64,000 nucleotides of DNA from Octopus vulgaris. Its lineage: Eukaryota. The DNA is taken from the NCBI GenBank assembly GCA_951406725.2, contig OX597814.1, positions 204,848,001 to 204,912,000 on the forward strand, written 5' to 3'. A program made the translations under genes and the position numbers. Positions 1-64,000 of this stretch are shown piece after piece. How positions within the stretch are numbered: the stretch's first letter is position 1; the number at the start of each line of letters is the position of its first letter. The notes under the pieces are model-generated. The model searched no databases. It was not told the origin of the DNA and saw only the letters and a list, made by a program, of their open reading frames with translations.

Positions 1-484
1 AATTCCTTGTGTATAAAGAAGAGTTTTTTTTTTCATTTTTTTTCCTGTCTCTTTATTACATTTATGAGTGTTGTACTTTTGTTTTGTAGTATTTGTCCAG
101 TCCAACTGTTATTTTGTAGGAGTTTTCTATTTGCGTCTGGCCATGGCCTCCTTCTGTGACTATATTGGCTTTGAGATGGGGGTTTAAGAATGGTGTTAGT
201 AACTGCATGCTTTATCTATCCAATGTTTTCTATTCTCTTAGGTCCCAGCCTATCTTATTGAAGCTGTAGTGTATGACCGATGTGGCTAACATACCTCGTA
301 TTGAGTTCAGTTTTTAATTTTAATCTTAACTTTTTCTGTAGCGTTCTTTCCTAATTTTCTTTTTCATTTCTCAATCCAGCAGACCTTCGATCAAAGGTGT
401 TGTATCTGTGATCATTTTTGTCTCATTTTCAAATGCGATGCATTATCAGATACAAAGAGAACTATTTTGTGTAAATTATACATT

Positions 485-677
485 GGCACAGGCATGGCTG
501 TGTGGTAAGAAGCTTGCTTCTGAACAACATGGTCCAGGGTTCAGTCCCATTGCATGGCACCTTGGGCAAGTGTCTTCTACTATAGACTTGGGCTGACCAA
601 ATCCTTGTGAATGGATTCCGTAGACAGAAACTGAAAGAAGCCCATCATATATATATATATATTTATATTTATTTATA

Positions 678-723
<46 letters not shown>

Positions 724-908
724 TGTGTGTACATGTCTTTGTGTCTGTATTTGTTCCCATAACCTAGCATTTCAGCAACAGAGACCAATAGAATAAGTAC
801 CAGGCTTTTAAACAGTAAGTCTTGGATCGATTTGTTTGACTAAGACCCTTCAGAGCAGTGCTCCAGCATGGCCACAGTCAAATGACTGAAGCAAATAAAA
901 GATAAAAG
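485..908 (+). mobile_element. tRNA-derived SINE family A (internal microsatellite), near full length
   Basis: A-box-like tggctgtgtggt, B-box-like ggttcagtccc, central (TA)n/(GA)n, 3' end gcagtgctccagcatggccacagtcaaatgactgaa plus A-rich tail. Homologous to 52554-52962. Confidence 0.8.
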
Positions 909-1053
909 ACACCTTTGAAGCCGAAAACACTTCAGAAGTTTGTATAACCAAATGTTATACAAGTGGAGTTTCTATAACACTTGTCAAACAAGTGTTTCAC
1001 AAGTGTATGAAACTTGAGGCCCTTGAGTATCTGCTGAAATGTTTTGGATTTAT

Positions 1054-1290
1054 ATCATCCTCATCATCATCATCATCATCGTTTAACGTCTGCTTTCCAT
1101 GCTAGCATGGGTTGGACGGTTCGACCGGGGTCTGGGAAGCCAAGAGGCTGCACTAGGTCCAGTCTGATCTGGCAGTGTTTCTACAGCTGGATGCCCTTCC
1201 TAATGCCAACCATTCCGTGAGTGTAGTGGGTGCTTTTTACGTGCCACCGACACAGGTGCCAGGCGAGGCTGGCAACGGCCACGATCAGCT
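1054..1290 (-). mobile_element. RTE-LINE 3' end fragment
   Basis: (CAT)n followed by gtttaacgtctgctttccatgctagcatgggttggacgg, matching the 3'UTR of the ORF-bearing copy at 27517-28425. Other such tails lie near 5270-5555, 8512-8690, 8922-9390, 12453-12590, 13245-13680, 19065-19216, 22921-23155, 25065-25350 and 34225-34540. Confidence 0.8.
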
Positions 1291-1547
1291 AACATTTCAA
1301 ACAGAACAGAATGAAAGTTGAATAAGAAAAGGTTTTCATCTTGCCACCTTCTGTGAATGGTATAGAGGATTTAACAAAATTCAAATCAACATGGGTGTTG
1401 TGCCGTAACAGGAACAGAGATGGAGAAGATGTAGTGAATAAACTGTCATCTAAATTACACAGAAATGAAAATAACACTGACATCTCATTTTAACAGATAT
1501 ATCTACCAAAATTACATTAAAATATCTTGAAATACTAAAGAATAAAT

Positions 1548-1915
1548 TTATTCAATAAAATCGCCATTGGCTTCAACCATGGCCTCCAGATGACTTTGGA
1601 ATCTCCTGCCACTCTTCTGGACGGTCTCCTTGTTTAAGTTGGTGAATGCTGCCATAATCCTTGCTTTCAGTTCATCTTTGGTGGTGCTACAAGTTTTGTT
1701 GGTCTCTTGCTCAGCTGCATCCCAACACATAATAATCAAGGGGGTTGCAGTCTGGGGAGTTAGGTGACCAGATGCGGTCGCAGAAATTGTCTGACAGCCA
1801 CGATTGGGTTCTCCTGCTTATGTGACATGGTGCAGAGTCCTGTTGCCAGACATAGGGTCTTCCAGCAGTCACCCACTCGACCCAGAGCAGCACTACCTTC
1901 TCCAAGCATTGACTA
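1548..1915 (-). pseudogene. Frameshifted Tc1/mariner-superfamily (maT/DD37D-like) transposase C-terminal relic
   Basis: Two overlapping frames give YVWQQDSAPCH...WSPNSPDCNPLDYYV and ...DELKARIMAAF...LEAMVEANGDFIE*, i.e. the second and third catalytic Asp motifs. Confidence 0.8.
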
Positions 1916-2131
1916 CTTTCAGATGGTGCTTTTTCTGTTCCACTGGCACAGGGAGCCAGTCAGGCAGCTCTGGCAGTGACCCACGCATGAATGAATGGTG
2001 CTTAGCGTGTGCCACCAGCACTGGTAACCGTGACAACTACAATTTCCATTTGATTTGATTTTGATTTACTGGACTCATAGGATTAAAGAGTTACACCACT
2101 GTGCTTTGTGTGTGGGTGTTTGTATATTATA

Positions 2132-2483
2132 GATTCTTTTATTCTTTTACTTGTTTCAGTCATTTAACTGTGGCCATGCTGGAACACTACCTTTAGTTGA
2201 ACAAATCAACCCTCAGGACTCATTCTTTGTAAGCCTAGTACTTATTCTATTGGTTGCTTTTGCCAAACCGCTAAGTTACAGAGACATAAACACACAGATA
2301 CACAAACATATATATGTATATATATGATGGGCTTCTTTCAGTTTCCGTCTACCAAATCCACTCACGAGGCTTTGGTCAGCCTGAGGCAATAGTAGACACT
2401 TGCCCGAGGTGCCACACAGTGGGACTGAACCCAGAACCATGTGGTTGGGAAGCAAGCTACTTACCACACAGCCATGCCTGTGC
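2132..2483 (-). mobile_element. SINE family A copy
   Basis: Reverse-complement match to 52554-52962. Further copies or fragments near 3035-3316, 9405-9990, 11808-12785, 17125-17477, 18400-18570, 18880-19062, 19560-19950, 25600-25993 and 28940-29432. Confidence 0.8.
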
Positions 2484-2757
2484 CTATATATATATATATA
2501 TATATATAATCATTGCTTTAATATCTACTGTTCCATGCCTACATAGGTCAGCTGGAATTCATTGAGACAATTTTTTTTCAGACTGGTGTCCTCCTTGTTG
2601 CCAACCCTCATCTATTTCCATGCAAAATAGTTTTTTCCCCATGTGTGTTTTATAGAAAACTTGGAAATGAATTGCATTTCCTGTTTGGCAGTGTGACACT
2701 TGCTTATGATCCTTACATGGCGTCAAGATAGGGACGCACACACACTTTTGATATAAT

Positions 2758-2792
<35 letters not shown>

Positions 2793-3829
2793 CTCTCAGG
2801 GTTATCATCAAAAGTTTGATGTGATTATAAAAATAACTTGTAAGCTGGTATTTGGAAAGACAATTAAACTCTATTTGCGACCATGTTGCTGTTGAAATAT
2901 ATTGCTTGTATTTAAATGAATTCTGAAAATAACCCAAGAATTTGAAAGGATTTAGTAAAATAACTTTTGTCAGCTGGTGTTTGGGACAGAATTTAATAAA
3001 AGACTCTTACACACACACACACACACACAATGGTATTTCTTTTACTCTTTTACTTGTTTCAGTCATATGACTGCGGCCATGCTGGAGCACCACCTTTACT
3101 CGAACAACTCGACCCCGCCTTTACTTAACAACTTCTTTTGTAAGCCCAGTACTTATCCTATCGGTCTCTTTTGCCGAACCGATAAGTAACGGGGACATAA
3201 ACACACCAGCATCGGTTGTCAAGCAATGCTAGGGGGACAAACACAGACACACAAGCACACAGACGCGGACTGGCTTCTTTCAGTTTCCGTCTACCAAATC
3301 CACTCACAAGGCTTTGTTATTCTTTTTGTGACCATTTTAATTTAAATATGTACACTTTATAATAAAACATACCTGAAATAATACTGGGGGTGGTATATCT
3401 GGTTAAATAAATGTGGTAGGTAGTGCCCCAGCATGGTCGTACTGAAACCAGTAAAAGAAGATCATTAATCCTTAGCCACATCTGTTACACATCACTCTCT
3501 GTTTTCAGACATTACATTTCTTTCAGTCTCTCCCATAATCTTGACACGGAACCCTTCACCACAAATACCCATTCTTATTTTACTGTTATTTTATAAAAAT
3601 CCTAAACTAGTCCGTAGCATTGACCTAGATTAGAAATTGTTTAATTAAGTTTTCTTAGAATTCATATGCGTTTTATATGTTGCGTTTTGTGTATCAGATT
3701 TAACCGGCCGACATGCTTCAAACAAGTTTTCATGTGAAATAAGTTTCTACTGTGGTTTAATCTGAGTTTACTTGTAGCTTCAGCTTGTTTTGTGTGTTAG
3801 ACAGTTCCACACCCACCCATGCATGCATG

Positions 3830-3866
<37 letters not shown>

Positions 3867-6422
3867 ATGCGTGATGGCTGTGTCGGAATTTGGAATGATT
3901 TAATAAAATCGCTTTGCCATTACTAAGCTGGTGTTTCGTAAATAAGTTAGAGGCAGGCATGGGTTTGAGAGTGAGAAGATCACTTCTCAACCAGGAGAGA
4001 TGGAAACTGTTTGAAGCCTATCGTATATGTATGTACACAGGCGAGAGAGGAGCTGAGTTGAATTCTTGAGAATTAACTGGTTGGCTACAGACACTTGGAT
4101 TTGTTTGTTAATTTTTCTTTCTTCTCAACTCTTGGCAGTCTTTCCTGCTTCTCTCCATTTAGACCCTGCTTTCTTCATTCTCTCTTCCATTTCTTTTGTA
4201 GGTACCTTCCTTAGTTGTGCTTTTGGCCTTCCTTTCCCAATTACTGTTGGTTTTGAATTGTCATCAATGTTTCTCTAACCTTACTTTTTTCTAGATAGGG
4301 CTTTTGGCCCCTGTGCAAGCACACACTTACCTCTGAGAAGAGGCGGTCTATATTAACCCGACTTCTTTCCTTTGACCTGTCCAACATGGAAGGCCTTACT
4401 AGGAACTTAGACTTCACTGGCCCATCTCTTGGGGCTATTGAGGTGCACAGGCCATTACACTGCAACCAAGACTGGGCCTTGTAGTGGACAAATACTATGG
4501 AGGTGTCATATTAACTTAACCTCTATGTGATTGTGGGACCTGCTAGAAATAGCTGCCAAATCACTTTTAAATCATAGACTGTGGTTGTCTAAAAAGAAGG
4601 AAACATTGGACTATATTTCTTCACATTCTCTTGAAAAAAAATAAAGACAATGTCGCCATATATGCAATCAAATGCACAACAGGGTGACAGCACTAAGCAG
4701 TGATGCATAGAAATAGGAACTTGTTACTGGTTCAAATATGCTTGAGGCCTATTTGGAGCTGTAAGAAAGCCATTTGCTGCATTTCACTACATGACTCTGT
4801 GTATTTACACCCTTTTGATTACAGCAAGAAATTTTCACCATCACAAAATCATGCAGTGAATGGTTGTCTTTGGAGTTTGAATATGCCTCGAGCATATTTG
4901 AACTGGTAACAAGTTTGCAATCAAATGTGTATGAATGTTGACATTCTGTGGCTTCATTTGAGTGAAACATTGTTTGATGTTTATATGCCTGGTTGAAATC
5001 AACACCTTTACTTAAAAAAGTATTTAAGGGTTGGTAACAGGAAGGACATCCTGCCTCAAACACCATATTTGATGGCTTAAAAGGTGCACATTTATATTAG
5101 ATGCATTTCGATTTCAACAGTGCATATTCAGGAAAAAGGCTTTTAGTGCATTAAAGCACGTAACATTTAAAGCAATTTAGCATTATATTAGAAAACGGGC
5201 AGCAAACATTAGCATATCATAATAATGTTCAGATAAATATAATTATTATGGAGTCAGATTAAGTAGAACAGGCTAAGCACCTGTGCTGGTGTCACATAAA
5301 AAGGACCCTTGCTGGTGCCACATAAAATGGGCCCTTGCTGGTGCCACATAAAAAGCACCCATGTTGGCACATATATAAAATGTACCCTGTACACTCTGTA
5401 AAAGTGGTTGCCAATAGGAAGGGTATCCAGCTGTAGAAACCATGCCAAAACAGATGACTGGAATCTGGTGCAGTCCTCTGGCCTGGCCCCCTCCTCTCAA
5501 ACTATCCAACCCATGCCAGCATGGAAAACCAATGTTAAAAAAGAATGATGATGATATAGTAGCAACTTCCAGGGACAAAATTAGTTTATGGGTAGGGATC
5601 CAACTTTGCATGTAGGCTCTGGGGATTTTTTTAGACATTTTTTTGTGAGGGGGAAAAGTGTCTTATGTGCTATCAGATTTGTTACTTCTCTGTCGAACGT
5701 ATGCTAGCACTGAAAGATGGACATTAAAAATTACACAGGTTCTCATTTAAAGACGATGGAATCTAAACATTTTTGTGGTCATATCTCTAACAAAATGCAC
5801 TGCTTTTATGAATGAGCACTTGAAAATGTGAGGTTTTTGTGTCGTCACAAATCAATAAAACGGCACACCTGCAGTAAACTAATTTTGACAGCTGGTGTTA
5901 GGAACATGATATAATGAAGTCACATATAATATATAAACGAGATATTTTAATCAAACTGTATCTGTTTGATATAAATTTCATTTCCATCATTTTTACAATT
6001 AGCTGGTTTGTATCATAGAACTTAGGTGTGGGGGTCACACAAAGTTTGATATCAAAAGCATTAAGATATTTTATACTGGTCTCTAACACCAGGGAAAAAA
6101 AAGGGAGATTGATATTTAATGAAATTCATTTTTTAGGTCATCATCACTGCTTGTTTGTCTGGCTCTGTACTTTGAACTTATTGAAGTAACCTCTCCCAGT
6201 TACTGTCATTTACATTAGTAGATTTCCTCTCAACACTTTACACTCCTTCAGTTGGTTTTTTTTTTTTTAAAGCATATATTTCCCTTCTTTCTTCTGGCAA
6301 TCATCATCTTCATCATCATGACTGCTGTTCCTTGTTGGTTGGATAAGCTGGGTCTTTGTGAGGAAGCCGTTTCATGAACTGATATCTCTCCTGATTTTAG
6401 CCCTTTTAGTTATCTTTTACAG

Positions 6423-6588
6423 CAGGGGTCCCCAAACTTTTTAGACCATTGACTCTGACTCCTTCCTTCATGGAATCCTTTACTCCCTCATTGACCCCCA
6501 AGCATGTGCAAGAAAATAAATAATAATAATGAGATGTGTGTTTATTGACCCCTTGAATAGTCCGATCAACCCCCAGGGGAAACTCCTG
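6423..6588. mobile_element. hAT-type MITE
   Basis: Ends caggggtcccc ... ggggaaactcctg (imperfect TIR); exact 8-bp TSD ttttacag at 6415-6422 and 6589-6596. Confidence 0.75.
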
Positions 6589-7473
6589 TTTTACAGCATG
6601 TGAGACTGTAGTAGTAGTAGTAGTAGTAGTAGTAATAATCCTTTCTTCTGAAGGCACAAGGCCAGCAAGTTCAAGGGAAGAGTTAAGTTGATTACATCAG
6701 CCCCTAATGCACAACTGGTATTTATTTTATTGTTCTCCAAAGGATGAAAGGCAAAGTCAACTTTGGCCAAATTTGAACTCAGAATGTAGAGACAGACGAA
6801 ATGTTGCTTGGCATGCCAACAATTTTGTCAGCTCACTGCCTTAATAATAATAACAACAATAATCATTTCTTTATTGGCCACAGGGGCTAATATAAATAAA
6901 CATAAAAGAACATACAATAACATTAAAAGGCAAAAAAAAACATGATACAATGGGTTTTGATGTTCTTGTACACATTAAATAAGGGTAAAGATAAAACAAG
7001 TAAAACTCCCAATAGGGATTGGTGCTTTAAGGCTACTTGTGGAAAACCCCACAAAAGCCACGGGTGCCTGGCCAACAGGGTAAGAGCCCTTCTTTTATCT
7101 CTCACAGACACATGCTCAAAATGCGTCCTTTCACACAGGCCTTTTTTCATAATTAACCTTTCTGCTATAGGCACAGAGTCTGAAATTTTGGTGGAGGGGG
7201 TTCGTTGGTTACATCGACCCACCCCACCCACCCGTGCTTAACTGCTGCTCAGTTTATTGACCCCCAAACTCAGCAAAATCTGAACTCAAAACATAAAACT
7301 GATAGTAATTCCGCTAAACATTGTTTCCCGTGTGCTAAAGGTTGTGCCAGCTTGCCACCTTAATAATAATAATAATAATAATAATTAATTCTGGTTTATT
7401 GGTCACAAGGGCTAACAAAAATCAAAGAAACATGTAAGGACAAATACAGGATGAAAATTTCTCCAAAATCTTT

Positions 7474-7507
<34 letters not shown>

Positions 7508-8031
7508 CAACAATAACAATTATTCCCGTTGAATTATCACAGTATTTTTCACCATAAAACTCTGATAATTCCTGTAATTTCTGGAATGTTTGCATGAAAT
7601 ACAGCAATGAAATTCTATTTCTCAAAGCTACAATATGTTTCACTTTTCATTACCTGCCATTTATCTCACCTGGCCTACTGACCTGATCTACTACTACTAC
7701 TACTACTACTACTGCAGTTCTTTCTCTTTATCAGCCAAACACTACTGTTAGTTAAGCATATATTCCACTTTTTGACCAGACAGTGACTATTTCTTTACAG
7801 ACAAATAAATGTAAATATTGGTCCTGGACAACAGTTTATTTAATCAGTTGGGGTCTTTCAAGGTAGACGACATTCCTTCAGATAAGTTACTCCCTACTGT
7901 AGGATTATTCCCATCCTACCCCTGTTACTAGTCCCTTCCATCCACCCCTGTGCATAGCTGATGCACCCTCTTCACGAAATAGCCAAATTGTTCTAGACCA
8001 TTAAGTCACACACAAGATTGCCTTTGTTAAT

Positions 8032-8300
8032 AGTCACCCCTACTGCCCCCTGCTCCCCAGTAAATATTCCACCCCTTTCCATTTTCATCTTTTATTTGTT
8101 CCCATCTCACCCCTCCATCCCACCCACCCCCATGCATAGTCGATGCACCCTCTTCAGTCACCCCTACTGCCCCCCGCTCCCCAGTAAATATTCCACCCTT
8201 TTCCATTTTCTCCTTTATTTGTTCCCATCTCACCCGTCCATCCCACCCACCCCCATGCATAGTCGATGCACCCTCTTCAGTCACCCCTACTGCTCCCACC
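8032..8300. repeat. ~123-bp tandem duplication (about 2.2 copies)
   Basis: agtcacccctactgc recurs at 8032, 8156 and 8279. Confidence 0.85.
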
Positions 8301-9408
8301 CCCTTCCGTTTTGTCTTTCATCTTTTGTTACTTAAATGTTAGTGACGTTCATTAACAACAGGCAAAACTGTATGGTAAAACATTTGCTTCCCAACCCCGT
8401 GGCTCCAGGTTCAGTCCCTCACACCATGACTCCTTGGGCAAGTGTCTCCTACTATAAGCCTCGAGCCAATCATATTGGGAGTGGATTTGGTAAATGGAAA
8501 CTGAAAGGAACATCATCATCATCGTTTAACGTCTGCTTTACATGCTAGCATGGGTTGGACGATTTTGACTGAGGGCTGGCGAACCAGATGGCAGCACCAG
8601 GCTCCAATCTGATCTGGCAGAGTTTCTACAGCTGGATGCCCTTCCTAACGCCAACCACTCCGAGAGTGTAGTGGGTGCTTTTATGTGCCACAAGAACCTG
8701 TTGTATATATACATATGTGTGTCTGTGTGTGTGTGTCCCATCACCACTTGACAACCATTGTTGGTTCGTTTATGTCCCTGTAACTTAGTAGATTGTCATA
8801 AAAGACTGCTAGAGTAGGTACCCAGCTTAAAAGGAAAAGAGGGTATTGGGCTTGATTTGTTTGACTGAAAACTCTTCAACATGGTGTCCCAGCATGAAAC
8901 CAGTAAAAGGAAGAAGGTATCACATCATCATCATCGTCGTTGTTTAACGTCTGCTTTCCATGCTGGCATGGGTTGGACGGTTTGACTGAGGGCTGGCAAA
9001 CCAGGAGGCTGCACCAGGCTCAATCTGATCTGGCAAGGTTTCTACTGCTGGATGCCCTTCCTAATGCCAACCACTCCGAGAGTGTGGTGGGTGCTTTTTA
9101 CGTGCCACCAGCATGGGAGCCAGTGAGGTGGCACTGGTATTGATCACGTTTGGATGGTGCTTTTTACATGTCACTGGCACGGTCCAGTCAAGGTGGGTAG
9201 ACTGGCTTTTACCATGTTCGGCTGGTGCTTTTTACTTTCCACTGGCACAGGGAGCCAGTCAGGCGGCACTGGCATTGACCCATGCTTGAATGGTGCTTAT
9301 TACGTGCCACTAGCACGGGTGACAGTCAGGTGGTACTGGTATCGGCCACAACTACAATTTCTATTTTGATTTCAATCTTGATTTGATTTTGGTCAAGAAA
9401 AGGACACA

Positions 9409-9450
<42 letters not shown>

Positions 9451-9521
9451 ATAGGTTTCCTTTCGTTTTCTGCCTACCAAATCCACTCACAAGGCTTTGG
9501 CTGTTTCAGGGTTATATTAGA

Positions 9522-9900
9522 CTAGCTGTATCACCCGCTGTTGCTCAGGTTTGTTTCGACCCTTTAGAATTGGAATTTTTGAAAAGTAAAAATTTTGCAT
9601 TATGCAACTTGTTATTCTCTTTAAGTGAACATTTTTCTGGTTGAAATACACTGAAAAATGGCGACAGAGCAGTAAAAAAATCGTAAAAAATAGGGAAAAG
9701 CACCTTTTTGATGTAAATAATTTTTGGTGTTAACATGGTTCGATTTGAATTTTTTCTTCTACAGAAGGAAGAGCAAGCCTTCTTCTATCATACTCTCAAT
9801 TTTGGTCAACTTGTGTCTCAGGGTCTCGGAAGAGATAGTGTTAGTTGAAGGCTACCAAACCTGCCACACACAGACAACTTCAGCTTTAGATATATATAGA
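9522..9900 (-). mobile_element. Non-autonomous Helitron inserted in a family A SINE
   Basis: The minus strand starts TC and ends CTAG with a subterminal hairpin-like segment. It sits between A(9521) and T(9901) with no TSD, and SINE sequence resumes on both sides. Confidence 0.75.
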
Positions 9901-11444
9901 TGACATGTGCCCAAGGTGCCATGCAGTAGCACTGAGCCCTAAGCCACATATCCAGGAAGCAAGCTTCTTAATCACACAACCTTGCATGTACCTTCTCATA
10001 CATATTCGTGATCCATGCTTTGCTGGTACATTTTTATATTACAAAATTTAACTGAAATGATTTTTCTACAGTTGTAACTTCTACTTATTGCCATTTATCA
10101 AGATTACTTTGTAGCTATAACAGTACATTCTTCTTGTTTCATGGAAACTAAAGGTCACTGAGATACAGCTCTTCAAATGAAAGAAACTGTACTGTTCAGA
10201 CATCTACAATACAATGTGTCCTGTGGACTTACGACTTTTTAGGAGATACTATTCAAATTGTTAACGATGACATTACTATAAATAACAACGAGGATGAATG
10301 TGAGGATGATAATAACAATAATAATTTATACTATAATAAAGAAAACTGCTTGTTAATTAGTTTGGTGTATTTAACTTTTACTAAAAGAAAGCAATTTTTA
10401 AAGTTTATACCATTAAAAAGTTATTATAAATTGTATTTTGATATTTTTTTTCTTTTATCAAAGTGAGGTTTTTAGGTTTCTTACATTATTGAAGATATCA
10501 AGTGTTATGAATCGATCACAAAACTAATTTTATTTATTGCAACATAATGTCTCTCTTGCTCTCCACTGCCACTATTTGATTGATTGGTTACTGAGTTGCT
10601 TTTTGCGATACCTTGAGAATATTTGTGAAAACTTTTGCAAATTTACTTAGACTGTTTTCATTTCAAGCATTGCAGGCAGCGTTTCTTCTAGTAAATGTCA
10701 TGGCAATACAAGGCACTGGCTCTCATGGCTTCTAATCTTGACTGATTGGAAGTGTTATCATGTACATTGTTTTGCCCTGGTATAGATGGGCTACAGCGAA
10801 TATTCTGCTCAATACCACAAATTTGCTTGTCAGTTGTTTGACCTTAATCAATTAAGCATGTCCCTTGGTGGCTGACGATATGTGCATCTCTGATCATGAG
10901 GAGTAACATAATGGCCATGTGTTGAGAGGAATCCTTTGGAGTTTGAATAATTCATCTCTGGAAACATGGGTGTTTTGTTCAATATCTTTAAACAACCATT
11001 ATCTAGGGGACATTTGAGTGCGATGGGCTACTCGACCTGAAGAAAATTCTAACTGGGCCCTACCTGTGAGGTCATGTGCTGTTTATCTTGATATGAGATC
11101 ACCATGTCATGCACATATGGTTGTGATGCATGTGCCTGGTGTACCCTTATCAGATGGGTAGTCATGATGGGTATAATGGGCTTCATAAATTAGAACTCCG
11201 GTGTCACAAAGGCGCAAAGCTAGCAATGTTTTAGGGAGAGGGGGTTAGTTGATTACACTGATCCCAGTGTTTAACTGGTACTTTATTTAATTGATCCCAG
11301 AAGGATTAAAGGCAGAGTGGGGTTTGAATTAAGAATGTAAAGGAGCCAGAAATGTGTTGTGTGTCAGTCTTTTATTTATTTTTTTTCAAACACACACACA
11401 AATTTTAATCTAAACTTTCTTTTGTTTTTAGGAAATTGAGAGCA

Positions 11445-11642
11445 ATGGTGAAAGGTCACCCAGTGCAGATTGTCCTTGCCGACGAGGATCACAGTTTTAC
11501 ATTGGATGAAGAGGCATTAAAAAGTGTTTTACTGCAACCAGAAATTAGAGACAAAAAGGTTGTGGTGATCTCTGTTGCTGGAGCCTTCCGTAAGGGGAAG
11601 TCATTCTTGTTGGACTTCTTTCTCCGATACGAACAACACACA
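11445..11642 (+). CDS. ATL: Atlastin coding exon 1 (N-terminus, P-loop)
   Basis: [25 protein letters not shown]...[22 protein letters not shown] contains the atlastin G1 motif GAFRKGKS. Acceptor tttttag ends at 11431, ATG at 11445, donor aca|gtaagt (phase 0). The start codon is inferred from similarity to short-N-terminus invertebrate atlastins. Confidence 0.93.
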
Positions 11643-12023
11643 GTAAGTACTTGGTTGTTATCAGTTCCCTAAAGTTCATGAACTCCCAGCATGAGGGAGG
11701 GACTTTATGTCTTTGAAACCACAGTTAAAATATATGATGAGCCAAACAAGATCACCTCATTGGTACAGAGAGCAAACTTTTCATGAGGTGTCAAAACATA
11801 TCTCATGCTACTCTTTTACTTGTTTCATGCTGGAGCATCGCCTGTAGTCGAGCAAATCGACCCCAGGACTTATTCTTTGTAAGCTCAGTACTTATTCTAT
11901 CAGTCTCTTTTGCCGAACCGCTTAAGTTACGGGGACATAAACACACCAGCATTGGTTGTCAAGCAATGTTGGGGAGGGACAAACACAGACACACAAACAT
12001 ATATATACACATACATACATACA

Positions 12024-12070
<47 letters not shown>

Positions 12071-12136
12071 GTTTTTGTATCACCTAGCTGCCCGAATGTT
12101 TTGTGTTCTTGTCCCATTTTGTATTTTATATATATA

Positions 12137-12420
12137 GCGGCTTATGTACACCTTGCCCTCTTAAGTTTATATAAGTGATCGCATGTGTATCGTTGGCGAT
12201 TTTTTTTTCCTCCGTCTTCCCTTCTTTGGATCTTTCCTTTTCCTATGTTTCTGACGAAGAGCTCCGCTCGAAATGTTAGATCCTTCTTTCTTTCCTTTCC
12301 ATCCAATAACACTATACTTGTTCCATGTCCTCGTGTTGTGTTTTCTCTTTGTGTTTTCATGTTTGAATTAACTATATATATATATATATAGCGGCGTACG
12401 TACACTTTGCTCTCTTATAT
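12137..12420 (+). mobile_element. Penelope-like terminal-repeat fragment with degenerate minimal hammerhead motif
   Basis: gttt-CTGACGA-a-gagc(tcc)gctc-GAAA-tgtt-agat at 12247-12281; partial direct repeat gcggc.ta.gtacac.ttgc.ctctta at 12137 and 12391; embedded in (TA)n. Confidence 0.55.
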
Positions 12421-12593
12421 ATATATATATATATAATATATATATATATATATCATCATCATCATTTAGCGTCCGTTTTCCATGCTAGCATGGGTTGGAT
12501 GGTTCAACTGGGGTCTGTGAAGCCGGAAGGCTTCATCAGGCCCAGTCAGATCTGGCAGTGTTTCTACGGCTGGATGCCCTTCCTAACGCCAAA

Positions 12594-12637
<44 letters not shown>

Positions 12638-13779
12638 GACAGGCTTCTTTGAGTTTCCATCTACCAAATTCACTCACACGCCTTTGGTCAGCCTGAGGCT
12701 ATAGTAGAAGACACTTGCCCAAGGTTCCACACAGTGGGACTGAACCCGGAACCATGTGGTTTGTAAGGAAGCCACTCCTGCACCTACAAGAACAAAGAAG
12801 AGATTTATGGATGCATCCGTCTCTCCTTTCTATTGTTGCTCAACTCGGGATAGGCTTCACTGGCCTCTGCTTTTGTGCTGAATACTAAGCTTTGTTGGCT
12901 CTTCAGTATGATGTTTTATCAGCGTGATGGACTTTGGTGTGATGATGCTTAGATGTGAACACACTGCAGTGTCTCAACACTCTTATGTAAAGGATATTAC
13001 TGTGTGTAGGTTGCATTTTGTGTGATATAAATGGCACAGCACTCCATCAGTTATGATGATGAGGGCTCCAGGTGATCCGGTCAATGGAATAGCCTGCTAA
13101 TGAAATTAACATGCAAGCGGCTGAGTACTCCACAGACACTTAATGTAGTTAGCAGGGATATTCAGTGTGACACAGCATGTGGCATGGCTGACCCTTTGAA
13201 ATACAGATACAACTCGTTTTCGCCAGCTCAGTGGACTTGAACAACATCATCATCATCGTTTAACATCTGCTTTCCATGCGAGCATGGGTTGGATGATTTG
13301 ACTGAGGTCTGGCGTACCAGACTCCAATCTGATCTGGCAGAGTTTCTACAGCTGGATGCCCTTCCTAAAGCCAACCACTCCGAGAGTGTAGTGGGTGCTT
13401 TTATGTGCCACTGGCATGAGGCCCAGTTTGGTGGCAACGGCCACGCTCAAATGGTACTTTTTATGTGCCACCTGCACAGGAGCCAGTCCAATGGCACTGG
13501 CAACGACCTTGCTCGAATGCTTTTTTTCATGTGCCACAGCACAAGTGCTAGTAAGGCAACGATCACATCGAATGGTGTGTTTAACGTGCCATCAGCACAG
13601 AGGCCAGCTTGTTGCTCTGGCAACGATCTCACTCGTATGGTACTCTTAGCGCTCCACTAGCAACGGATGCCAGTCACCAAGTTTGAACAGTATGGAGTAA
13701 AGTGTTTTGTACAAACACACTACACACTCCTGGGTATTGAACTCAAAAGATATTTAACCATTTCGTATGTATTTTTCAG

Positions 13780-13911
13780 GGTCCTACAGATTGGTTATCA
13801 GATGAAGAACAACAGCTCGATGGATTTTCTTGGAGAGGTGGATCTGAGCGAGACACTACCGGAATATTATTATGGAGTGAACCATTTATTATATCAACCA
13901 GCTCTGGAGTG
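13780..13911 (+). CDS. ATL: Atlastin coding exon 2
   Basis: tttcag|[44 protein letters not shown]|gtaaat; G2/switch I motif [10 protein letters not shown]; 132 nt. Confidence 0.95.
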
Positions 13912-14074
13912 GTAAATATGTGGAATCCTACCACATTCTTTTGTTTTTACTTTAACCCTTTCATGGCTACATTTTTTATGAAATTTTTTAAATCTAATCA
14001 AGAATTGGCAGGGATTTAGTGAAATAACAAACATTGTGTTTATTATTAAACTGGTGTTTGGAATATGACTTACA

Positions 14075-14485
14075 GATATTTGTCCTCATCTTGTTTGTTG
14101 TTAACACAACATTTCAGCTGATATATCCTCCAGCCTTCATCAGGTGTCTTGGGGGAAATTTTGAACCTGGGTTCTCATTCCTAAAGTATTTTTCAATGTT
14201 TTTATTATTATTGTTGTTGTTCTGGTCACTGCCTGGAATCGAACTCAGAATCTTGGGGTTAGTAGCCTGTGCTTTTAACCACTATGCCATATGCCTGTGG
14301 TGTAGTGGTTAAGAACATGGGCTACTAACCCCAAGATTCTGAGTTTAATTCCAAGCTGTGATATGAACAATAATAATAATAATATCGAAAAATACCTTAG
14401 GAATGAGAACCCAGGTTCGAAATTTCCCCAAGACATCTGATGAAAGCTAGAGGGTATAACAACAAACAAGATGAGGACAAATATC
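14075..14485. mobile_element. ~410-bp palindromic element: head-to-head units with tRNA-like head and hammerhead-like motif
   Basis: Arms of ~200 bp are reverse complements (gatatttgtcctcatcttgtttgttg / caacaaacaagatgaggacaaatatc). The centre holds Pol III A and B boxes in both directions. Confidence 0.8.
14103..14148 (-). ncRNA. Minimal type-I hammerhead ribozyme-like motif
   Basis: Minus strand: gacac-CTGATGA-a-ggctg(gaggatatat)cagct-GAAA-tgtt-gtgtt; stems I and II pair with G-U wobbles. Confidence 0.6.
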
Positions 14486-15328
14486 CATCAATTGTAAATA
14501 ACGTACATAATGTACATAATTCCTCATCTCTTAAATATAGAATTGTAATGAAACTCTCCTCAGCCAGGGGCTCCATAGTCAGTGTAGTTTCAGTGCATCT
14601 ATCATTCAAAAACTAATCCTTTGGTATTTTTCTGGTTGCACAACCAGTGATTACATAGAATTTACATAGGTGATAAACATTACAAAGTCAAAAAACTAGA
14701 ACATGACTAAATTGTTAATTGTACTATGTTTGACCAATAAAGTAGGTTACTGGAAACTTAGGACAAACACAAAACCTATCAAAAGATGAATGAACCCAAC
14801 ATAGGATCAACAATTATCTAGCAATGGGGTGGGGTGTTATAGAAATACACAAAATTGTCAATGAGTGGTTGTAAAAACTACTTTCAGTTCTTGTCAGAAT
14901 GTCTGTCTGGAAAGGTAATAAGAGCTTCTTAGCCATGGTGGAGGCAACCTATCTACACTGTCATTTTGCCTTTGAGTAAATCCAGCAAAACAAATTTAGT
15001 AGTACCCTCTGAGCTTTTACCATTTAGCATTCAGATTACCCTGTCAAAAAAAATACTTATTTATTCATTGTTTTGAATTACTCATGCATTATCTTGAAGC
15101 TTTGAGATTTCAACAATGTTATTGTTTATTTTTAGAATGACATTGTAGGGTAGGTGTGAGTGGCTGGATCCAGTCAATTTGAACCTAATACAAGGCTGAA
15201 TATTTTGGTTGGATATGGTTGGTTTAAATGCTAAACGATTAAAGTAGTTCCTGACAGATTTGGCTTCTGGTAGCCTCCCTACTGCTAGGAGGAGGTTCCA
15301 GTCATCTTGGGTCACCCTTGTCATCGGA

Positions 15329-15437
15329 TCTTTCTCATTCATAGTGGAAATAGAGTGATCGTGAGATGCACAGTCCCAAACTTCTTTCTCATTCATAGTG
15401 GAAATAGAGTGATCGTGAGATGCACAGTCCCAAACTT
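15329..15437. repeat. Exact 54-bp tandem duplication
   Basis: tctttctcattcatagtggaaatagagtgatcgtgagatgcacagtcccaaact at 15329 and 15383. Confidence 0.9.
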
Positions 15438-15639
15438 ATTACAAAGCTTCAATGCTTAGTTATCTTCTGCAGTGTGGATCATCTTGGATTCCTGGAGACA
15501 TCATTCTTTCACCACAGCAGGGCTAGCACCTGTTTTTATGATGATGAAATATCACCACTTCCAGTTATTTGTTTATAGTACAATTCATTGATTGTTTTAC
15601 CAATTCTTTGATCAAAGTACCAATATTTGTATCACTTAA

Positions 15640-16485
15640 GACATAAAGCTGGCTGAAACGTTAGCATGCCAAGCAAAAGGCTTAGCGGTATTTCGTCTGT
15701 TTTTACGCTCAAATTCTGCTGAGGTTGACTTTGCTTTTCATTCTTTTGGGGTTGATAAATTAAGTACCAGTTGCATACTGGGGGTCGATCTAATTGATTG
15801 GACCCCTCCCACAAAATTTTGTGCCTTGTACCTAGAGTAGAAACAAACATTTTGGTAACTGCAAGGCAGTGAGCTGGCAGTAACGTTAGCACGCCGGGTG
15901 AAATGCTTAGCGGTATTTCGTCTGAGTTCAAATTCCGCCAAGGTCGACTTTGCCTTCCATCCTTTTGGAGTTGATTAAATAAGTACCAGTTACGCACTGG
16001 GGTTGATATAATTGACTTAATCCGTTTGTCTGTCCTTGTTTGTCCTCTCTGTGTTTAGCCCCTTGTGGGTATTTTGTCTGTTTTTATGCTCAAATTCTGC
16101 CGAGGTTGATTTTGCCTTTCATTCTTCTGGGGGTCGATAAATTAAGTACCAGTTGTATACTGGGGTTGATCTAATTGACTGGCCCCTTCCCCCAAAATTT
16201 CAGGCCACGTGTCTAGAGTAGAAAAGAACATTTTGGTAACTCCAAGGCAGTGAGCTGGCAGAAACGGTAGCACGCCGGGCGAAATGCTTAGCGGTATTTC
16301 ATCTCTCTTTACATTCTGAGTTCAAATTCCATTGAAGTTGACTTTACCTTTCGTTCTTTCAGAGCCGATAAATTAAGTACCATTTGCTTACGGGGGGGGG
16401 GGGGGGTTCAATCTACACGACTGTCTGCCCCCCCCGCCCCACCCTCCCCCGAAATTTCAGGCCTTATGCCTAGAGTAGAAAAGAA
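15640..16485 (+). mobile_element. Head-to-tail cluster of SINE family B
   Basis: Repeated gagctggcagaaacgttagcacgccgggcgaaatgcttagcggtatttcgtc...gagttcaaattccgcc...ggggtcgataaattaagtaccagt. Confidence 0.8.
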
Positions 16486-16604
16486 CATTTGTATCACTTC
16501 ATATAATTTTTTTTTGCAATGTTAATATATTTCCTGTTATATTCTGTCATTACATTATTCTTTTGTATCATTGAACTTACTGATGGAAACCGTGTCTTTT
16601 CTAG

Positions 16605-16709
16605 GTTGCAGTTATTTTCATGGACACCCAAGGTGCATTTGACAGTCTTTCAACTGTTCGTGACTGTGCTACTGTGTTTGCTCTAAGTACTATGATTAGC
16701 TCAGTCCAG
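16605..16709 (+). CDS. ATL: Atlastin coding exon 3
   Basis: tttctag|[35 protein letters not shown]|gtaagt; G3 motif DTQG; 105 nt. Confidence 0.97.
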
Positions 16710-16975
16710 GTAAGTTCTCACTCATAACGGTACTGTTTCTCATAGAGATTAACCTTGTTTCCGAGTCATCTGCAATACTGCATCAAGTCCTCGGACTCAC
16801 CGGGGGGGGGGGTTAGTAATGGATTTCCATGGTGTACAAGTGACTGAGATCTGCTCATTTACAGCCGAGTGGACTGAGCAACATCAGGCAAAGTGTTTTA
16901 CTCAAGGGCACAACACACCACTTGGTCTGGGAATCGAAACTATGAATGCAAGGTTGTGAATGTTATGCCCTAACC

Positions 16976-17612
16976 CAGTGGTTCCCAAAGTGAGCGGTAC
17001 TGCCCCCTCCCCCCCTGTGGGTGGCAGAAAGATCAAGAGGGGCATTGAAAAAAGTGGGGCAATAATAGGGTGACCAAAAGGGTGCGATGGATGTACCCCA
17101 CCCCACCCCCAAAATAACGGATTAATTATTTTTTTATTTGTTTCAGCCATTTGATTGCGGCCATGCTGGAGCACTGCCTTTAGTCGAACAAATCGATCCC
17201 AGGACTTATTCAATTGGTCTCTTTTGCTGAACAGCTAAGTTATACTGACATAAACACACCAGAATTGGTTGTCAAGCAATGTTGGGACAGACACAGACAT
17301 ACAAACATATATATATACATACATATATACAACGGGCTTCTTTCAGTTTCTGTCTACCAAATCCATTCACAAGGCTTTGGTCGGCCCAAGGCTATAGTAG
17401 AAGACACTTGCCCAAGGTGCCATGCAGTGGGACTGAACCAGTAAGCATGTGGTTGGTAAACAAGCTACTTACCACTTAAGTTTTATTTGTGAAATACTGT
17501 TGTTTCAAATTTGCTGCAGAAAGTGGTCTATATTTGTGGTGCTGAGTGGGGCGCTAGGAATATGGCATGAATGTAAAGGGGGCAGCAGCCTGAAAAAGTT
17601 TGGGAAGTACTG
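16976..17612. mobile_element. hAT-type MITE containing a family A SINE, itself inserted in another SINE
   Basis: TIRs cagtggttcccaaa / tttgggaagtactg; imperfect 8-bp TSD ccctaacc / ccttagcc. Confidence 0.65.
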
Positions 17613-18069
17613 CCTTAGCCCCTAGGGCACACACCTTACTATCTGTAATGTTGCTTTGAGAAATGTGGGTGATGGTAGGATTGCATGGTTAAGAAGTTTG
17701 CTTCACAACCATGTGACTTTGGATGATGGTTGCAAAACAAAATACAGTGTCCCTCCCTGCAGTTAGTATATATATATATATATGGGGGATGTGTGCCACC
17801 CGCGGACAAGGCTCCGCCAGTAGGAAGTGTGCCACTAACGGAGCAGTGTGAGGTCCCTTCCTGTGAAGAGGAGATGCTTCTCCTCCTTTACCACAAGGGA
17901 GAGGAGGTGGAAAGATTTTTGAATGGCTTGGGTGACCGAGAACGTAAGGGCACGGTCGGTTCAAGGAGTCCGTTATGGCCTCCGCGGGTAGCTGCGGAAA
18001 AAGTAACGGAAGATACTTTGTCAAGGGTCGCAGAGACCTTTGAGAGGAAAGATACGATGATGATGATGA

Positions 18070-18111
<42 letters not shown>

Positions 18112-20015
18112 CAGTTGCCAGAGATGTGTTTAATATGTAAGTTGGTCTATCCAATGATGTTACACTGCTGAACTTAGTGATTATTTAAGCAATGTATTTG
18201 TGGATAGTTAAGGGGTTGGACATGGAGTAATAACACCTGAAATACCTATTTTGCTATCTTCAGTTGCATTGTTTACATCAGGAATCACCAAACATTTTTG
18301 ACCATTGACCCCCCCTTTAGCCACTTCAACTTCTACATTGACCACCCTCATCATCAGCCCCCCCCTCTCTCTTTCGGAGAGGCACTGAGCAGCTATACGC
18401 ACACATACACACACGGCAGTAACTTCCACCTACCGAATTCAATCACAAAGCTTCGGTCGACTCGGGGCTATAGCGGAAGACACCTACCCAAAGTGCCATG
18501 CAGTGGGACTGAACCCGAAACCATGTAGCTAAGAAGCAAGCTCCCTAACCACACAGCCATGCCCGCACCTACATTTAAAATATCTCCTCATTTAAAATAT
18601 CTTAATACCTTACCCTACCATATCTTAAATGCATACTGGGTACTGATGCAGACATTAAACGATGATGATATATAACATCATCATCATTTTAATGTCCATT
18701 TCTCCATTCTCACAGAAGTCAAATGGAATGTGTTGAGGCAAATCTCTCTATGGCTGGATGCCCTTTCTGTCATCAACCCTCCTCTTTTCCAAAGTGAATT
18801 GATATTTCCCCATGGCTGGACATGTTTTCGTGGAAGATTAGAAACAATGGGCACCACTTGTATGACACTAACACACACACACATTCACCCACACATATAC
18901 AACGGGCTTCTTTAAGTTTCCTTCTACCAAATGCACTCGCAAGTTTTGGTTGGCTCAGAGCTATAGTAGAAGACCCTTGAACCTGGTGCCATGCAGTGGG
19001 GCTGAACCTGAAACCAGGTGTTTGGGAAGCAAGCTTTTTAACCACACAGCCATGCCTGTGCCTATATGGAGTGGTTGGCATTAGGAAGGGCGTCCAGTTG
19101 TAGAAACCAGGCCAAACCAGATTGGAACCTGGTGTAGCTCACTGGTTTATCAGTTTTCAGTTGAGCTGTTCAACCCATGCCAGCATGGAAAATGGGTGTT
19201 AAACGATGATGATGATGTGTGTGTGTGTGTGTGTGTGTGCATTTGTCCATTTATCTTGTCATCACACACTCTTCAAATGGAAATCACTGTCATACAATCA
19301 GCATCGTTCATTTATGGTCTTCCACAAAAGCATGTCTGGCCGTCATATTGTTCATGCTTGAAGGGCCAGTGGGGGAAATATCACCTTATGTTTCCTTGCT
19401 TGGAAACAAGTGATGATTAGTAACAGGAAGAGCATTTTCGCCTTAGGAAATCTACCACAAAAGATTTCATCTAACCCATACAAGCATAGAAAAGTGGATG
19501 TAAAAACGAAACCACGAGGAGTTTAAAGTGTTAAAAAACAAGAGGGTAAATTGGTCCCAGCTTAGCTGTGTGGTAAGAAGTTTGATTCTCAGTGACATGT
19601 TTGTGGGTTCAGTTCCACTGTGTGGCACCTTGGGCAAGTGTCTTCTACTAAAACCTTGGGCCAACCAAAGCTAAAGCCTTGTGTGTGGATTTATAAGAGG
19701 GAAACTCATCGTGTGTGTGTGTGTGTGTGTGTGTGTTGTTTGTGTGTCTGAGTTTGTCCCCCACCACTGCTAGATAACTGGTGTTGGTGTGTTTATGTTC
19801 CTGTAACTTAGCAGTTTGGCAAAATAGACTGATGGAACAAGTACCAGACTTTAAAAAGTACTGGGGTTGATTCATTTGATTAAAAGTTTTTCAAGGCAGT
19901 GCCCCAGCATGGCCGTAGTCTGATGGCTGAAACAACTGAAAGATAAAAGATAGATTTGTTATAGATTTTGAAGTGTATTATTTTTGTAAAAAAATCCTTT
20001 TTTTTGTCTTTCTAG

Positions 20016-20066
20016 GTATATAATATCTCTCAGAACATTCAAGAAAATGATTTACAACATCTACAG
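20016..20066 (+). CDS. ATL: Atlastin coding exon 4
   Basis: ttctag|VYNISQNIQENDLQHLQ|gtaaga; 51 nt. Confidence 0.96.
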
Positions 20067-20697
20067 GTAAGAAAAAAAAAAACAAACAGTCAGGTATTTG
20101 ATTTATCCCCAAATTTTATTTATTGAATTTAATTATGGTCTTTTATAATGAGAAAATATTTCATTTGATAATAATAATAATAATAATGATGATGATGATA
20201 ACGACGATGACGACGATGCACATCACACACATACACATCACACATATGTCATACATCACACACACATACATCCCACATCACACACACACCACAAATGCAT
20301 CACACACACACACATACACAGATCACACACACACATACCACACATATACATCACACACACCACACACACACATTCCATTTCCATTTCAAAATTTTAATCA
20401 CATAATTATTCAAATTACAAATAAAGTTTGAAATATCAAGTTTTCTAAAATTTAATTTAAATATCACGTGATTTAATTAACAGTTTAATTATCGTCATGT
20501 AATTAGTATTCAGTTACATTGAACACTAGAGTTGCTGTAATTGACTTACCCCTCCCCTTTAATTGCTGGCCTTGTGCCAAAATTTGAAACCATCATCGTT
20601 AGAGAAATTTGATGAGAACTTTTAATTGATATGCATCATCACATGGCAATTAACTTTTTGTTTTTCATCTTAAATTGTGTTTATTGATTGTGTGTTA

Positions 20698-21023
20698 CCG
20701 TATTTTAACATGCACAAAGAAAGAACCCCCTCATTTTTGGGGCTTAAAACTTGGAAAAAAGGTTTTGTAAGGGATTATAATACTATCCATGTACAAGAAA
20801 TTCTCATATTTTTTAACCTAATTTTTGACAAAAAAGGGTTCCTTATTCAGATAATTTTTTGACAAAAAAGGGTTCCTTATTCAGGTCATTTTTTGACAAA
20901 AAAGGGTTCCTTATTCAGGTAATTTTTAGATAAAAAAGCGTTCCTTATTCAGGTCATTTTTTGACAAAAAAGGGTTCCTTTTTCAGGTAATTTTTTGACA
21001 AAATTGTACACGTTAAAATACGG
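20698..21023. mobile_element. Tc1/mariner-superfamily (pogo-like) MITE with internal 34-bp tandem array
   Basis: TIRs ccgtattttaacatgcaca / tgtacacgttaaaatacgg with TA on both flanks; gacaaaaaagggttccttattcagg units at 20827, 20861, 20895, 20929, 20963 and 20997. Confidence 0.8.
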
Positions 21024-21104
21024 TAATTAAATAACAAGTTAATTGATAAAATGTCTGAATTTCTACTCTTCAATAATTCTTTTCTTTATTTCTTGTTTGT
21101 TTAG

Positions 21105-21167
21105 TTATTCACAGAATATGGTCGATTAGCACTGGATGCCAATGATAATGAGTCCAAACCTTTCCAG
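21105..21167 (+). CDS. ATL: Atlastin coding exon 5
   Basis: tttag|LFTEYGRLALDANDNESKPFQ|gtaaat; 63 nt. Confidence 0.95.
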
Positions 21168-21309
21168 GTAAATATTCAATTCTAACATTGGCACACAGCC
21201 ATACAGGTGTGACGTGTTTTGGGGCTGCTTGTTTGCCACCGATCAATCAATGCTGACTTATTTGACATCAGATGTTTTAATGTTTCTCTTCTTTAAGTGT
21301 TTTCTTTCT

Positions 21310-21895
21310 TTAACCCTCTTCCTCTCTCTCTCTCCCTCCCTCCCTCCTCTCTCTCCGTACCCTCTCTCTCTCCCTCCCTCCCTCCCTCCTCTCTCTCCTT
21401 TCCCTCTCTCTCTTTGTTTATCTATGTGAGCACATTTCTCTCTTTGTTTATGAGGAGGGGAAAGTTTATATCAGTTGTGTTCAATTAGTAAATTGTAATG
21501 TCTCTCTCTCTCTCTCCTGTTTTCTCTGCCTCCCCCTTCTTTCTCTCCCTCCTTCCTTCCCTCCTTCCTTCCCTCCCTCCTTCTCTCCCCTCCCTTCCCT
21601 CCTCCTCCTTCCCTTCCCCTCCTTCCTTCTCTCCCCTTCTTTCTCTCCCTCCTTCCTTCCCTCCCCTCCTTCCCTCCCTCCTTCCTTCTCTCCCCTTCTT
21701 TCTCTCCCTCCTTCCTTCCCTCCCTCCTTCCGTTCCTCCTTCCTTCTCTCCCCTTCCTTCTCTCCCCTTCTTTCTCTCCCTCCCTCCTTCCTTCTCTCTC
21801 CTTCCTTCCCTCCCCTCCTCCCCCCTCTCCTTTCTTCTCTCCCCTTCTTTCTCTCCCTCCTTCCTTCTCTCCCCTTCCTTCCTTCCCCCCCCCCG
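21310..21895. repeat. Long polypyrimidine (CT-rich) low-complexity tracts
   Basis: Almost exclusively C/T, with ccttcctt and ctctccct motifs. Confidence 0.9.
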
Positions 21896-21914
21896 TATGA
21901 TTGTGTATAGAAGA

Positions 21915-22205
21915 ATATATTAATCAATGAAATTCCAACTTAGTCTGATTTTTGTATTTTATTATTTCCAATTTTCCCAATGTTCCAGTATTGAACTAAT
22001 CTAGTACTTTCATATGTTATGTAATCATCAGGTTTATGTAGTGACAGTCATACTCCATCAGCTGTCAACTGTGGAACACAGCTATCACTACATAAACCTG
22101 ATGATTGCATAACGCATGAAAGTACTAGTTTATTTCAATATTGTAAAATTGGAAATAATAAAACATGAAAATCAGACTAAGTTACAATTTCATTGATTAA
22201 TATAT
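21915..22205. mobile_element. ~290-bp fold-back element with outward-facing hammerhead-like motifs
   Basis: Arms atatattaatcaatgaaatt...gtagtgacag and ctatcactac...aatttcattgattaatatat are reverse complements around a ~35-nt spacer. Confidence 0.8.
22092..22133 (+). ncRNA. Minimal type-I hammerhead ribozyme-like motif
   Basis: ataaac-CTGATGA-t-tgc(ataac)gca-t-GAAA-gtac-TA-gtttat: perfect 6-bp stem I, intact core, palindromic stem III AGTACT, weak stem II. Confidence 0.65.
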
Positions 22206-22209
22206 ACAT

Positions 22210-22603
22210 CTATGGAGTGGTGGAAGCACTCCATCGGTTACGACGACGAGGGTTCCGGTTGATCCGACCAACGGAACAGCCTGCTCGTGAAATTAACGTG
22301 TAAGTGGCTGAGCACTCCACAGACACGTGTACCCATAACATAGTTCTTGGGGATATTCACCGTTTACACAGAGAGTGACAAGGCTGGCCCTTTGAAATAC
22401 AGGTACAACAGAAACAGGAAGTAAGAGTGAGAGAAAGTTGTGGTGAAAGAGTACAGCAGGGATCACCACCATCCCTGCCGGAGCCCCGTGGAGCTTTAGG
22501 TGTTTTCGCTCAATAAACACACACAACGCCCGGTCTGGGAATCGAAACCGCGATCCTACGACCGCAAGTCCGCTGCCCTAACCACTGGGCCATTGCGCCT
22601 CCA
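22210..22603 (-). mobile_element. tRNA-derived SINE family C, full length
   Basis: The minus strand begins ggaggcgcaatggcccagtggttagggcagcggac...ggtttcgattccc (A and B boxes). A decayed relative lies at ~13013-13240. Confidence 0.8.
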
Positions 22604-23339
22604 CTATACTTCTATACACAGTCACAGAAACTCAGATATGTGTGTATGTGTCTAATGGTTAGGGATGATGTATTGATGATTGTAAGATTGTGATTTTCAT
22701 TCTCAGACTGTTCTTGAGCAAGATACTTCATTTCACATTGCCCCAGTTCACTCAGCTGTAAGTGGGTCACCAAGTGATGGACTAACCTTCCGGTCAGGGG
22801 CAATGTTGACCTGCTTGTCTAGCCAGTGGGATGGCATTGTTTCAAAGTGAAACTGATGCAAAGTGCATTGTGACCAGTGATGTATAACATCTGACTGTCT
22901 GGTCAATACCTTAATATGCATATCATCATCATCATCATCGTTTAACTTCCGTTTTCCATGCTGGCATGGGTTGGCTGGTTTGACTGGGGTCTAGCAAGCC
23001 AGGAGGCCACACCAGGCTCCAATCTGATCTGGCAATGTTTCTACAGCTGAATGCTCTTCCTGATGCTAACCATTCAGAGAGTGTAGTGGGTGCTTTTTAC
23101 ATACCCACCGGCATGGGAGCCAGTAAGGTGGCACTGGCATTGGCTATGTTCAGATGATATATATATATTTTTTGAAAAATGAATAGAACTGGATTTTCTG
23201 ATAATTTTTTCACTTCAATAATTAGATTACCTAATACTTAATAAACATCTAATTAAGTGGGAAAATGACCAGGAAAGCCATTTCTAATCATTTTCTCAAA
23301 TACATAATACTGTACTCTACTATATATATTTTCTGTGTA

Positions 23340-23377
23340 TCTTTCTGTCGAAGAGCGTAGGCTCGAAACGTAAAAGA
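23340..23377 (+). ncRNA. Hammerhead-like motif with variant core (CUGUCGA)
   Basis: tcttt-CTGTCGA-a-gagc(gtag)gctc-GAAA-cg-TA-aaaga: perfect stems I and II, palindromic ACGT stem III, but core A6 is replaced by U. Confidence 0.5.
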
Positions 23378-23473
23378 CTTTTTCTATTTCTATTCCTGAG
23401 CGCCATACTAATACATTTGTTTGTTTGTACTCCACCTGCCTTCGTCTTTTGTTTATTTTCGTAAACCTTCCCG

Positions 23474-23529
<56 letters not shown>

Positions 23530-23582
23530 TTTTTAGAAAACGTAAATCTGAAAGAAGAAGCACACTCTAAGATGCAGAGCAG

Positions 23583-23788
23583 TATATATTAAAAATGGGG
23601 AAGGCCAGTTTATGGAATTACCTTAGGTTTCCTGTCCATAAAGGGTTTAGCTTTCCCCCTCCATATTTTCAAGAGGTGTTGGCCCAACAGGTTTTTGGGA
23701 TCTGATGATATGCCATAAAGCTAAACCCTGTATGGACGGGAAACCTAAGGTAATCCCATAAACACGCCTTCTGTATTTTTAATATATA
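23583..23788. mobile_element. Fold-back/MITE-like element with ~70-bp inverted arms
   Basis: tttatggaattaccttaggtttcctgtccataaagggtttagcttt versus aaagctaaaccctgtatggacgggaaacctaaggtaatcccataaa; TA-rich flanks. Confidence 0.7.
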
Positions 23789-23812
23789 TATATATATATA
23801 TATCTATATATA

Positions 23813-24211
23813 TCTATATATATATAAAAGTGAGGTTGTGTGCTGTCTGTCTCCTACAATTTAGATTCCTAACTACTCCCACATTTTGCAGTACAGTTTA
23901 ACCAAAACCAGGTATCTTATAGTCGTGATTCATATCGAGCCCTTCTGGGTATTAGCGCGCGTCTACGATGAGTCTACGATTTAAAAAAAAATTTACCATC
24001 AATTTTTTCCCATTTTTAATGCACTTTTGGCATATATAAGGGAAGTAACTCTCTAAAAATTTATTATTAAATCTCAGAACGTAAAAAGCTACAGTAACAC
24101 CCCACCCTTTGTGGTTAGCCATATTGAGATGGCTATTATACTTTACATCTCTAAAAATGCTTATATAGTTATTTCCCTTACAAACCCGAGCAACGCCGGG
24201 CGATACTGCTA

Positions 24212-24212
<1 letters not shown>
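23813..24212 (+). mobile_element. Non-autonomous Helitron
   Basis: 5' TC(tatata), 3' hairpin cccgagcaacgccggg then CTAG|T. Termini are homologous to 9522-9900 but the interior differs. Confidence 0.75.
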
Positions 24213-24251
<39 letters not shown>

Positions 24252-24307
24252 CGTTTGTATGTTGTAAACTTCAGTGTAATGTTGCTGTTTCCAATTTCTT
24301 CTTTCAG

Positions 24308-24400
24308 GCTTTAACATTTTTAGTAAGAGACTGGAGTTGTTCCTATGAGCACAGCTATGGCATGGTTGGAGGAAATGAAATCCTGGAAAAACGTTTTGCT
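24308..24400 (+). CDS. ATL: Atlastin coding exon 6
   Basis: tttcag|ALTFLVRDWSCSYEHSYGMVGGNEILEKRFA|gtgagt; G4 motif RDW; 93 nt. Confidence 0.95.
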
Positions 24401-24803
24401 GTGAGTATCCATCCATCCATCCAGGTTGCTTTTTTTTTTTTTTTCCTCTGTTTCTCTCTCAACTCTTCATATTATGCACCCAGTTTGTTGATAACAATAA
24501 CTGACAGTAACTTAACGACCAGGCGTTTTCTGAATCCTCCTCTTCATCTGTTTCACTTCAAATACTTTGCCAAATTACTAGCAATCCCACCACTCTGTCA
24601 CTATATTATCTCCTGGCAGTCCTCACGTTGGACATTAAAGGAGAATGATAAAAACCCTTGCTTTATCTTTTACTGGTTTCAGTCATTACACTGCGACCAT
24701 GCTGGGGCACCGTTTTGAATTTTTGGTTGATTGAATTGACCCCAGGACTTATTTTTTAATTTTTTTAAAGTCTGGTACTTGTTCTATGGTTAATGTAGTC
24801 TGA

Positions 24804-25020
24804 AATATATGTTTCTTTATTACCCACAAGGGGGCTAAACATAGAGGGGACAAACAAGGACAGACAAACGGATTAAATCGATTATATTGACCCCAGCGAC
24901 TCCGAAAGGATGAAAGGCAAAGTCGACCTCGGCGGAATTTGAACTCAGAACATAAAGACAGACGGAATACGGCTACGCATTTCGCCCGGCGTGCTAATGT
25001 TTCTGCCAGCTCACCGCCTC
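24804..25020 (-). mobile_element. SINE family B with TSD
   Basis: Flanked by the direct repeat tggttaatgtagtctga (24787-24803 and 25021-25037). Confidence 0.85.
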
Positions 25021-25403
25021 TGGTTAATGTAGTCTGAGATATAAACTGTATGAAAAGGTGGCAATATCTTGATGCCAGCGCCGCCTTGGCTAGCTTCCGT
25101 GCCGGTGGCACGTTAAAAGCACCAACCGATCGTACCCGATGCTAGACCCCTCTGGCACCTGTGCAGGTAGCACCTAAAAAGCACCCACTACACTCGCGGA
25201 GTGGTTGGCGTTAGGAAGGGCATCCAGCTGTAGAAACACTGCCAGATCAGACTGGAGCCTGGTGCAGCACTGGCTTCCCAGACCCCGGTCGAACCGTCCA
25301 ACCCGTGCTAGCGCGGAAAACGGACGTTAAACGATGATGATGATGATGATAGAAATACTTGATTAGGGTTCAACAGCAACTAATTAATGTTTATTTTTTG
25401 TAG

Positions 25404-25542
25404 ATTACTGACCGACAACATTCAGAACTTCAACAACTAAGGAGACATATTCGATCCTGTTTCCAATCCATAAACTGTTTTTTGATGCCACATCCTGGCC
25501 TGAAAGTCGCTTCAGATCCCAAATTTACTGGAAAATTGAAGG
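25404..25542 (+). CDS. ATL: Atlastin coding exon 7
   Basis: ttgtag|[46 protein letters not shown]+g|gtaact; 139 nt, phase 1. Confidence 0.96.
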
Positions 25543-25742
25543 GTAACTTTATGATAATATTTCTTTTCCTCTGTTTGTGTATTTTCATGGTTTTGTACCC
25601 TTTTGTCTTTTACTGCTTTTACTCATTAGGCTGTGACCATGCTGGGTGCTTATTCTGTCGGTCTTTTTTGCCAGATTGCTAAGTTATAGGTACATGAACA
25701 CACCAATACCAGTTGCTAAGTGTTGTACGAGGGACAAACAAA

Positions 25743-25826
<84 letters not shown>

Positions 25827-26220
25827 GGGCACACGACAGACTTCTCTTAGTTTCTGTCTACAAAATCCACTCACGAGTCTTTGGTTGGTCCAGGGCTATA
25901 GTAGAAGACACTTTCCCAAAGTGCCACGTGGTAGAACTGAACCTGGAACTATCTGGTTGGGAAGCAAACTTTTTACCACACAGCCATACCTGCACACACA
26001 CACACACACACACACAAAAACAACTTCAGAGGAGATTTCTGACTCCTCCAACTTTTGGTCTGGTTTAATCATAAAAACCAACAAGGATTGAAGATTATCT
26101 CAAACTTGGTAATCTGTCAGCTAGAAAGAATATTTAAACAGAAATGTTTCACGTTTTGTTGCTGGTCCATCAGGGTCTCAAATTTCTTTTCATTTGATTT
26201 TCTGTGTAAGATAACATTGT

Positions 26221-26811
26221 CATTGATGCCATCGATGCCATTGTCATCGTCATCATCATCATCATCATCATTGTCGTCATCATCGTCGTCGTCGTCATCA
26301 TCTTCATCATCATTATCATCATCACTGTCGTCATCATGATCATCATCATCATCACTGTCATCATCATGATCATCATCATTGTCATCATCATCATCATCAT
26401 TCTCATCATTAATGTCACTGTTGTTCTTGTCATCGTCACCATCATCATTGTCATCATTACCATCATCATCACTAACTTCATAACTGTTGTCATCATCGTC
26501 GTCGTCGTCGTCGTCGTCATCATCGTCGTCATCATCATCACTGTTGTCATCATTATCATCATCACTGTCGTCATCATTATCATCATCACTGTCGTCATCA
26601 TTATCATCATCACTGTCGTCATCATTATCATCATCACTGTCGTCATCATGATCATCATCATTGTTGTCATCATCATCATCATCATTCTCATCATTAATGT
26701 CACTGTTGTTCTTGTCATCGTCACCATCATCATCATTGTCATTATTACCATCATCGTCATCATCATCCTCATAGCTATTGTTCTCTTCTTCATCGTCACT
26801 ATCATCATCAT
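26221..26811. repeat. ~590-bp degenerate (CAT/CGT)n trinucleotide tract with internal duplications
   Basis: Visible directly. The block attctcatcattaatgtcactgttgttcttgtcatcgtcacc occurs twice and there is a run of 24-bp subunits. Confidence 0.9.
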
Positions 26812-27355
26812 CTTACGTACGCATTAAGATGCTGGTATGCATTGGAAAGCTCATCACGGATAAACGAATGCCTGGCATGCCTTTGGTTATAATCCTGTTT
26901 GGTTTAGTGGTCTTAGGCTAAGCGACAACGGCCACCTTCTTTCCATCGTGCGTCGGAGGTTCTCTCAGGTACAAAAGCCCTGACTAATGACTGCTGTTGC
27001 TAGGATTCCTGTCTTATAGCATGACAGATTGTCTGAGGAGACTGCATGAAGATAGGAGGAGATGTCGTCATCAGTTTCCTGTGGCTGTCGTTCGGGGGGT
27101 GGGGGTCACTGTTAGTGCCCTCAGTGGAACAGGATCTGCTCCAATAAGAAACAATGCGTTGGAGGTGGAGAGGGATGACCGTCTTGGGCCGCCGCAGTCA
27201 GCGGCACCTTTGATGGGCTGTCATTAAACGTTGAAGCCATGAATGATTGGCCAAGGGAGATAATTCTAGCAGACTGTAACTACTTGAAATATTTCGTCAC
27301 TTAAAAAACTCTAGCGATATCCTGTGATCGTATGTGATGATATATTTTGAAATAT

Positions 27356-28473
27356 AAGGCGGCGAGCTGGCAGAAACGTTAGCACGCCGGGCGAAATGCT
27401 TAGCAGTATTTCGTCTGCCGCTACATTCTGAGTTCAAATTCCGCTGAGGTCGACTTTGACTTTCATCCTTTTGGGGTCGATAAAATTAAGTACCAGTTAT
27501 GCACTGGGGTCGATGTCATCATCATCATCATCGTTTAACGTCCGTTCTCCATGCTAGCATGGGTTGGACGGTTCGACCGGGGATCTGGGAAGCCAGAAGG
27601 CTGCACCAGGCTCCGGTCTTATCTGGCAATGTTTCTACAGCTGGATGCCCTTCCTAATGCCAACCGCTCCGTGAGTGTAGTGGGTGCTTTTTACGTGCCA
27701 CCTGCACTGGTGCCAGGCGAGGCTGGCATCAGCCACGGTCGGATTGGTGCATTTTACGTGCCATCTGCATGGAAGCCAGTCGAGGCGGCACTGGCTTTGG
27801 CCACGATTCGGATGGTGCTTTTTACGTGACACCGACACGGAAGCCAGTCGAGGCAGCGCTGGCAATGGCCATGATTCGGATAGTGCTTTTTACGTATCTC
27901 CAGTCCAGGGGTCCTGGCATCTGCCGGGTGCCAGTCATAGGATTGGTTCAATTTTGATTCCGATTTCGATTTCACTTGCCCCAACAGGTCTTCGCAAGCA
28001 AAGTGGGGTTGGCATAGGTGCCTGTCGTCGGATGAGGTTCGATATCAACTTTGCTTGCCTCAACAGGTCTTTGTGTGTCCAAGGGAGAAAAGGCATGCAT
28101 TAGTGGGCTGATCTCACTTGTCCTGCCTGGTCTTTTTCACGCACAGCATATTTCCAAAGGTCTCGGTCGCTGGTCATTTCCTCAGTGAGACCTAAAGTTC
28201 GAAGGTCGTGCTTCACCACCTTGTCCCAAGTTTTCCTGGGTCTACCTCTTCCACGGGTTCCCTCCACTGCTAGGGATTGGCACTTTTTCACACACCTATC
28301 TTCATCCATTCTCGCCACATGACCATACCAGCGCAATCGTCTCTCTTGCACACCACAACTGATGCTCCTTAAGTCCAACATTTCTCTCAGGGTACTAACG
28401 CTCTGTCGAGCATGCACACTGACATTACGTTTGTCCCCTGTATGTTTAGCCCCTTGTGGGTAATAAAGAAACA
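27356..28473 (+). mobile_element. SINE family B interrupted by an RTE insertion
   Basis: 17-bp TSD gatatattttgaaatat (27339-27355 and 28474-28490); SINE 5' part runs to ~27515 and the 3' part resumes at ~28428. Confidence 0.85.
27517..28425 (-). mobile_element. 5'-truncated RTE-clade LINE (ORF C-terminus, 3'UTR, (GAT)n tail)
   Basis: ORF 28100-28417: QERRLRWYGHVARMDEDR...GTRGRGRPRKTWDKVVKHDLRTLGLTEEMTSDRDLW, typical of an RTE C-terminus. The 3'UTR has ~67-bp internal repeats. Confidence 0.9.
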
Positions 28474-29176
28474 GATATATTTTGAAATATGAGCCTTATG
28501 ATGTGGGACCAGCACTGAACGCCCTAAACCCAATCCATCTCATCACTCTTACCACTCTGTCCATTTCTCACTAACCCCTTTCCTCTGTTCCTCCCCTACT
28601 TTCTGTTCTGTTACTCTCTTGGCTACCACCACCGCCACCTCACAGCTATAAACCTATTCCTCTCATCATATCTTACCCACTTTCATCTTCGCTCTTCTCT
28701 CTATCCTTCAGCTATAGGGCTCCATTTAGCCCTTTAGTTTTGCAATCCAGCCTCACTAATAGCATTGCTAGGTTAAAAAGTACTCAATACACTCTGGGAA
28801 GTGCAGGAAGGGCATCTTGTCAGAGAAACTAAGCCAAAGCCGACATTGGATCATGACACTGTATTCTACATCAGATCGTGCCAACCCATCCAACCCACAC
28901 CAGCATGGAACATTGGACATTAGATGATGATGATTATGTGATCTTTTATCTTCTACTTGGTTCAGTCATTAGACTGTGGCCATGCTGGGGCACAGCCTTG
29001 AAGAATTTTTAGTCAAATGAATCAACTCCAGTACTCTGTTTTTTTGTTTTTTTGAAATTTTTTTTAAAGCCTGGTACTTATTCTGTTGGTCTCTGTTGCT
29101 GAACTGCTAAGTTACGGGAACGTAAACACACCAATATTGATTGTCAAGCAGTAGTGGGACACACACACAAATGTGC

Positions 29177-29207
<31 letters not shown>

Positions 29208-29552
29208 TACATACACGCAAATATACAGCCACAAATACACACACACACATACAAACACACACACATGTATATGACAGGCTTTTTTTTTCAGTTTCTGCCT
29301 GTTGAATCCATTCACAAGGCTTTGATCGGCCTGGGGCTATAGTAGACAACACTTACTCAAGGTACCACACTGGGATTGAACCTGAAACCACGTGGTTGGG
29401 AAGTAAGCTTCTTACCACACAGCCACACCTGTGATTGATGATTTATTTGTGTGATCTTGTCTGGTAATGTATCTTATGGGATGTCAGGTGGCACTGTCCC
29501 CCCCCCCCCCCCACAGATTTAACCAGCCTAATATTCCAATATTTCCTTTCAG

Positions 29553-29680
29553 ATATTGAACCAGACTTCAGACAATATTTACGCTCCCTAGTTAATCACA
29601 TACTGGCTCCGGAAAAATTAGTTGTGAAAGAAATCAATGGTACTAAGATAACTTGTGGAGAATTGGTGGAATATTTCAAG
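29553..29680 (+). CDS. ATL: Atlastin coding exon 8
   Basis: tttcag|(D)IEPDFRQYLRSLVNHILAPEKLVVKEINGTKITCGELVEYFK|gtaagt; 128 nt, completes the phase-1 codon. Confidence 0.96.
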
Positions 29681-29779
29681 GTAAGTCACCAAAGAATTTC
29701 TATTAATTTCTAAATGTCCTTATCAACGGTTTATGCTAGTGATTCATGTCAACATTTTATGTACATTAATATTTTATTG

Positions 29780-30770
29780 TAAGGTGATGGGCTGGCAGAG
29801 TTGTTTGCCAAAATGCTTAGTGGTTTATTTGTCTGCCTTTAAGGCGGCAAGCTGGCAGAATCGTTAGCATGCGTGGCGAAATGCTTCGGGGTATTTTGTC
29901 TGCCGTTACGTTCTGTGTTCAAATTCCGCCGAGGTCGACTTTGCCTTTCATCTTTCGGGGTCGATTAAATAAGTACCTATTTCTTTACTACCCACAAGGG
30001 GCCAAACACAGAGGGAACAAACAAGGGGATTAAGTCGATTATATCGACCCCAGTGCGCAACTGGTACTTAATTTATTGACCCCGAAAGGATGAAAGGCAA
30101 AGTCGACCTCGGCGGAATTTGAACTCAGAACGTAACGGTAGACGAAATACTGCAAAGCATCTCGCCCAGCATGTTAACGTTTCTGCCAGCTCGCCGCCTT
30201 AAATAAGTACCAGTTACGCCGATTAAATAAGTACCAGTTATGCACTGGGGTCGATATAATCGACTTAATCCGTTTGTCTGTCCTTGTTTGTTCTCTCTGT
30301 GTTTAGCCTCTTGTAGGTAGTAAAGAAATAGGTCTGCTGTTTCGTTCTGAGTTCTAATTCCGCCGAGGTCGACTTTGCCTTTCATCTTTCGGGGTCGATT
30401 AAATAAGTACCAGTTATGCACTGGGGTCAATATAATCGACTTAATCCGTTTGTCTGTTTTTGTTTGTCTTCTCTGTGTTTAGCCCCTTGTGGGCAGTAAA
30501 GAAATAGGTATTTCGTCTGCCGTTACGTTCTGAGTTCAAATTCCGCCTTTCATTCTTTCGGGGTCGATAAATTAAGTACCAGTTACACACTGGGGTTGAT
30601 ATAATCGACTTAATCCGTTTGTCTGTCCTTGTTAGTCCTCTCTGTGTTTAGCCCCTTGTGGGTAGTAAAGAAATAGGTATATTTGTCTGTCTAACATTCT
30701 GTGTTCAAATTCTGCTGACTTTACCTTTCATCCTTTTGAGACCTGGTGGGGGTGGGAGTTTGATGTAATC
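29780..30770. mobile_element. Cluster of SINE family B copies (one inverted nested copy plus tandem 5'-truncated units)
   Basis: Plus copy 29841-29977, minus copy 29978-30200 flanked by aaataagtacc, then head-to-tail ~175-bp units. Confidence 0.8.
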
Positions 30771-31787
30771 AGCTTAGCCGCTCCTCCGAAATTGCTGGCC
30801 CTGTGCCAAAATTTGAAGTTGATATTTTATTGTGTTTATTTAATATCAAGATTTTGTTGAAGCCTTGCAGTCATTCTCTCTAACAGTCACAGCTAGTACA
30901 AGGGAGATAATCACTTTTCCATAATTGGCAGCAAGATTAGAAATATAAAATTGAAATTAAGGAATTGTAAAGAAAAAAATGCATAGAATTCACATATTTA
31001 ATTAATTAATTTTTTTTTTGGGGGTGGGGGTGCTTAATGTGAAGATCATAAAATTTCCAGTCATTGATAATCATGTATAGCATCATTTCATTCTTTTTCA
31101 AATTCATCAGCATGACATGACCTGTGACAGGTTAATTGTTATAATTCTGGTCATGGCTGTGTATTTATTCTGCTAGAAGGCGGCGAGCTGGCGGAAACGT
31201 TAGCACACCGGGCAAAATGCTCAGCGGTATTTCGTCTGCCATTACCTTCTGAGTTCAAATTCCTCTGAGGTCGACTTTGCCTTTCATCCTTTTGGGGTCG
31301 ATAAATTAAGTACCAGTTACTCATTGGGGTCGGTGCAATCGATTTAATCCGTTTGTCTGTCCTTGTTTGTCTCCTCTATGTTTAGCCTCTTGTGGGCAAT
31401 AAAGAAATAAGAGGTCTTCTGGTCCATTCTTTGATGTCATCCAGCCAGTATCTTTGTTTCCCATTAACTCTTCCTTCTAGGATGTGGATGCTGAAGCTCT
31501 GGGTCCTGGTGAACAAGTCCAAAATACTGCAGCTTCCACTTCCTAAGAGATGTCAAAAATTCCCTTTCTATTCCTATTTCTTCAAGAATTGACTCATTTG
31601 TTCAATGGTTAACCCAGCTGATCCTAAGCACTCTTTATTAGCTCACTGTTCCAAAAGCTTTGTATCTGGCAATATTATATACAGAATACTAACCAATAAT
31701 TATTGAAATTTATTTCCAATTTCTTTGTGTAATTTATATTCAAATTGAAATGATTTTCAAATTTCTGTTTTATTTTATCTTATTCAG

Positions 31788-31844
31788 GCATACATCAAGA
31801 TCTACCAAGGAGAAGAATTACCGGAACCTAAATCTATGTTAGAG
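31788..31844 (+). CDS. ATL: Atlastin coding exon 9
   Basis: ttcag|AYIKIYQGEELPEPKSMLE|gtaagc; GTPase-to-helical-bundle linker; 57 nt. Confidence 0.96.
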
Positions 31845-32324
31845 GTAAGCAATGCTGGTATATTCTTTGTTCTTAGTCTGTTATGGTGGGGTGGGGGAAG
31901 GAAGCCCCAGCAATGGTTAAAGTTCCTCGTTTGCTGAAATATTTCAGTTTATAAAATTAGTTAAAAACTTCATCAACTTAATTGAATTTACTTTTTGTAG
32001 CCCATCATCATCATCATCAATGTTTAAGAGAGCTTTTTTGTTAAGTTTGAAATACCAGTTTAATAAAAGTAAAGTTAGTTAATTTAGTCAACACCTTCAA
32101 AATTGTGATTATTTTCAGACTTTATTGAAATAGAACCAGAGGTGGCCCCAGGTGGGTTTGTATCAAAAGAGCTTAAACATAATCCTTGATGTTTTCCTCT
32201 TTCCTAGACACAATTGTCATCATCTCACTATTATTGTATCAAAGAAAGTTTCCTATCTTTGTTCTGTCTCCTTGTTGAATTCCCAGTTTCTAAACCTTGT
32301 GTCTGTCTGTTTGTCTTGTTGCAG

Positions 32325-32396
32325 GCCACAGCAGAAGCTAACAACTTGGCTGCCGTTGCATGTGCTCGCAATTACTATTCAACTAATATGGAAGCT
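32325..32396 (+). CDS. ATL: Atlastin coding exon 10
   Basis: ttgcag|ATAEANNLAAVACARNYYSTNMEA|gtaaga; 72 nt. Confidence 0.96.
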
Positions 32397-32799
32397 GTAA
32401 GAAATTTTATTTCCTTTTAATTTCCAGTTTTAACCATCATCATCATCATCATCATCAATCACAATTTTATGTTTGCCTCCTCTCACCCTCTCTCCCCTTT
32501 GTTACAAAGTGGACAAGTCTGACAGCATCTTGCCATTTGATACACTCTCTTGTTGTCTGATACTCAAAGCACCTGAGACACCTTGGTCAGTTTTGTTGTG
32601 TGTGTCATGTCTTTAGAGAGCAAAGCCTATGTAGCTGGATGTCTTTACTATCCCCGACCACTTCACAATGTGGGCCAGGTGCCTTTTTTCATGGTATTCG
32701 TACAAAAGAAGGCATTTGCAGACCACAGTAAAAGTTTAGATTATTGATACTTGATGGTCAGATTCTGGTGTTAATGACTTGACATAGTCATCAGTTAGC

Positions 32800-33142
32800 T
32801 ACCTTTCGGAGACCCCTTTCGGTCACGAATGACCATGGGATTGCACCTAGAAAGTTACCCTCCGAGGCACAAGTCTGAGCAAGCTTGTTTACGGACGACC
32901 AGCAGTTGCCCATGCATACCGGCCTCCCTTCTCCATGCCACCAATGTTATCCAAGGGAAAGGCAAAGGGGCCAATACAGTTTGGCACCAGTGATGTCGCA
33001 ACTCATTTCTACAGCTGAGTGAACTGGAGCAATGTGAAATAAAGTGTCTTGCTCAAGAACACAACACGCAGTCCGGTCCGGGATTCGAACTCACATCACA
33101 GTCGTAAGGTCGACGCTCTGACCACTGAGCCATGTGCCTTCA
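32800..33142 (-). mobile_element. tRNA-derived SINE family D
   Basis: Minus strand ggcacatggctcagtggtcagagcg...gagttcgaatcccgg followed by gttcttgagcaagacactttatttcacattgctccagttcactcagctg, shared with ~22640-22890. Confidence 0.7.
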
Positions 33143-33416
33143 CTTATCTACCTTTAGTAGTTAATTATATCATTTGTTATGGCTTTGTCAGGAAGCAGGG
33201 ATGGAGCTGTCTTAAGTACAGTGACATCAGTGCTGTTAATGTTCAGCTCAAACGTTTGTAAATTGTAAGAAATAAGCACAAGTTGGGGCTGGAATTGTAT
33301 GTGTGTGAGTGGGATCACACACTGGTGGGGAGGAAGGATTGGATGTTTTCTTGTATATGTCTTCAGTTGACTATAGTTTTTTCTGTTAAAGCTTCCTTAT
33401 ATTCTATACATTGCAG

Positions 33417-33848
33417 GCAGTTGGAGGAGACCGACCTTATCTTCATCCAGATTGTTTGAATAAAGATCACGCAAAGTTCCAGGAGGAAGCTCTAAAATTA
33501 TTCCGTTCCACAAGAAAAATGGGCGGATCAGAGTTCAGTCATTCTTACGAGGAGAAACTTCAAAAAGAAATTGAAGGGTTGTTTGTGAACTTTTGCAACC
33601 ACAACGAGGGCAAAAACATTTTTAAAACTGCTCGAACCCCTGCTGTCCTTGTTATTATGATGATTTTCTTCTATTTTGGAGCCACATTATTTGCTTTCTT
33701 TGGACTCAGCCCAGTGGCAGCACTCTTTAACTTGATTATGTGGATTGTTCTCTTATTGATCATTGTTGCAGGTTATGTTCGTTACAGCGGAGAATACATT
33801 GACATTGGTTCTGCAATCGATCAATTAGCTGAGAAAATCTGGGAAAAT
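33417..33848 (+). CDS. ATL: Atlastin coding exon 11 (three-helix bundle, two TM segments, amphipathic helix)
   Basis: ttgcag|AVGGDRPYLHP...RKMGGSEFS...KNIFKTARTPAVL, hydrophobic hairpin, YVRYSGEYIDIGSAIDQLAEKIWEN|gtaagt; 432 nt. Confidence 0.97.
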
Positions 33849-34113
33849 GTAAGTATTATTGTAATAATTATTGTTTTCATCATCATTATTTAGTGTCCAT
33901 TTTTCGATTCTAGCAGAGGCTGGATGGATTGGCAGCATTTGACGGCTGCAGGGACTGTATCATGCTCTTGGATTCCGTTCCAAACGCTAACCTCTTCATA
34001 GCATGTACTGGGTGCTTATTTTGTGGCACCAGCACTGTTGAGGGTGCCTTGCAGCCTACAAGACTATTAACCCTCAGAGAGGCAGTTTTATGCTAGTAGA
34101 TGAGGGCTTAAAG

Positions 34114-34704
34114 CAGCGGTTATCAACCAAGGTCCATATGATCCTTGGGGTTTCCATATAGGATTTAAAAAAAAATTTATTTGCAGTAAACTGGTTATAC
34201 TTCTACATTACACGAAATCCTCAGCATCCTCATCATGGTTGCTTAACATCTGCCTTCCATGCTGGCATGGGTGGGACGGTTTGACAAGAGCCGACCAGGC
34301 AGAAGCCCTGCACCAAACTTCTGTGACTGTTTTGGCAAGGTTTTTACAGCTGGATGCCCTTCCTAACACCGACCACTCAGGAGTGGACTTAGTGCTTTTT
34401 ACGTGGCACAAGCACAAGTGAGGTCAGTTTTGGCAAGGTTTTTACAGTTGGATGCCCTTCCTAACACCAACCACTTTGCAGTGTGGACTGGGTGCTTTTA
34501 AATGGCGCCTGCACTGATAGGGTCACCAAGTACTTGCAAGACAAAAAAAATTCTCTTTTGAGAGGAGAAGGGGTCATTGGAGACAATTCCAAATTATATT
34601 TAATTATGAAAATACACAATTTTTTAAATATACATTGAATGGTTATGGGGGGTCCAGTAGAGTAAAATAGGGTCCATTAGACAAGGAATGGTTGAGAACC
34701 TCTT
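34114..34704. mobile_element. Degenerate hAT-type MITE with nested RTE tail
   Basis: Ends cagcggttatcaacc / ggttgagaacctct; flanks gcttaaag / gtttaaag. Confidence 0.5.
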
Positions 34705-35344
34705 AGTTTAAAGCATGAGAGAAAGGACCAGAGTAGGAGAGGTTTCTCATTGTAGGGCAGCTACAGGGTTGCTCAGATTTTAGAAGAGAGGCTGAGAGGC
34801 TGAAGTGGGGGAGAGATAAAAAGAGGGACAATGAAGTGTCTGAGTGAACCCTCAGGGTATGAGAGGGATAGAAGTGAGTGGGGGTGGGGAACAGAAGAAT
34901 GAGGGGTGTGGGTGGGTAAAGGCTACAAGAGGGTATGGTAGAGTTGAGAGATGGGGAAATGGGTGAGGAGGTGAATATAAAAATTAAAGGGACAAGTGTT
35001 AACTAAATAAAGAGAGGTAAGGAAGAGTAGAGTTTGGATAAGGTTGAGGGGTGGATGAGGGGTGAACAATGATTCATGGTGTGGGGTGTTGAAGAGTAGC
35101 AGAATAATGATGAGACAATAGACGGTGGGGGGGGACGATGAGGAGGAGAGAGAGAGAGAAAGAAACAAGTGTGGTGGTGGTGGGGAGATAGAGAGGTAGG
35201 CGTAGTGTATGGAGGGAGTGAGAAACATGGTTGCGAGGAAGATAAGGTGATTTGGTGACTCAGTGGATGGGGTGGGTAAGCCAATGTAAAGTATGGGTAG
35301 AGAGGACAATATGAAGGACGAGCTGTGAGTGTCGCGAACTGTTC

Positions 35345-36050
35345 CATCATAATCATCATCATCATCATCGTTTAGCGTCCGCTTTCCATGCTAGCATGGG
35401 TTGGACGGTTCGACGAGGGTCTGGGAAGCTAGGAGGCTGCATCAGGCCCAGTCTGATCTGGCAGTGTTTCTACAGCTGGATGCCCTTCCTAACGCCAACC
35501 ACTCCGTGAGTGTAGTGGGTGTTTTTTATGTGCCACCAGCACAGGGGCCAGAGGAGGCTGGCACCTGTGTAGTGGGTGTTTTTTATGTGCCACCAGCACA
35601 GGGGCCAGAGGAGGCTGGCACCTGTGTAGTGGGTGTTTTTTATGTGCCACCAGCACAGGGGCCAGAGGAGGCTGGCACCTGTGTAGTGGGTGTTTTTTAT
35701 GTGCCACCAGCACAGGGGCCAGAGGAGGCTGGCACCGGCCACGATTGGTTGGTGCACTTTTTATGTGCCACCGGCACAGAATCCAGTCAAGGCAGCGCTG
35801 GCATTGGCCATGTTTGGATGGTGTTTTTTTACATGCCACCTGCACGGGTATCACAACGACAATTTTATTTTGATGTTGATTTACTTGACTCAGTAGGTCT
35901 CCTCATGCACAGCAGGTCACCCTACAATCCAAGCTAAGCACAGCAGGTCACCCTACAATCCAAGGTACCTTGAATGGGCTGGGGCTGGTTATGTGAAGCT
36001 GGTGTAGGATACGCTGTGGACTCACTTTATTTGTCGGGTCTTCGCAGTCT
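35345..36050 (-). mobile_element. RTE 3' end with internal 57-bp x4 tandem expansion
   Basis: gtgtagtgggtgttttttatgtgccaccagcacaggggccagaggaggctggcacc repeated four times at ~35510-35737. Confidence 0.85.
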
Positions 36051-36299
36051 CAAATTTGTTTTCCATTTCTAAAACTATTCTAAGTTTTTGGATTGGGTTA
36101 TAAGACAAAACTTTCATAATCTCATTCTGATTTAGCTTTAGTTTCTTGCTGCAAGTGTCTGTTTTGGATACGGCGAGATAAAGCGTTTGTCGCTGGATCA
36201 CTGGGATTTCTCAAAGCAGGTAGCTAACAGAGTTATGCCCCTTGATGCAGAGGTTTCTTCGTGATGACTGAATAATTTCAAATGTTTGCCACGAAGGTA

Positions 36300-36680
36300 G
36301 CTCAGGGGAGGAGCGGGGTTAAGTTGATTACATCGACCCCAGTGTATAACTGGTACTTATCTAACCGACCCCGAAAAGATGAAAGGCAAATCGACCTCGG
36401 CGGATTTTGCACTCAGAACATAGTGGCAGACGAAATACCTATTTCTTTATTACCCACAAGGGGCTAAACATAGAGGGGACAAACAAGGACAGACATAGGT
36501 ATTAAGTCGATTACATCGACCCCAGTACGTAACTGGTACTTAATTTATCGACCCCGAAGGGATGAAAGGCAAAGTCGACCTCGGTGGAATTTGAACTCAG
36601 AACGTAACAGCAGACGAAATACCGCTAAGCATTTCGCCCAGTGTGCTAACGATTCTGCCAGTTCACTGCCGCCGCCTTAT
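36300..36680 (-). mobile_element. Dimeric SINE family B
   Basis: Two units joined at gacgaaatacctatttctttattacccac. The same structure occurs at ~53150-53547; other family copies lie at 31178-31410 and 58540-58933. Confidence 0.8.
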
Positions 36681-36858
36681 AATAGCACATAATGGCTACA
36701 ATAGTAAGTGAGGCCTGGATTTCAGATATTCTTGTGGATGGGTTTTCTAATCTCACAGCCTCTCCCCACCCTATTTTATGGTTGATTATATGAATACTAA
36801 AATCAAATGAATGCATATTAAAACTTTTTTTTTTTAATTGTTTCTCTCTGTTTTTCAG

Positions 36859-36942
36859 GTTATTTCTCACCTGTTGGCAAAAGCGGGAGAAAAAACAGCT
36901 AAATATGCTGTCAAGAATCAAATGAAAAATAAAAAAGTCTGA
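36859..36942 (+). CDS. ATL: Atlastin terminal coding exon
   Basis: Strong polypyrimidine acceptor tttctctctgtttttcag, then VISHLLAKAGEKTAKYAVKNQMKNKKV-stop in phase 0. The basic end fits a KxKxx ER-retrieval pattern. Followed by repeat-poor AT-rich 3'UTR-like sequence with aataaa hexamers. The region is poorly conserved, so less certain. Confidence 0.75.
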   Translation, partial: VISHLLAKAGEKTAKYAVKNQMKNKKV

Positions 36943-38717
36943 ACAAGCAAAGGGCAGCCAAAAAATCCCCACAAGAAAAACAAAGAGAAAACCTGTTGAA
37001 TTATTGCAGAAAAAATAAAAATTATCAAAAAAAAAAAAGGTTAAAATATTAAAAAAAAATATTTTGTGATTTACCCATTTTTTCACTCAACTTGGAGAAT
37101 AACACTTCTCTTTCTAATAACTTTCTCATTCCAATTATAGGAAACCTGGAAAACATTCTTTTTTTTTTTTTTTTAAGAATTAACTCTTCAACTCAATTAC
37201 AGTTGTCTTCATTTCACTTTTAGAAATGTCTTTTCAATATGTAAATTGAAGTATTTTCATTTTTTAATTTATTATTTCTGACATGATAGAGAAACTTAAC
37301 CTTTCCACCCCCCTGCAGACTCCTTTAGAACCTTCTCGACCTTTCTTTTATGTGTAAATAGCCTCCTTCTTTGTTTGTCATTTTCAATTTTTCATTTTTG
37401 GTGAGGGGAAAATAAATGTTAGCTAAATATTATTACCAATATCATTATAATTATTAGCATAACATCTGTTTGTTAAGACCTAGCTATTGCCTCAGCACCA
37501 AACTTTGATCATTCCTAATAATAATAATAATAACAGTAATAATAATAATAATCCTTCCCATCATTAAAAATATCATAAACTAATAATTTTCCATTGGTTC
37601 AATATTTCTTAAAATTAAGAAATTTTAAAGTTAAGAAAGTTTCTTAAAATTAGGAAATTTTAATCCATCAAAATTGATCCACTCCGTGTAAAGACGTCTT
37701 TTTTTAAAAAATTTCTACCTAAATAATCCATTGAGTTAATTCCACTAACTGCTGTTTGATTTTTATGACTTTTAATAGCTGAGAAATAAACTGAAAGCTA
37801 TCAGCTCTGAAATAGCATTGTATTGTGTTGTTGTTGTTGTTGTTGTTTAGCTTTAAGGTCAGCCTGGATCAAGCAGACCTATGATCAAAAGCATTCCAGC
37901 AATGACCATCTCATCTTTTTTCAGACATACTGCACATAGGACTACATTATACAATTTGTCCTTCTGTTTGTTTTTATTTTTAAAGACAGCAGAGTGTGAT
38001 TTGAAGGAGATTTGGCTGCTATTTCTGACAGGTCGAGCGACCGCGTAGAGGCTCCCTCATTAGCTCGCTGTCTTAGCACATTATAATTGTTTATAAACAG
38101 TGGTTTTGAATGTTTTATTGAATGAAAAGTTAAATGGTTTCCAGTTTCTTAGGTAATTTTTTTTTTCTGTACAGTTTCAAAAACTAACAAAATAAAACAT
38201 GTGCCTTTTGGAGTCTGTACACCACTGCAACTCTTCCTCAATTTCCTGTCTCTAGAATCTATGATGTGTAGATCACTGATGAATGCTGCTTCTATTGAAA
38301 CACCCTGTCTAACCATTGCTATATATATAAACATATATATTTTCCCAACCCCACCTCATAATTGTGAACTGAAATCACACTGGTTCTGGCTCTGGTTCTA
38401 TATCTTAATCGCCATCATTGATAATACACAGATTGATTTGCTATTGTCTTTTGTTTAAATTTCCATAAGTAATAAAAACCTAAAACCAACCTACAAACAA
38501 ACATCTTCATTAATATTTCATGTTAAAAACAATTTTTTTTTAACAAGGTGGATGGCTTAACGAGATGGTACACATTTTAATGGAAATTTTTTCATTCAAC
38601 TAATTTTATGACAGAGATGTGGTGTGGATATATATGTATGTATGTATGTCTGTCTGTCTGTATATATGTATGTATATGTCGAGCCTAATTGTGTTTATTT
38701 GCTTCACTACCTGTCTT

Positions 38718-38765
<48 letters not shown>

Positions 38766-38775
38766 CCCCCTGTTT

Positions 38776-38820
<45 letters not shown>

Positions 38821-39842
38821 TGTTACGAACCACCTGCCGTCACTCAAACTCTTCGGAACCTGGGACCCTACCAAGTCGAGCGACGACGATTGACCGGCCC
38901 AGTCGAACGGGGAATTCGCCACGGAAAGAGAGGACTCGGTAGAGGAATGGCAGCGAACACGAACCGGCGACCGGAGAGAACAACAACAACAACAGCAGGA
39001 AGAGATACAGAGAGAGACGGCGGAAGGCAATTGGCTTACATTTAAAAACAGTTTATAACAATCATTACAATATCAGATACAGCAAAGAAAATACAAGCAA
39101 CAGAATCAACAAAATCAAAGGCATGCACGATGCAGTTCAATGTTCAAATCAGTTCAATTCACGATACAGTTCAAAGACAAATCAGAACAGTTCAATACAT
39201 TAAAGTCTTTCTCTTTCTTTCTTTCTCTTTAACACAGTTCTTTTCAATATTCATTTATTTTCTTCCTCTTTTCCTTAATTCACAAGTCTTTCTCCTTTTT
39301 TTTTGACACATCAATTCTTTTTTAGTTCAACAATTCTTTTTCCTCTTCATCACAGGTTACAATTTACGTCACAATTCTTCCTTTTACATTTCACATCAAA
39401 ACATAAACAACCAAAAGACACAAACAAAACTTTACTGAACGTTTTTTCCCAGTCTGCAACAATTTCAGAAACTCCTACTACAACAGCCATGCCTTCTATC
39501 CGCCGTAATCCCTCTCTTTTGCTCTCAGTCCTCTGTATGTCTTTCTCAACCTGTCGCTGCCTCGCCCTGTTGCCATTTCACTATCGCCACCTTCTTGGCT
39601 GACCGTCCATATCACTGCTGTCTTTGGCCAAAACTGACGACTGACTGACCACAAGCTCACAGCGCGTCGCATTTTAAGGAGTGGTTTCTCGAACTTTCCC
39701 TGACCGGAACAGGGCCAAAGGTCTCTTCCGAATACATAAATTTCCCCAGAAACCGACAGGACAAAAGGTTTTAGCTGTCTGCTTGATGCCAACTCACAAA
39801 AGTGGGTCATAGCACTCTGTTTCCGAACTAACCTCCATATCA
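38821..39842 (-). mobile_element. Probable solo LTR (~1.0 kb, Gypsy-like termini)
   Basis: TG...CA termini (tgttacgaac ... ctccatatca) with atat on both flanks inside a (TA)n tract. CpG-rich and unlike its surroundings; no coding capacity. Orientation is tentative. Confidence 0.6.
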
Positions 39843-39874
<32 letters not shown>

Positions 39875-39973
39875 AGGTATGTATATATGCAGCCATCTGG
39901 TTCACCAGTCAGTCAAATCATCCAAACCGTGCTAGCATGGAAACAATGATGATGATGTGTGTGTGTGTGTATA

Positions 39974-42900
39974 GGCATGTGAAAACCACCATTCAAGTGT
40001 ACCCGATGCCAGACTGGCCCTCGTGCCGTTGGTATATGAAAACCACCATTCAGGTGTACCCGATGTCAGTACTTCCTGACTGGCCCTCGTGCCGTTGGTA
40101 TATAAAAACCACCATTCAAGTGTACCCGATGCCAGAACTGCCTGACTGGCCCTCATACCGTTGGTATATGAAAACCACCATTCAAGTGTACCCGATGCCA
40201 GTACTACCTGACTGGCCCTAGTGTCGTGGGTATATGAAAACCACCATTCAAGTGTATTCGATGCCAGTACTGCCTGACTGGCCCTCGTGCTATTGGTATA
40301 TGAAAACCAATATTCAAGTGTACCCGATGCCAGTACTGCCTGACTGGCCCTCGTGCTATTGGTATATGAAAACCACCATTCAAGTGTACCCGATGCCAGT
40401 ACTGCCTGACTGGCCCTCGTATCGTTGGTATATGAAAACCACCATTCAAGTGTACCCAATGCCAGTACTACCTGACTGGCCCTAGTGTCGTTGGTATATG
40501 AAAACCACCATTCAAGTGTACCCGATGCCAGTACTACCTGACTGGCCCTCGTGCTATTGGTATATGAAAACCACCATTCAAGTGTATTCGATGCCAGTAA
40601 TACCTGACTAGCCCTCGTACCGTTGGTATATGAAAACCACCATTCAACTGTACCCGATGCCAGTACTGCCTGACTGGCCCTAGTGTCGTTGGTATATGAA
40701 AACCACCATTCAAGTGTACCCGATGCCAGTAATACCTGACTGGCCCTAGTGTCGTTGGTATATGAAAACCACCATTCAAGTGTACCCGATGCCAGTACTG
40801 CCTGACTGGCCCTCGTGCCGTTTGTATATGAAAACCACCATTCAAGTGTACCCGATGGCAGTACTACCTGACTGGCCCTCGTGCTATTGGTATATGAAAA
40901 CCACCATTCAAGTGTATTCGATGCCAGTACTGCCTGACTGGCCCTCGTGCTATTGGTATATGAAAACCACCATTCAAGTGTACCCGATGCCAGTACTACC
41001 TGACTGGCCCTCGTGCTATTGGTATATGAAAACCACCATTCAAGTGTATTCGATGCCAGTACTGCCTGACTGGCCCTCGTGCTATTGGTATATGAAAACC
41101 ACCATTCAAGTGTATTCGATGCCAGTACTGCCTGATTGGCCCTCGTGCTATTGGTATATGAAAACCAATATTCAAGTGTACCCGATGCCAGTACTGCCTG
41201 ACTGGCCCTCGTGCTATTGGTATATGAAAATCACCATTCAAGTGTACCCGATGCCAGTACTGCCTGACATGCCCTCGTGCTATTGGTATATGAAAACCAC
41301 CATTCAAGTGTACCTGATGCCAGTACTGCCTGACTGGCCCTAGTGTCGTTGGTATATGAAAACCACCATTCAAGTGTACCCGATGCCAGTACTGCCTGAC
41401 TTGCCCTCGTGCTATTGGTATATGAAAACCACCATTCAAGTGTACCCGATGCCAGTACTGCCTGACTGGGCCTCGTGCCGTTGGTATATGAAAACCACCA
41501 TTCAAGTGTACCCGATGCCAGTACTACCTGACTGGCCCTCGTACCGTTTGTATATGAAAACCACCATTCAAGTGTACCCGATGCCAGTACTGCCTGACTG
41601 GTCCTCGTGCCGTTGGTATATGAAAACCACCATTCAAGTGTACCCGATGCCAGTACTGCCTGACTGGCCCTAGTGTCGTTGGTATATGAAAACCACCATT
41701 CAAGTGTACCCGATGCCAGTACTACCTGACTGGCCCTCGTACCGTTTGTATATGAAAACCACCATTCAAGTGTACCCGATGCCAGTACTGCCTGACTGGT
41801 CCTCGTGCCGTTGGTATATGAAAACCACCATTCAAGTGTACCCGATGCCAGTACTGCCTGACTGGCCCTCGTACCGTTTGTATATGAAAACCACCATTCA
41901 AGTGTACCCGATGCCAGTAATACCTGACTGGCCCTCGAACCGTTGATATATGAAAACCACCATTCAAGTGTACCCGATGCCAGTACTGCCTGACTGGCCC
42001 TCGTACCGTTGGTATATGAAAACCAACATTCAAGTGTACCCGATTTCAGTACTGCCTGACTGGCCCTCGTACCGTTTGTATATGAAAACCACCATTCAAG
42101 TGTACCCGATGCCAGTACTGCCTGACTGGCCCTCGTACCGTTGGTATATGAAAACCACCATTCAAGTGTACCCGATGCCAGTACAGCCTGACTAGCCCTC
42201 GTGCCGTTGGTATATGAAAACCACCATTCAAGTGTACCCAATGCCAGTACTGCCTGACTGGCCCTCGTACCGTTTGTATATGAAAACCACCATTCAAGTG
42301 TACCCGATGCCAGTACTGCCTGACTGGCCCTCGTACCGTTTGGTATATGAAAACCACCATTCAAGTGTACCCGATGCCAGTACTGCCTGACTGGCCCTCG
42401 TACCGTTGGTATATGAAAACCACCATTCAAGTGTACCCGATGCCAGTACAGCCTGACTGGCCCTCGTACCGTTTGTATATGAAAACCACCATTCAAGTGT
42501 ACCCGATGCCAGTACTGCCTGACTGGCCCTCGTACCGTTGGTATATGAAAACCACCATTCAAGTGTACCCGATGCCAGTACTGCCTGACTGGCCCTCGTA
42601 CCGTTTGTATATGAAAACCACCATTCAAGTGTACCCGATGCCAGTACTGCCTGATTGGCCCTAGTGTCGTTGGTATATGAAAACCACCATTCAAGTGTAT
42701 TCGATGCCAGTACTGGCTGACTGGCCCTCGTGCTATTGGTATATGAAAACCACCATTCAAGTGTATTCGATGCCAGTACTGCCTGACTGGCCCTCGTGCT
42801 ATTGGTATATGAAAACCACCATTCAAGTGTACCCGATGCCAGTACTACCTGACTGGCCCTCGTGCTATTGGTATATGAAAACCACCATTCAAGTGTATTC

Positions 42901-45900
42901 GATGCCAGTACTGCCTGACTGGCCCTCGTGCTATTGGTATATGAAAACCACCATTCAAGTGTACCCGATGCCAGTACTACCTGACTGGCCCTCGTGCTAT
43001 TGGTATATGAAAACCACCATTCAAGTGTATTCGATGCCAGTACTGCCTGACTGGCCCTCGTGCTATTGGTATATGAAAACCACCATTCAAGTGTATTCGA
43101 TGCCAGTACTGCCTGATTGGCCCTCGTGCTATTGGTATATGAAAACCAATATTCAAGTGTACCCGATGCCAGTACTGCCTGACTGGCCCTCGTGCTATTG
43201 GTATATGAAAATCACCATTCAAGTGTACCCGATGCCAGTACTGCCTGACATGCCCTCGTGCTATTGGTATATGAAAACCACCATTCAAGTGTACCTGATG
43301 CCAGTACTGCCTGACTGGCCCTAGTGTCGTTGGTATATGAAAACCACCATTCAAGTGTACCCGATGCCAGTACTGCCTGACTTGCCCTCGTGCTATTGGT
43401 ATATGAAAACCACCATTCAAGTGTACCCGATGCCAGTACTGCCTGACTGGGCCTCGTGCCGTTGGTATATGAAAACCACCATTCAAGTGTACCCGATGCC
43501 AGTACTACCTGACTGGCCCTCGTACCGTTTGTATATGAAAACCACCATTCAAGTGTACCCGATGCCAGTACTGCCTGACTGGTCCTCGTGCCGTTGGTAT
43601 ATGAAAACCACCATTCAAGTGTACCCGATGCCAGTACTGCCTGACTGGCCCTAGTGTCGTTGGTATATGAAAACCACCATTCAAGTGTACCCGATGCCAG
43701 TACTACCTGACTGGCCCTCGTACCGTTTGTATATGAAAACCACCATTCAAGTGTACCCGATGCCAGTACTGCCTGACTGGTCCTCGTGCCGTTGGTATAT
43801 GAAAACCACCATTCAAGTGTACCCGATGCCAGTACTGCCTGACTGGTCCTCGTGCCGTTGGTATATGAAAACCACCATTCAAGTGTACCCGATGCCAGTA
43901 CTGCCTGACTGGCCCTCGTACCGTTTGTATATGAAAACCACCATTCAAGTGTACCCGATGCCAGTAATACCTGACTGGCCCTCGAACCGTTGATATATGA
44001 AAACCACCATTCAAGTGTACCCGATGCCAGTACTGCCTGACTGGCCCTCGTACCGTTGGTATATGAAAACCAACATTCAAGTGTACCCGATTTCAGTACT
44101 GCCTGACTGGCCCTCGTACCGTTCGTATATGAAAACCACCATTCAAGTGTACCCGATGCCAGTACTGCCTGACTGGCCCTCGTACCGTTGGTATATGAAA
44201 ACCACCATTCAAGTGTACCCGATGCCAGTACAGCCTGACTAGCCCTCGTGCCGTTGGTATATGAAAACCACCATTCAAGTGTACCCAATGCCAGTACTGC
44301 CTGACTGGCCCTCGTACCGTTTGTATATGAAAACCACCATTCAAGTGTACCCGATGCCAGTACTGCCTGACTGGCCCTCGAACCGTTTGTATATGAAAAC
44401 CACCATTCAAGTGTACCCGATGCCAGTACTGCCTGACTGGCCCTCGTACCGTTGGTATATGAAAACCACCATTCAAGTGTACCCGATGCCAGTACAGCCT
44501 GACTGGCCCTCGTACCGTTTGTATATGAAAACCACCATTCAAGTGTACCCGATGCCAGTACTGCCTGACTGGCCCTCGTACCGTTGGTATATGAAAACCA
44601 CCATTCAAGTGTACCCGATGCCAGTACTGCCTGACTGGCCCTCGTACCGTTTGTATATGAAAACCACCATTCAAGTGTACCCGATTCCAGTACTGCCTGA
44701 TTGGCCCTAGTGTCGTTGGTATATGAAAACCACCATTCAAGTGTACCCGATGCCAGTACTACCTGACTGGCCCTCGTACCGTTTGTATATGAAAACCACC
44801 ATTCAAGTGTACCCGATGCCAGTACTGCCTGACTGGTCCTCGTGCCGTTGGTATATGAAAACCACCATTCAAGTGTACCCGATGCCAGTACTGCCTGACT
44901 GGTCCTCGTGCCGTTGGTATATGAAAACCACCATTCAAGTGTACCCGATGCCAGTACTGCCTGACTGGCCCTCGTACCGTTTGTATATGAAAACCACCAT
45001 TCAAGTGTACCCGATGCCAGTAATACCTGACTGGCCCTCGAACCGTTGATATATGAAAACCACCATTCAAGTGTACCCGATGCCAGTACTGCCTGACTGG
45101 CCCTCGTACCGTTGGTATATGAAAACCAACATTCAAGTGTACCCGATTTCAGTACTGCCTGACTGGCCCTCGTACCGTTTGTATATGAAAACCACCATTC
45201 AAGTGTACCCGATGCCAGTACTGCCTGACTGGCCCTCGTGCCGTTGGTATATGAAAACCACCATTCAAGTGTACCCGATGCCAGTACTGCCTGACTGGCC
45301 CTAGTGTCGTTGGTATATGAAAACCACCATTCAAGTGTACCCGATGCCAGTACTACCTGACTGGCCCTCGTACCGTTTGTATATGAAAACCACCATTCAA
45401 GTGTACCCGATGCCAGTACTGCCTGACTGGTCCTCGTGCCGTTGGTATATGAAAACCACCATTCAAGTGTACCCGATGCCAGTACTGCCTGACTGGTCCT
45501 CGTGCCGTTGGTATATGAAAACCACCATTCAAGTGTACCCGATGCCAGTACTGCCTGACTGGCCCTCTTACCGTTTGTATATGAAAACCACCATTCAAGT
45601 GTACCCGATGCCAGTAATACCTGACTGGCACTCGAACCGTTGATATATGAAAACCACCATTCAAGTGTACCCGATGCCAGTACTGCCTGACTGGCCATCG
45701 TACCGTTGGTATATGAAAACCAACATTCAAGTGTACCCGATTTCAGTACTGCCTGACTGGCCCTCGTACCGTTTGTATATGAAAACCACCATTCAAGTGT
45801 ACCCGATGCCAGTACTGCCTGACTTGCCCTCGTACCGTTTGTATATGAAAACCACCATTCAAGTGCACCCGATGCCAGTACTGCCCGACTAGCCCTCGTG

Positions 45901-48900
45901 CCGTTGGTATATGAAAACCACCATTCAAGTGTACCCGATGCCAGTACTGCCTGACTGGCCCTCGTACCGTTTGTATATGAAAACCACCATTCAAGTGTAC
46001 CCGATGCCAGTACTGCCTGACTGGCCCTCGAACCGTTTGTATATGAAAACCACCATTCAAGTGTACCCGATGCCAGTACTGCCTGACTGGCCCTCGTACC
46101 GTTGGTATCTGAAAACCACCATTCAAGTGTACCCGATGCCAGTACAGCCTGACTGGCCCTCGTACCGTTTGTATATGAAAACCACCATTCAAGTGTACCC
46201 GATGCCAGTACTGCCTGACTGGCCCTCGTACCGTTGGTATATGAAAACCACCATTCAAGTGTACCCGATGCCAGTACTGCCTGACTGGCCCTCGTACCGT
46301 TTGTATATGAAAACCACCATTCAAGTGTACCCGATGCCAGTACTGCCTGACTGGCCCTCGTACCGTTGATATATGAAAACCAACATTCAAGTGTACCCGA
46401 TGCCAGTACTGCCTGACTGGCCCTCGTACCGTTGGTATATGAAAACCACCATTCGAGTGTACCCGATGCCAGTACTTCCTGACTGGCCCTCGTACCGTTG
46501 ATATATGAAAACCAACATTCAAGTGTACCCGATGCCAGTACTGCCTGACTGGCCCTCGTACCGTTTGTATATGAAAACCACCATTCAAGTGTACCCGATG
46601 CCAGTACTGCCTGACTGGCCCTCGTACCGTTGGTATATGAAAACCAACATTCAAGTGTACCCGATGCCAGTACTGCCTGACTGGCCCTCGTACCGTTTGT
46701 ATATGAAAACCACCATTCAAGTGTACCCGATGCCAGTACTGCCTGACTGGCCCTCGTACCGTTGATATATGAAAACCAACATTCAAGTGTACCCGATGCC
46801 AGTACTGCCTGACTGGCCCTCGTACCGTTTGCATATGAAAACCCCCATTCGAGTGTACCCGATGCCAGTACTTCCTGACTGGCCCTCGTACCGTTGATAT
46901 ATGAAAACCAACATTCAAGTGTACCCGATGCCAGTACTGCCTGACTGGCCCTCGTACTGTTTGTATATGAAAACCACCATTCAAGTGTACCCGATGCCAG
47001 TACTGCCTGACTGGGCCTCGTGCCGTTGGTATATGAAAACCACCATTCAAGTGTACCCGATGCCAGTACTACCTGACTGGCCCTCGTACCGTTTGTATAT
47101 GAAAACCACCATTCAAGTGTACCCGATGCCAGTACTGCCTGACTGGTCCTCGTGCCGTTGGTATATGAAAACCACCATTCAAGTGTACCCGATGCCAGTA
47201 CTGCCTGACTGGCCCTAGTGTCGTTGGTATATGAAAACCACCATTCAAATGTACCCGATGCCAGTACTACCTGACTGGCCCTCGTACCGTTTGTATATGA
47301 AAACCACCATTCAAGTGTACCCGATGCCAGTACTGCCTGACTGGTCCTCGTGCCGTTGGTATATGAAAACCACCATTCAAGTGTACCCGATGCCAGTACT
47401 GCCTGACTGGTCCTCGTGCCGTTGGTATATGAAAACCACCATTCAAGTGTACCCGATGCCAGTACTGCCTGACTGGCCCTCGTACAGTTTGTATATGAAA
47501 ACCACCATTCAAGTGTACCCGATGCCAGTAATACCTGACTGGCCCTCGAACCGTTGATATATGAAAACCACCATTCAAGTGTACCCGATGCCAGTACTGC
47601 CTGACTGGCCCTCGTACCGTTGGTATATGAAAACCAACATTCAAGTGTACCCGATTTCAGTACTGCCTGACTGGCCCTCGTACCGTTTGTATATGAAAAC
47701 CACCATTCAAGTGTACCCGATGCCAGTACTGCCAGACTGGCCCTCGTACCGTTGGTATATGAAAACCACCATTCAAGTGTACCCGATGCCAGTACAGCCT
47801 GACTAGCCCTCGTGCCGTTGGTATATGAAAACCACCATTCAAGTGTACCCGATGCCAGTACTGCCTGACTGGCCCTCGTACCGTTTGTATATGAAAACCA
47901 CCATTCAAGTGTACCCGATGCCAGTACTGCCTGACTGGCCCTCGAACCGTTTGTATATGAAAACCACCATTCAAGTGTACCCGATGCCAGTACTGCCTGA
48001 CTGGCCCTCATACCGTTGGTATATGAAAACCACCATTCAAGTGTACCCAATGCCAGTACAGCCTGACTGGCCCTCGTACCGTTTGTATATGAAAACCACC
48101 ATTCAAGTGCACCCGATGCCAGTACTGCCTGACTGGCCCTCGTACCGTTGGTATATGAAAACCACCATTCAAGTGTACCCGATGCCAGTACTGCCTGACT
48201 GGCCCTCGTACCGTTTGTATATGAAAACCACCATTCAAGTGTACCCGATGCCAGTACTGCCTGACTGGCCCTCGTACCGTTGATATATGAAAACCACCAT
48301 TCAAGTGTACCCGATGCCAGTACTGCCTGACTGGCCCTCGTACCGTTTGTATATGAAAACCACCATTCGAGTGTACCCGATGACAGTACTTCCTGACTGG
48401 CCCTCGTACCGTTGATATATGAAAACCACCATTCAAGTGTACCCGATGCCAGTACTACCTGACTGGCCCTCGTACCGTTTGTATATGAAAACCACCATTC
48501 AAGTGTACCCGATGCCAGTACTGCCTGACTGGTCCTCGTGCCGTTGGTATATGAAAACCACCATTCAAGTGTACCCGATGCCAGTACTGCCTGACTGGCC
48601 CTAGTGTCGTTGGTATATGAAAACCACCATTCAAGTGTACCCGATGCCAGTACTACCTGACTGGCCCTCGTACCGTTTGTATATGAAAACCACCATTCAA
48701 GTGTACCCGATGCCAGTACTGCCTGACTGGTCCTCGTGCCGTTGGTATATGAAAACCACCATTCAAGTGTACCCGATGCCAGTACTGCCTGACTGGCCCT
48801 CGTACCGTTGGTATATGAAAACCACCATTCAAGTGTACCCGATGCCAGTACTGCCTGACTAGCCCTCGTGCCGTTGGTATATGAAAACCACCATTCAAGT

Positions 48901-51013
48901 GTACCCGATGCCAGTACTGCCTGACTGGCCCTCGTACCGTTTGTATATGAAAACCACCATTCAAGTGTACCCGATGCCAGTACTGCCTGACTGGCCCTCG
49001 AACCGTTTGTATATGAAAACCACCATTCAAGTGTACCCGATGCCAGTACTGCCTGACTGGCCCTCGTACCGTTGGTATATGAAAACCACCATTCAAGTGT
49101 ACCCGATGCCAGTACAGCCTGACTGGCCCTCGTACCGTTTGTATATGAAAACCACCATTCAAGTGTACCCGATGCCAGTACTGCCTGACTGGCCCTCGTA
49201 CCGTTGGTATATGAAAACCACCATTCAAGTGTACCCGATGGCAGTACTGCCTGACTGGCCCTCGTACCGTTTGTATATGAAAACCACCATTCAAGTGTAC
49301 CCGATGCCAGTACTGCCTGACTGGCCCTCGTACCGTTGATATATGAAAACCACCATTCAAGTATACCCGATGCCAGTACTACCTGTCTGGCCCTCGTGCT
49401 ATTGGTATATGAAAACCACCATTCAAGTGTACCCGATGCCAGTACTACCTGTCTGGCCCTCGTGCTATTGGTATATGAAAACCACCATTCATGTGTACCC
49501 GATGCCAGTACTACCTGTCTGGCCCTCGTGCTATTGGTATATGAAAACCACCATTCAAGTGTACCCGATGCCAGTACTTCCTGACTGGCCCTAATGTCGT
49601 TGGTATATGAAAACCACCATTCAAGTGTACCCGATGCCAGTATTGCCTGACTGGCCCTCGTACCGTCGGTATATGAAAACCCCAATTCAAGTGTACCCGG
49701 TGCCAGTACTGCCTGACTGGCCCTCGTGCCGTTTGTATATGAAAACCACCATTCAAGTGTACCCGATGCCAGTACTGCCTGACTGGCCCTCGTGACGTTG
49801 GTATATGAAAACCACCATTCAAGTGTACCCGATGCCAGTACTACCTGACTGGCCCTCGTGCCGTTGGTATATGACAACCACCATTCAAGTGTACCCGATG
49901 CCTGTACTACGTGACTGGCCCTCGTCCCGTTGGTATATGAAAACCACCATTCAAGTGTACCCGATGCCAGTTCTACCTGACTGGCCCTCGTGCCGTTGGT
50001 ATATGAAAACCACCATTCAAGTGTACCCGATGCCAGTACTGCCTGACTTGCCCTCGTACCGTTTGTATATGAAAACCACCATTCAAGTGTACCCGATGCC
50101 AGTTCTACCTGACTGGCCCTCGTACTGTTGGTATATGAAAACCACCATTCAAATGTACCCGATGCCAGTACTGCCCGACTAGCCCTCGTGCCGTTTGTAT
50201 ATGAAAACCACCATTCAAGTGCACCCGATGCCAGTACTGCCCGACTAGCCCTCGTGCCGTTGGTATATGAAAACCACCATTCAAGTGCACCCGATGCCAG
50301 TACTGCCTGACTGGCCCTCGTGCAGTTGGTTTATGAAAACCACCATTCAATTGTACCCGATGCCAGTACTTCCTGACTGGCCCTAGTGTCGTTGGTATAT
50401 GAAAACCACCATTCAAGTGTACCCGATGCCAGTACTTCCGGACTGGCCCTAGTGTCGTTGGTATATGAAAACCACCATTCAAGTGTACCCGATGCCAGTA
50501 CTTCCGGACTGGCCCTAGTGTCGTTGGTATATGAAAACCACCATTCAAGTGTACCCGATGCCAGTACTACCTGTCTGGCCCTCGTACCGTTGGTATATGA
50601 AAACCACCATTCAAGTGTACCCGATGCCAGTACTTCCGGACTGGCCCTCGTGCCGTTGGTATATGAAAACCACCATTCAAGTGTACCCGATGCCAGTACT
50701 ACCTGTCTGGCCCTCGTACCGTTGGTATATGAAAACCACCATTCAAGTGTACCCGATGCCAGTACTTCCGGACTGGCCCTCGTGCTATTGGTATATGAAA
50801 ACCACCATTCATGTGTACCCGATGCCAGTACTGCCTGACTGGCCCTCGTGCCGTTGGTATATGAAAACCACCATTCAAGTGTACCCGATGCCAGTACTGC
50901 CTGACTGGCCCTCGTACCGTTGGTATATGAAAACCACCATTCAAGTGTACCCGATGCCTGTACTGCCTGGCTGGCCCTCGTGCCGTTGGTATATGAAAAC
51001 CACCATTCAAGTG
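39974..51013 (+). repeat. 66-bp tandem satellite array, ~167 units, with higher-order structure
   Basis: Unit gtatatgaaaaccaccattcaagtgtacccgatgccagtactgcctgactggccctcgt(a/g)ccgttg; 22-aa periodic ORFs; one visible 1-bp insertion near 42341. Confidence 0.98.
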
Positions 51014-51340
51014 GCACGTAAATGCACCATCCAAACATGGTCACGTATTGGCTTCCGTGTCGGTGGCACATAAAAGCACCCACTACACTCTCGGAGTGTT
51101 TGGCAAATGCACCATCCAAACATGGTCCATGCTAGGTCTGCCTGATTGGCTTCCGTGTCGGTGGCACATAAAAAGCACCCACTACACTCTCGGAGTGTTT
51201 GGCATTAGGAAGGACATCCTGCTGGAGAAACTCTGCCAGATCAAGATTGGAGCCTGGGACAGCTGCTGGTTCTCCAGATGTCAGTCAAACCATCCAACCC
51301 ATGCCAGCATGGAAAGCGGACGTTAGACAATGATGATGAT
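51014..51340 (+). mobile_element. RTE 3' end contiguous with the 66-bp array
   Basis: gcacccactacactctcggagt...catccaacccatgccagcatggaaagcggacgttagacaatgatgatgat. Confidence 0.85.
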
Positions 51341-52025
51341 TATAAATATGTGTGTGTGTGTGTATATCTCCATCACCATCATTTAGTGTTCACTTTTCCA
51401 CGCTTGTATGCATCAGAGTGAATTTCATTGAGGCAAATTTTCTACATCCATATGCTCTTCATCTTGTCAACTCTCGCCTATTTATAAGCAAAATGACATT
51501 TCTCCATACCCTGACATATTTTACTGCAGATTGGAAACGAACAACTTTTCTCGTATGACTGATGCTCATTTACAATCATCATGTGATGCCTAGACAGGAG
51601 CACACACGAATACACAATGGGTTTGTTTTAGTTTCCATCTACCAAATCTACTTGAGTCTTTGGTTGATCCAGGGCTGTAGAAGATGCCTTGCCCAGTGCC
51701 AGTCTCTAACTGTGCAGGGAACAACCTGTGGAAAAAGTAGACTCAGGAAAGACGAGGGATGAAGTGGTGGAATATGATGTTTGGATGTTGAGTCTCACAG
51801 AGGCAATGACAAGGGACGAAGACTGTTAGTGGTTTGCTGTGTGGGAAAAGACATCAAGTTAAGTGAAACTGTAGGTGTGACCAGTCAGGGACATGCAAAA
51901 GGCACCTGGTACACTCTGTGGAGTGGTTGGTATTAGGAAGGGTTCCAGCTGTAGACATGAATCCAAACCAGACTGATGCCTGGCGCAGCTGTCTGGTTTA
52001 CCAGTTCTAATGAAACCATCTAAGC

Positions 52026-52239
52026 CAGGGGTGGGCAAACTACGGCCCGCGGCCCGCCATAGGTTTTCATGCGGCCTGCTGAGAGGAATATTTCACAAAA
52101 TTTCCTTTCAATCAATTGTGTGTTTATAGGTCTATAACCACCTTCAAAAATATTTTCACTTGATTTTTATAAATGAGGCCCGCCAAGGTTCCAAAGACGC
52201 ACTGTGTGGCCCACGATCAAAAAAGTTCGCCCACCCCTG
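52026..52239. mobile_element. hAT (Charlie-like) MITE inserted in a decayed RTE tail
   Basis: 16-bp TIR caggggtgggc(a/g)aact; exact 8-bp TSD atctaagc (52018-52025 and 52240-52247). Confidence 0.9.
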
Positions 52240-52301
52240 ATCTAAGCCATGCCAGAATGGAAAATGGGTGCTAAGTGATGATGATGGAAGATAAAGTGAG
52301 A

Positions 52302-52340
<39 letters not shown>

Positions 52341-52553
52341 GCATTATGTAAAATTGTAAATGAGTGTCACTGTCATACAAGCAGTGTCATTCATTTCCCA
52401 TATTCTGTGGAAACATATCTGGTAATGGGGAAATATTACCTTCTTGGAAACAAGTGAGGGTTGGTGAGAGGGAAGGCATCTGGCTGGAGGAAAATTTCCA
52501 CAATGATTTCTGTCTGAGCCACACAAACCTGGAAAAATGTTATATATTGTGAC

Positions 52554-52962
52554 GCAGGAGTGGCTGTGTGGTAAGTAGCTTGCTTACCAACCACATGGTT
52601 CCGGGTTCAGTCCCACTGCGTGGCATCTTGGGCAAGTGTCTTCTGCTATAGCCCCGGGCCGACCAATGCCTTGTGAGTGGATTTGGTAGACGGAAACTGA
52701 AAGAAGCCTGTCGTATATATGTATATGTGTGTATGTGTGTATGTGTATATGTTTGTGTGTCTGTGTTTGTCCCCCTAGCATTGCTTGACAACCGATGCTG
52801 GTGTGTTTACGTCCCCGTCACTTAGCGGTTCGGCAAAAAGAGACCGATAGAATAAGTACTGGGCTTACAAAGAATAAGTCCCGGGGTCGAGTTGCTTGAC
52901 TAAAGGCGGTGCTCCAGCATGGCCGCAGTCAAATAACTGAAACAAGTAAAAAAAAAAAAAAA
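52554..52962 (+). mobile_element. Young full-length SINE family A
   Basis: A box tggctgtgtggt, B box ggttcagtccc, CpG-rich body, internal (TG/TA)n and a pure poly(A) tail. Confidence 0.9.
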
Positions 52963-53579
52963 TGTTGTATAATGACACTGCTTTTGATGTGTGTGTGTGT
53001 GTGTGTGAGCATGTTCATAGAGCTGTGAACGATTATCACTGTCATACTTGCCCTCCCCCTCTCTCTAACACGTGTTTGTGTGTGTGTGTGGGTGCGTGTG
53101 TGTGTGTATACATTATGTATACAGCACTATGTTGACAAGTGTTAGAATTCTTTTCTACTTTAGGCGCAAAACCTGAAATTTGTGGAGAGGGGGCCCAGTC
53201 GATTAGATCAACCCCTGTACACAACAGGTACTTAATTTATTGACCCCGAAAGGATGAAAGGCAAAGTCGACCTCGACGGAATTTGAACTCAGAACGTAAC
53301 GGCAGATGAAATATCTATTTCTTTACCTCCCACAAGGGGCTAAACACAGAGAGGACAAATAAGGACAGACAAACGGATTAAGTCAATTATATTGACACCA
53401 GTGCGTAACTGGTACTTAATTTATCAACCCCGAAAGGATGAAAGGCAAAGTCGGCCTCGGCGGAATTTGAACTCAGAATGTAGCAGCAGACGAAATACCG
53501 CCAAGCATTTCACCCGGCGTGCTAACATTTCTGCCAGCTTGCCGCCTAACAAGCGTTAGAATTCTGCAAGATGAGAGTT

Positions 53580-53580
53580 A

Positions 53581-53619
<39 letters not shown>

Positions 53620-54225
53620 TGTGTACAGTGCTCAGGTGCACTACAACTCATCTAAAGTGTATATATAATCAGGTGAAGTTTCGGCGGATTTCGGAAAGCA
53701 TGAGGGCCTTAAAAGATGCAGTGTCATGGCAGTCAACAACTGACGCAGGCAGTTTATTCCATGCTTCAGCAACTCTGAGCGTGAAAAAATGTTTCCGAAA
53801 GTCATGGGAGCTGTATTGTTTTCTGACTTTGTAGGCATGTCCACGTGTGTTAGACACATGGAGATCAAAAAGGTGTTCAGTGTTGTTGTTGGTGAGGTGG
53901 TTGATAACTTTGTGGGTGTTTACCAAGTCCGTCGCCAAACGCCGGAGCTTCAGAGAATCCATGCCCAGGGAAACAAGGCGCTCAGAATATGGTAGGTGTC
54001 TGATGGAGGGTATGCGTTTGGTTGCACGTCTCTGGACAGATTCCAGGAGGTCAATGTTCTGTGCAAGATAGGGGTTCCAAACTGATGATGCGAATTCCAA
54101 GTGTGGTCGTACCATAGCTGTATACAGTTTTAAATAGATGGCTGGAGAGCGGCTAACAAAAGACCTGCTGAGTGATGCCAAGACACCCTCGGCCTTCCTG
54201 ACAATCTTAGAGATATGCTTTATTA
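53580..54225 (-). mobile_element. CR1-like LINE 3' fragment
   Basis: LYTAMVRPHLEFASSVWNPY...LESVQRRATKRI...YSERL...TRGH...FFTLRVAEAWNKLP; (ATT)n tail. Confidence 0.9.
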
Positions 54226-54872
54226 ACCTAAATAATTCCATCAAACACACCATATTTGATGGTATATGAGCTACACTCTTTTGCCAAATAATGTCACCAG
54301 AGAATCACCTCAGGTCCTATGCGTGAAGTTGTTTTAAATATTATAGGTTTTAATGAGCTAAACATTTTTTTCTTGGCTAAGTGCTGCTAAAATCGGAGTG
54401 CATCTTATCTGAGTGCGTGTCTTTTATGCCATCAAATGTGCTGGTTCCTTTCTCTCTGTTTTTTTTTTCTTTCTCATATATGAATTTAGAAAATATGTCA
54501 ATTTAGTTCTGAAATTTGTTGGAAATATGCTGTGAAATAGTATAAAGACTGTTTCTATGGTAACAGACTTCATGTTCAGTCCATGTCACATGTGTTGGTA
54601 CCAACCAGCAATTAGCTTATAACAACAAATAATTCATCCATTGCTGCCACTGGTTAAAGTATAACTCTCCCATCCCTTCTCTCTCCCATCCTTTCTCATT
54701 TTCTCTCTCTCTCTCTCTCTCTCTCTTCCAGTTGTTTCATTAGAATATTTATTTAGGTGGATAATCAGTCTTCTCCATCACTGGCAGCTCATGACTGTAG
54801 CATATTCTGTCTCTCAAGAAAGCTGCTGTGAATGTATTACATTTGAGATCAGCAGATTATTATTTTTTTAGT

Positions 54873-57800
54873 GTTCTTTCCAAGCGGGCCTCATGGAGGT
54901 GAGGTGACTGAGTCCCTTCAAAGCGGGTCTCATGGAGGTTAGGTGACTGCGTTCCTTCCAAGTGGGCCTCATGGAGGTGAAGTGATTGAGTTCCTTCCAA
55001 GCAGGCCTCATGGAGGTGAGGTGACTGAGTCCCTTCCAAGCGGGCCTCATGTAGGTGAAATGACAGAGTTACTTCCAAGCGGGCCTCATGGAGGTGAGGT
55101 GACTGAGTCCCTTCCAAGCGGGCCTCATGTAGGTGAAATGACAGAGTTACTTCCAAGCGGGCCTCATGGAGGTGAGGTGACTGAGTCCCTTTCAAGCGGG
55201 CCTCATGTAGGTGAGTTGACTGAGTTACTTCCAAGCGGGCCTCATGTAGGTGAGGTGACTGAGTCCCTTCCAAGCGGGCCTCATGGAGGTGAGGTGACTG
55301 AGTTCCTTCCAAGCGGGCCTCATGTAGGTGAGTTGACTGAGTTACTTCCAAGCGGGCCTCATGTAGGTGAGGTGACTGAGTCCCTTCCAAGCGGGCCTCA
55401 TGTAGGTGAGGTGACTGAGTCCCTTCCAAGCAGGCCTCATGGAGGTGAGGTGACTGAGTTCCTTCCAAGCGGGCCTCATGTAGATGAGGTGACTGAGTCC
55501 CTTCCAAGCAGGCCTCATGGAGGTTAGGTGACTGCGTTCCTTCCAAGTGGGCCTCATGGAGGTGAAGTGATTGAGTTCCTTCCAAGCAGGCCTCTTGGAG
55601 GAGATGTGATTGAGTTCCTTCCAAGCGGGCCTCATGGAGGTGAGGTGACTGAGTCCCTTCCAAGCGGGCCTCGTGTAGGTGAAATGACAGAGTTACTTCC
55701 AAGCGGGCCTCATGTAGGTGAGGTGACTGAGTCCCTTTCAAGCGGGCCTCATGTAGGTGAGTTGACTGAGTTACTTCCAAGCGGGCCTCATGTAGGTGAG
55801 GTGACTGAGTCCCTTCCAAGTGGGCCTCATGGAGGTGAGGTGACTGAGTTCCTTCCAAGCGGGCCTCATGTAGGTGAGGTGACTGAGTCCCTACCAAGCG
55901 GGCTCATGTAGGTGAGGTGACTGAGTTCCTTCCAAGTGGGCCTCATGGAGGTGAGGTGACTGAGTCCCTTCCAAGCGGGCCTCATGTTGGTTAGGTGACT
56001 GCGTTCCTTCCAAGTGGGCCTCATGGAGGTGAGGTGATTGAGTTCCTTCCAAGCGGGCCTCATGTAGGTGAGGTGACTGAATCCCTTCCAAGCAGGCCTC
56101 ATGGAGGTGAGGTGACTGAGTTCCTTCCAAGCGGGCCTCATGGAGGTGAGGTGACTGAGTCCCTTCCAAGTGGACCTATGTAGGTGAGGTGACTGAGTTA
56201 CTTCCAAGCGGGCCTCATGGAGGTGAGGTGACTGAGTCCCTTCCAAGCGGGCCTCATGTAGGTGAAATGACAGAGTTACTTCCAAGCGGGCCTCATGGAG
56301 GTGAGGTGACTGAGTCCCTTTCAAGCGGGCCTCATGTAGGTGAGTTGACTGAGTTACTTCCAAGCGGGCCTCATGTAGGTGAGGTGACTGAGTCCCTTCC
56401 AAGCGGGCCTCATGGAGGTGAGGTGACTGAGTTCCTTCCAAGCGGGCCTCATGTAGGTGAGTTGACTGAGTTACTTCCAAGCGGGCCTCATGTAGGTGAG
56501 GTGACTGAATCCCTTCCAAGCGGGCCTCATGTAGGTGAGGTGACTGAGTCCCTTCCAAGCAGGCCTCATGGAGGTGAGGTGACTGAGTTCCTTCCAAGCG
56601 GGCCTCATGTAGATGAGGTGACTGAGTCCCTTCCAAGCGGGCCTCATGGAGGTTAGGTGACTGCGTTCCTTCCAAGTGGGCCTCATGGAGGTGAAGTGAT
56701 TGAGTTCCTTCCAAGCAGGCCTCTTGGAGGAGATGTGATTGAGTTCCTTCCAAGCGGGCCTCTGGGAGGTGAGGTGACTGAGTCCCTTCCAAGCGGGCCT
56801 CGTGTAGGTGAAATGACAGAGTTACTTCCAAGCGGGCCTCATGTAGGTGAGGTGACTGAGTCCCTTTCAAGCGGGCCTCATGTAGGTGAGGTGACTGAGT
56901 TACTTCCAAGCGGGCCTCATGTAGGTGAGGTGACTGAGTCCCTTCCAAGTGGGCCTCATGGAGGTGAGGTGACTGAGTTCCTTCCAAGCGGGCCTCATGT
57001 AGGTGAGGTGACTGAGTCCCTACCAAGCGGGCTCATGTAGGTGAGGTGACTGAGTTCCTTCCAAGTGGGCCTCATGGAGGTGAGGTGACTGAGTCCCTTC
57101 CAAGCGGGCCTCATGTTGGTTAGGTGACTGCGTTCCTTCCAAGTGGGCCTCATGGAGGTGAGGTGATTGAGTTCCTTCCAAGCGGGCCTCATGTAGGTGA
57201 GGTGACTGAATCCCTTCCAAGCAGGCCTCATGGAGGTGAGGTGACTGAGTTCCTTCCAAGCGGGCCTCATGGAGGTGAGGTGACTGAGTCCCTTCCAAGT
57301 GGACCTATGTAGGTGAGGTGACTGAGTCCCTTCCAAGCGGGCCTCATGGAGGTTAGGTGACTGCGTTCCTTCCAAGTGGGTCTCATGTAGGTGAGTTGAC
57401 TGAGTCCCTTCCAAGCAGGTCTCATGTTGGTTAGGTGACTGCGTTCCTTCCAAGTGGGCCTCATGGAGGTGAGGTGATTGAGTTCCTTCCAAGCGGGCCT
57501 CATGTAGGTGAGGTGACTGAATCCCTTCCAAGCAGGCCTCATGGAGGTGAGGTGACTGAGTCCCTTCCAAGCAGGTCTCATGTAGGTGAGGTGACTGAGT
57601 CCCTTCCAAGCGGGCCTCATGTTGGTTAGGTGACTGCGTTCCTTCCAAGTGGGCCTCATGGAGGTGAGGTGATTGAGTTCCTTCCAAGCGGGCCTCATGT
57701 AGGTGAGGTGACTGAATCCCTTCCAAGCAGGCCTCATGGAGGTTAGGTGACTGAGTTCCTTCCAAGTGGGCCTCATGGAGGTGAGGTGACTGAGTCCCTT

Positions 57801-58169
57801 CCAAGCAGACCTATGTAGGTGAGGTACTGAGTCCCTTCCAAGCGGGCCTCATGGAGGTTAGGTGACTGCGTTCCTTCCAAGTGGGTCTCATGTAGGTGAG
57901 GTGACTGAGTCCCTTCCAAGCGGGCCTCATGGAGGTTAGGTGACTGCGTTCCTTCCAAGTGGGCCTCATGGAGGTGAAGTGATTGAGTTCCTTCCAAGCA
58001 GGCCTCTTGGAGGAGAGGTGATTGAGTTCCTTTCAAGCGGGCCTCATGGAGGGGAGGTGACTGAGTCCCTTCCAAGCAGGCCTCTTGGAGGAGAGGTGAT
58101 TGAGTTCCTTCGAAGCGGGCCTCATATAGGTGAGGTGAATGAGTTCCTTTCAAGCGGGCATCATGGAGG
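54873..58169 (+). repeat. 39-bp tandem array, ~84 units
   Basis: Unit gagtcccttccaagcgggcctcatg(g/t)aggtgaggtgact; 13-aa periodic ORFs; higher-order duplication with a 1129-bp offset. Confidence 0.98.
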
Positions 58170-58517
58170 CAAAATGGCCGCGATCCTTTTGAATGTTGGG
58201 TATCACGAAGACAATGTCCAAGACCTTTGGCATTATGTTGTGCTTGAGAAGAAGACCTATCAAGCTGAGCAAAATTGCAGTCATGGCAGATACTGGAGTC
58301 ACACAAATGGCACCTGTGCCGGTGACATGTAAAAAGCACCCATTACACTCTTGGAGTCGTTGGTGTTAGGAAGGGCTTCCAGCTGTACGAACCTTGCCAG
58401 ATCAGATTGGAACATGGTGCAGCCTTCCAGTGTGCCAGCCTAGTCAAACCATCCAACCCATGCCAGCATGGGCAATGGATGTTAAATGATGATGATGATG
58501 ATGATGACGATGATGAT
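58170..58517 (+). mobile_element. RTE 3' end contiguous with the 39-bp array
   Basis: gacctttggcattatgttgtgcttgagaag (ORF end), 3'UTR and (GAT)n tail. Confidence 0.85.
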
Positions 58518-59439
58518 TATTACCTTTCTTCTGGCTTTATATTCTCAGTTCAAATGCTACCACGGTGAACTTTGCCTTTCATCTTTCAGGGTCAGTGAAA
58601 TAAGTGACAGTTGAGCATTGGGGGGGGGGGTTGATATAATTGATTAACCTTCTTCCTTAAAAGTTTAGGCCTTGTGCCTATAGTAGAAAGGATTATTATT
58701 ATTTTTTTTCTTCTTTACTACCCACAAGGGGCTACACATAGAGGGGACAAACAAGGACAGACAAAGGGATGAAGTCGATTACATCGACCCCAGTGCGTAA
58801 CTGGTACTTAATTTATCAACCTTGAAAGGATGAAAGGCAACCTCTGCGGAATTTGAACTCAGAACGTAACAGCAGATGAAATATGGCTACGCATTTCACC
58901 CGGCGTGCTAACAGTTCTGCCAGCTCACTGCCTTAATAATAATAATAATTATTATTATTCCTAATAATAATAATTATTATTATTATCTCCCATGCTCTCT
59001 ATTGGACAGTTTGCGAATATGTCTGATCTCATGAATGTGTATCACTCTTTTTTTTACAACTATGTATGTATGCATCTATTTATCTATCTGTCTGTCTGTC
59101 TACTTAGCAAATATGTCCAGTCAGTAGTGTGTGTCCCCTACTCCTTGTCTTGACCATTAGTCAGGATAGGGAGCAGAGACCAACACAAATTACATCAGTT
59201 ACTCCAACCTGCCACTGTATTACTTTAGCCTCATCCACCACTTCTCATTATTCATGCCCTCCAAACTGCCCCCCTAGCCAACCATGAGCTGTGCTACCCT
59301 TCCTATTACTGATCTATGAACGTCCTAAGAAGTTTTATAGAGAGACATGTCACCTCAACCAGCCAAATAGACCTCCCAGTATGCTGTAAGCTTGCCCTCC
59401 ATTCCTGTCAAACAATACATCAGCTTCGCCACAGCACCC

Positions 59440-60228
59440 ATAACTTTTGGAAATACTATTTTCATTCAGAATTGTTGAAATATGGAATGAAGTACTCATA
59501 GCAATTGCTAGCTGTCAGTGGTAACATCATCTCCTTCAAAATAGTCACCTTGCACAGCAATACACTGGTCATAGCATTCCTGCAACTTTTGGAATCTGGC
59601 CTGGAAGTAATTTTCCATAAGTGAGTTGAGGACCTTTTGGTGAGAAACTCATGAATGAGAGTCCAGTAACAGTGCATTGTCATCATGAAAAGTCCAATTT
59701 TTCGTGCTCCACAGATCCAATTGTTTTCACTGAATATCCTCCTTCAAACTCTTTGAAACATTGTCGATTGTCCTGTGATGATTCTCATGCACAAGCTGAT
59801 GAATTTTCTCCACATTCCCAGGGGTGACGCTCATGGCAGGTCTTCTAGATTGCTCATCATCTTCCAAGGACATTCTTCTGCTTTTGAAGTGCTCGTGCCA
59901 CTTGAAACATTGTGTATAACCCATTGCCTCATCGCTGTAAGCTTGCCAAAGTATGCTCAATGTCTCTGTAACAAGCTTTCCAAGTTTAATGCATAATTCC
60001 ACCTTGGCTCTCTGTTTCAACTTTCTGTCATGACAAAAATCACATACTACAGCATACATGTGATCACAAAAACACAAATTCCACAACTTGCAAAATAAAC
60101 ACAGTGATGTCACTTGGCACATTGCCTCATGAAGATCACTGCTAGCTCTCACTGTGCGTACAACCATGTGCAGCTATCTGTTGGTGCGCTACAAAACTAG
60201 TTTGGGAACTTTTTGTTATCTCCTCATA
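59440..60228 (-). pseudogene. Internally deleted mariner transposase relic
   Basis: KQRAKVELCIKLGKLVTETLSILWQAYSDEAMGYTQCFKWHEHFKSRRMSLEDDEQSRRP is a mariner HTH region; degenerate catalytic and C-terminal (GDYFEGD) remnants follow. The right end looks TIR-like. Confidence 0.75.
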
Positions 60229-61329
60229 CTTCTAGCTTTTATTGTTGTCTTTACTTGACTCATTGCTGTTTTCTATCCCTTCTTTTAACCTTATCTGATG
60301 AGTTGTAGTGCACCTGAGCACTTTGTACAATAAGCTCATCATTGTCATCACTGTCGTTGTTTTAATATCTTCTCAGGGGTCAAACTAGCGTTTTCTACGA
60401 CTTGATGACCTTCTTGATAACAACTGTTCTGAATTTAAATAATAATCTTTCTGCTTATCAGGCAACAAACAGCCTGGTCTTTACTATGTGGAGAACTGGA
60501 AACAAGTGACACCATCTGATCGAGCCATTTGTTTCCAGAGTTCATGCAACATGTCAAGACATCACAAAGCCCAGACAAATCTCTGCAGTGGACTACAAGC
60601 GTATGATACCGTCAGCAACACCGTTGTTTACAAGCAGTGAATATACAGGGACATGAAGGGAAACACAAACTCACACAGATCCACATTTTAAACAAACCTA
60701 CCAGTTGGCAGAAAGCTCTTTTGAAGCTCCCCCTCCATCCACCCTCTACTATAAACAATCTTAACATTATGGAGAGATGTGAGCCTCATCAATGACAAGT
60801 CATGCAGGGGAACAGTAGCTGATGGAGTGTAGATGAGACTGTTTAACCTCTCTAGTGCTGATGGCATGATAAGGTGCACCAAGTCTTTGTTGTAAAGTTG
60901 TTGGTGATAGAAAGGGCATCCCTAATTGTGCATAGAAGACTAACACTTTTATAATGCTTCACTCAATTATGGGAATGTGTGGGGTTGATGGGAATATCTG
61001 GGCATCAACTCTCTTCCTTTCAGAAGTTTAACAATAAATATCAGACGACCTCCTCCATCTCCAGGCCCCCATTCCTTTTCTGATGGGTTCAGGATTTCAG
61101 GGCTCCTAACATTAATGTTTGTATGATGAAAGGTAGATCTGGAAAAGTTGTTGAGATACTGGAGGGCATGTGAAGAGATGTGGACTGTATACAAGGTAGT
61201 CTTAGCCAGACTCCTCATGGACAAAGAAAACAGGTAAAAGTTCTTCTGAATGAGTGGAATAAACATGTTGACAGGGAAACAAAGTCGTCAGAGCATATGA
61301 CAGCTTAGTTATGGGATTAGTCAGGGGTA

Positions 61330-61950
61330 ATAATAATAATAATAATAATAATATATAATGAAATTATTGTATACAGTGCTCAGGTGCACCACAACTTGTC
61401 AAAAGTGCATATAAAGCATATGCAGTAATGTACAGATGTCTGGGAAGTGAACAGTGTATGAGTCAGATACATGCTTGCATGTGTATGGAGGGGAGAAAGA
61501 TCAGGTGTAGTGTTGGCGAATCTCAGGAAGCATGGAAGTTTTGAAGGATGCAGTGCTCCGACAACTAACAACTGATGCCGGCAGTTTGTTCCATGCTTCA
61601 GCAACTCTTAGCGTGAAAAAATGTTTCCGAAAGTCATGGGAGCTGTGCTGTTTTCTGACTTTGTAAACATGTCCACGGGTGTTAGACAGGTGGAGTTTGA
61701 AAAGGTGCTCAGAGTTATTGTTTGTAAGATGGTTAATAATTTTATGGGTGTCTGCCAAGTCAGCTGCCAGACGTCGGAGTTTCAATGTGTCCATGCTCAG
61801 GGAAGTAAGGTGTTCAGAATATGGCAAATGCCTGATGGAGGGTATTCTCTTGGTTGCACGTTGCTGAACGGCTTCCAGACGATTAATATCCTGGGCAAGA
61901 TAGGGGTTCCAGACCGGTGATGCAAATTCCAGGTGAGGTCATGCCATAGC
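61330..61950 (-). mobile_element. CR1-like LINE 3' fragment (second copy)
   Basis: LRRLAADLADTHKIINHL...TRGHVYKVRKQ...FFTLRVAEAWNKLPASVV; (ATT)n tail; homologous to 53580-54225. Confidence 0.9.
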
Positions 61951-61954
61951 TATA

Positions 61955-62140
61955 ACAGCAACAGATAATCTCTGCATATACACCATAATAAAGACAGATG
62001 AGGAAAAGACCCATTTCCAAAAGACCCGCTGGAAGACGACTTTGATGTCGAATAACAATAATTTTGTTATTAAAGTTGGCCACTTTAATGAATCGGGTGG
62101 GCAGCTCTATGGTGGCCATTCCAGTGTACATGGAGGTATA
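61955..62140 (+). pseudogene. Degenerate RTE apurinic-endonuclease fragment
   Basis: IISAYTP, then after a frameshift TDEEKTHF...VIKVGHFNESGGQLYGGHSSVHGG, resembling the RTE motifs ISAYAPQ/DEEK/GDFN..VG/VHGG. Confidence 0.55.
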
Positions 62141-62312
62141 AATGTGCTATAAATAATCTTTCCTGCTATAGGCACAAGGCCTGGATTTTGCGGGGAGGGG
62201 GACAGTCAATCACATCGATCCCCAGTACTCAACTGGTACTTAATTTATCGACCCCAAAAGGATGCAAGGCAAAGTCAATCACAGTGGAATTAGTACTGGG
62301 ATTGACTCATTC

Positions 62313-62417
62313 GACTAATGAATTAGACTAATGAATTGGACTAATGAATTGGACTAATGAATTAGACTAATGAATTGGACTAATGAATTGGACTAATGAA
62401 TTAGACTAATGAATTGG
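62313..62417. repeat. 13-bp minisatellite x8
   Basis: gactaatgaatt(a/g), variant order A,G,G,A,G,G,A,G. Confidence 0.9.
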
Positions 62418-62744
62418 CCTGCTTTGGCTGTAGTCTAATGACTGAAACAGGTAAAAGAGAAAATGTACTGCTTTCTAGTGAGAGGATCAGAAATGTAATA
62501 TTGCAAAGAAATATGGCAAAAAGGACCAAAACGTTGATTAAAATGTGTGTCAGATAAGACAGAGAGGTGTCATATCCAATGACTGGCATAGCAATATTGT
62601 CATTGAGTACTGTCATGGCAAGAGCATTTATTTGAAGGATCAGGTTATGAAACATTTATCCCTTTCCATGCCAACCCGGCTGAAACCACCTCTGGTTCTG
62701 TTGTACAAATGTCTTGTTTTTATAAGTTTTGAATTAAAATTATG

Positions 62745-63495
62745 TTGGACATAAGAAGCATCGGATGTGGCGTGCAAGAGAGACGTTTGCATTAGTATGG
62801 TCATGTACTGTGGATGGATTAGGAGAGCTGTGTGAAGAAGTGCCACTCCCAAACAGTGGAAGGAATCTGGGGTAGAGGGAGACCCAGGAAGCCATGGGAT
62901 GAGGTGGTGAAGCATGACCTCGGAACATTGGGCCTCACAGAGGCAATAACAAAAGACCGAGACCTCTGGAGATATGCTGTGACTGAGAAGACCCAGCAAA
63001 TAAAGTGAATTCACAGCTGTAACCTACACCAGTGTCACATAACCAGCCAACTCAAAAGTCCCCTTGGATCTTGGGTGACATTCCGTGCTTGAGGAGACCT
63101 ACTGAGTCAAGTAAATCAAAATCAAAATCAAATCACAATCAAATGGAAACTGTAGTTAAGATCCCTGTGCCGGTGGCACGTAAAAAGCACCACCCAAATG
63201 TGGCTGATGCCAGCGCTGACTTGACTGGCTTTTGTGCCGGTGGCATGTAAAAAGCACCATCCGATTATGGTCGATGCCAGCCCCCTCTGGCCTCTGTGCC
63301 AGTGGCATGCAAAAAGCACCCACTAGACTTTCGGAGTGGTTGGCGTTAGGAAGGGCACCCAGCTGTAGAAACACTGCCAGATCAGACTGGAGCCTGGTGC
63401 AGCCTCCTGGCTTCACAGACCCCAGTTGAACTGTCCAACCCATGCTAGCATGGAAAACGGACGTTAAATGATGATGATGATGATGATGATGATGA
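62745..63495 (+). mobile_element. RTE-clade LINE 3' fragment (degenerate ORF end plus 3'UTR)
   Basis: Homologous to 27517-28425; ~67-bp internal UTR repeat at 63167/63234; (GAT)n tail. Confidence 0.85.
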
Positions 63496-64000
63496 AACAA
63501 ATATCAGTTTTTTAAGTAGGCAGGCGATAAATGATTGCACTATGCACATGTTTTAAGCGATGGTTATTATAAAAAAAAAGCTCAAAAAACCCCCAAACAT
63601 TTCGCTATCAACACACCACCACCACTATCTGCCTTTCTCTCCCTCTCTTTCTCTCTCTCTCAATATAACTGCTTCCCCTGTCCACCTCTATCTACCTTTC
63701 CCTTCAGCTAACTTTTTAACCATGTAAGTATTCCTTCCTCCCTTGCCCTTACATCATTAATACTGCTCCCTCTCTCTTTTCTTTCTCCTCTACTTTCAGC
63801 TCACCACGTGATGCATTTGGCCTAAGTTTATTAATATTAATCATCTTTCTCTACTTCTTCCTCTCCTCTTTCTCCACTCCTCTCCTCCCTCTCTCTAACT
63901 CTTACTCCACCTCTCACTCACTCCACCTCCTCCTCCCTAATTAACTAAAGTATGACAGGTGTATAATTATTGCGCCTTTTTTTCCAACTAATTTTATTCA

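Follow-up and report, generated by a model that had tools for sequence, protein, structure and literature searches.

Within the window analysed here, a stretch of 64,000 nucleotides from the genome of Octopus vulgaris, a satellite array of 66-bp units occupies positions 39974–51013 of the plus strand, directly upstream of a LINE tail. TRF called the array at 40007–51013 with a period of 66, 166.8 copies, 94% matches, and 0% indels, bearing out the initial annotation on this point, and reading the sequence itself places the true start at 39974, within a unit, so that the array is truncated at its 5' end. Anchoring yielded 168 anchors delimiting 167 units, of which 165 measure 66 bp, one 57 bp, and one 67 bp, with a 94% match between adjacent copies. 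The 165 full-length units fall into 76 distinct types, have a mean pairwise identity of 93.3%, and lie 4.1% from their own majority sequence. The minus strand of the array contains long open frames, one of them 2372 aa in length, because the 66-nt period is divisible by three; a coding role for the 2372-aa frame was considered and rejected, as the period accounts for it.

Comparison of the order of unit types showed that a block of about 26 units at 40896–42612 (plus strand) is repeated at 42877–44658. In the first part of the block, units 15–28 equal units 45–58 with 0 differences in 924 bp, and in the second part, units 28–40 correspond to units 59–71 with 2 differences in 858 bp. The block score is 14, whereas shuffling the unit order 200 times gave at most 4.

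On its downstream side, the array runs straight into the remnant of a LINE 3'UTR and a (GAT)n tail in the same orientation, as had been described initially: the sequence at 51014–51345 aligns with other tails in the window at 71–86% (best E value 8e-64). The tail itself (51170–51340, plus strand), closed by (GAT)3 at 51332–51340, contains predicted terminal and inner hairpins; its fold is not better than shuffles (z = 0.68), and across tails and units three of four folded sequences were no better than shuffles. Its best match is the tail of another array (89%), and it is identical to the tail of an intact-ORF copy, L037, at 139 of 165 positions. Between array and tail lies the last non-amplified UTR unit with the start of the tail (51014–51204, plus strand). 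Here, 51020–51204 is a local tandem duplication of that unit and tail start (51020–51104 and 51105–51204, 85% over 100 columns), and the join to the array is out of register, with approximately 41–42 nt of a unit missing and a GTG microhomology at 51011–51013. The unit adjacent to the tail (51105–51170) shares only 43 of 66 positions with the array units.

Upstream of the array is a short, separate LINE tail fragment ending in (GAT)3 (39888–39956, plus strand), also expected from the earlier reading; its portion 39888–39943 aligns with other tails in the window at 74–91%, and it shares its orientation with the array and the array's own tail. An exact 19-nt direct repeat brackets the array and tail. 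The left copy (39955–39973, plus strand), consisting of (TG)n and TATA, abuts the 5' edge of the element, and the right copy (51348–51366, plus strand) begins 7 nt past the GAT tail. A search of both strands found this 19-mer only at 39955 and 51348 in the window. We regard it as a candidate target-site duplication (TSD) that is suggestive only, because it is of low complexity.

The source of the unit appears to be the 3'UTR repeat of a dispersed LINE. The initial annotation had aligned the unit to the repeat at 63167–63233 at about 48 of 67 positions by eye, and the count proved exact: 48 of 67 positions are identical, with a score of 55 against a mean of 5.3 and a maximum of 21 in 300 dinucleotide shuffles (z = 14.2). 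Seven other units in the window gave z values of 8.7–13.5, and five of six units taken from other loci were identical to the array unit at 52–55 of 66–67 positions. Judged from these alignments, the array monomer is homologous to the 66–68-bp repeat in the 3'UTR of this RTE-like LINE. The window also holds three informative copies of the element: an ordinary UTR copy with a few units and a tail (63167–63495, plus strand), preceded by a remnant of the ORF C-terminus at 62733–63005; a young 5'-truncated copy (27518–28426, minus strand) whose ORF C-terminus is 96% identical to that of L037 and whose UTR has four anchors; and an older-type copy with 3.7 units (8927–9345, minus strand). In the last of these, the unit type amplified in the array is represented by the 5'-most unit, and the type that remains in front of the array's tail by the 3'-most one.

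The donor LINE has a single long ORF encoding an AP endonuclease and a reverse transcriptase (copies L037 and L038, the latter with a frame of 1033 aa). Two domains of L037 score above the Pfam cut-offs, Exo_endo_phos (E = 3e-6) and RVT_1 (E = 3e-32), and PHD scores below its cut-off. A PHD-like finger follows the RT core, and the UTR is 540–880 nt long with 66–68-bp repeats. No shared ORF was seen in the roughly 1.4–1.7 kb compared upstream of the main ORF in six copies, but homology between these copies ends near the ORF start. Young copies end in (GAT)n and not in poly(A), and 28 of 29 distinct ORF-bearing loci have 3–7 repeat anchors between the ORF's end and the tail (the set comprised 30 rows, including one duplicate and one read as N). 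Clear TSDs are rare in the family: matches of at least 12 nt within 25 nt of the 5' end were found in four of the 30 rows (L030, L043, L049, and L050), all of them TA/TG microsatellites. The label RTE used in the initial annotation holds as far as architecture is concerned, given the single endonuclease/RT ORF and the simple-repeat tail; as a putative clade label it stands on this architecture and on a C-terminal motif that we take to be of RTE type. The protein homologues retrieved included no named RTE references and bore uninformative names, and the sole Pfam match to the 107-aa C-terminal piece was an AT-hook below threshold.

The amplified unit is confined to this locus. A 34-nt array signature had 159 matches genome-wide at up to two mismatches, and all 159 lie inside the array. 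The best match to two units outside the array is 84% over 98 nt (39 scored of 825 candidates), the nearest unit among 41 other arrays is 77% identical, and neither the signature search nor the two-unit search recovered a dispersed array fragment. Six other loci share 31-mers with the array, but at 1–4 words these are too few to represent array copies. The array therefore does not behave like a mobile, SVA-like array, its nearest unit elsewhere being 77% and its nearest tail 89% identical, nor like a classical satellite, whose monomer would recur at several loci or fill very large blocks of heterochromatin, as it comprises one locus of 11 kb. The initial proposal that array fragments could be retrotransposed thus finds no counterpart in the assembly. 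The array copy is 5'-truncated and therefore without an ORF or promoter of its own, and its mobilisation would need a host transcript and a reverse transcriptase acting in trans.

Public sequencing runs speak to whether the array is real DNA. Their contigs are short, with none bridging the locus, and contig depth is a rough guide only. Exact array-specific contigs had depths of 1980 in run X2, 487–675 in X6, and 546–750 in X7, and flank contigs had depths of 16–32 in X2 and 11–12 in X6. Array-specific words in X2 and X6 thus stand at approximately 40–120 times flank depth, where 76–105 times is expected from the window, and their high depth in four public runs shows that the array is real. It is extremely unlikely that the array is, wholly or for part of its length, an assembly artefact. 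The 924-bp block repeated with zero differences is what a false duplication would look like, and the depth ratio in X6 is about half of that expected from the assembly, but the 76 distinct unit types with their structured variation and the depths in X2 and X6 weigh against such an origin; for the whole array it is impossible, and an excess length of 1–2 kb may be conceivable. The junction at 51023–51042 had no coverage at 98% in any of the four runs, a hole that proves nothing, and at 88% the comparison was dominated by the LINE's other copies. For run X3, a summed depth of 116,000–135,000 suggested a giant expansion to thousands of copies, but this reading was discarded: the summed depth is inflated because short contigs overlap, and variant contigs at 820–1,650 against a flank of 43–64 are of the assembly's order.

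The array's own variation bears on how it came to be long. Compared with the majority of the 22 closest units from short copies, the array unit differs at 11 columns, nine of which are near-universal in the array, each of these fixed or near-fixed changes being present in 155–165 of 165 units. The 5' edge of the array retains an ancestral C and an ancestral G that are each absent from 164 of the 165 full units. The array's tail differs by 11% from the relative closest to it and by 13% from the majority sequence of 30 tails, and the units, at 4.1% from their majority, are far more alike than the decay of the tail would allow. Across 30 arrays, unit divergence follows tail divergence (Spearman 0.66, p = 8e-5), a correlation that is partly subfamily structure. 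The 11-kb array occupies the UTR-repeat slot of a 5'-truncated copy of the RTE-like LINE, and we consider it very probable that it grew there once the copy had inserted, through duplication, at the DNA level, of a single unit that already carried mutations. The initial suggestion that the satellite arose in place from a minisatellite of a LINE UTR is well supported by the homology, the private unit, its nine changes, and the likeness of the units. Some features fit this growth in place less comfortably: the junction is out of register with a dissimilar adjacent unit, the candidate TSD is a microsatellite with a 7-nt offset, and the array unit stands 11/66 from its relatives' majority while the 22 pool units average 6.8/66, so that extra change during turnover must be assumed. 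Nor did the short public contigs show an empty or unexpanded allele.

An array already long in the RNA, from a long parent or from slippage of the reverse transcriptase on the repeats, and inserted in one step with its tail is very unlikely. The 19-nt direct repeat flanks array and tail together, but a TSD is equally expected if a short copy was inserted and lengthened afterwards. Scattered unit changes on a level with their own tail decay occur in a few other arrays, of 9–35 units; in some arrays (L064, L077, L083, L090, and L094) the changes are, by eye, scattered and unshared, and these may already have been long when inserted or shortly thereafter. Human SVA copies with VNTRs of more than 4 kb are also described (PMC10681720). 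The present units, however, lie 4% from their majority against a tail decay of 11–13%, young ORF-bearing copies hold only 3–7 anchors, and the assembly contains neither a parent nor a sibling.

The out-of-register junction at a GTG microhomology, and the difference in type between the array unit and the next unit (43/66), could also be read as a pre-existing satellite that template switching or recombination had attached to an unrelated LINE tail. We hold this to be highly improbable: the array unit is homologous to the UTR repeat and present nowhere else, the order of unit types is that of ordinary copies such as 8927–9345, 34 of 41 other arrays fill the same slot, and a deletion of 41–42 nt explains the junction.

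Growth in place implies no function, and the locus has the appearance of neutral repeat DNA. Maintenance by selection, for instance as a regulatory or chromatin element, might be argued from the array's depth, which is high in runs that carry four organism labels, and from the constant 66-bp length of 165 of 167 units, but we consider it very unlikely, since the unit forms no other long array and many different variants form long arrays elsewhere, as neutral turnover predicts. The predicted fold of two array units is no better than that of shuffles (z = -0.55), and the minus-strand frames follow from the period.

Under growth in place, the RNA of an older subfamily would have been reverse-transcribed from its (GAT)n tail, stopping in the UTR repeats and leaving a few hundred bases within a TG microsatellite. 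Private changes would then have arisen in one unit, and the pattern of their array-wide fixation is visible in the present sequence. This unit may have been multiplied and homogenised through slippage and through unequal exchange, either of sister chromatids or of homologues, and the duplications of multi-unit blocks show that the process was active until recently. The tail would be a passive neighbour that dates the insertion, and dozens of other copies would have gone through the same process independently, every one with a unit variant of its own.

The elements of a transposon-derived satellite are present: a monomer homologous to a transposable element, a fixed slot and orientation with a short repeat in most copies, and a homogenised array with variants of its own. 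Since its signature is found nowhere else in the assembly, we class the array as a further instance of an already known path to satellite DNA and not as a mobile satellite, and it parallels Ogre. Tandem repeats in the 3'UTR of this LTR retrotransposon gave rise to satellites in Lathyrus sativus (PMC7004042) and to PisTR-A in pea (PMC9659126), and the two systems share short 3'UTR tandem repeats in a dispersed retrotransposon, mostly short arrays of which few expand, and repeats that differ by subfamily. Unlike Ogre as described there, the octopus carrier is an animal non-LTR LINE, each array has a private unit and a dating tail, and the arrays found reach at most 11 kb and are scattered over many contigs, whereas those of Ogre form much longer blocks in primary constrictions. 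The hominid SVA VNTR is similar in belonging to an element mobilised by TPRT whose internal repeat changes length after insertion and can be hit by 5' truncation (PMC10681720), but SVA is non-autonomous and composite with long VNTRs in active copies, while the octopus repeat sits in the UTR of an autonomous LINE, the long arrays seen lying in decayed copies. The common cetacean satellite (from the 3' part of L1), chicken HinfI (CR1), and Drosophila 18HT are listed as LINE-derived, and the central repeats of Helitron DINE elements appear in the same listing (PMC9659126); all resemble the present case in deriving from the 3' non-coding region or internal repeats of a transposon. In that listing, the monomers from cetaceans and chicken are fragments of LINE sequence, whereas the octopus array is an expanded pre-existing minisatellite with its own tail attached at one locus. 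RTE-clade LINEs, including octopus RTE-2_OV, likewise have a single endonuclease/RT ORF, a simple-repeat 3' tail, and many 5'-truncated copies (PMC9115989, PMC2887409); RTE-2_OV is described with a C2H2 finger and a mostly microsatellite 3'UTR, against the PHD-like finger and 66–68-bp repeats of the donor LINE. Our literature search found no RTE-derived or octopus case of a satellite from 3'UTR repeats, and with this array the Ogre 3'UTR model, drawn from LTR elements of plants, also covers a LINE in an animal.

The initial annotation treated the array as a special case, a view that did not survive comparison with other loci. Among 43 other loci chosen for long arrays, 41 carry arrays of 6–106 units with periods of 55–72 bp, the remaining two having dimer periods; 15 of the 41 have at least 20 units, and the present array is the longest of those found. 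The census is biased toward long arrays, and its counts are a lower bound, as 40 candidates per DNA query were scored. Of the 41, 34 terminate in the LINE tail. In the 28 other arrays with upstream DNA, no array-edge match exceeded 10 nt, the one 17-nt match lying 208 nt away. Satellite origins are usually inferred from end products, and here the same seed has grown separately at dozens of loci, with stages between 3 and 167 units within one assembly. These replicate expansions, with the tail as a neutral clock, make the birth rate, genomic context, and homogenisation speed of satellites measurable.

We raise tentatively, as a possibility we rather doubt, that the LINE lineage is a genome-wide seeder of satellites, in which unstable 3'UTR repeats evolve repeatedly and spread in tens of thousands of copies, local chromosomal context selects which of them explode, and some medium arrays may have travelled already long. 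If true, it would offer many replicate satellite births from one seed, each datable by its tail.

A second, independent satellite of 39 bp × 84.7 copies lies 3.9 kb downstream of the 66-bp array (54873–58518, plus strand). It continues into the UTR and tail of a further subfamily within this LINE lineage and derives from a different UTR repeat of the lineage. The repeat kinds of the lineage include units of 66–68 bp, units of 39–42 bp, and a longer block in young copies, and in this window two unrelated seeds, no more than 4 kb apart, have grown into arrays of 11 kb and 3.3 kb.

The 66-bp satellite at 39974-51013 (forward strand) runs into a LINE 3'UTR tail that closes in (GAT)3. TRF reports 40007-51013 as a single array of period 66, with 166.8 copies and 94% matches, and splitting at a fixed anchor word gave 167 units, of which 165 are exactly 66 bp long; the units fall into 76 types with a mean pairwise identity of 93.3%. 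The 5' edge, at 39974, lies within a unit. As we read the sequence, ~41-42 nt of a unit are skipped across a GTG where array meets tail, and the last unit and the start of the tail are duplicated locally at the 3' side of the array. When three natural array units were compared to the UTR repeat unit of an ordinary LINE copy in the window (63167-63233), 48 identities were obtained (z=14.2, 300 shuffles), and seven other window units tested against the array unit yielded z=8.7-13.5. The 3' side of the array aligns with other window tails at 71-86%; 39888-39956 is a separate short tail fragment. The initial annotation was correct on the array, its UTR-repeat homology and its adjoining tail.

Part of 50600-51700 is present in 20 of 24 listed public sequencing runs, from 10 studies. 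Five runs were compared, the best-matching one being omitted from the second comparison as a possible source, and the four runs of that comparison bear four organism labels. Exact array-specific contigs reached a depth of 1980 in run X2, where flank contigs had 16-32, and of 487-675 in X6, where the flank had 11-12; in X7 they had 546-750 (no flank value), and array-variant contigs in X3 had a depth of 820-1,650 (flank 43-64); array-specific words occur ~76-105 times each in the window. This shows the array to be real DNA of tens to about a hundred copies, a range rather than an exact length because contig depth is only a rough guide. In X3, a contig of single-copy depth over 51105-51162 fits the second duplicated unit except for its first two letters, which hints weakly that this sample lacks the 51020-51204 duplication.

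The 27518-28426 copy in the window includes an ORF C-terminus, for which the 2.8-Gb genome yielded 51,312 first-look candidates, 150 of which were scored. One related locus, L037, has an open frame of 1091 codons with Exo_endo_phos and RVT_1 above the Pfam cut-offs and a sub-threshold PHD match after the RT core; this layout is common to its homologues, whose names are uninformative. Among 30 rows representing 29 distinct loci, picked as best matches or for long frames, 28 loci have a UTR with 3-7 repeat anchors followed by the tail and (GAT)n, and one reads N. RTE elements, as outlined in PMC2887409, have a single ORF, an endonuclease and RT, a simple-repeat tail and truncated copies, and our donor LINE fits this outline; from this architectural fit we call it RTE-like. 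Nine young, ORF-bearing copies (L039, L040, L049-L052, L054-L056) have a different, longer UTR block in two or three copies, so new tandem units continue to arise in the UTR. At the ORF start, L038 and L055 have a pyrimidine tract plus CAG where L037 and L046 begin; the site resembles a splice acceptor, and the donor element may have a 5' intron.

Compared with the majority sequence of 22 units taken from the nearest short-copy loci, a pool chosen for likeness to the array, the array majority is changed at 11 of 66 columns; nine of these changes occur in 155-165 of the 165 units, and two are still mixed. Divergence of the units from their own majority is 4.1%; the tail diverges by 11% from its nearest relative and by 13% from a majority of 30 tails. 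Had the array been inserted whole, it would show the same decay as its tail, which argues against such an insertion and supports growth of the array after decay of the LINE copy. Array edges are expected to escape homogenisation, and in keeping with this the 5' edge retains an ancestral C and G, each absent from 164 of 165 full units. Units 15-28 equal units 45-58 with zero differences in 924 bp, and units 28-40 recur as 59-71 with two differences (block-repeat score 14, against a maximum of 4 in 200 shuffles). Provided that the rate of 0.0036 per million years given in PMC13282606 holds here, a very rough date for insertion of the LINE would be 15-40 million years ago; the exact 924-bp block, unless it is a false duplication, would be under half a million years old. 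A direct repeat of 19 nt, a candidate TSD, adjoins the 5' edge and recurs 7 nt after the tail, its only two occurrences in the window; it is, however, one of 22 TG runs, and few copies of this LINE family have a clean TSD. Insertion would have been by TPRT, with 5' truncation within the UTR repeats, and the unit would have been amplified by slippage and unequal exchange.

A 34-nt array signature, allowing at most two mismatches, has 159 matches in the genome, all on the forward strand, and the window alone accounts for 159; the reversed control signature has no match in the genome. A two-unit DNA search returned nothing above 84% among the best 39 of 825 candidates, and the closest unit among 41 other arrays is 77% identical. 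With the signature confined to the window and no close unit among the sequences compared, the suggestion that array fragments could be retrotransposed finds no support in this assembly, in which no dispersed piece was found. The inner hairpin of the tail is still predicted, so mobilisation is conceivable, with no sign of its having happened.

Ten-unit queries from two other arrays gave long matches on many contigs, the best 40 of ~7,400 candidates being scored for each. A set of 43 loci was assembled from 40 of these and three from another search, whose four short loci and two flanks were left out; in 41 the array has a period of 55-72 bp and 6-106 units, and the other two show dimer periods. 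Fifteen of the 41 arrays have at least 20 units. Thirty-four of the 41 are closed by the tail in the same orientation; two of the other seven leave the fetched stretch, two pass into further units and three break off in unrelated DNA. Unit majorities have a mean identity of 82% over 861 pairs, and near-identical unit pairs all belong to one younger subfamily, with tails at most 97% alike. Among 20 listed arrays inspected by eye, most show patterns private to their locus; five, with scattered changes, may already have been long at the outset. The window array is the longest seen, followed by L057 (C5:56657500-56666500, 106 units, ending abruptly without a tail), L018 (contig C9, 96 units, with a remnant of the endonuclease domain upstream, fused to the UTR) and L060 (contig C19, 84 units), all three built from different units. 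Five loci (L061, L067, L082, L095, L096) have alternating two-unit repeats with periods of 129-134, which are higher-order repeats in the making. L068 and L081, ~7 kb apart on contig C31 in opposite orientation, have 5' and 3' flanks in common and are a local duplicate pair, not independent births.

The position in the UTR slot, the homology, the private fixed changes, the block duplications and the recurrence at other loci, together with absence of the unit elsewhere, are direct observations, and they support the proposed origin of the satellite from a LINE UTR minisatellite. We consider it highly probable that the array grew in the UTR slot of a truncated RTE-like LINE after insertion, presumably by slippage and unequal exchange. 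In the text of PMC7004042, nine of eleven Lathyrus satellites derive from short tandem repeats in Ogre 3'UTRs, occasionally expanded; the process is the same as in octopus, but in an LTR element. SVA VNTRs are described as changing after insertion (PMC10681720). PMC9659126 lists satellites related to a LINE 3'UTR, and PMC9115989 describes octopus RTE-2_OV; the word "RTE" is absent from the main text of the first and "tandem" from that of the second. The main text of PMC13282606 leaves LINE-derived satellites unmentioned. Our literature search found neither satellites from RTE UTR repeats nor the present octopus case described, and most subscription papers, supplements and repeat libraries, which lay outside its reach, may contain one. 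The chief value of the system is that it offers replicate satellite births, each datable; that the LINE lineage acts as a context-triggered satellite seeder is a tentative idea which we rate as somewhat improbable.

The window contains a second satellite (54873-58169), which stems from the 39/42-bp UTR repeat of a different subfamily; within 54873-58518, 84.7 copies of 39 bp run into the UTR and tail of a LINE. This 39/42-bp unit is also present, at few copies, in all seven further loci read (2.7-5.3 copies by TRF in six), three of which have ORF C-terminal remnants upstream of it. The two UTR-repeat expansions are independent of each other and lie 3.9 kb apart. Since few long arrays are known, two within 4 kb may point to a local hot spot, in a census that is a lower bound. 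Another UTR copy, at 35510-35736, contains four identical 57-bp deletion-variant units and is a very recent small expansion. Between TA microsatellites, a ~1-kb segment at 38822-39841 starts with TG and ends with CA, a pattern from which we take it to resemble a solo LTR.
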